Positions 1 through 64,000 of a stretch of 64,000 nucleotides of DNA are shown piece by piece. Origin of the DNA: Octopus sinensis (taxonomy: Eukaryota). Location: assembly GCF_006345805.1 (NCBI RefSeq), contig NC_043007.1:3038001-3102000 (forward strand). Reading direction: 5' to 3'. Within the stretch, counting starts at the first letter, position 1. Every line of letters begins with the position of its first letter. Both the position numbers and the translations under genes were made by a program. The notes beneath the pieces were generated by a model, which saw nothing but the letters and a program-made list of their open reading frames with translations, ran no database searches and was not told the DNA's origin.

Positions 1-225
1 TAAATAAGGTGAGCATTGATTATTGACTTCGTGTAAAGAATACCGATTAATACTGAAAAAGCATTACTGTTCAGAAATATTTATATTTAAATGTACATAT
101 ACAATCACTTAAATACACGTTCATTTATGAATGTGATTCTACTCATACACATGATAAAATGTTAAAAATATTCCATTCAAGTCAGAGTATGCTGAAAATA
201 AGAAAATGATATTTCCTTTCTATAT

Positions 226-422
226 ACTCTTTACTCTTTTACTTGTTTCAGTCATTTGACTGCGGCCATGCTGGAGCACCGCCTTTAATCGAGCAACTCG
301 ACCCCGGGACTTATTCTTTTTGCAAGCCCAGTACTTATTCTATCGGTCTATTTTGCCGAACCGCTAAGTAACGGGGACATAAACACACCAGCATTGGTTG
401 TCAAGCAATGCTAGGGGGACAA

Positions 423-481
<59 letters not shown>

Positions 482-646
482 TACGACGGGCTTCTTTCAG
501 TTTCCGTCTACCAAATCCACTCACAAGGCTTTGGTTGGCCCGAGGCTATAGTAGAAGACACTTGCCCAAAATGCCACTCAGTGGGACTGAACCCGGAACC
601 ATGTGGTTGGTAAACAAGCTACTTACCACACAGCCACTCATGCGCC
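226..646 (-). mobile_element. SINE family A (tRNA-like head, central TA/CA microsatellite, (AAAGAGT)n tail), full length
   Basis: Head GAGTGGCTGTGTGGTAAGTAGC...GGTTCAGTCCC (A/B-box-like). It matches many other copies in the window. Confidence 0.85.
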
Positions 647-1326
647 TATATAGTAGTGAATTACATACAAAATATGCGATTAAAGTGAAATTATTTCAAG
701 ATACAGTACTAAGATTTAAAAACAGATTATCACAATAAACTTACCTCAAAATATATTATTGCACACTGTGAAGTGTCATTATTATAAACAAAGTACAGTG
801 CTAATTTGAAATCATTTCAAGAATACGAATTCCAAAATATATGATTATAGTAAAATTATTTCAAAATAGACAAGAATGCATTAAAAACCGATTATCACAA
901 TAAGAATACGAATTCTAAAATAATTTCAAACAAAAATTTTGAAAATCTTCACCGTCCATAATTAGAAGAACATACATAATTTGAAAACCGGTTTCGCTTC
1001 TGGTAGATGGTTGTTCATTTCAGTGTGCGAGTGTAATGGCTAGTTGCAAACCTTCGTGTAATATATACTGCGTCTATCGGGCGTAGTTACGTAACAGATA
1101 TATTATGTAGCAAGGGAGGTAATGTTGTGTATATTATTTAATCCAAATTCAGCAGGGTTGGTTTTTTTATTTGTTTTTAAGTATTCAAAAATATACGGCA
1201 AAACACATAAACATAAGAAAATGAACTTCAATTAGGTGTCAGTATTTAGTTAATGATTTAGAAATTGATATTTTATCTCAAAAGTTTATTTATTGATCTT
1301 TATCGTATTTTGATAAAGTGGAATCA

Positions 1327-1375
<49 letters not shown>

Positions 1376-2070
1376 CAGACAGACAGACAGACACACACAC
1401 ACACACACCACACACACACACACACGAATACACAGACATATATGTCTGTCAGCTGTGGCATAACTTAGTCACTCGGCAAAATCATTATATTGGTCCAAAT
1501 TACGCGCGAATTAGATATATTAGTTTAATAATCATTTATTAATTAATAATTGATCACCACATTATTTTAAACGAGTAAAATTAAAATATATCTTCGTGTC
1601 TTCTGTGCGGATTAAGGCTGCGAGCTAGTAGAAAAGTTAGCATACCGGATACAATGCTAAGGGACATTTCATCCGTCATTACCATTTGAATTTGTATTTC
1701 GCAGAGGTTGACTTTGACGTTCACCCTTACAGGATCGATAAAATAAGTTCCAATGACTGGCCTTTTGCTAAATTTTGAAATATTTTCTCTGTAAATTAAT
1801 TTGTTTTGTGCGGTATTTACGAATGATATATACGCGCATGTGTGTAGAGATCCCGCAGAAAGAATTTTGAGCTATATGTAATGTTATTTCATATGTAATT
1901 TCATCTAATACAATCTATACATTCACAGGAAAAGGGGTTATGGCTAATGTCTTTGTGAAATGAAATATACAAAATTAATTGAAACTCGTCTACAAACTTA
2001 TGCAGATAAAAAGTATGTGTGTACGCACGTGTATAGGGGAGGTATGTATGCATATACATACATACATACA

Positions 2071-2104
<34 letters not shown>

Positions 2105-2139
2105 GTTTGTGTGTGAGTGTGTGTGTATGTATATGTTTG

Positions 2140-2303
2140 TGTGTCTGTTTTTGTCCCCTCAACATGATGACAACCGATGCTGGTGTGTTTACCTCCCCGT
2201 AAGAAACCCGATAGAATAAGTCCTAGGGTCGATTTGCTCGACTAAAGGCGGTGCTCCAGCATGGTCACAGTCACATGACTGAAACAAGTAAAAGAGTAAA
2301 AGA
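2140..2303 (+). mobile_element. SINE family A, 3' part
   Basis: GACAACCGATGCTGGTGTGTTTAC...GACTGAAACAAGTAAAAGAGT. Confidence 0.8.
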
Positions 2304-2762
2304 TACATACACATATATATATATATATATATATAATATATATATATATATGACAAAAGTTACATTAATTATTTTTAGGTCGTGCAATTTTTCTCAACTG
2401 ATCGATAGACGAGTTGAGTAAAGCTATCATTAACGCACCTTTAATGAATACTGGAAACAGCTCTAAGCCGGATTTACTCTAGAAAAAGGAAAAATATTTA
2501 ATGACCATTATTTCTACATTGTCTTAAAAACCAGTTCGACTGGAGTCCAGCCACATATTGGCAATACAGAATTGCGATGGACCATGACATCGGACCCTGC
2601 CAAAAGAATACTTCGAGATCTTCACTAATCTAAGTAATATTCTTAGCCTGGTGTGGCAACAGACAGCTTATGAAGTATTTTGCCCGGATTGGTAACCCCT
2701 TAATATTAGCTGTTTCATACATGCACACACACACGCACACACACAAACGCACATGAACACAC

Positions 2763-2810
<48 letters not shown>

Positions 2811-3707
2811 TGGGTTATGCATATGTATTTATCATTTAATACATATATAATTAACTATGTCGGATCTGAAAAATGGTCAACAATCTGAAATAACAATTTT
2901 CTTGCTTGACAAACGTATACGAAGAATATGCTTACACTGTTTATAATTCTCTTTCGCAGCTAAGGATTAATGATATTTAAATAAAGCCACCCTGGGTTAA
3001 TTGCCTGGCGGCATTTCATCTGTCTGTCGTTGCAAGCTCAAATTCCGTCGAGGTCGACTTTGCCTTTCATTCTTTCGTGGCAGAAATATATTATTTTCTA
3101 AATAGTTATAGATTAACGAAGTCAGAAAACCACTGTACAGTAGGTCTGATGCCCGAACACAAACATATACGCGCATATTATGCATAACATATAGATATAT
3201 AATCCATGCATCTCTCCCTGATATAAATACATACTCAAACACGCATACACACATTTATATATATATATATTATATCACTTTTTAAAATTATCCCTACTAT
3301 AGAGACGAGCCAGAACTGAAAGTTACAACGTTTAGTATAGGGAGAACACGTCTATGTAAACAATGCGATCGAAGATAGAAAAATAATTACAGTTTAACAT
3401 TGGCACACCAAAGTGAATTTCGTGGCTATTTAAGCAATGTATGCATGGGTGGGAAGTGATCCTGAAAAGAGCAATAATTCCCGAAATATGCATCTGCACC
3501 GACCTCCTATACTTCTACAATCCCATTGTTTACTTAGATGCATACGAGCCGTCATGATATTCAGAGCTAGACCTAATTTCTATAAAAAAATCTAAGAGAG
3601 TATTTTAGAAAGCAACTGAATCGCACTGCTAACACAGCAGGACATACTATTCAATATATTAAGGTTGCAAAGCCCAATACTGTACCCTTACCAGGAACTG
3701 GTACATA

Positions 3708-4326
3708 CATTAAATCCTCACCATATCGCGATTCACCTATCACCGTTTATTATTCAAGCTTACGTCAATTCCTCCGTCGTGTTGTTTTGCATTTATAATA
3801 AAATAAGGGTTGGCTGTGTGGTAAGTAGCTTGCTTACCAACCATATAGTTCTGGGTTCAGTCCCACTGCGAGGCAGCTTGGTCAAGTTTCTTGTATTATT
3901 GCCTCGGGCCGACCAAAGCCTTGTGAGGAGGTTTCGTAGACGGAAACTGAAAGAAGCCTGACATATATATATAAATATATATGAGCGTGTGTGTTTGTGT
4001 GTACATGTATATGTTTGTGTCTCTGTGTTTGTCCCGCCCCACCGCTTCACAACCAATGTTAATGTGTTTACGTCCCCTTACCTTAGCGGTTCGACAAAAG
4101 AGCCTGATATAATAAGTAGTAGGCTTACAAAGAATAAGTCCTGCGTTTGATCTGTTCGACCAAAAAGGCGGTGCCCCAGCACGGCAGCAGTCAAATGACT
4201 GAAACAAGTAAAATAATAAAGAATATAGAAATTATATAAATAGTTTTAAAAGATATACAGTACAGTACTGTTACTACTTCGCAGTAGGGGTGGAGCGTAA
4301 TACCCGCGATAGTCGAGGGATTACTG
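3708..4326. mobile_element. Second copy of the same Tigger/pogo-like MITE, split by a SINE insertion (3807-4224)
   Basis: 3708-3806 aligns with 9239-9340 (TTTATTATT.AAGCT.ACGTC.ATTCCTC.GT.GTGTTG). 4258-4326 aligns with 9374-9460 and ends CGCGATAGTCGAGGGATTACTG. Confidence 0.65.
3807..4224 (+). mobile_element. SINE family A, full length, nested in a MITE
   Basis: Colinear match to the reverse complement of 226-646. Confidence 0.85.
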
Positions 4327-4517
4327 CATAAGAAATCGTGAGTAAAATATAAATGTAAATATTTTCTTTCTCTGCTATTGATGTGATGATGAGAGAAGGT
4401 GTCTTCTGACGTGTAATTTCATGATTTGTTGTTCGTTCCAGTTTCCCTTCCCGATCAATAGCATGGATCAATTGAATTTCAAGCAGTCAGAAATCACTTC
4501 GGCACAGTGGAGTATTG

Positions 4518-4900
4518 CTTAGTTAGTTAGTTATTTTTTGAGCTCAAAAAGCAAGGCCATGTAGGGGGACATGGAGTTATGTACAGGGTAGTGTTCATGT
4601 AAAGAGTTCAGGCCACTTGTGGTCAAGGGAGACTTTGAACCGATAGAGCTTTTCGGAGTGGCCCCGCAGACGACGCTCTGCAGCAGGAGTGAAGAACAGC
4701 TCTTTCGAGAGGTTACACTTTCCGCTTATGATGTTGTGAGCGAGAATGAGATCTCCACGGCGTCGTCGTTTTTCTAGAGAATAAAGGTCGAGCGTCTTCA
4801 GCCTTTCTTCATAAGACAAATTCTTGAGACCAAGAACCATGCGGGTAGCCAGCTTCTGGACTATTTCGAGGTGCTTAATTTGCACAATTGTGCTTTTACC
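4518..4900 (-). mobile_element. CR1-clade LINE 3' fragment
   Basis: LEIVQKLATRMVLGLKNLSYEERLKTLDLYSLEKRRRRGDLI is the typical CR1 RT C-terminus. It ends in an (ACTA)n tail at ~4518-4532. Confidence 0.85.
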
Positions 4901-4974
4901 ATCTCGTCATTAAACATGCCTACAGGCACGTATCAGAGAGGAGACGAATATTGTTGTGGTATACAAAGATGAAA

Positions 4975-5210
4975 GGCGGTGAGCTGGCAGAAACGTTAGC
5001 ACGCCGGGCGAAATGCTTAGCAGTATTTCGTCTGCTGCCACGTTCTGAGTTCAAATTCCGCCCAAGTCAACTTTGCCTTTCTTCCTTTCGGGTTCGATTA
5101 AATAAGTACCAGTTACGCACTGGGGTCGCTATAATCGACTTAACCCGTGTGTCTGTCCTTGTTTGTCCTCTCTGTGTTTAGCCCCTTGTGGGTAGTAAAG
5201 AAATAGGTAT
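4975..5210 (+). mobile_element. SINE family B (tRNA-derived head GGCGGCGAGCTGGCAGAAACGTTAGC...GAGTTCAAATTCC; core GCCTTTCATCCTTTCGGGGTCGATAAA)
   Basis: A-box/B-box-like motifs, and more than 10 related copies in the window. Confidence 0.85.
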
Positions 5211-5504
5211 ACACAGATAAACGCGTGTATTCAGATATAAACAGAAAGAGGGAAGCATTCTCCATCACGTTGTGTATTACTTTACTGACATTCGAACACG
5301 TGTCTGTAAAAGGGGGCAATGAACTGGCACAGCTGTTAAAACATGACGTTTGTCTCGCCTCTTTACAATTTGAATTCATAACTTCCACTGTCTTTCATTC
5401 TTCAGAAATCGGCAAAATGAAACTCCGAGTTCGATTCAGACGAGAAAACACTTTCCTCTGTTTCCAAACTCTCTGTCTGTGTTCGAAAAGTATATGGTGA
5501 ATAG

Positions 5505-5738
5505 ACCTATTTCTTTACTACCCACAAGGGGCTTAACACAGAGAGGACAAACAAGGACAGACAAACAGATTAAGTCGATTATATCGACCCCAGTACGTAA
5601 CTGCTACTTATTTAATCGACCCCGAAAGGATGAAAGGCAAAGTCGACCTCAGCGGAATTTGAACTCAGAACGAAGCAATAGAGGAAATACCGCAAAGCAC
5701 TTCGCCCGGCGCGCTAACGTTTCTGCCAGCTCGTCGCC
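5505..5738 (-). mobile_element. SINE family B, inverted relative to 4975-5210
   Basis: Reverse-complement match across the whole unit. Confidence 0.85.
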
Positions 5739-7517
5739 CCCATTAGAGTGCTGGTAAAGCTGATTTAGTCCGGCCCTTTGCGATCTAGGTACAAATTGTA
5801 GCGGTGTCATTCTTGCATGTCATCCTTCATTGTTCATTGGTATCTTTCATACACCCCGATCAATTTAATCGCTCCTACCTTCTCATAAATTTCTGACCAT
5901 GTGTCACAAACTGTTTATTATTAAGGTAATTCACTGAATATGTTATAACCTGAAATACACACTAACACCATCTAGGATGATACTACTTAGACACATCGCC
6001 TTTAAGATCTAGTATTTGGCTGCTTAGAAAACTAACCGTACATCAAATATTAAATATCGATTTCCCATTTCGTGAAATATAATTTTCTCAGCAAAATACA
6101 AATCATCGTTTTCAATATTTCCCTTGCTGTCGATAAATAATATACATTGTACTTGATTTATTTCTCTAATGTGTTCAATCCTCATTGAAAGCCAGAGCAA
6201 GGTTAAGATGTTCATATGTCTATTTCCAGCCATTCATCATGTTTTTTGTTCATTTTATTTTCAACTAATGTCTTTAATATTGATTCTATATATAAAGACT
6301 GATGCTTTAGAAGATCTGGCTGAGCATTGGACAAGATGCTTTGTAATTACATCACTTTATGTTTTGAGTTCAAATCCCATTGGACTGTCGCTGACTTTCG
6401 TTCGCCACTAGTCATTAAAGTAAATACCAGTTAAGTACTAAGACTCATGAAATCAATTATGCTATCTTCCTCCATTTGTATGATTTGGAGTGAGTAGTTG
6501 AAATCTTTATTTATGAACAATAATCTAGCGTTTTCTCTATAAACATAAACCGTGATATTAAATCCCACGTGAATAACTCGTTTTCCCTTGGCCCTGCACA
6601 AGTCAGTCACTATTTTTCTTCTCTTCCCACAACGACCGACGCCAGGAATACATTTCTCTAACCGTCTTTGCTCGGAAAAGTGTTAAAAATAACTGCAACT
6701 ATTTTATTGCCTTTTGCTTTTAGAACCTGTGAAGAATATAAACACGACCCCTTCTTCCAGACTTAACCATTTAAATAAAATACATGAATTGATCGGGCAT
6801 CACATGAAAATTTCAAGAACATGAATAGAGACTGGAAGAGGCTTGTCTGGTGGAAGTCGCATGACTTTAAGATAGCATTTATCTGAACTCAGTAAATCAA
6901 GCTAATGAAATAATTGTGAGGAAGTTTGGTTTTAATGATAAACTTTACGAATTCAATATTTTCTGTTAAGTGATCTTGACTATCACTTTGCATGAACGAT
7001 ATATCTCAATCAAGAGACACAATCAGTGACTACACTAGCAATGAATCCTTCGCTCGGCAATCCGGTTTTCCTACATAAGCTATCAAGGAATTGGTTAAGA
7101 TCATTGTTTATGTTCCAGGTCAGCTATGGGTAGACCTAAACACAAAGGCATTAAAACAGTGACCATCCGGTCCTTTACACAGACAACACATATTTAGTCC
7201 TACGCAGTCCATTGTATATTTCCAAGTGGGAAATAATTCAAGGTGCGATTTCCTTGATATTTCTATAATGTTGAAACTTTATCGTTGGATAAGAAGTTTA
7301 TTATTGGCCCAAATGATGATTTTATTCTGTTTTCTATTAAGATGGGTTCTACCAATGCAACATTCAAAATAAGTGCATTATAATTGAAATTGATGTTTGA
7401 TTTTTTAAACAAGGCAGAACATAAAATTCATCTCCTTCTGAATGAATTTATATTAATTTCAAACTCTGCTGTAATGTAACAGGAAGTCGAAATTGGATAT
7501 CAAAAATGATATGATTG

Positions 7518-8111
7518 TACAAGGGGAAGTAAAATATTCTCCGCACTTTCACTTTAGGTTAGTTACACTGCGTTCTGTGCGCGCTTGCTAAAAGGTGTTG
7601 CTCCTGGAGTTATGTAATCGCGGTTTGACTCGGGATGCTCTCGTTCTCTTTCTGATGTTACAGAGTAAACATGGTCGCTCCGCAGGCAGTGTGCACCATG
7701 GAAGAACACAGACGTGTATTGTCAAATTGAGTGTTATTTTTCCACGACAATGCACGTCCGTATATGGCCGCCAACGTGATTGAAACCATTGAAAAATTGG
7801 GTCTCGAGTTGCTGAAGCACCCTGCATACAATCCAGGCCTCACCCCTTAATTCTATCGTTTCTTTAGACTGCTCAAACATCCTTAACGAGGTCTTTGATT
7901 TGCTACGGTCAAAGAAGTACAGAAAGTGTTACGTAAATGGCCAGCCAAAAACATTCTCCTCCGATGGAATAAGCAAGCATGTGGACCGCTGGAAGCAGGG
8001 CACCAAAAAGCAACGAAACCATGTTGAAGATTATGTAATTGTTCAATCTCTGTTATTGTTTTAACAAATTACAGAAACTAGAAAGCGTATAATTTTTGGT
8101 TTACCTTCTTA
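7518..8111 (+). mobile_element. Internally deleted mariner (Tc1/mariner) transposon
   Basis: Degenerate TIRs TACAAGGGGAAGTAAAATATTCTCCGCACT and the reverse complement of AAAGCGTATAATTTTTGGTTTACCTTCTTA. The transposase N-terminus (MVAPQAVCTMEEHRRV) is joined directly to FHDNARPYMAANVIETIEKLGLELLKHPAYNPGLTP, matching the mariner HDNARPH and YSPDL motifs. Confidence 0.8.
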
Positions 8112-9238
8112 TTTTACTCCAGCATGGTAAACAGTTGTGTATGTTAAAGCGTTTAATAACAAATTGCAAAATATTTTGTGAATTAATTTTAGTAATTATT
8201 ACCATTTAAGGACTGAATTGGAGATATCTTAGACATGAGAAAATATCCTTCATAGTGTGAAGACCTAAAACAAACACTCTAAGTACTTGCTTTATGTAAA
8301 ACCGAGACAAATATATATAATGAGAGGTTGGTTTTCATATAATGCGGAAAAAAGATAAAAACGGCTATAATAACAATTTACGGCTTTTTCTTCTTCTTCA
8401 GATATTGTCGTTTAAATAAATTATTTATTAGTTTTCCATTTTTCCATTGACATTCACTAATTTTTATTACGATATATAAATGTTTCTTTTGTATCGGTTG
8501 TGCACTTCTGGTGCGGATCGCTTGAAGTTTTCCTTCGAAATATATATTTCATAGAATGTCAAAAAAAAGTTTGTCTTCAATCAAGTACGGTATGGTGATT
8601 TACATATATCGATATATTTGCCAAGAAACGATTACGCTAAAATAGACGACAACTAAACGGAGTTTCTTTAGTTCTTCAATGAATTATGGCACTCTTGGGA
8701 ATTGGTAATGCTAATTCTGCTTATTATAATTATCATCTTGTTCTTGTCTTTCGTGCCTTTGGTTTCTTCTTGTTATTTTATAGTTAGTGCCGATGCGTTT
8801 GATGTCGTATCTTGCTTTTAGTTCTTTTTTTCCTTTTCATTTCTTCGTCTTCTACTTCGACTCATTGTTTTTTCTTTTCGTATTTAAAAGTCTTCGTGAA
8901 TATAAAGTAACTAAAAGCAAAGAGCTGACCGAACTGGCGGAGAACACTTTTTAATATTTGGTTTCTAAACATCGTGTGTACTTCATAGTACTTCATAGTA
9001 AACACACACACACTCACACACACACACACACACACAAACTCACGCACACACACAAACACACACACACACACACTCACACACACTCACACACACACACACA
9101 CACACATATCTATATATATATATATAAAGATATATCTACATACATATTTATATAGTGGCCATTCCTCTAAATTTTGTATGTATATATATCTATATGTATG
9201 TGTGTGTGTGTGTGTGCGTGTGTGTGTCTGTGTGTATA

Positions 9239-9457
9239 CAGTAATCCCTGTCCCTATCGTGGTTAACAAATCACGGTTTATTATTTAAGCTAACGTCGAT
9301 TCCTCTGTGGTGTTGTTTTGCAATTACGATAATATAAATATATACGATTTATAAAAATAAAAAAATTAAAATATACAGTACTGTAGTTTTAACTTCGCGG
9401 ATTCTCAACCATCGAGGTGGGATTTAGAACGTAATACACGCGATAGTCGAAGGATTA

Positions 9458-9460
<3 letters not shown>
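9239..9460. mobile_element. Tigger/pogo-like MITE
   Basis: TIRs CAGTAATCCCTGTCCCTATCGTG and CGCGATAGTCGAAGGATTACTG, with TA on the left. Confidence 0.7.
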
Positions 9461-9555
<95 letters not shown>

Positions 9556-9604
9556 ATATATATATAATATATATATATATACATACATATAGATAGATAG
9601 ATAG

Positions 9605-9635
<31 letters not shown>

Positions 9636-9651
9636 CATACATACACATATA

Positions 9652-9699
<48 letters not shown>

Positions 9700-10025
9700 C
9701 GTGGCGCGTGGCTTAGTGGTTAGGTTATTCGGCCGACGATCGGAAGGTTGTGAGTTCGTTCCCAGTAGCACTTTGAGTCCTTGAGCAAGAGACTTTATTT
9801 CACGTTGGTCCAGTTCACTAAACTGGCAAAAGTCAGAAGCACTTGTATTTCAAAGGGCCAGGCCTGGTAAATTTTATGTATCATGCTGAATGTCCCTGAG
9901 AATTACGTTTAAAGGTACACGTTTCTGTGGTGTGCTCAGCCACTTACGCGTTAATTTAACGACCAGGATGTTCCGTTGATCGGATCAACTGGAACCCTTG
10001 CATTCGTAACCGACGGAGTACCGTT
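9700..10025 (+). mobile_element. SINE family C (tRNA-like head; body ...TATTTCAAAGGGCC...TGCTCAGCCACTT...CCGTTGATCGGATCAACTGGAACCC...GTAACCGACGGAG)
   Basis: Head GGCGCGTGGCTTAGTGGTTAGG...GAGTTCGTTCCC. The body is shared with 59990-60180 (reverse strand). Confidence 0.75.
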
Positions 10026-11526
10026 TATGCATATTACATATAATAGACCTGACTCTCTCACTCCTCTTGCAGCCACAACATGCAGAGCTTTGTCAAAATC
10101 TGTATCATCCTTTTAAGATTCATCGGCTTATTTCCATTTATATTTTATACATTGGCCATTCAGCCCACTTCATTGTCCCGTTGCCTTCACGCAATTATGT
10201 AACATCATTCCGCCATGTTGTTGCTTTTTTTAATATGTGCTTTCTTTTCGATTTTTAGATGAACAGGTTTTATTTATTGTACGTGTGTGTGTGTCGTCCT
10301 GATATGTATGGATAGCAAACAATCAAACTGTGAATATATAAAAATAATTCAGTTTTATGAGTGTATGGATTTGTTTTTATACAATTTCGTATATATTTTT
10401 AATAAGTTTGTATTTAAAATATATAATGCTTTATTTTATTTCTGCGTTACTTCGTGGGATATCTTGAGGTTTAGTAACTATTTCTCTCATCAGCCACTGT
10501 TCAACTAAAAATTGTGACAATGAGAGGATGTGTAATGTGACTAGTGGTGTATAACATTTGATAGTTTGTGTATGTATATATGTATATATTTACACGTGTA
10601 TGTGTGTTTGTATGATATCTGTTTGAGAACCGGTTGTGACTCGTTTGCATCCTCGAAACTTCGCGGTTTGACAAAACGACCCTATTTCCAGATTTTAAAA
10701 TAATAAGACTGAGATTAATGGGTTTTTTTTATTCAGCGCAGCAGGACGTTGCCCCAGCATGGCCGCAGTCCGATTAAACAGTTCCTAGATAAAAGATAGT
10801 GAAGAAACAATAGTTAGATATGCTTAGACATACGCAAGTTATACTTTAAAAAAGTTGCTGAACCAATAAAACTACGAATAGAATAGTCTTTTATACAATT
10901 TAAATCCGCATCAAATTTTTGGATGCTGTAGGTAGAATAGTTTACTGCCAAAGCCATGGCATTGATTATCCATAAATATCACAACAAGTGAAATCTAATT
11001 ATGTATTATATCATATTATACCATATTCCATTCCACAATAATCCGCATTTTATGTTATCAACAAAACCACACCACATCATATCGTATTACTCTAAATTAC
11101 CTAAAAGAATTTTATACGCTATCAGATATCAATCGAATTGAATGCCGTATCATACGATAATCCTCAATTTGTCTAAGAGAAATGTTGTATCTCTGAGACT
11201 GTCGACATCACGATTTTAATACTTATAATTAAAAGAAAAAGAAAACGGAAATAATTGTCCTCAAATGTCTACATAAAGTGTGAAATACTTGTCACACGTA
11301 TCTAGATCATTGGATGAATGTTCACGCTCACTTCTGTAAGATTTAACCTCACCCTTTAATCACAGAACAAACCGCAGCTCTTGACTTCACAAATAGTTGG
11401 TGTGCAAACCGCTGAAAATGAAATCGTGAGCGGAACGAAATTATCACCTCGAAAAAAGCTATTTTACAAAGGCATGCAAAACTCCTTATGAGTTCTTTGG
11501 TTTAGTTATATGTAATTTGTTTGACA

Positions 11527-11972
11527 GGCGGCGAGCTGGCAGAAGCGTTAGCGCGCTGGGCGAAATGCTTAGCGGTATTTCGTCTGTCGTTACGTTCTGA
11601 GTTCAAATTCCGCCGAGATCGACTTTGTCTTTCATCCTTTCGGGGTCGATAAATTAAGTACCAGTTACGCACTGGGGTTGATGTAATCAACTTAATCCCT
11701 TTGTCTGTCCTTGTTTGTCCCCTGTATGTTTAGCCCCTTGTGGGCAGTAAAGAAATATATATGTAATTTGTTTGAACGCTTAAATTCATACCTATTTCTT
11801 TACTACCCACAAGGGGCTAAACACAGAGAGGACAAACAAGGACAAACAAACGGGTTAAGTCGATTATATCAACCCCCAGTGCGTAACTGGTACTTAGTTT
11901 ACGCACTGGTGTCGATATGATCGACTTAATCCGTTTCATTGTCCTTGTTTGTTCTCTCTGTGTTTAGCCCCT
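11527..11972. mobile_element. SINE family B cluster: + copy (11527-11757), - partial (11790-11900), + partial (11901-11972)
   Basis: Direct and reverse-complement matches to the family consensus seen in the window. Confidence 0.8.
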
Positions 11973-12154
11973 TAAATTCATACCTTTAACTATAATATAA
12001 GCAGACGCTCATGTGCCTCAGTAACGCAATCAAAGTTCATCTAAGCGAGATTCGTCACGAGGCGTGCACAACGATTCATTCGGTAGTCGGTGCAATAATT
12101 CCATGTCCATGGGGATGAAATTAGCAGAAATATTAGATGAATAATATATATATA

Positions 12155-12235
12155 CAAGTGTCTTCTGCTATAGCCCCGGGCCGACCAATGCCTTGTGAGT
12201 GGATTTGGTAGACGGAAACAGAAAGAAGCCTGTCG

Positions 12236-12317
<82 letters not shown>

Positions 12318-12550
12318 TGCGTGTGTGTGTTTGTGTGTCTGTGTGTCCCCTAGCATTGCTTGACAACCGATGCTGGTGTGTTTACGTCCCCGTCACTTAG
12401 CGGTTCGGCAAAAGAGACCGATAGAATAAGTACTGGCTTACAAGAGTAAGTCCCGGGGTCGATTTGCTCGACTAAAGGCGGTGCTCCAGCATGGCCGCAG
12501 TCAAATGACTGAAACAAGTAACAGAGTAAAGAGTAAAGAGTAAAGAGTAT
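12155..12550 (+). mobile_element. SINE family A, 5'-truncated, with (AGAGTAA)n tail
   Basis: High-identity match to the family from CAAGTGTCTTCTGCTATAGCC onward. Confidence 0.85.
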
Positions 12551-12849
12551 AGAAAACGTGGATTATTTATAAACTGGCGCGTCATCTGCTGTTAAGCAGA
12601 AAACAGTTAACAGTTCAACAACACTAATTCGACATTTGTTGATATCACGAGCAGAATGGTAGTGAAATAGAACTTCATTGTCCTCTCATGGAAAAAAATA
12701 TTTAGCAAGTGCAATGTAGTTGATTGGCAGTGCAGTCCTAGTTCACATAAGATGTTTAATACCAGGATACGCAAATGTCTGAGCAGAGAGTTGGTGCTGC
12801 GAAACGTATTACAATGCTAACTGTTATGCGATATGAACACATTCATCTT

Positions 12850-13262
12850 TTAGCTCAGTAATTAGACTGCAGCTACGCTGAAGCACTGCCTTCAAGAATT
12901 TTAGTGGAGCAAATCAACCCCCAGCACACTTTTTAAGCGGGGTACTTATTCTCTTGTAACGGTGACTCAAACGCACTGGAACCGCTCGCCAAGAGACGGT
13001 GAGGGACAAACGCAGGAACGCACGCACAAACACACACACACACACGCACACACACACACACACATACACAAACACACGCATGTTACTAGAGATGTGTATA
13101 TGTATATACGTGTATTATGTATGTATATATATATATATTAGCCTGCTCGCTTAGCCAGCGGGGTGGCGTTAGTTGAAGGCTAAAACCATGCGAAGCACAT
13201 TGTGACCAGCGATGTGTAGCAACATCTGATAGCCTGGTCGGTCACCGTGATTTATATATATA

Positions 13263-13301
<39 letters not shown>

Positions 13302-13710
13302 ATATATATCTCTCTCTCTCCCAATATATGCATATGTGAGTGTGTGCGTGTGTGTTTGTGTGTGTGTGTGTGTATAACTTCACTTTGAGCTCTATGGTAT
13401 CATAGCGAGTCATTTCTGGCAGCGTCTTACATGTTGACGTGCCTAGATTCCAATGAATTCTCATCACTAAAACATATACACACACACACGCGCGCGCACA
13501 CACACACACATGTACACTCACATACACACACACACACACACACATATATTCGACAGTCTTTGAGTTTTCCTCTATCAAAACCACTCTCAAGGCTTTGGTT
13601 ATCCCCACACTATAGTTGAAGACACTTGCCCAAGGTACCTCACGTTGGGACTGAACCCGGAATCATGTGTTTCGGAAACAAACTTCTCACTGCACGGCTA
13701 AGCCTGCGCC
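12850..13710 (-). mobile_element. Degenerate SINE family A copy with a ~110-bp foreign insert (13142-13250) in its central microsatellite
   Basis: The head is at 13548-13710 and the diverged 3' part at ~12850-13100. A GC-rich block CCTGCTCGC...GGTCACCGTGAT lies between (TA)n runs. Confidence 0.6.
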
Positions 13711-14892
13711 AATAAAAGCTGCTTTTGCTAACTGGGCGGATTTTCAAGAGTGGTAGTCATTTGCGTCTTTTCGTTGTATATGGTTCTCCTTTATCTATGT
13801 TATGTGTGTGTCCGTGCGTATGTGTGAGTGTGTGTGAATAGGTGTGTATGTGTGTGCATGTGTGTGTGTATGTGTGTGCATTTGTGTATGTGTGTGACTG
13901 TATATCCGTAACTTGATTAATAAACTACACATAATATATTATTATGACTGTATAATATATAGCGAACAATTTTAGCCATAAGATTAAACAGAATTTTGAG
14001 AAACAATTAGAGCGTATATGTAATAAGAATAATGATTAAAGCTCACACATCTTGGGATATATCTACAATTATCAATACATTCTAAATATTCACGTTTCCT
14101 AGAGCCATAATTTTTATGGGATTTCAATTGACCAAGCTATCATTAAAGTTTCTGTAATAAAGTTATGCAACGCATACTTACAGCATCTTTCCGTTGAGGA
14201 GATTCCAGCCACAACAATTTTAATCACCACCTGCGTTGCTCGCTATTATCGATCTTACATCATATTATATACTTGTGCATCGATTGGTTCCTTTGCATGT
14301 TACATGGATTGTGAATGAATAATAGTTATGTCTGGGTGATTAAACACATACTAGTTGAGAATAATTGAATTCGATATAGTAGATGGCCAAGAGAATGTAA
14401 AGATATGAGTAAAGCTTTTGGTTATTTAAAAATGAGATTCATAGATCAGTGAGTTTTAGAAATCTATTTCTGCTCGTTACCAAATTTGGCCGATATAAAA
14501 ACATATATTGTAGAAAATTATTTACGTTATGGAAGACGTAATTAAGCCATAAGATATGGCCAAGTGATAAAGCAAAATTATAGAGTTTGATATAATAGAC
14601 ACGAGATAATTAGCTCTGTGTAGTTATTTGCCGGCGTGATTAGTAATGTGGGAATAAGGGAGAGGAAAAGGACAGATAGAGAGTAAGTGACAATAAAAGT
14701 GAAATGAAAAGGGATACTGGCAAACGGTTGAAGAAGGATGGAAGAGACTAAAATGAGAGAAGGTTGAAGTAAGAGATTAATTTTGAGTTACGTAGGACCA
14801 GAAATATGAACACTCTTATAATTATGAATAACAATGGAAAGCAGGGAAATCTTTATCGAGCTTCTAGTTTTTTTATATCAAACTTATAATCG

Positions 14893-15245
14893 TAGGACTT
14901 AGCATGTTGGGCGAAATGCCTGGGGTATTTCGTCTGCCGTTACGTCCTGAGTTCAAATTCCGCCGAGGTCGATAAATTAAGTACCAGGTACACACTGGGG
15001 TTGATATAATCGACTTAATCCGTTTGTCTGTCCTTGTTTGTCCTCTCTGTGTTTAGTCCCTTGTGGGTAGTAAAGAAATAGGTATTTCGTCCGTCTTCAG
15101 GTTCCGAGTTCAAATTCCGCTGAGGTTGATTTTGTCTTTCATCGTTTCGGGGTTGATAATATAAGTACCAGTTCTGTACTGGGGTCGATGCAATTAAGTT
15201 AAGCCCTCCCGCGAAATTGCTGGCCTTGTGCCCAAATTTGAATTC
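14893..15245 (+). mobile_element. SINE family B, dimeric form
   Basis: After ...AAAGAAATAGG the sequence re-enters the head at TATTTCGTC and repeats the core. Confidence 0.8.
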
Positions 15246-16208
15246 AATATTATCATAATGGGACACAAGAATATCGGAAGTCAAATGTAAATCTTTCAAT
15301 GTTTTGTAAATAATGACGTTTAGTTTTTTTTTTTCTTTTGGTTTCTTTTTTGCTATATAATGTCATAATTTTAATTAAATTTTTGCAGCCATCGTTAAAT
15401 CATCGAACCAGAAAAAAATGTTATAAGTAGAAAACAAATAAACAAGTACAGACTCATTTTGCCGACTAAAGTGTCCATATACTAATATCGTTGCAGCCCA
15501 TCGTTCTCATCGGGAGGCATGCGGTATCACATTTACGAATTATTGGTTTCGGCCGTTTGGACTAAGATCAAAGTGTAGCATTTTAACTGCTAAATATGAA
15601 ATGCGAAGTCTTTACGCAAGAAATTAATCAATAGTTTCACTTGTCGTTTTATACGAATATGCCATCTCTATAATTAATAAAACTGTCATATTTTTGACGA
15701 TAAGAGTGCGGTAGTTATTTAATATTATACGATAATATAACAAGATGTAGATTGAAAGAGAGAGAACTAACGGCTGATTTAAGATGCTGTGTTGGTGTAA
15801 TAGAATGTGGAGTGATATTGAGGATTATCGTATGATACGGCTTTCAATTCGATTGATATTTGATAGCGTATAAAATTCTGTTAAGTAACTAAGAGTAATA
15901 CGATATGAAGTGGTGTGGTTTTGTTGAATAACATAAAATGCGGATTATTGTGGAATGGAATATGGTATAATATGATATAATACATAATTAGATTTCACTT
16001 GTTGTGATATTTATGGATAATCAATGTCATGGCTTTCGCAGTAAACTATTCTACCTACAGCATCCAAAAATTTGATGCGGTCTTAACTTGTATAAAAGAC
16101 CATTCTGTTTCTGGTTTTATTGGTTGTATTTAGTAACGGTGGAGATGATACACAAATTACGACCGACATCACTACCAACACACCAACACCATCACAACAG
16201 CAACCAGA

Positions 16209-16415
<207 letters not shown>

Positions 16416-16722
16416 TATTTTGCTTTCTGACCCGTTATAACCCAGCAGTGATTTGAGGGATCTTTGTCTTTCCCTTCTCGCATGTTGATGGAATGCCTTT
16501 AGTTTCTAAAATGGTAGGCTTTCATGCCAACGGATATGTCGATGCTGTCTTTGACAGATATAGATACCGTACCAAACATAAGACTTCCGGCTTGTCAAAA
16601 TTGACTGCTTATGATATTCACAACAATTCAGCTATATACGACAGGTGTAAGAATATATGCATGTACGTATGTATGTATGTATGTACGTATGTATGTATGT
16701 ATGTATGTATGTATGTATGTAT

Positions 16723-16766
<44 letters not shown>

Positions 16767-16833
16767 CATGCATATATATGCATGTATGTATATATGTCTT
16801 CATATGCATATATTCATGTAAATAATGTAAATA

Positions 16834-16894
<61 letters not shown>

Positions 16895-17224
16895 TATATA
16901 TATTATATATATATATATATATGTGTGTGTGTATGTATCTATTTATCTGTCTGTTTGTCTTCCACTGTCACTTTTTTGTTCCTAATTTTGACCCTCCATA
17001 GACACTAAATTTTATTTTAGAATTTGTGGGAGCTACTGTCCTTGAAGACATATATTGTCGTTGAATTTTCGAAATGCAGAGTATATAGACAGCCGACAAA
17101 TGATGAAGGGTACTTCTCTGCGTTAACTTATCCTGTTTTCCATTTTACTTTCTTTACGTATTTCATGTTATTTCCACCGTTGGTGACGTCCTTTACCCAT
17201 GTATGCAGTATGTATGTATATATA

Positions 17225-17319
<95 letters not shown>

Positions 17320-17646
17320 TGTACATACATACATATATATATAATATATATATTGATAGTTATAGCTATGCATTAGAAATTAAGTCAAATGAAAGTTTAT
17401 ATAATTATTATATCGTACTATTATTATAATGTTATTATCAGTACTAGTTGTATAGTTGTATTATGTAATCAAAATTTCCAACATTTGCTCTATCTTTGAT
17501 AATTAGGAACACTACAGAGCACAGTAGTTATGGAACCACCGTAGTGGAAGCAAATGGAATATAATCTGCGTGGACCATTAAGCATAACGATTGCAGTCGT
17601 GCATTTATAAGTATCAATACAAATAAGACATTTTGTGTGTTTGTGC

Positions 17647-17724
<78 letters not shown>

Positions 17725-18686
17725 GTGTGTGTGTGTGCGTGTGTGTGTATCTATGCATGTAGAGACGCTCAACGTTCACACACCGTAACGTCTTATTCGT
17801 TAACGAAAGTGCCAATAATGTTTAGTTTCAACTGAATTCTGCAGTAACTTACCTCTGGTTACACGCATTTCAACCGAGGACAAAACATTTTTTTTCACTC
17901 ATCTCATAATCATGAAGTCTTGGGATCAATTTTCAAGTGCATTGGTGCATCAATGCACCTCAATACATTACTACCTGGTAGCAGTTGTTATGGTTTAGGT
18001 GTGTTGGTAGTGGTGTTGGTGTTAATATGCGTGTCATTTGTGTTTCACCTGGACAAGAATGAGAGTAATAACTTTGCGCTGCGATAGACAAATTTCCCTC
18101 CCAACGCATTAACAAAGAAATGTGTTTTATCAAATACCAACCACGTGTAAGTTCCTACCTCGGAGGAAGAAACACAACAATACTGCATTCCTTAATGGGA
18201 CCCCCCTACAATCTTATAAATGAAAAACTGCATTTAACCAACACCACTACGAGATAGATTAAAGATTACTACAAGCTACAGGGAGCGCTAACTCTTACTG
18301 CTATTACTACGGTCCCTCATCTTAACACCAACAGACTTACCAGCTACCACACTCATCAAGCAAGGGAGAGAACAACCAGCAATTATAATGTAGTTCCTCC
18401 TTCCACCACAAATAGATTTACCTGCTACCATTGTTATTAACTTCCATCACTATCATCTAGTAACAATAAGAAAAACACGAAACACGGCGCCACGTAAGCT
18501 TTCTAGGAAAAATATATAGCGGGAATGTTTAGCAATTACATCATTGCATGCGATTCACTGGAATATTACCTACGTGATCGACACAATCTCACCAATCCCG
18601 ATTTTGCGTGGAAGAGGCTTCAACGAAGATTTCCTCTTTTGGTGCGCTTCCTTCTGAGCATATCCCTCAGTATAAATTGGTCATAC

Positions 18687-18860
18687 CTTGACCACTTGAC
18701 TGAGAGCTTCGGGATACAGCAGAGAGAGCATTGAGAGACACCAGAGGTGAGACGACAATGAACGATCGGTGACAGCAACACAATAAATAGCAGATAACTT
18801 TTCGACTGTTAAAATTACTCCAAGAACAATAACATTCAAACTCTTCCGACATTTTATCAT
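18687..18860 (-). other. Candidate exon of an unidentified host gene (low confidence)
   Basis: Non-repetitive sequence ending in a strong donor CAAG|GTATGA. Two frames are open to the donor: MSEEFECYC...SSQSSGQ (phase 1) and MIKCRKS...SQVVK (phase 0). No homology recognised. Confidence 0.25.
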
Positions 18861-20645
18861 TCGTAATAGCAACAATATTCCTTTGTCTGTCTGACTTTTT
18901 CTTTTTCTTTTTGCTTTTGTACGAAAAGAATAAAATTAAATTTATCAAAAATCGCATCAGATTCTGATTTCCTTTTCGCACAAATATATTAACTCCAAGA
19001 AATGATATTATGAAAGTCTGAATTCAATATATCTCAATTTTCCTGTCAATTTTACTTCAGCGACAAGAGGTCGTCTTAAACGGCAAAAACCATTACATAT
19101 TTTCTTTTCTTTTACCATAATGTTATCTAAGCATTCTATTTTCATTATTGTTATTTTCAATATGCTTGTGTGTGCGTGTATATATATATATATATCTATA
19201 TATATATATATACAATATTATTTGAAGTGTTTCAGATTTTCATAACATCATTTTCAAAATTTGTAGCACTGATATATTTTTGCTGACGATGAAAATCGCA
19301 TTTATTTTTTCCAGAAATTAGTAAGAACGAAATTACAGACATATAAAATTACGTAATTTTGGCCAATCGAAAGCGTCCATTGTTGATATCATCGTTTATT
19401 CTTACCTACATTACCGTGGAGAGCAGCGCACACGAAGCCGCAACGTGATCTCTCGACTTGCTTCATAACACAGCAAAATTCTCCTTACGCTACACCATAA
19501 CGCCCAATATACAAACAAGGTGAAGATAAGAAAACAGTGGCAACCAATTCTTTCTGTACCACCAAACTTTGTTACAATTTTATCATAGGCAAAAAGTAAG
19601 TTCATACAATAATGGATCTGTTGTGTCTAGGAAGAGCTTCGAGGCTCGTGATTTCGGTAAAAGATTCCATCCCTGAAGGTTGACTTCAATTTAAATGCTA
19701 TTACTAACACTCAACAGGTGTAACACCATATGGCTCTGCCACAAGCGAAACAATCAATAGTGCTGTGGCGCAATATTTCCGCTTTTTAGGCGTCTTGGCG
19801 TAGTTTAAGGAAGATTTGACTGTTATTTCTTGCAGGTCGAGAGACACGTAAAGATCTCATATGTGTGAATCTCCATGGCGATGTAGATCAAGCATAAACG
19901 ATAAAATCAACAACAAATGCTTTCAATTCGGTAAAATTTATAACCTTAAATGATTGTAACTTCCTTATTCTCAATTTCTAGGACAATTGATGCGATTTTC
20001 ATCATCTGCAAGCACAACTACGTCAGAAGTAAATTTTGGGGAAATGATCTCAAGAAAATTTGAAAAACCTCATGGATAGAAGAAATCCAACAAGATGCTC
20101 ACACGTGATTCCATAGAGCAATCCTTCACTCAATATTATATGTGGTGTTACGTAACATTACATTATTACATAATCCCACAATTTTATCAGGTACAATTGA
20201 GCTTTATATTATCAAAATCAACAGTGTCAGTTATGTAATATCATCCAATTTTAAGCTTTATTTAATAAATAACTACGATATATAAACACTTGTTGCAACA
20301 ATTTCACTTAGCTATTCTTGTGTTTTCACTATATTCTACACCAGGTATTGAATGCAGCGTCTTATTGCTACCTCAGTGGATCACAGGTTACTTAATATCA
20401 TTATAGAACGGTTTAACATACCTCTGCCAGTGACATTGAACGTTATTATGTAAGTACTCTACTATGTAAGTACTCTAATACCTTGATAGTCTGATATACT
20501 TTGGAGTGCTACGAATTTAATGGCCAGCATAATTTAGATCCTCTCTGCCTTACATGCACACACACACACACACACACATACACACAGACACACACATATA
20601 ATATATATATATATATATATGCACACAGACATGATTTATACACAC

Positions 20646-20695
<50 letters not shown>

Positions 20696-20764
20696 ATGTA
20701 TGTATGTATATGTATTATGTGTATATATATATATATGTGTGTGTACGTTGATGCATATAATATA

Positions 20765-20796
<32 letters not shown>

Positions 20797-20883
20797 GTAG
20801 GTCCCGGGTTGATTCGGGGTTAACCACAGTAAATAAGGTACTCAATACATAGCAGAGTAAAATTAATTTATTATTATAGAAGG

Positions 20884-20933
20884 AGCTTTACAGGACTAGA
20901 ACTGTTTCATTCAAGAGAAATCTTCAGGAAGCT
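20884..20933 (-). ncRNA. Hammerhead ribozyme motif, left-arm copy (lacks the G at position 1.1 of stem I)
   Basis: Reverse complement of the right-arm motif. It reads ...CTGTA-AAGCT rather than CTGTA-GAAGCT, so stem I is weakened (a real mutation or a consensus error). Confidence 0.65.
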
Positions 20934-21071
20934 AGTTAACAAGAATGTATTGGCATTTATACATTTAGGCAGGTTAAAGGGGTGTTGGTGGGGGACTTTT
21001 TGGGGGTAGGCATAGCGCAAAAAATCATATTGGGGGAGTGGTCAAGGAGTCAGTGTTAAATTAGATAGGAG

Positions 21072-21207
21072 AATAAAAAAAAAAAAATAAAAATAAAAAA
21101 TAAAAAATAAAAAAATAAAAATAAAAAATAAAAAATAAAAAATAAAAAATAAAAAATAAAAAATAAAAAAATAATAAAAAAATATAAAAAAATAAAAATA
21201 AAATATA

Positions 21208-21238
<31 letters not shown>

Positions 21239-22096
21239 TTATAAAGGGGGGAATAGAGTTTTAGGTAAATAAGGAGATTCTCACTTATACCTCTACACAT
21301 ACACACATATATACACTCACACATACATATACATATCTAACATACACATATATATTGTATACATACACACACTCACTTGCATACACGTATACACACATGT
21401 ATATATACACACACGACCACACATACATATACACACAGAAAAATATATATATATACACGTACACACACATACTCACATACACGCATACACACACAAATCC
21501 ATACACACACATGCACACACAGCACACTAGTCCCTATATACACATATATACACATACACATATATATACACCCACACATACACATACATACACATATATA
21601 TACATACATACACATACCCATACATATATATATACATACACATATATTATATATATATACACATATATATACATATGTGTACCCATGCATACCTACACAT
21701 ACACATATATATATATATATAATATACAAATACAGACCCATTCCCTAATTTTAATTTTATTATCTTCGTTTATTACTTTTGTTATCTTTGGCCGCTTGGT
21801 CACAAACATCTTGGCTATGACAGCCAGACCATTTATCCGTCTACTGGAAAACAAATTACTCATTCACTCACGCACACTCATTAGCACGTACACTCACTCA
21901 TTCGTACACTCATACGCATACACGCACGCACGCGTTATATTCATACATACGTACATCTACATACATTCACGTATATACACATACGTACGCGTACCTACAG
22001 ATTCATGTCTACACTCTTAGAAGGCTAGTCTATACATATACACCAATAAATATAAATACACACACATACATGTACACCTACATACAAATACATACA

Positions 22097-22149
<53 letters not shown>

Positions 22150-22280
22150 GCGTACCTACAGATTCATGTCTACACTCTTAGAAGGCTAGTCTATACATAT
22201 ACACCAATAAATATAAATACACACACACATATGTACACCTACATACAAATACATACATGTACTTATATACATACATACAC

Positions 22281-22324
<44 letters not shown>

Positions 22325-22511
22325 ATATATACATATATATACATAATATTATTCATACTAACATGCATACTCAAAAAAAAGTAAAAATAGTAAATATATA
22401 TACACGCAGTTATTCATACATGCATACTCAAAAAATAATAAATATAAGTATATGTACGTGCAGTTACCTATTATATAGACGGATACATACATATAATAAA
22501 AACTTACACAC

Positions 22512-22556
<45 letters not shown>

Positions 22557-22633
22557 CATATATACACACCAATATATATAAATAAATATAAATATATACA
22601 TACACACATACACCTACATATACACATACACAC

Positions 22634-22684
<51 letters not shown>

Positions 22685-22779
22685 TATATATACATATATA
22701 CACACACACATATATAAATATAAATATAAATATATACATACACACATACACCTACATATACACATACACACATACATAC

Positions 22780-22826
<47 letters not shown>

Positions 22827-23287
22827 TACACATACATATACATACACATACATACATATATATACAACGTACACATGTACATATACATATACCCATGCAC
22901 ACGCATATATATACACAAACATACACATACACACATGTATACACACACACTCACATACACATATATACATACACATATACATACACATACATATATATAT
23001 ATATGTATACATATATACATATATATAATATATATATATATACACACACATATACATACACACACACACATACACACACATTATATACACATGTGTGCAA
23101 ACATACATACATTCTCATACAAGCACACACACTTACATTTACATATATACACACACTTACACACATATATACATACACACATACATATTCACATACATAT
23201 GCATACACACAAATATACATATATACATACATACATCTATACATATATACACACACACCCAAACACACACGCACATACATATATATA

Positions 23288-23320
<33 letters not shown>

Positions 23321-23400
23321 CATATATATATATTTTTTTACATACATACACGCACACACACACATAATACATGCGTATAATCCTACTATACCCATACATT
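21072..23400. repeat. Low-complexity 3' region of the PLE left arm: (AAAAAT)n, (TA)n/(CA)n mosaic and internal tandem duplications
   Basis: (AAAAAT)n at ~21072-21215. A ~115-bp unit CGCGTACCTACAGATTCATG... occurs twice (~21988 and ~22148). All of this is mirrored in the right arm. Confidence 0.9.
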
Positions 23401-23401
23401 T

Positions 23402-25455
23402 CTATACATATATACGATACACATCTACAAGCGTGCACATACAATATGTGAAAGGTCTTAGGAGAAAAGGTAATCGGGGGTGGCTAGGGGAACGGTGGGA
23501 TTGGGGGGGTTTTGTGGGTGGTGGGGTGTCATCAATCTGGTGCCGGGTAGGTCTATAGTTCTTGTAGTTCGCATACTTCATATGCATACAATTTGGGGAG
23601 TGTTCTGAGATTTTGTTAAGGAGAGGGCCTTTGGCGAACAAGATCTCTAGGCTCTCCGATATGCAGAGGTCACAGCAGGTATGGCCTCCTGTGTATGAGC
23701 GCGCCTTCTGTAGTAGTTTCCACTTGGTCTTGAAGGGGATGGAATTCCTTTTAAGGTACCAGATGTGGGCGGCGAGGGTAGTTTGGTTGGATTTATCCTG
23801 TCGCCGGAACGAGTGTGTGTGTGCGTACCAACGGGTCTTAAAGCTGTTTGACGTCATTCCTATGTAGGATTTTCTTTTATCGTCAGGGCCTGATCTTACC
23901 TCGCATGTATATACTAGGTCCCTCTGTAGGCAGTTGTTGTTGAGGGGGCAGGTAGTTTATCAGGGCAGTTGCAATTGCTATCGGACGTTGGATGGGCCTC
24001 GGAAAAGTAGGTATGTTAAGTTTTTTCACATTGTTGTTGGCTAGGTTCCTGGCTAGATTGGGCGTGGTAGAGTAGGAGAGTCTAATAGTGTTCTTATTTA
24101 GGATAGTGTAGTACTTATGTTGGGTGGGAAGTGTTTCTGTAGGAGAGTGAAGAAGATTTTAGCTACAGGTGTAGCGACCTCACGGTTGAAGGGGGGGTTG
24201 TACCAGCTAATGTGTCTTCGTCTATTTTTCCTAGGTTGGCGTGGGGCTATACTAGTATAGGTAATCTTATCTTTGAAGCCACTGCGGGCCAGGGCCTCGT
24301 TGTAATAGGGGGCTGCGGCCTTAAAGATATCTTCCGTGGCGGACAGGCTAGAAATTCTAATTGAGACACTTTTTACTAGGTTATCTAATATATTTTTGGG
24401 GTGGTTGGAATTAATATCTATATATTTAAGGGATTCATTCGGTTTGTGGTACGGGTAATAAAGTGAGGTTTTTAAGTCGAGGGTGACATCAAGGAAGTTA
24501 GCTTTAGTTAAGTTGGATTCTAAGGTAATCCTAAGGCCTAAGTTTTAAAGAAGGTGTAAAGATTTTTCCGGAACCCATCCGTGGTCCTGGGGTTTACTTT
24601 GTGGAGGGCGAAAAGGCCGTCATCGCGGTAAAGACCACCGGAGAGGCCTGTGAATAGGGTTTTCAGCTATGGAGGATGAAAAGGCCCACTAGGTCACTTA
24701 TTTCAGCAGAGTCGTTAGCACCCATGCTGACGTCGAAGGGGGTCACAGATTTTTTGTTGATCCAGTGGGATCCGTCATAGAAAAGAAAAGTCTTACGTGC
24801 GTGGAGTATCACATTTGCTCGACCTCGGTGATGGTGGAAGACCTCCTGGCGAAGTTAATCGCGTCGATCAGCAAGCTCTCCGATATGGAGGCGTAGTAAT
24901 CCTCGATATCCAGTTGTAGGAATCGGGTGTTGCTTTTATCAGGTAAATCCTGGAACCAGGTTATTGCCTCGGAGGTCCTATTCCAGAGTGGAAGGGGTGA
25001 AGCTTCACGCATTTTTGGTAAAATCCTGTCCAGGATCTTCTTGCTGACGGATCCGATGTCAGACTTGGTTGGGTTAATCAAACGGACCGACGGTTTATTT
25101 TCGAAATGGTCTTTGTGGTCCTTCAGGGTGAAGTGTGGGGACTTCACCCTCAGGGGTTCGGTTCGGTCATCGATTTTAAGGGAGGTGGCAATCACTTTCC
25201 CGGCTAAATTGGTTTCAGTTAGCGCTGCGTCGTCTACTTTCTAGTACATAGCTGTGATGGCGTTATCGGCTAGTCTGTTGTAGGTGTCCGGAGTCACCGC
25301 GTAAATATTTTTTGTCTTGTCCGAAGGGACATGGAGGTTCTTGGAGCTTTTCATTTTCGAAAGCTTCTCATTCAGTTCCGTTTGGAAAGGTAAGTTGACT
25401 CTCCTGAATTTGATGTTTTTTATCATGAGGAAGAGGTCTTCTTCAAACGGTTCAA
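23402..25455 (-). pseudogene. PLE polyprotein, 5'-truncated (RT + GIY-YIG endonuclease), left arm; one in-frame TAG (25241-25243) and several frameshifts
   Basis: RT motifs QLDIEDYYASI, DVSMGANDSAEISDLVG and GLYRDDGL (24619-24630). Downstream are SNHP and ISWYNPPF, then KSYIGMTSNSFKTRWYAH (GIY-YIG second strand, YIG at 23858-23866) and C-terminal CDLCISE...LN...E...CMH. Stop codon at 23402-23404. Confidence 0.9.
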
Positions 25456-27287
25456 GTAGACGACGCAGCGCTAACTGAAACCAATTTAGCCGGGAAAGTG
25501 ATTGCCACCTCCCTTAAAATCGATGACCGAACCGAACCCCTGAGGGTGAAGTCCCCACACTTCACCCTGAAGGACCACAAAGACCATTTCGAAAATAAAC
25601 CGTCGGTTCGTTTGATTAACCCAACCAAGTCTGACATCGGATCCGTCAGCAAGAAGATCCTGGACAGGATTTTACCAAAAATGCGTGAAGCTTCACCCCT
25701 TCCACTCTGGAATAGGACCTCCGAGGCAATAACCTGGTTCCAGGATTTACCTGATAAAAGCAACACCCGATTCCTACAACTGGATATCGAGGATTACTAC
25801 GCCTCCATATCGGAGAGCTTGCTGATCGACGCGATTAACTTCGCCAGGAGGTCTTCCACCATCACCGAGGTCGAGCAAGATGTGATACTCCACGCACGAA
25901 TCCAGTAAGACTTTTCTTTCTATGACGGATCCCACTGGATCAACAAAAAATCTGTGACCCCCTTCGACGTCAGCATGGGTGCTAACGACTCTGCTGAAAT
26001 AAGTGACCTAGTGGGCCTTTTCATCCTCCATAGGCTGAAAACCCTATTCACAGGCCTCTCCGGTGGTCTTTACCGCGATGACGGCCTTTTCGCCCTCCAC
26101 AAAGTAAACCCCAGGACCACGGATGGGTTCCGGAAAAATCTTTACACCTTCTTTAAAAACTTAGGCCTTAGGATTACCAGAATCCAACTTAACTAAAGCT
26201 AACTTCCTTGATGTCACCCTCGACTTAAAAACCTCACTTTATTACCCGTACCACAAACCGAATGAATCCCTTAAATATATAGATATTAATTCCAACCACC
26301 CCAAAAATATATTAGATAACCTAGTAAAAAGTGTCTCAATTAGAATTTCTAGCCTGTCCGCCACGGAAGATATCTTTAAGGCCGCAGCCCCCTATACAAC
26401 GAGGCCCTGGCCCGCAGTGGCTTCAAGATAAGATTACCTATACTAGTATAGCCCCACGCCAACCTAGGAAAAATAGACGAAGACACATTAGCTGGTACAA
26501 CCCCCCCTTCAACCGTGAGGTCGCTACACCTGTAGCTAAAATCTTCTTCACTCTCCTACAGAAAACACTTCCCCACCCAACATAAGTACTACACTATCCT
26601 AAATAAGAACACTATTAGACTCTCCTACTCTACCACGCCCAATCTAGCCAGGAACCTAGCCAACAACAATGTGAAAAAACTAACATACCTACTTTTTCCG
26701 AGGCCCATCCAACGTCCGATAGCAATTGCAACTGCCCTGATAAAACTACCTGCCCCCTCAACAACAACTGCCTACAGAAGGACCTAGTATATACATGCGA
26801 GGTTAAGATCAGGCCCTGACGATAAAAGAAAATCCTACATAGGAATGACGTCAAACAGCTTTAAGACCCGTTGGTACGCACACACACACTCGTTCCGGCG
26901 ACAGGATAAAATCCAACCAAACTACCCTCGCCGCCCACATCTGGTACCTTAAAAGGAATTCCATCCCCTTCAAGACCAAGTGGAACTACTACAGAAGGCG
27001 CGCTCATACACAGGAGGCCATACCTGCTGTGACCTCTGCATATCGGAGAGCCTAGAGATCTTGTTCGCCAAAGGCCCTCTTCCTTAACAAAATCTCAGAA
27101 CACTCCCCAAATTGTATGCGAACTACAAGGAACTATAGACCTACCCGGCAACCAGATTGATGACACCCCCACCCACAAAACCCCCCCAATCCCACCGTTC
27201 CCCTAGCACCCCCGATTACCTTTTCTCCTAAGACCTTTCACATATTGTATGTGCACGCTTGTAGATGTGTATCGTATATATGTATAG
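25454..27287 (+). pseudogene. PLE polyprotein, 5'-truncated (RT + GIY-YIG endonuclease), right arm; frameshifted
   Basis: The same motifs on the + strand: LDIEDYY (~25780), YRDD at 26071-26082, CNCPDKTTCPLNNNCLQKDLVYTCEV (~26725-26805) and YIG at 26836-26844. Stop TAG at 27285-27287. Confidence 0.9.
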
Positions 27288-27289
27288 AA

Positions 27290-27361
27290 ATGTATGGGTT
27301 ATAGTAGGATTATACGCATGTATTATGTGTGTGTGTGCGTGTATGTATGTAAAAAAATATA

Positions 27362-27402
<41 letters not shown>

Positions 27403-27656
27403 TATATATATGTATGTGCGTGGATTGTGTGGGTGTGTGTGTGTGTGTATATATGTATAGATGTATGTATGTATATAGGTATATTTGTGTGTATGCATAT
27501 GTATGTGAATATGTATGTGGTATGTATATATATGTGTGTAAGTGTGTGTATATATGTAAATGTAAGTGTGTGTGCTTGTATGAGAATGTATGTATGTTTG
27601 CACACATGTGTATATATATGTGTGTGTATGTGTGTGTGTATGTATATGTGTGGATA

Positions 27657-27687
<31 letters not shown>

Positions 27688-28068
27688 ACACTATATATAT
27701 ATGTATGTGTATGTATATGTGTATGTATATATGTGTATGTGAGTGTGTGTGTATACATGTGTGTATGTGTATGTATGTATGTATATATATGCGTGTGCAT
27801 GGGTATATGTATATGTACATATGCGCGTACGCTCCGGTGTTTATTATGGTAGGTACGTAGAGTTATCTATGTGTGTATTTATATGTACATGTGTAAGTAT
27901 GTATATATATGTATGTATGTGTATGTATATGTATGTGTATGTGTGGTGTGTATATAATATATATAATTATATGTATGTATGTGTGTATGTGTCATGTAGG
28001 TGTATGTGTGTATGTATATATTTATATTTATATTTATATATGTGTGTGTGTTATATATGTATATATAG

Positions 28069-28122
<54 letters not shown>

Positions 28123-28386
28123 GTGTATGTGTATATGTAGGTGTATGTGTGTATGTATATATTTATATTTATTTATATATATATGTGTGTATATATGTAT
28201 ATATATATTTATATATATTATAATATATATATCTATGTGTGTAAGGTTATTAATGTGTATCCGTCTATATAATAGGTACTGCACGTACATATACTTAATA
28301 TTTATTATTTTTGAGTATGCATGTATGAATAACTGCGTGTATATATATTACTATTTACTTATTTTTGAGTATGCATGTTAGTATGA

Positions 28387-28418
<32 letters not shown>

Positions 28419-28612
28419 GTGTATATATTATATATATAAATATATATATATTATATAATATATATATATAATATATATATGTGTATGTATGTATATAAGT
28501 ACATGTATGTATTTGTATGTAGGTGTACATGTATGTGTGTGTATTTATATTTATTTGGTGTATATGTATAGACTAGCCTTCTAAGAGTGTAGACATGAAT
28601 CTGTAGGTACGC

Positions 28613-28673
<61 letters not shown>

Positions 28674-29525
28674 GTACATGTATGTATTTGTATGTAGGTG
28701 TACATGTATTGTGTGTATTTATATTTATTGGTGTATATGTATAGACTAGCCTTCTAAGAGTGTAGACATGAATCTGTAGGTACGCGTACGTATGTTGTAT
28801 ATACGTGAATGTATGTAGATGTACGTATGTATGAATATAACGCGTGCGTGCGTGTATGCGTATGAGTGTACGAATGAGTGAGTGTACGGCTAATGAGTGT
28901 GCGTGAGTGAATGAGTAATTGTTTTCCAGTAGACGGATAAATGGTCGGCTGTCATAGCAAGATGTTTGTGACCAAGCGGCAAAGATAACAAAAGTAATAA
29001 ACGAAGATAATAAAATTAAAATTAGGGAATGGGTCTGTATTTGTATATGTATATATATATATATGTGTGTATGTGTAGGTATGCATGGGTACACATATGT
29101 ATATATATGTGTATATATATATATATATATGTGTATGTATATATATATGTATGTGTATGTGTATGTATGTATATATATGTGTATGTATGTGTATGTGTGG
29201 GTGTATATATATGTGTGTATGTGTATATATGTGTATATAGGGACTAGTGTGCTGTGTGTGCATGTGTGTGTATGGATTTGTGTGTGTATGCGTATGTGAG
29301 TATGTGTGTGTACGTGGTATAATATATATATTTTTCTGTGTGTATATGTAGTGTGGTCGTGTGTGTATATATACATGGTGTATACGTGTATGCAAGTGAG
29401 TGTGTGTATGTATACATATATATGTGTATGTGTAGATATGTATGTATGTGTGAGTGTATATATGTGTGTATGTGTAGAGGTATAAGTGAGAATCTCCTTA
29501 TTTACCTAAAACTCTATTCCCCCTT

Positions 29526-29558
<33 letters not shown>

Positions 29559-29629
29559 TATTTATTTTTTTATTTTTATTTTTTTTATATTTTTGTATAT
29601 ATTTTTTTATTTTTTATTTTTTATTTTTA

Positions 29630-29660
<31 letters not shown>

Positions 29661-29702
29661 TATTTTTTATTTTTATTTTTATTTTTAATATTTTTTTTTT
29701 AT
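27290..29702. repeat. Low-complexity 3' region of the PLE right arm (mirror of 21072-23400)
   Basis: (TG/TA)n mosaic, the duplicated unit at ~28500-28620 and ~28680-28790, and (TTTTTA)n at ~29555-29702. Confidence 0.9.
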
Positions 29703-29844
29703 TCTCCTATCTAATTTAACACTGACTCCTTGACCACTCCCCCAAGTATGATTTTTTGCGCTATGCCTACCCCCAAAAAGTCCCCCACCAACACCCCTTT
29801 AAACCTGCCTAAATGTATAAATGCCAATACAATTCTTGTTAACT

Positions 29845-29895
29845 AGCTTCCTGAAGATTTCTCTTGAATGAAACAGTTCTAGTCCTGTAGAAGCT
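29845..29895 (+). ncRNA. Type I hammerhead ribozyme motif at the PLE 3' end (right arm)
   Basis: The sequence folds as AGCTTC-CTGAAGA-TTTC(TCTT)GAAT-GAAA-CAG(TTCTAGTC)CTG-TA-GAAGCT. It has a 6-bp stem I, a CUGANGA/GAAA core, a 4-bp stem III and a GUA cleavage triplet (cut after 29889). The stem II closing pair is a non-canonical U-U. Confidence 0.8.
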
Positions 29896-29912
29896 CCTTC
29901 TATATAATAAAT

Positions 29913-29951
<39 letters not shown>

Positions 29952-29954
29952 ATA

Positions 29955-29986
<32 letters not shown>

Positions 29987-30129
29987 CATATATATAATAA
30001 TAGTATGTCGAAACGATTTCACAGATTGAGAAAAGAGTTCTCTTACGTCGAATTTGAAACCACATAGTTTACAAGGAAAATATCACAGTTGCTTTCTTAA
30101 TGGTTTTACGTACGTATTCACACACATAT

Positions 30130-30178
<49 letters not shown>

Positions 30179-30598
30179 TTTTCATCCACCACTTTCCTCA
30201 CTAAATAATGTATCTTTCATTCGAGTGTAATGAACAATTAATCTTATTATCTGCTTTAATTAGTTCTCATTCATACTGTTACCCCTCTCGTAATTTCTCA
30301 TCTATTGTATTTTAATTATTATCACGTTTTATTACTTGTCACCAATTTTCAACAAATTTTTCAAAAAAAATTCATTACTTTTTTTCTAATTGTTATAATT
30401 TCGTTGTTAAGTTAATGCATTTACATTCGGTATGATTCCAGTTAAGACTGCTTCGTTGATGTTGTTATTGTTGTTGTTGCTGTTTTTGCTGGTCTTAGTT
30501 CCTGCTCTGACCGATGCATGATCGAACCGAGTCACGATCGAAGAACTGCATCATGAAACTAACCCATGCCGGAAAAGAGCCATGAATAAAAATATATA

Positions 30599-31120
30599 CC
30601 GTAAATCCTCGAGTATAGTCCGCCCTTGAGTATAATACGCAGGGGACTTTTAGGGGTCTGTGCCTCTGAAAAACCTAAACCTTATGTATAATACGCACCC
30701 CTTCTGTAACTTAAGTCAAGGAGGTCTATATAACGTCCTGGTTTGTAAAAATGTATACTGTGTAAGTAACGTCTTATTACTATTGTATATAACATAATGC
30801 AAACGTGTAGCTTTTTTTGTGCATTTTGTTTTCAGAAAATAAAGAAATAACAGTAATAACAGTAATAACGTTTAATAAATGTTGCTTACTGCAAGTTATG
30901 GATGATTCTTTTATGACTTCATTGCTTTCAGGCTTAGCTTAAGGTATTTTTACACCCAACATCACAAAATGCGTCTGAATAAACATTGCCGGACAGTAAA
31001 TAGAGACTCAGACATTGCTTAGAAAATAATTTTCATTTTTAACCTCGTATATAGTACGCACTAGGGATTTTGACCTTTAAATTTTTGGGGAAAATGCGGG
31101 TTATACTCGAGGATTTACGG
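30599..31120. mobile_element. pogo/Tc2-like MITE
   Basis: Perfect 19-bp TIR CCGTAAATCCTCGAGTATA / TATACTCGAGGATTTACGG with a TA duplication on both sides. Confidence 0.85.
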
Positions 31121-31405
31121 TAATCGTAATTATTCCAAATAATCCAATCGTTATTATTATTTTTGTTTTTTATTTCCCTTCCACTTTTAAGACGGTATAG
31201 GGTGATTAGAGATCGAATTTGCTGTTGCTTGCAGCCGTTCAGGCGACAGTGTTAAAACGTCCTTCATTTGTCCCTAAAAGCGTGAAAAAAGGCATGAACG
31301 TTTTGGAATAGTTAATTTCTCTTTCATATTCCTCAAATGCTTTTTGCTTGTGTCGGTGAAGAGTATGTAGGATTAAGGGTAAGGGGTAAATTAAGAAGAA
31401 AGAGG

Positions 31406-31453
<48 letters not shown>

Positions 31454-31476
31454 TAATAATTAATATAATAATAATG

Positions 31477-31510
<34 letters not shown>

Positions 31511-31549
31511 TGATCCTTTCTACTGGAAGCGCAATGCCTCACATTTGGA

Positions 31550-31917
31550 GGAAATGATTCAGCCGACTACATCGACCCCAGTGCGTAACTGATACATATT
31601 TCTTTGACTTTGACCCCGGAAGGCTGAGAAGCAAAGTCGACCTCGGTGGAATTTGAACTCAGGACATACTGACGGGCAAAATACCTATTTCTTTATTACC
31701 CACAAGGGGCTAAACACAGAGGGGACAAACATGGACAGACATAGGTATTAAATCGATTACATCGATCCCAGTGCGTAACTGGTACTTAATTTATCGACCC
31801 CGAAAGGATGAAAGGCCAAGTCTACCTCGGCGGAATTTGAACTCACAACGTAACGGCAGACGAAATACCGCTAAGCATTTCGCCCGGCGTGCTAACGTTT
31901 CTGCTAGCTCGCCGCCT
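31550..31917 (-). mobile_element. SINE family B, dimeric form
   Basis: Reverse-complement match with two core units. Confidence 0.8.
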
Positions 31918-32742
31918 TTATACCGCTAAGCATTTCCTCCAAGTATAGCTACAGGTATATCAACTACGATACAACATAAATTCTCGTTTCATCAAAATAT
32001 TTTCTGCTTCGAGAGGATGTGTCACAAATACAATATGGCAATTGAGATCAACCTCTTATAAGAAGGGAATAAAATCTGAAGTCTCAAGAATTCCTCCCAA
32101 GTTGATATGCCATTTAGAGAAAGGACAACATTGTTTTCAGGAGATAAGAGAACATCTGTTGACGTGTGTTTCTGCCTCAGTAAAGGCGGCCAGACAATTG
32201 TCCTTCATTATTGTAACGCATCCTCTAGAGACGGAGATGGTTTTAATACATTAAGAATTGATGCCGAATGATATTCTAATATGCCTGTCTCTGTCTGTCT
32301 TGTTCATATATATTTGATTGACCGCTCTGAAGTTTTCTCTTAGCTCTTTTTGTTTAATCATTTAAAATATCGTCTGACTATTTAATTCACTAACGTATTT
32401 GCTTCTTTTATGGATAACATATTTAATAATGATTTCAATAGATGGGATACATTTATATAAATTATGAAATATATACTATATTGATTAATTTCATCAACCA
32501 ATCTCTCAAGAATTTATTCAACTCACGCTAGTATACCGAATGTTATCGATTTTTGAAAATTCTAAGATAGAAGAGGTATTTTTAATGGAAAAGAAAGGAC
32601 GATGGGAGATGTATAACCACAAGTAACCAGCTGCTTTGCCAACTGGTGAATTCTCTTGGATATTTAGATGTTCCGAGAAATATAATTTTTACGCGAGATC
32701 TTATTTGTAGGCCGAAGTGTTAAATATTAACAGAAGAAGAAC

Positions 32743-32744
<2 letters not shown>

Positions 32745-32798
<54 letters not shown>

Positions 32799-32847
32799 GC
32801 TGCTACTACTACTGCTACTACTGCTGCTGCTGCTACTACTGCGACTG

Positions 32848-32883
<36 letters not shown>

Positions 32884-32889
32884 ATAGTA

Positions 32890-32930
<41 letters not shown>
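32745..32930. repeat. (CTA)n/(CTG)n/(TAA)n compound microsatellite
   Basis: Directly visible. Confidence 0.95.
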
Positions 32931-33595
32931 CTTGATAAATGTGCCAAGGCCACTTTCCAGAAATGAAAGTGAAGGCCTCACATCCAGTGGGTTTGGATGT
33001 TGACGCAGTCATAAAGGAACTCGAACAGGAACAAATTTACAAATACCTCGAAATAAATGAGGGCTCTGGCATTCAGCATGCAATTCTGAAAGAAAATATT
33101 AGGAAGGAGTGTTACAAGAGAGTCCGAGCAGTCCAAAAATCTGAGTTAAATGCACGTAACAAGGTGTTAGCAATAAATTCCTTATCAGTTTCGGTTGTTA
33201 TTCACAGTTTCAATGTGTTGAACTGGAATATGATCGCAATAAGGAAGATTGACGGGGAAATAAGTAAGCTGCTGGTTTGTAATAAGATACACCACCCAAA
33301 CGCAGACGAAGATCGTCTTTACCTATCCAAAGCTCAAGAAGGTCGAGGCTCGAACCAATTTGAAATCTTCTACAAAACCACCACAACTGCACTGGCGAAA
33401 TATCTCGAAGCATCTAACGACTGGATGCTAAAACGCATTGAAAACCATGAAAGACGTAAGAAGCTACATTCTGTTATGAAGGAGAGCGAAACATTTTCAA
33501 GTGAGTTTGTGCATAACACCCAGGATGGACAGCATGAGGAAAGTGCAAGAACTGTAATTACAAAGCAGATGAAATCAATAGCACAGTAGTGCTGA
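32931..33595 (+). mobile_element. R4/Dong-type (RLE-encoding) non-LTR retrotransposon, RT thumb fragment
   Basis: The ORF contains YKYLEI...KECYKRVRAVQKSELNARNKVLAIN...HHPNADEDRLYLSKAQEGRG, motifs typical of R4/NeSL-like elements. It directly abuts (TAA)n at 32885-32930. Confidence 0.75.
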
Positions 33596-33619
33596 CCAAA
33601 TCTTTATGCTAGTCGCCCG

Positions 33620-33945
33620 ACACTATGATGGTGACGTTGTCTGCGTCTGCCGACACAACTTTCCCACATCCTAGTTCACGCGAAATGCCTCTCATCTTCT
33701 GTAGCAAATCTGACTTCAATTGCGCCATTTTTCTTACCCTTCGACAGATATTTTACGTCTTTCCAAATCGGTTGCAAGTATTTTTCAACTACTTTGGCAG
33801 TTTCTATTGTGGCAGTTTCTAAACGTCTCTTTTTTTAAAGATATAGTTTTGTACACTATAGTACGTTTGTTTGTATTGTCTGTAACACCTGGAGGTGTGT
33901 TTTTCGAAACACATCTTTCGCCTTTTCTTTTTCACATATTTCTAT
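33620..33945 (-). mobile_element. Probable LINE ORF1 (RRM-like) fragment
   Basis: The minus strand reads KRTIVYKTISLK...VEKYLQPIWKDVKYLSKGKKNGAIEVRFATEDE, which resembles non-LTR ORF1 RRM segments. It is wedged between two other LINE fragments. Confidence 0.4.
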
Positions 33946-33959
33946 AGTCTTTAAGCGAT

Positions 33960-34258
33960 TCTGCAAAAACCCTTTCGGAAACAGTTTTTCACGCTAAGAG
34001 TTGCTGAAGCATGGAACAAACTGCTGGTATCAGTTGTTAGTTGTCGGAGCACTGCATCCTTCAAAACTTCCATACTTCCTGAGATTCGCCAACGCTACAC
34101 CTAATTTTCTTCCCTCCATACACACAAGCAAGCATGTATCTGACTCATACATTGCTCGCTTTCCAGACATTTGTACATTACTGCATGTACTTTATACGCA
34201 CTTTCTGACAAGTTGTGGTGCACCTGAGCACTATATACAATAATTTCATTATTATTAT
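33960..34258 (+). mobile_element. CR1/L2-like LINE 3' end
   Basis: RKQFFTLRVAEAWNKLLVSVVSCRSTASFK matches the CR1-type FF-x-RV-x3-WNxL motif, followed by a 3' UTR ending in (ATT)n. Confidence 0.7.
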
Positions 34259-34260
34259 TA

Positions 34261-34619
<359 letters not shown>

Positions 34620-34623
34620 ATTA

Positions 34624-34690
<67 letters not shown>

Positions 34691-34895
34691 TTTCTAGGCT
34701 TTGCCATTAAAGCAAAACTTCGGCTGTTCAATGTGTTAATGTTAGTGGTGGTAGTGGGGGGAGCTTTGTTTCACAGGTGTTGCGACACTACCAGCGTCCA
34801 TTAGCTAAATTTCCTCGCTCTTTTCCTCTTCTTCCTCTCGTTTCTTTTCTTCTTTTTTCTTCTGTTGCTCAGCATTGCACGTGCTATCAAGATTT

Positions 34896-34941
<46 letters not shown>

Positions 34942-35320
34942 TTAAGGCGCGAAGAGGGCGGAGGCAATTGATTTTTAAACTTTTTTGGCTGTTTTCCGAT
35001 AGTTTAGTGGGGGAGTCAAAAAGAAAGGAAATGCTGACACTCTTCTCCAAGGACATTTTGCAAATTTCAAAACTGAGGAATGAAAAAAATGTAGAATTTA
35101 AATTGAAAATTCGCCTCAAAAGGGCTCAGAAAGAGCCCCGTCGGTCTGGCGACAGAAATGTCGTAAACAATTTTCAGATACAACAATAATATCGGTAAAT
35201 ACTGAACAAAAACTTACAACTCACGAACACACGTATTTCCTCTTGGAAATCCACGAGCAGAGTTCAATAACAACAACAACAACAACAATAATAGTAATAA
35301 TAATAATGATAATAATAATA

Positions 35321-35358
<38 letters not shown>

Positions 35359-35360
<2 letters not shown>

Positions 35361-35915
35361 TGCCCTGAGGCAGTACCAGGCAGTGGCTCTCATGGCTTCT
35401 GATCTTAACTGATTGGAAGTATTATCATGTACATTGTTTTGTCTTGGTATAAAAGATGGGCTACAGCAAATATTCTGCTCAATACCACAGATTTGCTTAT
35501 CAGTTGTTTGACCTTAACCAGTTGAGCATGTCCCTTAGTGGCTGACGATATGTGCATCTCTGATCACGAGCAGAAGTAGTGGGGGAGCATCATAGCCATG
35601 TGTTGAGAAGGATTCTTTGGGGTTTGAATAATTCACCTCTGGAAACATGGGTGTTTCGTTCAACGTCCTTAAACAACCCTTATTCAGGGACCTTTTGAGC
35701 AGGATGGGTTACTCGATCTGAAGAAAATTCTAACTGGGCTCCACCTGCAAGGTCATGTGCTGTTTATCTTGATATGAGATCACCATGTCGCGCACATATG
35801 GTTGTGATGCATGTGCCTGGTGTACCCTTATCAGACGGGTAGTCATGATGGGTATACTGGGCTTCGTATATTTTACCCCAGTGTCACTTTGATGGCATGC
35901 TCTGCTCGCTCACTC
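35359..35915. mobile_element. Non-coding interspersed element inserted into an (AAT)n tract
   Basis: A GC-richer ~550-bp block with sharp edges and (AAT)n on both sides (35270-35358 and 35916-35931). No recognisable ORF. Confidence 0.5.
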
Positions 35916-36486
35916 AATAATAATAATAATAATGATGAAAATAATAATAAAGATGATGATGATGATGATGGTGGTTGTCGTGGTGGTGGTGGTGGTGGTT
36001 TTGGTGGTGGTGGCGGTGGTGTTGGTGGTGGTGGTGGTGATGGTAATGATGATGATGATGATGATGACGATGATGATGATAGTCAAGAGTGATTGTGCAT
36101 TGAATTCACTTGTGTATATCTCGTAGCACAGTTAATCCAATATGATATCTTCAGCACAGTTAATCCAATATGATATTGCTAATATAATAATATCTAAGTT
36201 ATATGATACTGCTAATATATAATATAATATACGATATTGCTGAACTTCTTAGCGTTCAGGTGAAATTCTGCCAAATTTAATACTTATTTATTCGCCTTGT
36301 TTTGAATTAATCATTCACTAAGTCATACTTTTGAGATTTCGGCGATTTATTCATTTATTTTTAGAATGACAATGCAAAGTAAGTTTGAGAGGCCTGATCT
36401 GTCCGACTTGTACATAAAGCAGTTAGAATATTTAGGCCTCATATGACCAGCTTAAAATACCAAATTGTTAAAAATGCAGTGTCTTA

Positions 36487-36897
36487 AGGCAGCGAGCTGG
36501 CAGAAACGTTATCACTCTGGGCGAAATGCGTAGCCGTATTCGTCTGCCATTACGTTCTGAGTTCAAATTCCGCCGAGGTCGACTTTGCCTTTCATCCTTT
36601 CGGGGTCGATAAATTACGTACGAGTTACGCACTGGGGTCGATGTAATCGACTTAATACCTATGTCTGTCCTTGTTTGTCCCCTCTATGTTTATCCCCTTG
36701 TGTGTAATAAAAAAATAGGTATTTCGTCTGCCGTTACGTTACGCACTGCGGTCGATAAATTAAGTACGAGTTACGCACTGGGGTCGATAAATTAAGTACC
36801 AGTTACGCACTGGGGTCGATGTAATCGACTTAATCCCTTTGTCTGTTCTTGTTTGTCCCCTCTATGTTTAGCCCCTTGGGAGCAATAAAGAAATAAG
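36487..36897 (+). mobile_element. SINE family B, dimeric form with internal ~31-bp tandem repeats
   Basis: GGTCGATAAATTAAGTAC(G/C)AGTTACGCACTG is reiterated at ~36750-36820. Confidence 0.8.
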
Positions 36898-37277
36898 CAT
36901 GCAGTGTCTTATCGTATATTGCACCTGTTTAATCAACGGTGATTTTCGTGTGACGGTCATGTGCACAGTGTCACTCATAAGACAATACATAAAACAAACA
37001 TTTCCTATTTTAAGCGACGGTAGTCCAATTTAGTTGTTAAATCCTTTCCGTTGAGAACAAACAGAAAAATTTAATAAAAAATATTTTTTTTTTTTTTTTT
37101 ACTTCAACCTCTTTAAGTTTCATAATTTCCTTACTCCTACTTCAGAAATATTTAGTGTTGTATAGGGCTTCCTAATTGAATCACTGACCGATGCAGCAAG
37201 AAATTTATTTCCCAGCATTCTAAGATGACTACACACTTTTAATATCTCTTGATTCCATTGCTTACCTTTACTCTACT

Positions 37278-37672
37278 GGCGGCGAGCTGGCAGAAACGTT
37301 AGCACACCGGGCGAAATTCGTAGCCGTATTTCGTCTGCCGCTACGCTCTAAGTTCAAATTAAGCCGGGGTCGACTTTGCCTGTCATCCTTTCGGGGTCGA
37401 TAAATTAAGTACCAGTTACGCACTGGGGTCGATACAATCAACTTAATCCGTTTGTCTGTCCTTGTTTGTCCCCTCTGTGTTTAGCCCCTTGTGGGTAGTA
37501 AAGTAATAGGTATTTCGTCTGCCGCTACGTTCTGAGTTCAAATTCCGCCGAGGTCGGCTTTGTCTTTCATCATTTCGGCGTCGATAAATTAAGTACCAGT
37601 TGCATACTGAGTTCGATCTACTCTACTGTACCCCTCCCACCAAAAATTTCGGGCCTTGTACCTCGAGTAGAA
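37278..37672 (+). mobile_element. SINE family B, complete dimeric form ending ...GGGCCTTGTACCTCGAGTAGAAAAG
   Basis: Head-core-linker-partial head-core-tail organisation. Confidence 0.8.
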
Positions 37673-37817
37673 AAGATAAGTATATTCACTCTCCTCATAG
37701 GCCTCAAGCAATCATCACAAATATTAATCTTCCCATTATTTTTAGTGACAGAATCCAAATCTACAAAGTTTCTTTCCTTCAACTGTTTACTTTCAAAAAC
37801 TCTATTTAAGTGGCCGC

Positions 37818-37832
37818 GACTACTACTACTAC

Positions 37833-37865
<33 letters not shown>

Positions 37866-38030
37866 CACTACAAATACTACTACTACTACTACTACTGCTA
37901 CCACTACTACTACTACTACTAATACTACTACTACCACTACCACTACTACTACTACCTCTACCACTACTACTACTACTACTACTACCACTACCACTACCAC
38001 TACTACCACTACCACTACCACTGCTGCTGC
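37818..38030. repeat. (CTA)n/(CCA)n microsatellite
   Basis: Directly visible. Confidence 0.95.
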
Positions 38031-38512
38031 TAGTGCTTCCGCCGCCGTCGCCATTGTTATTTCAGATAGATACAATTTCGAAAACTAAACTAAGAAGCTG
38101 CTGCTACGGCTGCTTCTGCTGCCTCGGCTGTCGCTATTCATGTTCTTGCAGATATTGTCAATATTCTCTTTGTTATGGATGTCTTTTGTTTTGTTTTGTT
38201 TTGTTTTTGTTTTTTTGTAGAATATTTCTCCAAACCACAAACAAGAAATATTTGCATTTGTTATGATAGTGTTTCTTGATAAACTGTTTGCCGTAATCTT
38301 ATACTGTTTCCTATCACAATATCACCAATGCTTGGTGAAAATATGTCGAAATACTTTCCAGAGAAAACGATTACTGACAGAAAGTGTAATATTATTACAT
38401 ACACAGAAATACTTAAACTCGCCATGTTACTTATAACTTCTTTCTCTTGCAGCACACAAACACTACACACAATACACACATTTATGTGCATGTGTTAGGG
38501 TATATATACATC

Positions 38513-38583
<71 letters not shown>

Positions 38584-38584
38584 T

Positions 38585-38650
<66 letters not shown>

Positions 38651-39300
38651 GATATATATATATATATATATATATTACGATAAAATCAACAGCTATAACG
38701 ACTACGACTTAAAGGTGGTAGAATAGTTAGGTAAAAGGAAGAAGTTGTTATATATTTACATGGCGTACATTTCTAAACTTCCCTCCAGCTATATCCAACC
38801 CGTGATGAATTTGAAGTAAACAACTTCTTTATTATTCGGTATGAAGTCTATGTTTATGGTTATATATTGTTACAAATTGTGCTTCAACATTCTTATTATG
38901 TATTTAAAAAAATTATATATATATATATATTGCGAGGAGAATTGACAGAATCGTTTGTGCGTCGATCAAGACTCAATGCAGTGTTTGATCCGGTTCATTA
39001 CGCTCTGAGTTCAAATATCACCAAAGGAATTTTTGCCTTTCGTCTTTACAGGTTTGGTAAAATAAAGTAACGTTTATGTAATATAGTCGAAAATATCGAC
39101 TAACTCTCTCCTTTCAAAATCGTTGGTTTTGTATTCAAAGCGGAAACCATAAAACGGCGAGCTGGCGGAACCGTTAGAGCATCAGAAACAAAAATATTTG
39201 GTTCTGCTCAGCAGGTTCAGAGTTCAAATACCATCGATGTCAACTTAGCATTTCATACATTGAAGGTCATAAAATAAAGCACCAGGCAAGTACTGGAGTA

Positions 39301-39727
39301 TCGGGATCTTTTCACTTTGACCGGCAGATTTTTAAATAATTTCTTTGTAACTAAACACTTTTAAACTTCGTATACTGGTAGAATATGTTACATAAAACAT
39401 TTTCTCTTGGCTTTCTTGAGAAAATTATGTAGTTTATAAGCTATTTCTTGTTAAATTTCTTGCATTTCGGCAATTTCAACCAATCAGTGACGTCTATTGA
39501 GGTGAATACAATTTCTGCGGTTGTTTGTCAACAACAATTTCTTGCGATTTCTTGCCGAAATGCAAGGAATTTAACAAGAAATAGCTTACAAACTACCGAA
39601 TTTTCTCAAGAAAGCCAAGAGAAAAAGATGTTTTATGTAACACATTCTACCGGTATACGAAGTTTAAAAGTGTTTAGTTACAAAGAAAATATTTCAAAGA
39701 TCTACCGGTCAAAGTGAAAAGATCCGA
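39301..39727. mobile_element. Long-TIR foldback element / MITE
   Basis: Imperfect inverted arms of ~170 bp (GGATCTTTTCACTTTGACCGG...CATTTCGGCAA versus TTGCCGAAATG...CCGGTCAAAGTGAAAAGATCC) around a ~75-bp centre. Confidence 0.8.
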
Positions 39728-40093
39728 ATATCGTTTTACCCTGTTCCAATAAGCGAAGCTGGTCTTGTACATAAATCATAAACTATTATTTAAAATATTT
39801 TCAGAGCAGATTATTGGTATAATCATCAGATCGTCGATCAAAATGCACTGCGGAATATTCCTTGTTTAAGTTCTTTAGGTTCCCAGTTCAACTCTCACCA
39901 AGGTCAACACTATCTTTTATCCTTGGGGGTCGATAAAATAAAAAAATAGTCAAGTCAAAATATTTGAATGCTTCCCTCCTAAAATTTTGGTTTGCTCTCA
40001 TGTTACATATCGGTCTTAAATTTTCACACAATACCTGCATATGGAGTGCGGTGGGTACCAGTGCTCAAACGGTATTTATTTTATCTTGTTCTA

Positions 40094-40612
40094 CTCTAAG
40101 CACAAGGCCCGAAATATTGGGGAGGGGGCTAGTCGAGTAGATCGACTCCAGTATGCAACTGGTACGAAATTTATCGACCCCAAAGGGCGGAATTTGAATT
40201 CGGAACGAAAAGGCGGACAAAGTACCGCTAAGAATTTCGCCCTGTGTGCTAACATTTCTGCCAGCTCGCCGCCTTACTGGTAGTAATTTTATCGACCCCG
40301 AAAGGATGGAAGGGGATATCGACCTCGGCAGAATTTGAACTCAGAACGTAAAGACCGACCAAATACTTATTTCTTTACTACCCACAGGGCCTAAACACAG
40401 AGAAGACAAACAAGGACAGACAGACGGATTAAGTCGATTATATCGACCCTAGTGCGTAACTGGTACTTAATTTATCGACCCCGAAAAAATGAATGGCAAA
40501 GTCGACCTCGGCGGAATTTGAACTCACAAGGTAGCGGCAGACGAAATACCTACGGCTACGAATTTCGCCCGGCCTGCTAACGTTTCTGCCAGCTCGCCGC
40601 CTTTGTCCCGTG
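40094..40612 (-). mobile_element. SINE family B copies (monomer-like 40094-40275; dimeric 40280-40612)
   Basis: Reverse-complement matches to the family. Confidence 0.8.
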
Positions 40613-41005
40613 TAATATAGTGTTTGAAAATATGAATGTTCCATTGTAGAACGCAAAATAAAAAAATTTCAGCTGTGATAATAAAATAACGTTATTTCAA
40701 TAGAGGGTCATACTTCGAAGCTATATGTGTTCAGGTTCGATACCAATGCATGCCATATTGGGAAAGCATCTTCTGGTATCAGTGGAATTTGGTTCGTATA
40801 CGTAGAATATGTATGTATGTATGTATGTATGTATGAATGTATGTATGTACACATATATTTGCAGTGTGATTACAAGTGTGCCGTAGGCGATTTCTTCTTT
40901 TCCATCCTTTCCATATATATATATACATATACATATATATATATTAATAAATTTAAAAAATAAATACATATATAATATATATATATATATATACATATAT
41001 AATAT

Positions 41006-41052
<47 letters not shown>

Positions 41053-41055
41053 ATA

Positions 41056-41137
<82 letters not shown>

Positions 41138-41141
41138 ATAT

Positions 41142-41266
41142 GCCGGAGTCTCGTGGAGCTTGGATGTTTTCGCTCAATAAACACTCACAACGCTAGGTCT
41201 GGGAATCGAAACCGCTATCCTACGACCGCGAGTCCGCTGCCCTAACCACTGGGCCATTGCACCTCC
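41142..41266 (-). mobile_element. SINE family C head fragment between (TA)n and (TG)n
   Basis: Near-identical to 60236-60360. Confidence 0.8.
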
Positions 41267-41267
41267 A

Positions 41268-41313
<46 letters not shown>

Positions 41314-42459
41314 ATGTGTGTGTATTTGTATAGGTGTGGGTCTATGTGTAAGTATTGTGATGTAGATAGGCATGCTGTGGTACGGGTGTCTTCTTTTCTC
41401 ATGAGCGAACGAACGACCCCATCCTCCCCTCTCTCTCCCTTTCTTACTTCTCCTCACTTCCACACTCTTGCATATATTAGTTTTGTTGCTAACTGGTTCT
41501 TTTAACATATTTCTTGATTTTAAAAATTTTTTACAGATTTCGTTTTTTACTGCTGGTTTTTCTATTCCGTTGAACTCCCCACCGTTGTGTAGCTGACTGG
41601 GAAATTCCGAGCGACAATGTAACCTTCATTTTATTAAGGTAATCTCCGCCTGATGATTAGGTACGGTGAGTAGGGTTCGTTACATAACAATTACATAACG
41701 AGCTTCATACCAGAGTGAACAGGCATACCTCATTGCGTCCCTTTATCCTCCGCCCAATTTTGAGACAGGATAAAGAGTTATTATATAAGTACCAAACTGA
41801 AATAAGGACTGACGAGGTCGTTATTGGAATTCCAACTTAATCACAATCCAAAGGTTGAATCTAATGAAAGAATAAGTGATTATAATTTACACATTATTCG
41901 AATACATACTCTCTTTTCTTTCTAAGACATTAAGGTGTGATTTAGAAAACGTTGCTTACTATGTCTAGTATGTTTCTGGCTTGTTTATTGTAGTAAACTG
42001 TTATAGCATCGAAGTACAGAGTATAAAGTTATGACTCAGTAGGTAGTCTGATCCATTACGAATCAAATATATCATTATAAAGCCATGCGCTGATTACGAA
42101 CTGCCTTTTCTATCATCATTTCATAGTCTGTCATTTACTTTATCAAACTGAGATAAAAGGAAACAGTAAAACTTTATTACAAACTGGAACCACAGAAGAA
42201 TTTGTTTGTTTTTTTGCTAAAAATAATGGCTTTCCTTAAGCAAAAATAAACACAAAAGTACAAGAAAAGAGTTACCTGTATCATGATGATTCACGCTGAG
42301 TTCAAACCTTTGTTTGTTATTGTTGTTTAGCCCCTGGTAATCCCCTTTCGAGCAGATCTATGATCGAAGGCATTTTAACTCTAACTACGCTGGAATTTTT
42401 TTGTTTCGTTTTCTTTTTGTCAAGAATAGATGAAAAGTGGTTGTATGATTACTAAGGAA

Positions 42460-43060
42460 TTCGGTCAGAAACCACACCGTTTCGGATTCAGACGCACCGA
42501 GGGGCACGTTGGACTATAGCCCCAGGGTCGACCAGTGTTTTGGGAGGTGATTTGATAGAGGAAGTCTGTGAAAAATTGCATATTATAAATGCGTGTAGCT
42601 ATGTGTGTGCATGTCTGTGTTTGTCGCTACCATCTGACACCTGCTGTTTCTTTAAGCCCACGAAACTCAGCAAAGAGTTCCTTTAAGCTGTTTCTTTAAG
42701 CCCACGAAACTCAGCAAAGAGTTCCTTTAAGCTGTTTCTTTAAGCCCACGAAACTCAGCAAAGAGTTCCTTTAAGCTGTTTCTTTAAGCCCACGAAACTC
42801 AGCAAAGAGTTCCTTTAAGCTGTTTCTTTAAGCCCACGAAACTCAGCAAAGAGTTCCTTTAAGCTGTTTCTTTAAGCCCACGAAACTCAGCAAAGAGTTC
42901 CTTTAAGCTGTTTCTTTAAGCCCACGAAGTAAGGTAAAGAAAAAAAAGCTGATAAAATAACTATCAACAATCCTAAATTAATGACTGGACAGAATTTGAT
43001 TTTGTAAAAAATAACAGAAAGTCTTTTATGTGGTGCCCCAGCATGGCTGCAATCCAATGT
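42460..43060 (+). mobile_element. Degenerate SINE family A copy hosting the 44-bp array
   Basis: Remnants of the head (CACACCGTTTCGGATTCAG...CTATAGCCCCAGGGTCGACC), the TG tract and the tail (GGTGCCCCAGCATGGCTGCAATCCAATG) flank the array. Confidence 0.55.
42644..42928. repeat. Perfect 44-bp tandem array (6 full copies plus 21 bp)
   Basis: The unit CTGTTTCTTTAAGCCCACGAAACTCAGCAAAGAGTTCCTTTAAG starts at 42644, 42688, 42732, 42776, 42820, 42864 and 42908, with no spacers. Confidence 0.95.
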
Positions 43061-43431
43061 CTTTAGAAATAAGAGAATCTTTTACTTCTTTCTAGTTATT
43101 GGACAGCGACCAAGCAGAGAAACGAGCTGGAGGGTTTTAAGCGAACGGAATGATACCAGCACTTATGCTTTCTTAGTGTCTGTTACTTATTCTCTCAGTT
43201 TCTTTTTGCCGAGCTGCAATGTTAAGGGGTCATAAATAAACCAGCACAGGTTAACAAGTGATGATGGAGGTGACGAACACAAACACAAAGACAGGCATAT
43301 ATATATATAAAATACAGTCAATAACGCTGACTTATTAGCACCGGCACATCGTCCGATGGTGTAAAATAGCGAAGCATTAGCGCAACGCAGTGTTTAAACA
43401 CAAGCAATACTTAAACTAGTTAAAATACAAT

Positions 43432-43481
43432 TATTCTGTACTGATGAAGGGAAATAACCCGGAAATTGCGATACACTGATA
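43432..43481 (+). ncRNA. Degenerate minimal hammerhead-like motif
   Basis: TGTA-CTGATGA-A-GGG(AAATAA)CCC-G-GAAA-TTGCGA-TACA has the spacing of a minimal hammerhead, but the U16.1 position is G, so it is probably inactive. Confidence 0.4.
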
Positions 43482-43921
43482 TTGATTTGAGCTGAGTGGA
43501 GATGCTAGATTCCCTTGCTCAAAAATGTAACGACACAGATCATGTCGTATAGCCAGCTGGAGACGATGTCTCCTGGGACTAAAATACAGCAACAATAGTC
43601 CTAAACCAGGAGTGCCATGTTATGCTGGCAAACAATCTTTACTAGTTAAAATATATTTGTCACAGATTTAAACTGCTAAAATACAAATTCACTGTAGTTG
43701 CCGTAGATAAAAAAATTCTCTTGTGGTAAAAAGGTGTGAAAGCAGCCTATGTGTTCACTCTCGCAATCTATCAGGATTCCAGACATCGATGTTTCAAGCA
43801 CATTAGCTGTCATCAATGAGAAGTACTTAAGAGAGGTAACTCTGAACAAATACGGTGTTTTCATCATATCTTTTTACTATAACAGAAATATTTTCTCTAC
43901 AGTAACTGCTGTGAGTTAACC

Positions 43922-43974
<53 letters not shown>

Positions 43975-43976
43975 CA

Positions 43977-44012
<36 letters not shown>

Positions 44013-45180
44013 TATAATATATATATATATTATATATATATATATTATATATATTATTTTACTTTATTTTATTTTATTCATTTCAGCCATGCAGTTGCGG
44101 TAACGCTGGAGTCAACAGGCCTCCATACAATTTTTCTTTGTTTTATCCAACAAATTCGCTCATAAGGCATTTGGTGGCCCAGGGCTATGCTAAAAGACAC
44201 TTGCTCAATGTGTTACACCTCAAGTGCAACTCAACCCGAAACTAAATCATTGCCAACCGAGTTTCCTAAAAAGAAATAACATTATCCCATACGTCCAGTT
44301 CTAAAATGGAATTACAATGTACAACCCGTCCTCTTTCTGAGATAGCAATGTTTGTTCTCAGGTAAAGTTGACTGCTATTTCTTATCAGTCGATCGAATAC
44401 GCAGCGACCGCTGACTTATGTCTAATGACAACAGAGCGTGGCACTAACCTCCCACCATTTACCTTCAGTGCTAGGTATTGCAGAGCGCGTTATCTTATAT
44501 TACAATTTTGAAAACGATACGATGATCAAAGCCAATCTCGCAACAACGAAGTCTTGTGATTTCAGAGTGGTTAGCTGCTATTTCTTTTTTCACGTCAGAC
44601 ACGATTTAATGGCTGCCTCATTCGCTTGTATCAACGTGATTTTCTCCATTTCGCAATAGTTTTGCTTTAATTGTCAAATGTGAAAGTGTTTGGAATATCA
44701 TTGAAAGTGACTTGGTATAATTCTCCTTTTGTTTATAATTCAAGAAAGGGGCGGAGCGCCCCTCTGCTCAATAACGCTGACTAAGGGTTTTTTATTTATT
44801 TTTTCGCTTTTTTTCTTCCCCCTGAAAACGTATAAAGACGGCCACTTATATGTCAGTCTTAATTGATGACTTACTAATCAAACGCCAAAATCGATTTAGA
44901 AATCAAATATTAAAAGTAGAAAGTGTTATTTATTTTGGAGATTTTCAATTAGAACTGGAACCACATTGGGACACGCGGAGCGCATACGTAGTTGTGTATG
45001 TGAGCATACGTGTGTGTTTGTGTATATGTGTGTCTATGTACGTTAATATATTATTTTTCTTATATACACATATACATTTATGTGTGTATATATATATATA
45101 TATTGTTTTTAGTTATTTATTTGCATATGTATGTATTATATATATATAAATGTATATAGATGCATATATTATGTACATAC

Positions 45181-45232
<52 letters not shown>

Positions 45233-45344
45233 TTATATTTATATATATATATGTATATATATATATATGTATGCATATTAGTATAAGCATATATATATAT
45301 AAATGTATATACATGTATGTATTATGTACACATAAATATATATT

Positions 45345-45385
<41 letters not shown>

Positions 45386-45928
45386 ATACATATATATATA
45401 TATGTGTGTGTGTGTGTGTATACACATACATACACACAGATATATAATCATGTATGTATATATGCATATACTTGTATGTATTAAGGTATGCACAAGAAGA
45501 CTGTAAAGGGATGTGCAAATATCCGTGAGTGCGTGTGTACACGTGTGTGTATATGCGTGTGAGTGTGTGTGTGTGTGCGTGAGTGTGTGCATGTACGTGT
45601 TTGTATGCTTATGCCTGCGTGTGTGTGTGTATGCATGCGTATGTTTGTGTATGTGTGTCCGCGCGCACGTTTGTATTTAATGCTGGTTATTCGTCAGAGT
45701 ATACCGCGGCAGGAATGAATTTATATGATTAGTCACCTGAGTTGATTCAGGATTAATTTATGTGTAGCAGCAGTCACACCTACACATGCACACCTGCGCA
45801 CACTTATATAAATACATATAAGATTATATATATCGGCATATTCATATATACATATATACATACATCCGCAGCTATGTACGTACATTGAAACATATATGAA
45901 TGTATTTATGTGTAATATATATACATAT

Positions 45929-46007
<79 letters not shown>

Positions 46008-46257
46008 GATATATATGTGTGTGTGTGTTTGTGTGCACGTGCGTCTGTGTGAATGCATGTGTGTATATATATCGTTATGTACTGCAAATGTTCATTATGA
46101 CGTGAATAACTATGTTTACACACCGAAGGAATATTATGGGTGTTCGTGCTGTTTCATCTGAAATTGCCCATCCATGATGAACTTCAGTAGATATTATGCT
46201 TTCCGTTTGTACACACACACATACATACATACATACATACACACATACACACATATG

Positions 46258-46291
<34 letters not shown>

Positions 46292-46477
46292 TTATATATA
46301 TATATACACATATATACACAGATATATATATATATACATATATGTATGCATGTATACATATATATATATATGTATGTATATATATATGTATGCATGTATA
46401 TATGTATATATATGTATATATATATATATGTATGTGTGTGTATATATATTTGTGCGTGTGTCTAAAGAGAATGAGCA

Positions 46478-46521
<44 letters not shown>

Positions 46522-47156
46522 GTTGAGGTGTGTTTTAATATGTATACACACTCATTTTTTGTTTACGTATTACACGCCTGTATGTTTGTACGTGTGTGCA
46601 TGTGTGCGTGCAAACGCGCTCATGTATTCAAGTCTGTGTGTGTGTGTGCGCGCGTGTGAATAGTTTCATGGACGCATTTTCACACAAATCAATTTCTACG
46701 TTAGTAAACATGTAATAACTAAACCAAATCCAGTGAACACAAAGAAGAAGAAGAAGAAGAAGAAGACATCAAAAATCTCCGCGTTAATCACGAATTGTGA
46801 GTTTAACTAATTTTCACTTTACAATATCTGTTTGTCTTTCTGTAATTCGTTCAGGAATATATTTAGTTGCTTTTTTTTTTTTATAAACCAAAACAACAGC
46901 AGCTTCGAGATTGCTTCCAGCTTAAAAAAACAAACTCCATAGAAATATAACTGGAAAATCTTTACCTCTGACACGTTTTTTTTTTCATGGATAAACTAAC
47001 TCTGATTTTTGAAATGTTTCTATCTCACTGAGATTTCCTTTACATTATTTAAAAATTATTTTATTCGCCATGCTGGTGAATAATTAAATTTCATGACATC
47101 GACATGCACACGCATGCAAAGTCATTTCATGTTACTTACCATTACATCATGTAGCG

Positions 47157-47204
<48 letters not shown>

Positions 47205-47326
47205 AAGTATATTTTTAAAAGGAGTGACTTCTTTGCTTAATATGATAGCATAATATAAGTGCATGCTGTAAATACGAGGACACGCAAGCATACGTACACG
47301 AGGTATGCACGTTACATATACATACA

Positions 47327-47366
<40 letters not shown>

Positions 47367-47438
47367 CACACGCATGTATATGCATGTATATGCATGTATG
47401 TGCATGTTTATATGATATTTAATATATATATATATATA

Positions 47439-47498
<60 letters not shown>

Positions 47499-47596
47499 AT
47501 ACATATATTACAACACACAGACACTCACACACACATATACATATATGGGTAGGTTGTGTGCACGCGTGTGTATATTGTGCGTATATGTGTGTGTAT

Positions 47597-47627
<31 letters not shown>

Positions 47628-48207
47628 ATGTACGTATGTATACGCAAACGCATTTGGAAATTCGTGATGAGTGAGATTTTTAAGGCTTATTCAACCATGT
47701 AGACACACACGGATACGTGCACATATGTAACCATTTGCAACCAACGGCATGGAAAGAGTAAATTACGATAAGATTAAGCGTTGAATGAAAGGAAGGAGAA
47801 GAGAGACACTGACGTTTCGGGCGGTTGTCATTGTTTTGAATGGAAAATAGAAGAAGATAAAACGCAAGGAAAAGTAAGTGAGGGAATGGGAGAAGAAGAA
47901 GAAGAAGAAGAAGAAGAAGAAGAAGAAGAAGAAGAAGAAGAAGAAGAAGAAAAGAAGAAGAAGAAGAAGAAAAGAAGATGAACAACAACAACAACAACAA
48001 CAACAACAAGTGGGAGAGAGTTAAGGAGGAGAAAACGAATATTTAGAAAAAGAGAGAAGGAAGAGGAAGTGAATTTGAACCAATATAATTCTCATTCTAT
48101 GATTTGGCATCAGAGATATTGGTGTGTACGAATGTGTGGTGATGATTGGTCCTGAGTGTGAACGCCATGTGCAAGAACCGATGTATATGATCTTTTACTT
48201 GCTTCAG

Positions 48208-48246
<39 letters not shown>

Positions 48247-48361
48247 ATTTAAAATAATAAGGGTGAACAATTGAATGTTAACTTGATTAACACCAATTCA
48301 AAACCAGAAGTCTAGCATATTAAAATCTGAAGATTCAGGAAAATTATATTATATACACATA

Positions 48362-48486
48362 AGAGGGTTGACCAGTACATGGACATCCATTTGCTAAATT
48401 TTCTTGAGAACATTCCTTTCTTAGTGATAAGACCATAGCGGATCTACTTCTAACATAACTAATGTCCACGTAGTGGTCATCCCTCT
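48362..48486. mobile_element. 125-bp MITE with TA target duplication
   Basis: 25-bp TIR AGAGGGTTGACCAGTACATGGACAT versus reverse-complemented AGAGGGATGACCACTACGTGGACAT, with TA on both sides. Confidence 0.7.
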
Positions 48487-48498
48487 TATGTGTATGTC

Positions 48499-48530
<32 letters not shown>

Positions 48531-48531
<1 letters not shown>

Positions 48532-48720
48532 CGCTTGACAACCGATGCTGGTGTGTTTACGTCCCCGTCACTTAGCGGTTCGGCAAAAAGAGACCGATAG
48601 AATAAGTACTGGGCTTACAAAGAATAAGTCCCGGGGTCGATTTGCTCGACTAAAGGTGGTGCTCCAGTATGGCCGCAGTCAAATGACTGAAACAAGTAAA
48701 AGAGTAAAAGAGTAAAGAGT
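48531..48720 (+). mobile_element. SINE family A, 3' part
   Basis: GCTTGACAACCGATGCTGG...AAACAAGTAAAAGAGTAAAAGAGT. Confidence 0.85.
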
Positions 48721-49085
48721 ATATGGGCGCTTGTAACTATTTCATTTATGTCTTTTCGTATTTTCTACTGAAGAGAAAAAAAATCTATTATGAAATTAAT
48801 TCCGAAATGGATTCAATATAGAAATAACGAACTGTTTTTAAAAAATTCTTTTTGGCCAGCTTTCCCCGATTTCATCTCTACGTGTTTTCTGTAACGAGTA
48901 AATAATATGTGGAAATTGACGATTTAATAGTCTGTTATCAGCATATTGGCATAGAAATAATTTTCTTTAGCCCTTGTTTATAAGTTGTTTATAATTTTAC
49001 CCTTAAAGGTATTTTAATATGCTGCCACATTTTCTGATGAAATTTTTTTCTGTAAAAAGGCTTCATCCTATAGTAGTAGTATATA

Positions 49086-49117
<32 letters not shown>

Positions 49118-49124
<7 letters not shown>

Positions 49125-49242
49125 GAAATGGGTACTCAGAAATCCGGATGGTTTTATATTTACAGATATTTATTTGTAAATGCAAATAAATATCTGTAAA
49201 TATAAAACCATCCGGATTTCTGAGTACCTCATTTCTTCTAAT
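49118..49242. repeat. Near-perfect short palindrome (46-bp perfect stem, 6-nt loop, extends to 59 bp with one bulge)
   Basis: 49131-49176 is the exact reverse complement of 49183-49228, and 49118-49130 pairs with 49230-49242. It abuts (TA)n on the left. Confidence 0.95.
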
Positions 49243-50016
49243 ATGAAATACCTGTACATCATCTCCAAACCTTCTAACATATATATATATATACATATAT
49301 ATATGCGTGTGTGTGTGCGCGCGCTTGTGTATGTGTGTGCGTGTTTTTGTGTGAGTATCTACGTGTGTGTTGCTGTGTGTTTTTTTCTCTCTCTCTCCCC
49401 CTCTCTCTCTCTCTCTTTCACTGTGTAAACTGAACACAATACAATTCATTACAGCCATTCAAATATTAAGAATATAGAATAATGTCTTCGAATATGAAGG
49501 AGTGGCGTGACACCTTGCCAGATTAAATAAAATTTTTGGTGATTTTAAACCTTAAGCTTATCCAGTGCCATGTTGGAGAAACAAGACTTAAACGGATGCA
49601 TTCATCCCTTGTGTTTTCTCATTACTAAAACCAAGGAGCAAAACTATTTGCTAACACTTTTGTCTGTGGAATTTGGCATTTGTGAGTTAAAGAAGCAATG
49701 TTATGGCGTATTTCTATATAAACTTAATCGTTGGCTGAAGACTCAGTTATATCATAACGTATGAGTTTTCCTCGAATGCATTAAGTCCGCCCCTTTATGT
49801 GGAATGAATACATTGAGAGTTAGGAGAAAATCTGACTCTGACCAGCTCAATATTATCAGAATATATACAATCATGGTCGTGTATTTTGTTATTCTGTATC
49901 TGTATGGTCTTCTTTATTACTCTTAATATTCATGTTAATGCTTGTAAATGTATATGTATATATATATAACACTGCATACATACACACACCTGCATACCCG
50001 CACACACTGACATATA

Positions 50017-50080
<64 letters not shown>

Positions 50081-50136
50081 TATAGATATATAGATATATG
50101 CGTCCGTGTATAATGCATATATATATATATATACAC

Positions 50137-50167
<31 letters not shown>

Positions 50168-50210
50168 CACACATATATAAATACATATATATATATACTC
50201 ACATATATAA

Positions 50211-50251
<41 letters not shown>

Positions 50252-50299
50252 GTATATATATATGTTATATATATATATGTTATATATATAATGTATACA

Positions 50300-50356
<57 letters not shown>

Positions 50357-51473
50357 GTTGTTGAAAGTAGCTATCAAAGTATCTCTTGTTCTAATTTTTA
50401 TTGTTCGTAATATTTACCTTCTCAACAAAATGTCTACTGAAAATGTTTTCGCAAACATAAGAAAAGTCCTAATATCTCAGTCTCACATGACGCGGCTGTA
50501 AAATTTTACACGTATTTTTATACGCACGTCTATATTTTCCCTTCAAATATTTACCACATGTAGGCATACTTTTATACGCTAATATTCCTAGTTTTACTTT
50601 CTTCGATTATATACATCCGGTGATGCTTTCGGAATATAATTATTATTATGATACATAGTGGTCACAAAACACCTACTGTTAAAAGCCTTTCAACTCGCAG
50701 AACGGCCATACATCAACTACGGCTAAAGACAGACATAAAACTGCATGCCAGGAAATCTTGTTTTATGATTGCTGTATTTTGATAGTAAAATCACGGATCT
50801 CCTTTATGTAATTATGAGTTCTAGAGCTTCGGCAAAACATTCATGTTCTAATTAGAATTTACATTTTAGATGAAATTCATAAAAAGTTCCGAGCCATAAG
50901 CAGTAAGTTTTATAGAGATGATAGATTGTGAAAAGTCAGGAATGAAACACACAACGCGTAGACAGTTTTAAAAGAGCACATTGAAAATGTTGGGTTACAT
51001 CGAAAATTTGCATATGTGCTCTTTAAAAATCGTTAATATTCTCGATGTACATAAGGTGGTGAGCTGGCAGAATCGTTAGCATTCTGGACAAAATGATGAG
51101 TGGCATTTCGTTCGCCTTAAGGTTCTGAATTCAAATTCTGCCGAGGTCGCAGAGAAGCAGACAGTCCCCCTTTAAAGAACAACTGAGTTTAGTTATACGA
51201 TAGTAATTGATCGAGCAAAACAAATAGTTCAATCTAATTGGCGTCTGTTGAGACAAGAAAATTGGTTTGGAGATAAAAGCGAATTTGCTAAATACAAAGT
51301 CAGTTTTCAAAAAATGATGCTAAACTGAAATATAATAGAAGGATTTTGTTTTTATCCTTATGTTTGTTAGACTCAAAACTTGAAACAACTTTGTGCTTGT
51401 ATATATATATATTATACATATATATATATATACATATATATATATACATATATATATATATAATATATATATA

Positions 51474-51520
<47 letters not shown>

Positions 51521-53441
51521 ATATATGTGTGCATGAATTATATATATATACACATATAATATATGCATAACTACACATATGAAGTATCATATTTGTGTGT
51601 GTGCCTATGTAAATGTGTGTCACTCACGCCTGCAATATCTGTATTACAGACACACACACAGACAACCGATGCATGATGTCTTCGTAAAAACTATTTAATA
51701 GGAAAACTTCAGAAACAAACTTGAGGTATGATCAAAGACATCTGATTAATAACTTAATTATCATGGCATTGAACCTTCGCTCGTTGCTAACAAACATATG
51801 AAGAAGTTCACTAAATGACCCAATAATGCAATCCGAAAACGAATCTTCTGTGTCACGTGCAGCACAACAAATCGTAACAACAATAATACCGCGCAGCAAA
51901 AGAAACAACACCAACAACAACAACAAAAGCAACAGCAACAAAGACGACGGCGCCGACAACAACAACAACAACAGTAACATTGGAGTGGTAAATATTGAAG
52001 AGAAGCATTGATGGAACCTTCATAGAAAGCATCTGTAGAGATGTGGTAGCAACACTATTGCCAATTAAAGAAATACGTGACTTAAATTGAAATATGAACA
52101 ATTTTGTATTTTGCATGCTTTTGTATGTGTCTCGACATGTGTAAAAGCATACAACTCTAATCATGAGAGTATTCATTTATTGAGACAAAACCTACGCCTA
52201 AAGAGAGCATTGAGAATACGAAGAACACAGCCAAAATCATTAATAACTAACTTATCTGCACCAAATTACTTACTAAATGCACAACACCAAACCTTCAAAA
52301 TTGTGATCGCATAAATAGCGGAAACTGCCTCCAAATTATAAATATATCCTATACACTTAAATTAGGACATTTTCGCTGTAAAAGTCACTTCATCTGTGCG
52401 TCGAAATACTAATTTGTCCTATTAAATATAATTGATGTGTTTTGTTTTTCAAAACTCAGGAAATATTAAGTTTTACTCAGAGTTTCGTGCCTTCGATTCT
52501 CATTTGGCTGATTACGAGCTGTTTGGTAATGTTATCACAGAAAAAGAAAGTACCAGAAGTTCTACGCTACTCTTATAAACACTTATCAATAGCTAAAAGT
52601 TTAATAATTGCTATGCAAAATTTATTTCTGTCAAAATGCTTAAGGAAACTCCATGGGGTGAACTTATGGAAATGATCAAATGGGCAATCAGTTTAGCTGT
52701 AATTTTGGTAGTTGCTTTCGTTTGGCAGTCGAAGAAACTTTAGCGACGGGGAAAATATTCGCAGATTTTATGCCACAAGGGGTTTTATTTGTAAGTGTAA
52801 AATAACAACAGAGTGAATAAATGAATAAATAAATTAGTCAATAAATAAATGAATGTACCTTGCATTTTAAACTATATTTATTCTGGCTTTGTCTGGGGGC
52901 ACAACGGCTAATTAGCAACATATATATATATATTTACGCTTAAGTGGTTTTTAGTACGTGACTGTGTGGCGTTATTGAATAAAATGAGTTGCAGCAAAAT
53001 TGAAGTGTTATAAATGTTTAAATTGGTTTTATTGTAATTTTAGAGGAAATTAACCATTGCTAATATTGGTTTGCTGCATCGTAGATAGAAGCGATGTGAC
53101 AATTGGTAGAGAGTGGGAAATAAAATAAGACCGAACGTGTAAATAATTCAATTATTTTATCGCAACAGAAGAGAAATAAGAATTAAGAAAACTGAACGAG
53201 TAATATAATATGAAAGCGTGAGTAGAAGATGCTGAAAATATAATCTGAAGCGAAGGACAACCGGCCATATATTATGGACGGATATATGAGAGATGGTAGA
53301 GTCAGTCATAGATGTGTTTTTATTGAAGTGTTTTCTTTGTCAAACGTGTTTATAACGAAGTACACCCATTAAATATGATCTGTATGTACAACCATACATC
53401 TCTGTAGGACGCAGACACATGTATACGTATATATCTGTATA

Positions 53442-53478
<37 letters not shown>

Positions 53479-54539
53479 TGTGTGTGTGTGGTGTGTGTTG
53501 TGTGTGTGTGTGTGTAGTTCACAGATATGATCTAGAGATTCTCCGCATAGAAGACAGTAAGGCGCAAACGATTCAAATTTAGACTTCGATGTCTTTACAA
53601 GGGGTTGATGCCACAGGGTAAAAAGAGGTTCTAAGAGGGATCAAACTGAGCGGATATAGAGATAATTAGGAGGATAAACAAATTGAGATACATCAAATAC
53701 ATGAACTATATTAAATATATGAAATATATTAGTTTGGATACGAAATGCAAAATATGTATATAAGATTACCTGCAAATGAGAGAAAGCAAAATGTGGAAAC
53801 TTTCAGATGATGAACATTTAAGTATAAACACATACATATTTATATTAATGGGTTCAACTTACACAGAGTACAAATGACAGAGAAAATTAAAGGGGTGGAA
53901 CAAAGGTGTCAGTTTCTGGAAGCTCAGCTACCCATAATAATGTTGGTAGATATAGTTCATAACAAAATTCAGGCGTATGGATGGGGTTGACATTGAATGG
54001 TACGAGAAGATCTTACATTTCGAGTGACAGATTACAGACTGGTCTTATACTTATTACAGGTTTAAACACCTCAGGACAATTGATCTGTCTAAGTCCAGCG
54101 ATCGAAACCGACCTCTGAGAATATACCATTTACAGAACTTACAAAATATTAGGAATGGAAATAGAAACAGTGTTTTGTACATGAGAAATTGAGCAGATGA
54201 GAACAACCAACAGCGGTCCAATAATAGAGTCTAAAACTCTGGCGTAGCGTCAGCATTGGATGTTCAATGCCGTCGGCCATTGAAATGATAAAAAAACTGA
54301 ATGACTTTTTAAAATAGTAGGTAGTTTCGTTGAGTTTACTTTCTAAATAAACAGCAATTTTTGTAGGGGATTAAGATTGACAGAAACTATTAATCACGAT
54401 TAGAGGATTTTTCTTATAATGGTTATAAATGAAACAGTAACAATACTAACTTAAGTGGAATTTGTATGTAAAGCTAATAGAATATGAATATATGCACATA
54501 TACACACTTACATTCATACATACATATATGCATACGCAT

Positions 54540-54950
54540 TATGCATGTATGTATATATGTATGTATGTATGTATGTATATATGTATGCATGTATGTATGT
54601 ATGCATGTATGTATGTATGTATGTATGTATGTATGAATGTATGTATGTATATATGTATGTATGTATGTATGTAAATATGTATGTATGTATATATGTATGT
54701 ATATATGTATGTATCTATATATGTACGTATGTATATATGTATGTATATATGCATGTATGTATGTATGTAAATATGTATGTATGTATATATGTATGTATGC
54801 ATGTATATATGTATGTATGTATATATGTATGTATGTATGTTTGTATGTATATATGTATTTAAGTATGTATGTATGTATGTATGTATGTATGTATGTATGT
54901 ATGTATGTATATATGTATGCATGTATGTATGTATGAATGTATGTATATAT
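54540..54950. repeat. Degenerate (ATGT)n microsatellite
   Basis: Directly visible. Confidence 0.95.
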
Positions 54951-55397
54951 GTACGAATATATCCAGGCCTACCTCAGATTACATCGTTTCGTGCTGCGTC
55001 TTTTATGATTTTAGGTCGCATTCCTTTTTCTTAGAAATGGTTAAAAAACATAAACGCCAACAGCAGACGATATCTTCAACCTCACGTCTGTCACATCAGA
55101 CATATTTATGAAAATAAATATTGAAAGAAAACGTTTAAAATCCAATTTGGAAGTGGGAAATGAAATAAAATATGAAAATATAGACAAGCCATTTATTAAA
55201 ATTGATATAAGCTAATAAATTGTTTAAATTTTACTTTTTTCGTGTTGCGCCATTTTCCGAGTTAAGTCGCATGTCTTGCAACCAATTACCGAAATAAGTT
55301 GAGTTAACCCTGCGTATTTTATGTGTCCGTATATGAATATATGTGCATGTTAATACATACATAAATACATACATAAAACACATATACATCTACATAC

Positions 55398-55428
<31 letters not shown>

Positions 55429-55608
55429 TCTAATATATATATATATATATATATAATATACATACACTTATACATATACATATATATTTATGTATATATA
55501 TATATTATATAATATATATATACTCATATATGTATATATATATATACATATATATATATATGTATATATATATATACATAATCTATATCTATCCATATAT
55601 ATATATAT

Positions 55609-55642
<34 letters not shown>

Positions 55643-55919
55643 ATATGTGCAGACATGTGTGTGTGCGTTTAATCTTATAATAAAACCACAATCTTGTTAA
55701 ATATAGCTACCCAGGATTTCTTGGCGGAAATTATATTTAACTTCGCCAATTTTGAAGCTGCGAACAAGACTGTTTATCAGTTATCTTTCGACCTGACGTT
55801 TAAACAAGAGACGCTTTTAGGAAGAAGACAAGAAGAAAAACACAAGGGAGATAATCAACGTCTCAATAATTCGATGTCAAGGAGACGTAAGCAAGTAAAT
55901 GGTTTCCTAAGTGTCTCAT

Positions 55920-56345
55920 GTCCTATTTTTAAATTTCAATAAAATGTATTTCTTGAAATGTGGACATACAGAAAAAAAGAACTCCATCCTGTAATTTATG
56001 CATTCCTTGGAGTTTCTCAAGTTCTTTAAGAGATATAGTTTTCTAAGAGAATATACTGAACATTTTTTCGTCCCGTAAATTTTGGGACTGGTTTTGGAGA
56101 GAAGTTTCAGTTTCATGTCCCATCGACTTAAAGATTCCAGATTTAAGCAGAAAGATTTGTAGAATGTCTCTTATCACGGTGCCTAAAATTCGAAAGAGGG
56201 TTCTTGTATTTGGATTTAAATGTTCTTTCCGTGGCTCCGATATAACGTTTGATCTCTGTACGACCATTATTGTAAGTTGCTGAAATCTGTTTTTTATAAA
56301 CAACGGAAGATATATCCGCACTTCTGTCATAGAGGACATTTAGCT
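55920..56345 (-). mobile_element. Decayed GIY-YIG endonuclease fragment of a second PLE family
   Basis: Across frameshifts it reads CPL-x3-C...VVYKKQISATYNNGRTEIKRYIGATERTFKSKYKNPLSNFRHRDKRHSTNLSA*IWNL...CSVYSL.KLYLLK...INYRMEFF.VCPHFKKYILL. The motif order matches the palindromic PLE, but the sequence is different. Confidence 0.8.
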
Positions 56346-56818
56346 TTGGCTCTGCCTGTGCGTCCATGGCAAACTTGATTCGGGGGAGACGCTAAATCGA
56401 TTACATCGATCCCAGTGCTTAAATGGTTCATATTCTATCGACCTCGAAAGATGGACAGGTAAGGTCGACCGCGGTTGATTTTTCAACTTAGAAAAATACA
56501 ATAAAGTATGTATGTATATATATTGAAATTTAATCTGTGTTATCCACTCCTACACGAATTTCTCGGACATGAGATCCGAGTCAAAAATCTTTTTCCTTCT
56601 TCTCGTCCACGTCTTTTGCGCAGAAATCTATGTGCAAATACCAAACCACAATATGAATAATATGGATTTCATAAGTTGCGGAACAGCTGCGAATGATGTA
56701 AATTCGTACTATCTATGTATGCCCTAAAACAACTGCTGGCATTCTGAAATCTACTGCACAACACTATATATATATATCATTATTATTATTATTAGTAGTA
56801 GTAGTAGTAGTAGTAGTT

Positions 56819-57021
56819 TTATTTTTATAGCGTGCTTTCACTTCACTACTGAGCGCAGCTCTGTGTGCCTTGGGTATGTGCTGTGATTTGTTGTGATGCT
56901 CTGATGGTTATTGTATGGAAAGTGTTCTGTGTAGGATGTGTGCAGTGCCTAGTAGTGCAATTTTCTGTATGTTATATGTGTTTGTAAGTCCTGGTGTTTT
57001 TGTTATGTATTTGTCTGAATA

Positions 57022-57023
<2 letters not shown>
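56819..57023 (-). mobile_element. R4/Dong-type non-LTR retrotransposon 3' end (RLE C-terminus + 3' UTR)
   Basis: The minus strand reads KYSDKYITKTPGLTNTYNIQKIALLGTAHILHRTLSIQ*, matching the QK-x-ALLGTA-x-IL motif. (TAA)n/(TAC)n tracts flank both sides. Confidence 0.75.
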
Positions 57024-57097
<74 letters not shown>

Positions 57098-57201
57098 GGG
57101 GAATATTACTTCCGAGTACGCAGGAAAAAGACATTCAAATTAGTAGTACTAAAATGAATATCTCTCAATGTTTAATTCGTATACATAAAAGTAGTTTAGA
57201 A

Positions 57202-57446
57202 ACAGAACCACCTTCAACTCAATCAACACTGAAAGATTTTATACCCGACCACTCCATAAAATGTTAAATATTAAATCTTATACTAACTATATATATATAT
57301 AGTTTATATATATATATGATTCCCGTATTTACCATAAATACGGGATTCAGAATAGATATAGTTAGTATAAGATTTAATATTTAACATTTTATGGAGTGGT
57401 CGGGTATAAAATCTTTCAGTGTTGATTGAGTTGAAGGTGGTTCTGT
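57202..57446. repeat. Inverted repeat with ~90-bp arms around a spacer containing (TA)n and a small inner hairpin
   Basis: ACAGAACCACC...TATACTAACTATAT (57202-~57292) mirrors ATATAGTTAGTATA...GGTGGTTCTGT (~57356-57446). The inner hairpin is CCCGTATTTA-CCA-TAAATACGGG. Confidence 0.92.
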
Positions 57447-57490
57447 CTCTGAAACTTCTATTATATATATATGTCTGTGTGTGTGTGGGT

Positions 57491-57539
<49 letters not shown>

Positions 57540-57636
57540 GTGTGTGTATTTATATATATAGACATATAGATATATATGCACATATATATGTATATATATA
57601 CATATATGCATATCTATATATACATCTACGTGTATG

Positions 57637-57884
57637 TACGAGGTGCGCTCAAAAGAAACCGACTTTATTTTTTGACACCAAAACTGACGATGCGTTGGCA
57701 AAATCCTTTGGATGGTAGTTCCCGCCACCCTTTCTGCGCATGCGTGAAAATATCCGCACCAGTAGTTCGCGTTAGTCCCGGGATGTTATGCCTAGAATAT
57801 AGACGTGTAATTTACATGAAGTTTTGCGGCATTCGGTTTGGCGGGACCAAAATAAAGTCGAATACCTTTTGATCGTACGTCGTA
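57637..57884. mobile_element. Mariner-type MITE
   Basis: Imperfect ~35-bp TIRs: TACGAGGTGCGCTCAAAAGAAACCGACTTTATTTT on the left and the reverse complement TACGACGTACGATCAAAAGGTATTCGACTTTATTTT on the right, with TA ends. Confidence 0.75.
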
Positions 57885-57972
57885 TATATGCATATATGCA
57901 CATGTTTATATATGTAGATATATACATGCCGCACAGTGCGCTGATCTGCGTAGAAGGTGCTAGAACTAGAAG

Positions 57973-58043
<71 letters not shown>

Positions 58044-59458
58044 CATATACACACATATCCGTTTACTCTTTTTTACTTTTATGTGTTTCTGCTCAGAGGC
58101 TGTGGCCATGTTGAGGCACTACTAGTATTATCAACTTTTCAAATGCTATTTTTTGATTGACCTTCTGTGAAGGAGGGTATTTTGATATAGGTACCTCAGA
58201 TCTTTTTACAAGGTATTAAAAAGCCGTGGGACTCTGAACCTCAACCCATTACAGCCTGAGGTCCCCACTCTATACGGGATGGCTGAGAGATCTGGAACAT
58301 ATAGCCAGTTTGCTTAATCTGTGCTATCAGAATGCCACAAACTCCGTCTGAGTGTGACAGCAGAACTATAATCTTGACATGAGTTAATCCTCTCCTGTCA
58401 GATAGATCGATGTAAATGAAGGTGAGGAGATAAAATGTGGAGGACGTATAGATAAGAGAAACGGAGAGGTAAATCGATGTAGATAACAACGAAGAGATAG
58501 AGGGACTGATGTCGATGAATAGAAGACAATGAAGATATAAAGGGAGTTGTGTAAATAAAGGGACAGAGAGAGAAAGAGGTGGAGAAGGATAGAAAGATAC
58601 CTCGACGTAACTGAAAACAGAGATAAAGACACAACTCAGAAATAGCAATAAAAATTCAGTCGGACATTAAACACGTATTATTTAAAATAAAGATGATCAG
58701 CGTGGATTGAGGAAGCTGGAAAAAGGAGAAAATGATAAACCTTTGTTTCGCTTACCTTCAGATTGGTCAGAGTAAAACAAAACAGAATTTTCCAAAGCTT
58801 TGTCTTGTAGCTTCAATGATCCGAGTTACGCAATTTGTTGCCGAAAATGTAAACAAACTTCATATTCCAGAATTTCCTATATTTGGTATTTTTGCAATCT
58901 ACAAAATTGCTTACAAATATTTGGTTGGTATGGTTATAATGTAGAATCTCAGGACCGTTTTATCTTTTTTCTGAGGGGTCAAATATCGTCGAACGTAGAG
59001 TTCTACCACCTGGCGAATAGATCTTCACCTTTCGACGCGGGAAAATAACTTATAACTGCGTAAAGGTTGATCGAATTAAAAATAACTTTTAATTATGGTA
59101 TATTGGCAATAATCTATTTTAACCAGAGACTACTTAGATTTCCGTTCAGTTCGATCTAGTTGCAGTTTTTCCAAGTATGTCCAGGAATTTAACTTGACAC
59201 ACTTTAACAAGTGATATATAAAGATAGATATATGGATATAGATATAGATATATGGATATATATATGTGTGTATGTATATGTATGTGTCTGGCTTAGTATG
59301 TATGCATACTATCTATGCATATTATTATGCATATTATCTATCACTTTTTCTCTCTCTTATCTCTGTTCCTCTCTGCCTGTGCCTCTCTCTTTCTCTCGCT
59401 TTCTACATGTACATACACACATACATACATACATACATACATACATACATACATACAT

Positions 59459-59490
<32 letters not shown>

Positions 59491-59989
59491 CAAGCTTCAT
59501 TGGTAATTCAGCAACAAAAATGACTTCAGAATAAGCTACGAAATAACCAGATTCGGAATTAGTTTCATGTTTATTGAGAAAAATATAGCAACACCATCAG
59601 AAACATATTAATACGACGCAACATTACAGTATTACAGCCTTATAATATTAATTTATTACATAAAGTGACATTTCTGCAAATATCTGATTATTTACTGAAG
59701 TACAGGTCTTGTTACACGACGTTCAGTTTATTTCATTCGCCAGACTTTATCAACAGCTGGCTGCAAAGTCAACAGTCACGCCGACTGTATCAATATTTGT
59801 TCCGACACCTGCCTGTATTCTGTGAAACTGAAGTTTTTAGCTATAATCACTGCTTATTTGATTCTAACATTGCCAGGAGCTTTTAGTTACATTCATATCT
59901 ATATTCAGCAGAGAAATATTTAGATTATTTCAGGACAACTGCAAAATGTTAAGTCGTTTTAACAGCAAACGTACCTATAGAGAGAGAGA

Positions 59990-60360
59990 AGCACTCCTTC
60001 GGTTACGACGATGAGGGTTCCGGTTGATCCGAATCAACGGAATAGCCTGCTCGTGAAATTAACGTGTAAGTGGCTGAGCACTCCACAGACACGTGCACCC
60101 TTAACGTAGTTCTCGGGGATATTCAACGTGACAGAGAGTGACAAGGCCGGCCCCTTGAAATACAGGTACAACAGAAACAGGAAGAGTGAGAGAAATTTGT
60201 GGTGAAAGAGTACAGCAGGGATCACCACCCCCTGCCGGAGCATCGTGGAGCTTTTAGGTGTTTTCGCTCAATAAACACTCACAACGCCCGGTCTGGGAAT
60301 CGAAACCGCGATCCTATGACCGCGAGTCCGCTGCCCAAACCAATGGGCCATTGCGCCTCC
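59990..60360 (-). mobile_element. SINE family C variant with a different tRNA-like head
   Basis: Head GGAGGCGCAATGGCCCATTGGTT...GGTTTCGATTCCCAG. The 3' body matches 9840-10020. Confidence 0.8.
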
Positions 60361-60679
60361 AGTACCTATAGAGATTAAATGAGAGTCGTGCGTAAATGCG
60401 TGCATATATATATGTGTGTGAGGGTGTGAGTGTGTGCGCGTGTTGTGTGTGTTTGTACGCGCATGTGTACATATAGGCGCTTGTATGTATACTCGTGTTT
60501 GTGCACGTGTGTTTGCATTATAATGAATTTTATTTCTACTTAAAAGTACCGACGATACGGCCCATTCAGACTGTTACCAAAATGTTTTAAGTTTTATCCA
60601 TAAGGTTAACGAGAGAGTGGCTAAATATACGCTCTGCAACATAGTTCTTACGATTGCTGAGTAGAAGGAAGATATATAT

Positions 60680-60903
60680 TCTTCTCTACTCTAGACACAA
60701 GGCCCGAATTCTTTTGGTGAGGAGGGGTCCAGTCGATGAGATCGACCCAAGTACGCAACTGGTACTTAATTTATTAACCACGAAGCTATGAAAGGCAAAC
60801 TCGGCATCGGTGGAATTTGAACTCAGAACGTAAATGCAGACGAAATACCTGCTTCTTTACTGCCCACAGGGGGCTAAACACTGTGAGGGCAAACAAGGAC
60901 AGA
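60680..60903 (-). mobile_element. SINE family B, 3' part
   Basis: Reverse complement of the linker-core-tail. Confidence 0.7.
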
Positions 60904-60910
60904 AACTACT

Positions 60911-60912
60911 GA

Positions 60913-60986
<74 letters not shown>

Positions 60987-61025
60987 GGTGGTGGTGGTGG
61001 TGGTAGTAGTAGTAGTTGTTGTTGT
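60911..61025. repeat. (TAG)n/(GGT)n/(GTT)n compound microsatellite
   Basis: Directly visible. Confidence 0.95.
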
Positions 61026-61182
61026 TAATCTTGTTCTTGTTCGTGTTCTTGTTACAGTTCTAGTTGTTGCTACGGATGTTGTTACTGTTTGAGTGATTAA
61101 GTTTGAGCAACATCAGAGCACTTCATTAAATACCATGCAATATTTAGTATACCATCTTTATACACACACACATATATATATG

Positions 61183-61252
<70 letters not shown>

Positions 61253-61380
61253 GCATACATATATATATACATATATATATATATGTGTGTGTGTGTGTAT
61301 ATATATATATAATATATATATATATTATATATATATATAGATATATATATATATATATATACATATATATATAAATATAC

Positions 61381-61411
<31 letters not shown>

Positions 61412-61714
61412 ATATATATATATATATATAAATATACATATATATACATAATATATATACATATATATATATATTATATATATATATAGATATATATATA
61501 ATATATATATATAACGGATGTTACAGCAGAAGTCGATACATATCTACTGCGGTCTTGCGTTAATGTGCAAAATAAACGATGCTGTTGTCGTTGTTGTTGT
61601 TGTTGTTGTTTCTTTTGTTGCTGCAGGTAACACTTTAAATTGTGGTTAGAATTTAAATATGTTCAAAAAATGTGCTTCCTTTCTTTTAATGCATATATAT
61701 ATATATATATATAT

Positions 61715-61751
<37 letters not shown>

Positions 61752-61771
61752 CATACATATATATATATATA

Positions 61772-61824
<53 letters not shown>

Positions 61825-61825
61825 C

Positions 61826-61856
<31 letters not shown>

Positions 61857-63296
61857 TATATATATATATATATATATATATGAATAAGGCGTGGCTGTGT
61901 GTGTGTGCGTATGTGTAAATGTGTGTGCATGTATTGTCAGATATCACTTATGTCAAAATTCACTGAATAGAACTTTAAATTACGTCTGTGTATTTGGCTG
62001 TGAAAACTTAATCAATATCGCTAATAACTATAATGTACATTTATATGACTAAAACTTCGTCTTTGAACTAATGTTCAAGTACATTAACATAGATATGGCT
62101 AATACTAATATAAAGCAGATTACGACTACACTAAAAGACTTTCAGTGATTTTAGTCACCAGACTGTGCGAAAAATTGTAGACAGTGACGTAAAGAATGGT
62201 AAAAGCATTAGGAAATGGTATTTGTTGCAGCCAATGTAGGTTTCCAATATATGCGACGCTAAGTGCTTGAGTGTTGTCGAAGACTGGCATTAGAAGTTCA
62301 GAAGTTCTCCGTAGAATCAATTCGTTTTGGCATCGAACTGCAATCAAAGATTTCTCTCGCAGCCTTTAAAATTTGGCCCCTTTTGTGTATTTCATAATGC
62401 CCATGCATTTCTCAATAGCAATAAATTATTATCAGTTCTACATATCTTTGTTTTTGACACTAATCGAATACTGTCCATAAGTGCAAATTATATATTTTCA
62501 CCTCTATGTTATTAATTACATGTTATCTAAACAAACACAGTATCACACATAAACACACGTGCACGCCGGTGCCTGCGCACTCGCACACATGCACGCGTAA
62601 ATACAAATATGCACACATCGACATACAGATGCCAAAACCATTGTGTACGAAATAAAATATAATAAAACAAAATAGCAAAGCAGTTATTAGTCGGAAAATT
62701 CCAATAGGTAGTGATAGAAGAGCCGGCAAGTATTATTCACCAATTCAGATTTCTTTTTCTATCGGATATGGAAAAGGCTATAATAGAAATTATACTTTGC
62801 AATGATCACACATTATGGAAAAACTGATATAAAAATACGCATGTCGCATAATTTTTATATTATCCTCTTTTATTTGAGATTCTTCTAAAGCTGTTTATTG
62901 AAGAAAATCCTAACAATGGGCTTCAAAATTCTATATTCTGTATAATGGATTTTCCATACTCTGAATGCTGGTCTACATTTCGAAAACCTTCATTTCTTCA
63001 ACAATACAAACAATTCATTAACGAAATTCGAATCCATGTTCACGTGATCCTTTTTAATTCTTTTTTTTTTTGTTACATGACGCTTGGGGAATTGAACCAA
63101 CATGCGTATTTGCACACAGCATCGAATTCATGCGTTTTCGAGCATGTTGGCTTGTGTATTTTCACATTGCGACCATCATCAATTGTTTGAACGATTGGAT
63201 CTGTAAAACGTACCCGTGGATCAAGAACAGGCCTCTTCGTATAGTGTATATGTATGTGTGTGAGGGAAGGCGTCAAGATGGGGAGAGAGATGTAAA

Positions 63297-63336
63297 GATA
63301 GATAGAGAGAGAGACAGACAGACAGACAGATAGATG

Positions 63337-63434
<98 letters not shown>

Positions 63435-63460
63435 GTAGATAGATAGATAGATAGATAGAT

Positions 63461-63503
<43 letters not shown>

Positions 63504-63528
63504 TAGATAGATAGATAGATAGATAGAT

Positions 63529-63615
<87 letters not shown>

Positions 63616-63653
63616 TATAGATAGATATATAGATAGATAGACGTATAGATAGG

Positions 63654-63689
<36 letters not shown>

Positions 63690-63706
63690 CAGACAGATAA
63701 ATAGAT

Positions 63707-63743
<37 letters not shown>

Positions 63744-63747
63744 TGGG

Positions 63748-63802
<55 letters not shown>
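63297..63802. repeat. (GATA)n/(GACA)n satellite tract
   Basis: Directly visible. Confidence 0.95.
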
Positions 63803-63920
63803 GTATAATGAATCCAAACACAGAAGAGCAAATAAGAAAAAACAATAAAGCGAGGATGTGGTACAAGCACTGTATTATCACAACGCTCAGAAAAGGAAGG
63901 AAAGAGGACTTAACGTTATA

Positions 63921-63963
<43 letters not shown>

Positions 63964-64000
63964 TACATAATACATATGTGTGTATGTGTTTGTGCGTGTG

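What the first reader, a model, noticed from the sequence alone, without database searches (positions are those of the whole stretch)
20797..29912. 9-kb perfect-type palindrome formed by a Penelope-like retroelement, capped by hammerhead ribozymes and inserted in (TA)n
Seen: two 5'-truncated RT + GIY-YIG copies point away from each other, with ~4.4-kb arms and a 214-bp spacer. The inverted repeat stops at the element ends, and unique DNA lies beyond the (TA)n flanks. Known: EN+ PLEs make tandem and inverted insertions, favour microsatellites and carry hammerheads, but inversions usually involve the short pseudo-LTR. Inference: here essentially the whole retrotransposed cDNA, including most of the ORF, is mirrored. 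Transcription through it would give a multi-kb dsRNA hairpin, a potential endo-siRNA source that silences its own family or a large ADAR substrate in an animal group known for heavy A-to-I editing. It would also be a cruciform-prone fragile site. The YRDD, MG-x2-D-x-AE-I and CxC-x5-CPL-x3-C motifs suggest a non-Penelope/Poseidon C-terminal-EN clade (possibly the Hydra clade), which needs a phylogeny.
Basis: partly seen in the sequence, partly recalled or inferred. Interest (0 to 1): 0.88.

Follow-up and report, generated by a model that had tools for sequence, protein, structure and literature searches.

The report
Mirror-image Penelope-like retrotransposon pair in octopus
Two mirror-image copies of a Hydra-clade Penelope-like retrotransposon, each missing its front end, are joined head to head inside a (TA)n microsatellite of an octopus genome; this is the normal insertion footprint of these elements, only longer than usual, so it is real but ordinary.

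Summary
The palindrome is real in the sequence: 20866-25239 pairs with 25454-29912 at 92.7% over 4.5 kb. There is no true spacer. The 214 bases in the middle are the in-frame 5' continuation of the left (minus-strand) copy, and the two copies meet at a 6-nt microhomology.

The element is a Hydra-clade Penelope-like element of Octopus. It shows the DKT, YRDD, CxCX5C, CxxC and CxH motifs, a telomerase-like RT fold, a GIY-YIG family endonuclease, (TA)n targets and a covarying type-I hammerhead near each outer end.

The left arm carries a 69-nt "tail" that the right arm lacks, which is a published PLE signature. Two other O. vulgaris loci and one locus from another species show the same head-to-head layout, the latter with 1.8-kb coding arms. 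The literature describes inverted 5'-truncated partners as typical and shows that a PLE protein extends both target strands in vitro.

The arms are long mainly because this family has a microsatellite-swollen 3' UTR and both copies are nearly full length.

Nearly all arm differences in unique sequence are one-base homopolymer indels. These look like long-read consensus errors.

The dsRNA, siRNA, ADAR and fragile-site ideas remain untested. Verdict: a new member of a known kind, of low to moderate interest.

The parts
20772..20795 (.). Left target flank: (TA)n run, preceded by CA/TG/TA microsatellites from about 20550
   Evidence: Sequence read; TA-run scan
20797..25459 (-). Left copy of the Hydra-clade PLE. 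It is 5'-truncated by about 256 nt relative to the unit start seen in L001/L002. Its last 6 nt (25454-25459) are shared with the right copy.
   Evidence: Collinear alignment with L001 9902-12887 and L002 9902-12758, plus the tail; ORF translation
20797..20865 (-). 'Tail': a 69-nt 3' extension ending ...GGGACCTAC, present on the left arm only
   Evidence: 100% identical to L001 8366-8439 and 94-96% identical to five other copies. It always ends at the same base, next to (TA)n or directly before the 5' UTR. Tail signature described in PMC8557442, PMC3846280 and PMC11167929.
20884..20933 (-). Hammerhead ribozyme motif of the left copy, with a one-base deletion just after the cleavage site that breaks the register of helix I
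   Evidence: Model R1: 23 bits, E 3e-4; helix parsing
20934..23401 (-). Left-copy 3' UTR: (A5-6T)n tract, CA/TA microsatellites and unique islands
   Evidence: Mirrored in the right arm. Homology with L001/L002 runs about 900 nt past the stop codon.
23402..23975 (-). Left-copy linker plus GIY-YIG endonuclease: LVYTCEV 23897-23917, SYIGMT 23852-23869, CDLC 23654-23674, CMH 23582-23590
   Evidence: Motif coordinates. 4159 relatives. 14 of 40 relatives hit Pfam GIY-YIG PF01541, best E 3.3e-5.
23976..25453 (-). Left-copy RT region, with about 6 frameshifts: DKT 25313-25324, LKDHK 25112-25126, YRDD 24616-24630
   Evidence: Homologue model best matches telomerase RT structures.
25240..25453 (-).
   Evidence: Translation ...LLEPFEEDLF...VPSDKTKNIYAV... 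continues into the arm. Collinear with L001 9896-10111.
25454..25459 (.). 5'-5' junction with a 6-nt microhomology: AAGTAG is the start of the right copy and the reverse complement of the left copy's first 6 nt (CTACTT)
   Evidence: Comparison with the uninterrupted copies in L001/L002
25454..29915 (+). Right copy of the same PLE. It is 5'-truncated 214 nt further than the left copy and has a short-type 3' end without the tail.
25454..26700 (+). Right-copy RT region, with many frameshifts: LKDHK 25567-25581, MGANDSAEI 25975-26001, YRDD 26071-26085
26727..27240 (+). Right-copy linker CNCPDKTTCPLNNNC (26727-26771) and GIY-YIG endonuclease: LVYTCEV 26784-26804, SYIGMT 26833-26850, CDLC 27028-27048
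27241..29844 (+). Right-copy microsatellite-rich 3' UTR
29845..29895 (+). Hammerhead ribozyme motif of the right copy. Type I: helix I 6 bp, core CUGAAGA, helix II 3 bp closed by U.U, GAAA, helix III 4 bp, cleavage after GUA at 29889.
   Evidence: Model R1: 34.9 bits, E 8.3e-8, next unrelated hit 10.8 bits; helix parsing
29917..29986 (.). Right target flank: (TA)n runs, with unique DNA from about 30000

Best explanation
This is the product of one retrotransposition event of a Hydra-clade Penelope-like element into a (TA)n microsatellite of an Octopus genome.

Proposed steps:
1. The element's GIY-YIG endonuclease cut both strands of the TA repeat.
2. Each exposed 3' end primed reverse transcription of element RNA. 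One reaction started at the distal RT start site, giving the arm with the 69-nt tail that ends ...GGGACCTAC. The other started at the proximal AU-rich site, giving the arm that ends about ...CTTCTATA+15.
3. Both reactions copied the 3' pLTR with its hammerhead, the long microsatellite-rich 3' UTR, the endonuclease and most of the RT.
4. The two antisense cDNAs stopped 214 nt apart, about 256 and 470 nt short of the unit's 5' end.
5. They annealed through a 6-nt complementary stretch (AAGTAG/CTACTT), and each was filled in on the other. The result is two outward-pointing copies joined 5' to 5'.

What is shown: the anatomy, the family identity, the two end types, the microhomology, and recurrence of the layout at other loci.

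What is inferred: that both arms arose in one event, and that both target strands served as primers.

The locus is most likely an inert, fairly young, non-autonomous insertion. It has no 5' pLTR or promoter and no ORF start. Most of the apparent frameshifts and arm divergence are probably consensus errors of a long-read assembly.
For: Identity:
- The best protein hits are Octopus vulgaris, at 89% and 72%.
- The family alignment shows RWK, DKT, a divergent RT4, YRDD, CxCX5C, GIY..YIG, CxxC-E and N-CxH. These match the Hydra-clade description in PMC8557442.
- An AlphaFold model of homologue P0072 (pLDDT 81) best matches TERT, with 3du5 at E 3e-10.
- Endonuclease relatives hit Pfam GIY-YIG.
- A hammerhead model built from other species finds only the two arm ends in the window.

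Single-event head-to-head origin:
- Both outer ends abut (TA)n.
- The two ends are of the two 3'-end types that recur in L001/L002: the long end five times at the same base, and the short end three times.
- In each octopus head-to-head pair, only one arm has the tail. This matches the published 'tail at one end' signature.
- No target TA sequence lies between the 5' ends. Instead there is a 6-nt microhomology.
- The central 214 nt is ORF continuation.
- The arms differ by at most 0.65% in substitutions, whereas family copies differ by 4-13%.
- The same layout occurs at L001, L002 and L004.
- In vitro, a PLE protein cleaves and extends both target strands and uses two RT start sites that delimit the tail (PMC11167929).
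Against: - There are no reads, no second assembly and no empty site, so the reality of the structure in the animal is inferred from internal consistency only.
- The evidence does not separate dual priming from cDNA snap-back. Near-identical arms and junction microhomology fit both.
- The in vitro work used a Poseidon-clade element from a lizard, not a Hydra-clade one. It also found RT start sites that were not homologous to the target, whereas here both start sites lie at AU/UA-rich spots that could pair with a (TA)n primer.
- Only three octopus loci and six loci from other species were examined. Two of the six had no inverted partner and one had only direct repeats.
Confidence: 0.6

Rival explanations
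1. One target strand primed a single cDNA. Its 3' end (…AAGTAG) folded back onto its own internal CTACTT 214 nt away and copied itself (self-priming, or snap-back). The second arm was then joined to the other side of the break in the TA repeat.
For: - The arms are nearly identical in substitutions.
- The 6-nt complementarity lies exactly at the turn.
- The loop is the continuation of one copy.
- Arkhipova et al. 2013 infer a propensity of PLEs for self-priming from palindromes at inverted junctions.
Against: - A snap-back copy should reproduce the first arm's outer end, including the 69-nt tail, or stop at an arbitrary point. Instead the right arm ends at the family's other recurrent 3'-end type, which also terminates ordinary sense copies in L001 and L002.
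- Arkhipova et al. note that self-priming on a sense template predicts tail-to-tail rather than head-to-head.
- Both-strand extension has been shown directly in vitro.
Confidence: 0.2
2. Assembly artefact. A fold-back or chimeric long read, or a mis-join between two separate copies of the element, created an inversion that does not exist in the animal.
For: - Differences between the arms in unique sequence are dominated by one-base homopolymer indels: 16 of 23 gap events, against 13 mismatches. True paralogues show 246 substitutions to 9 gaps. The local consensus is therefore poor, and the region was hard to assemble or polish.
- PLE inverted structures are known to trouble assemblies.
Against: - A template-complement fold-back read gives a palindrome with no asymmetric centre and returns into the same flank. 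Here the centre holds 214 nt of one copy's ORF.
- The outer ends differ by a family-typical 69-nt tail.
- The two flanks are different unique DNA.
- The same architecture is present at two other chromosomes of O. vulgaris and in an unrelated assembly with 100% identical arms.
- Poor polishing is expected for a true palindrome as well.
Confidence: 0.1
3. Two separate insertions: a second copy later landed in the opposite orientation right at the 5' end of the first. Alternatively, a single insertion was later duplicated in inverted orientation by a replication template switch.
For: - The element targets (TA)n, so repeated hits in one microsatellite are plausible. L001 has two pairs in a row separated by (TA)n.
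- Inverted duplications by fork switching at microhomology are known in general.
Against: - No (TA)n target remains between the two 5' ends.
- The arms are far more alike than independent family members.
- A later inverted duplication would not be expected to begin and end exactly at element 3' ends of the two canonical types, or to leave the flanks unduplicated.
Confidence: 0.07

Closest known systems
Hydra clade of C-terminal EN+ Penelope-like elements (Craig, Yushenova, Rodriguez and Arkhipova 2021, PMC8557442)
   Same: - DKT in place of DKG, and an RWK/RWR motif in the full-length octopus copies.
- A very divergent RT4, and YRDD.
- A CxCX5C linker, GIY-YIG without CCHH, and CxxC and CxH around the conserved E and N.
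- Hammerhead present, insertion into (TA)n, and a single ORF.
- Molluscs are listed among the hosts.
   Different: - The published families are generally under 3 kb. This octopus family has units of about 3.3-4.9 kb, because its 3' UTR holds up to 2.4 kb of microsatellites and A-rich repeats.
- Its tail is about 69 nt rather than 30-40.
- Placement in the RT tree was not tested.
Canonical PLE insertion architecture: pLTRs, an inverted 5'-truncated upstream copy, and a tail at one end (Evgen'ev and Arkhipova 2005 as cited in PMC8557442; Arkhipova et al. 2013, PMC3846280)
   Same: Head-to-head inverted partner, heavy use of 5' truncation, a tail on one end only, a hammerhead in the pLTR, and assembly difficulty.
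   Different: In most drawn examples the inverted partner is a short pLTR next to a full-length copy. Here both partners are long and neither is full length, so there is no upstream direct pLTR.
PAc (Poseidon of Anolis carolinensis) in vitro reaction (Frangieh et al. 2024, PMC11167929)
   Same: It gives the mechanism that best fits the footprint: both DNA strands are cut and extended, there are two internal RT start sites whose interval equals the tail, and AT-rich targets are used.
   Different: - It is a different clade and host.
- Its start sites were reported as not homologous to the target, whereas both octopus start sites lie at A/U-rich sequence that could pair with (TA)n.
- Joining of the two cDNAs was not reconstituted in vitro.
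Twin priming of human LINE-1
   Same: The second target strand primes on the RNA, and the junction shows microhomology.
   Different: L1 twin priming inverts one part of a single copy without duplicating sequence. Here nearly the whole element is present twice.
Long inverted Pen3/Pen4 structures of the rotifer Adineta vaga, with small RNAs that switch polarity (PMC3846280)
   Same: Kilobase-scale inverted PLE arrangements that include ORF sequence. They are the only documented link between such structures and small RNAs.
   Different: They belong to a different clade. Small-RNA data exist for them and not here.

Membership tests
Penelope-like elements, EN+ type | Reverse transcriptase of the telomerase-related kind | tested here: met
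   Pfam and PDB sequence searches find nothing. The AlphaFold model of homologue P0072 (30-sequence alignment, pLDDT 81, pTM 0.71) has telomerase RTs as its six best PDB matches, with 3du5 at E 3.2e-10. The YRDD catalytic motif is present in both arms.
Penelope-like elements, EN+ type | GIY-YIG endonuclease fused to the RT in one ORF | tested here: met
   The window's own domain does not hit Pfam. However, 14 of 40 close relatives hit PF01541 GIY-YIG, best E 3.3e-5. GIY (LVY), YIG, R, H, E and N align. Full-length relatives of 713-759 aa carry the domain at the C-terminus.
Penelope-like elements, EN+ type | pLTR organisation, frequent 5' truncation, an inverted 5'-truncated partner, and a tail at one end | tested here: met
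   L001/L002 show a tail-bearing pLTR directly upstream of the ORF and again at the 3' end, with inverted partners. The window shows two truncated copies, with a tail on the left arm only.
Hydra clade | DKT instead of DKG; RWK motif near the N-terminus | tested here: met
   SDKT at 25313-25324. RWR in L001/L002 and MRWKA in 20 or more relatives. The window copies themselves are truncated before the RWK position.
Hydra clade | CxCX5C linker, no CCHH in the endonuclease, CxxC and CxH around the conserved E and N | tested here: met
   CNCPDKTTC at 26727 onward, CDLCISE, and N...CMH. No CCHH pattern appears in the 40-sequence alignment.
Hydra clade | Insertion into (TA)n | tested here: met
   Window flanks; L001 and L002 ends.
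Hydra clade | RT groups with Hydra references in a phylogeny against Penelope/Poseidon, Neptune, Nematis and Naiad | not testable with these tools
   No Repbase or supplementary reference sequences were available. The host spread of hits (cnidarian, echinoderm, mollusc) agrees with the clade's reported hosts but is not a tree.
Hammerhead ribozyme, type I | Core CUGANGA...GAAA...UH with helices I, II and III in the right places | tested here: met
   Parsing of 9 sequences. Across six non-octopus families, 89.6% of cells are paired, 10 of 13 pairs have changes on both sides, and 0 of 500 shuffles reach this. A model from those six finds the two octopus sites at E 8e-8 and 3e-4. Rfam models give no hit. 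The fold energy is no better than shuffles. Positions 10.1/11.1 are U.U rather than G-C.
Hammerhead ribozyme, type I | Self-cleavage activity | not testable with these tools
   This needs in vitro transcription. The left-arm copy has a one-base deletion next to the cleavage site.
Hairpin-RNA / endo-siRNA or ADAR-substrate locus | A transcript running through both arms; 21-24-nt small RNAs from both strands, or clustered A-to-G mismatches | not testable with these tools
   No expression data are available. Both copies lack the 5' pLTR. There is no sense-strand A-to-G excess among octopus copies, but that is not a test of editing at this locus.

The most novel reading that the evidence does not exclude
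The locus is a near-complete genomic 'fossil' of both-strand target-primed reverse transcription by a PLE. On this reading, two almost full-length cDNAs were started at the two alternative RT start sites on opposite strands of one cut and were sealed at a 6-nt microhomology. A genome-wide census of such pairs in octopus (offsets, tails, microhomologies) could then settle how PLEs complete integration. If the palindrome also lies in a transcribed intron, it could feed a long hairpin RNA into the siRNA or ADAR pathways of a heavily editing animal.
Probability: 0.35. Interest if true: 0.5.

Novelty: new member of a known kind. Interest (0 to 1): 0.25.

Why it matters
The practical value is mostly for annotation and mechanism.

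- **Annotation.** Hydra-clade PLEs escape Pfam, Rfam and PDB sequence searches. In O. vulgaris their fragments are annotated as "hypothetical predicted protein" inside gene models of 32-99 kb. Recognising the family, its two 3'-end types and its hammerhead would improve repeat masking in cephalopod genomes.
- **Mechanism.** The pairs carry readable information about how PLE integration is completed, a step not yet reconstituted in vitro: which RT start site each strand used, where each cDNA stopped, and what microhomology joined them.
- **Biology.** The structure itself does not challenge current knowledge. Its proposed roles in RNA silencing, editing or fragility are open but unsupported.

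Tried and rejected
- **Pfam.** Scans of the window's ORF pieces and of five relatives found no RT or GIY-YIG hit.
- **Rfam.** The gathering-threshold scan of the whole window and E<=10 scans of both ends found no hammerhead, only low-complexity miRNA-like noise.
- **PDB sequence and profile searches** for the RT and EN gave only chance-level hits at E>0.1, which I disregard.
- **Word-indexed protein searches.** The EN piece found nothing. The thumb region found 8 short non-octopus hits. No further octopus loci could therefore be collected.
- **Exact-product look-ups** of two window ORFs, meant to find the same or orthologous locus in public assemblies, found nothing on record. No empty-site or second-assembly test was therefore possible.
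- **Supplementary files** of Craig et al. are not held, so there were no reference Hydra sequences and no phylogeny.
- **The preprint on animal retrozymes** contains nothing on octopus or inverted structures.
- **Thermodynamic folding** of the hammerhead region gave z-scores near 0, which is uninformative for such a short motif.
- **ADAR-type A-to-G excess among copies.** None was seen. C/T differences outnumber A/G on the sense strand by 99 to 43, unpolarised.
- **My first hammerhead register** (cleavage at GUC 29882-29884) was rejected because helix I would not abut the core. The register with cleavage after GUA at 29889 gives contiguous helices and matches other families.

Full report
**1. 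The observation**

A self-comparison of 18-33 kb of the window pairs 20866-25239 with 29912-25454 at 92.7% identity over 4532 columns. The innermost 425 nt of each arm are 100% complementary, with 214 nt between them. No other copy of any part of the arms exists in the 64-kb window. The sequences outside the arms show no inverted similarity to each other beyond microsatellite noise. (TA)n runs lie at 20772-20795 and 29917-29986. The palindrome, its size, its position and its TA flanks are therefore confirmed.

**2. Anatomy**

Three-frame translation shows that the right arm (+ strand) and the left arm (- strand) encode the same protein, reading outward from the centre. The order is an RT region (LKDHK, RLINP, LDIEDYY, MGANDSAEI, YRDD), then a linker CNCPDKTTCPLNNNC, then an endonuclease (LVYTCEV...SYIGMT...R...H...CDLC-E...N...CMH).

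The 214 nt between the arms are not a spacer. Read on the minus strand, they continue the left copy's ORF upstream (...LLEPFEEDLF...VPSDKTKNIYAV...), with one stop. The locus is thus two copies truncated at points 214 nt apart.

Comparison with uninterrupted copies shows a shared 6-nt stretch at the junction. The first six bases of the right copy (AAGTAG, 25454-25459) are also the reverse complement of the first six bases of the left copy (CTACTT). This is a 6-nt microhomology, and no TA target sequence lies between the copies.

Only about 1.8-2.0 kb of each arm is coding. The outer 2.4 kb or so is a 3' UTR full of CA/TA microsatellites, an (A5-6T)n tract and a few unique islands. It ends in about 200 nt of unique sequence.

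**3. Relatives and element boundaries**

The RT piece has 847 relatives. The two best are Octopus vulgaris "hypothetical predicted proteins", at 89% and 72% identity. The rest are about 40% identical, and their names point to cnidarians, an echinoderm and a clam. I fetched the two octopus loci, L001 on OX597831.1 and L002 on OX597819.1.

Both loci hold a collinear copy of the element whose homology to the window runs about 900 nt beyond the stop codon into the microsatellite-rich region. Both also have the same terminal unique sequence further downstream, 0.86 kb (L002) and 2.25 kb (L001) after the ORF. The microsatellite-rich stretch is therefore part of the element, with variable length.

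The 69 nt at 20797-20865 have no partner in the right arm. They are 100% identical to L001 8366-8439 and 93-96% identical to five other sites. In L001 and L002 this stretch follows the terminal unique sequence and runs straight into the 5' UTR and the start codon of the ORF (MLTRIDL...RIRWRSFFF...). This is the classical PLE pseudo-LTR arrangement.

Two kinds of 3' end recur:
- A long end, always at ...GGGACCTAC.
- A short end at ...CTTCTATA plus 0-15 nt.

Both kinds abut (TA)n. In the window the left arm has the long end and the right arm the short one.

**4. Family assignment**

Sequence libraries fail to recognise the element:
- Pfam finds no RT or GIY-YIG in the window pieces or in five relatives.
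- PDB sequence and profile searches give only chance-level hits.

Other evidence is clear:
- An AlphaFold model of relative P0072, built from a 30-sequence alignment (pLDDT 81, pTM 0.71), has telomerase reverse transcriptases as its six best PDB matches (3du5, E 3.2e-10). Prokaryotic RTs and LINE-1 ORF2p follow. PLE RTs are the known sister group of TERT (PMC8557442).
- The endonuclease piece has 4159 relatives in an exhaustive HMMER search, including 713-759-aa proteins that carry it at the C-terminus.
- 14 of 40 of these relatives hit Pfam GIY-YIG, best E 3.3e-5.

Craig et al. 2021 define the Hydra clade by the following features:
- DKT instead of DKG.
- An RWK motif.
- A very divergent RT4.
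- A CxCX5C linker.
- No CCHH.
- Possible CxxC and CxH around the conserved E and N.
- Canonical hammerheads.
- (TA)n targets.
- Short single-ORF units.
- Hosts that include molluscs.

Every motif feature is present in the window or in its full-length octopus relatives. The unit length is the exception, discussed in section 6. A tree could not be built because no reference sequences were available.

**5. Hammerheads**

Rfam finds no hammerhead, even at E<=10 on 341-nt slices. The fold energy of the motif is no better than that of shuffled sequence.

The motif AGCUUC-CUGAAGA-UUUC(N4)GAAU-GAA-ACAG(N8)CUGU-A|GAAGCU is nevertheless present in all ten octopus copies. To test it, I fetched six loci of other Hydra-clade families from other assemblies, L003-L008. 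Each has a hammerhead core near its 3' end or upstream of its ORF.

All share the same type-I layout, with different but complementary helices. On an alignment of the six:
- 89.6% of cells are paired.
- 10 of 13 pairs have changes on both sides.
- No shuffle out of 500 reaches this.
- Slid registers drop to 26-47% paired.

A covariance model built from those six alone, run without filters on both strands of the window, gives exactly two significant hits. They are 29845-29895 (+) at 34.9 bits, E 8.3e-8, and 20884-20933 (-) at 23 bits, E 3.4e-4. The next hit scores 10.8 bits.

The hammerheads are real members of a clade-specific variant. Five of seven families have U.U at positions 10.1/11.1. 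The left-arm copy has a one-base deletion next to the cleavage site. Activity is untested, and Frangieh et al. 2024 found hammerhead cleavage dispensable for insertion in vitro.

**6. Is the mirrored arrangement unusual?**

It is not. The literature says so directly:
- Craig et al. [quoted passage not shown] - Arkhipova et al. 2013 call head-to-head the most frequently observed arrangement. [quoted passage not shown]

My own sample agrees:
- L001 holds two head-to-head pairs in a row. One is a miniature pair (137 nt antisense plus 62 nt sense, 8366-8564). The other is a truncated antisense copy facing a near-full-length sense copy.
- L002 holds one pair.
- In each pair one arm has the long, tailed end and the other the short end.
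- Among the six loci from other species, L004 is a palindrome of two coding copies, with arms 6231-8003 and 8448-10220 (1773 nt, 100% identical). The 444 nt between them are the 5' extension of one copy.
- L007 has short inverted pairs.
- L003 has no inverted partner and L005 has only direct repeats.

The window's arms are the longest seen, for two reasons. Both copies lost only about 256 and 470 nt at the 5' end, and this family's UTR is long. Units here are about 4.9 kb, against 3.3 kb in L002.

**7. Mechanism**

Frangieh et al. 2024 purified a PLE protein and showed three things. [quoted passage not shown] Reverse transcription starts at two adjacent internal sites. The genomic tail is the sequence between those sites.

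The window fits this point by point:
- Two outward-facing copies whose 3' ends each abut the TA target.
- One copy started at the distal site (with tail) and one at the proximal site (without).
- The 5' ends are joined by microhomology.

I therefore favour a single integration event with priming from both strands.

The main alternative within a single event is snap-back self-priming of one cDNA, which Arkhipova et al. 2013 discussed. It explains the microhomology and the near-identity of the arms equally well. It does not explain why the second arm ends at the family's other canonical 3' end.

Two independent insertions, or a later inverted duplication, are unlikely. There is no TA between the 5' ends, the flanks are not duplicated, and the arms are far more alike (at most 0.65% substitutions) than family members are (4-13%).

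One further inference of mine: both start sites lie at A/U-rich RNA (CUAC|AUAU and CUUCUAUA|AAAU) that could pair with a (TA)n primer. This differs from the non-homologous initiation reported for the lizard element.

**8. Quality of the sequence and the artefact question**

In the unique parts of the arms there are 13 mismatched columns and 23 gap events over 1995 ungapped columns. Sixteen of the gap events are single-base length changes of short homopolymers.

Between the window copy and L001 the ratio is the opposite: 246 substitutions to 9 gap events. At most indel columns the left arm agrees with L001/L002 (28 columns against 6), so the right arm carries most of the changes.

This is the error signature of uncorrected long reads in a region that short reads cannot polish. 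The many frameshifts and part of the 7% arm divergence should not be read as decay.

Poor consensus quality raises the question of a fold-back artefact. Several observations argue against it:
- The asymmetric 214-nt coding centre.
- The asymmetric, family-typical outer ends.
- The two different unique flanks.
- Recurrence of the layout on other chromosomes and in another assembly.

I put the artefact at about 10%. Only reads can settle it.

**9.

Nothing here tests the dsRNA hairpin, endo-siRNA, ADAR or cruciform ideas. Both copies lack the 5' pLTR, where PLE promoters lie (PMC8557442, PMC2377424 as cited), and they point outward. A hairpin RNA would therefore need read-through from a host promoter, and the window gives no evidence on transcription. 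Among the octopus copies there is no excess of sense-strand A-to-G differences. The rotifer small-RNA result shows that the idea is reasonable, and also that it is not new.

**10. Verdict**

The locus is a confirmed 9.1-kb head-to-head pair of a Hydra-clade Penelope-like element in an Octopus (TA)n microsatellite. It carries clade-typical hammerheads and a one-sided tail. It is a long but otherwise standard example of a documented insertion architecture: a new member of a known kind, with interest of about 0.25. Its best use is as material for a census of such pairs, to work out how PLE integration is completed.

Noticed in passing
L008 4016-7994 and 11266-15244: A 3979-nt inverted repeat (99.9% identical) brackets a Hydra-clade PLE from another species. 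The left arm ends 6 nt before the ORF start at 8001, and the arms have no called genes. Either the PLE inserted at the centre of an existing palindrome, or its insertion duplicated host DNA in inverted orientation.
   Followed up: no
L004 6231-10220: A second whole-ORF palindrome of a different Hydra-clade family in an unrelated assembly. It has 1773-nt arms at 100% identity, a 444-nt offset that is the 5' extension of the + copy, hammerheads at both outer ends, and only short TATATA at the ends.
   Followed up: partly
Hammerheads in window 29845-29895, L003 7789, L005 14369, L006 11280, L008 10087: Five of seven Hydra-clade families have U.U at hammerhead positions 10.1/11.1, where G-C is usual. 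Rfam's hammerhead models missed both window copies. This may be a clade-specific variant worth a curated model and an activity test.
   Followed up: partly
Window 23390-25239 versus 25454-27300: Arm differences are dominated by one-base homopolymer indels, mostly extra bases in the right arm. This points to locally poor long-read consensus. There is also a 13-nt deletion in the right arm (left coordinates 23571-23583) between GCATAC direct repeats.
   Followed up: yes
L001 10001-41913 and L002 10001-108631: The O. vulgaris annotation turns fragments of this retrotransposon into 'hypothetical predicted protein' gene models that span 32 kb and 99 kb. Pfam does not recognise the RT or EN of this clade, so such elements probably escape masking.
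   Followed up: partly
Window 31557-31870: Two adjacent direct repeat units, 78-79% identical, containing ...GGTGGAATTTGAACTCAG.... They look like SINE copies (families D15 and D16).
   Followed up: no
Window 32939-33589 (+): An isolated 216-aa ORF about 3 kb to the right of the palindrome. No gene with exactly this product is on record, and its family was not examined.
   Followed up: no
L007 10673-11179: A self-palindromic stretch carrying two facing hammerheads (10958 + and 10917 -). This is a miniature head-to-head pair of yet another Hydra-clade family. Other, differently built hammerhead cores lie nearby (13378, 14465, 10655).
   Followed up: no
Octopus copies: window left arm versus L001/L002, coding part: On the sense strand, C/T differences are about twice as frequent as A/G differences (99 against 43, unpolarised). 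The cause is unknown; base composition, CpG decay or strand-specific editing are possibilities.
   Followed up: no
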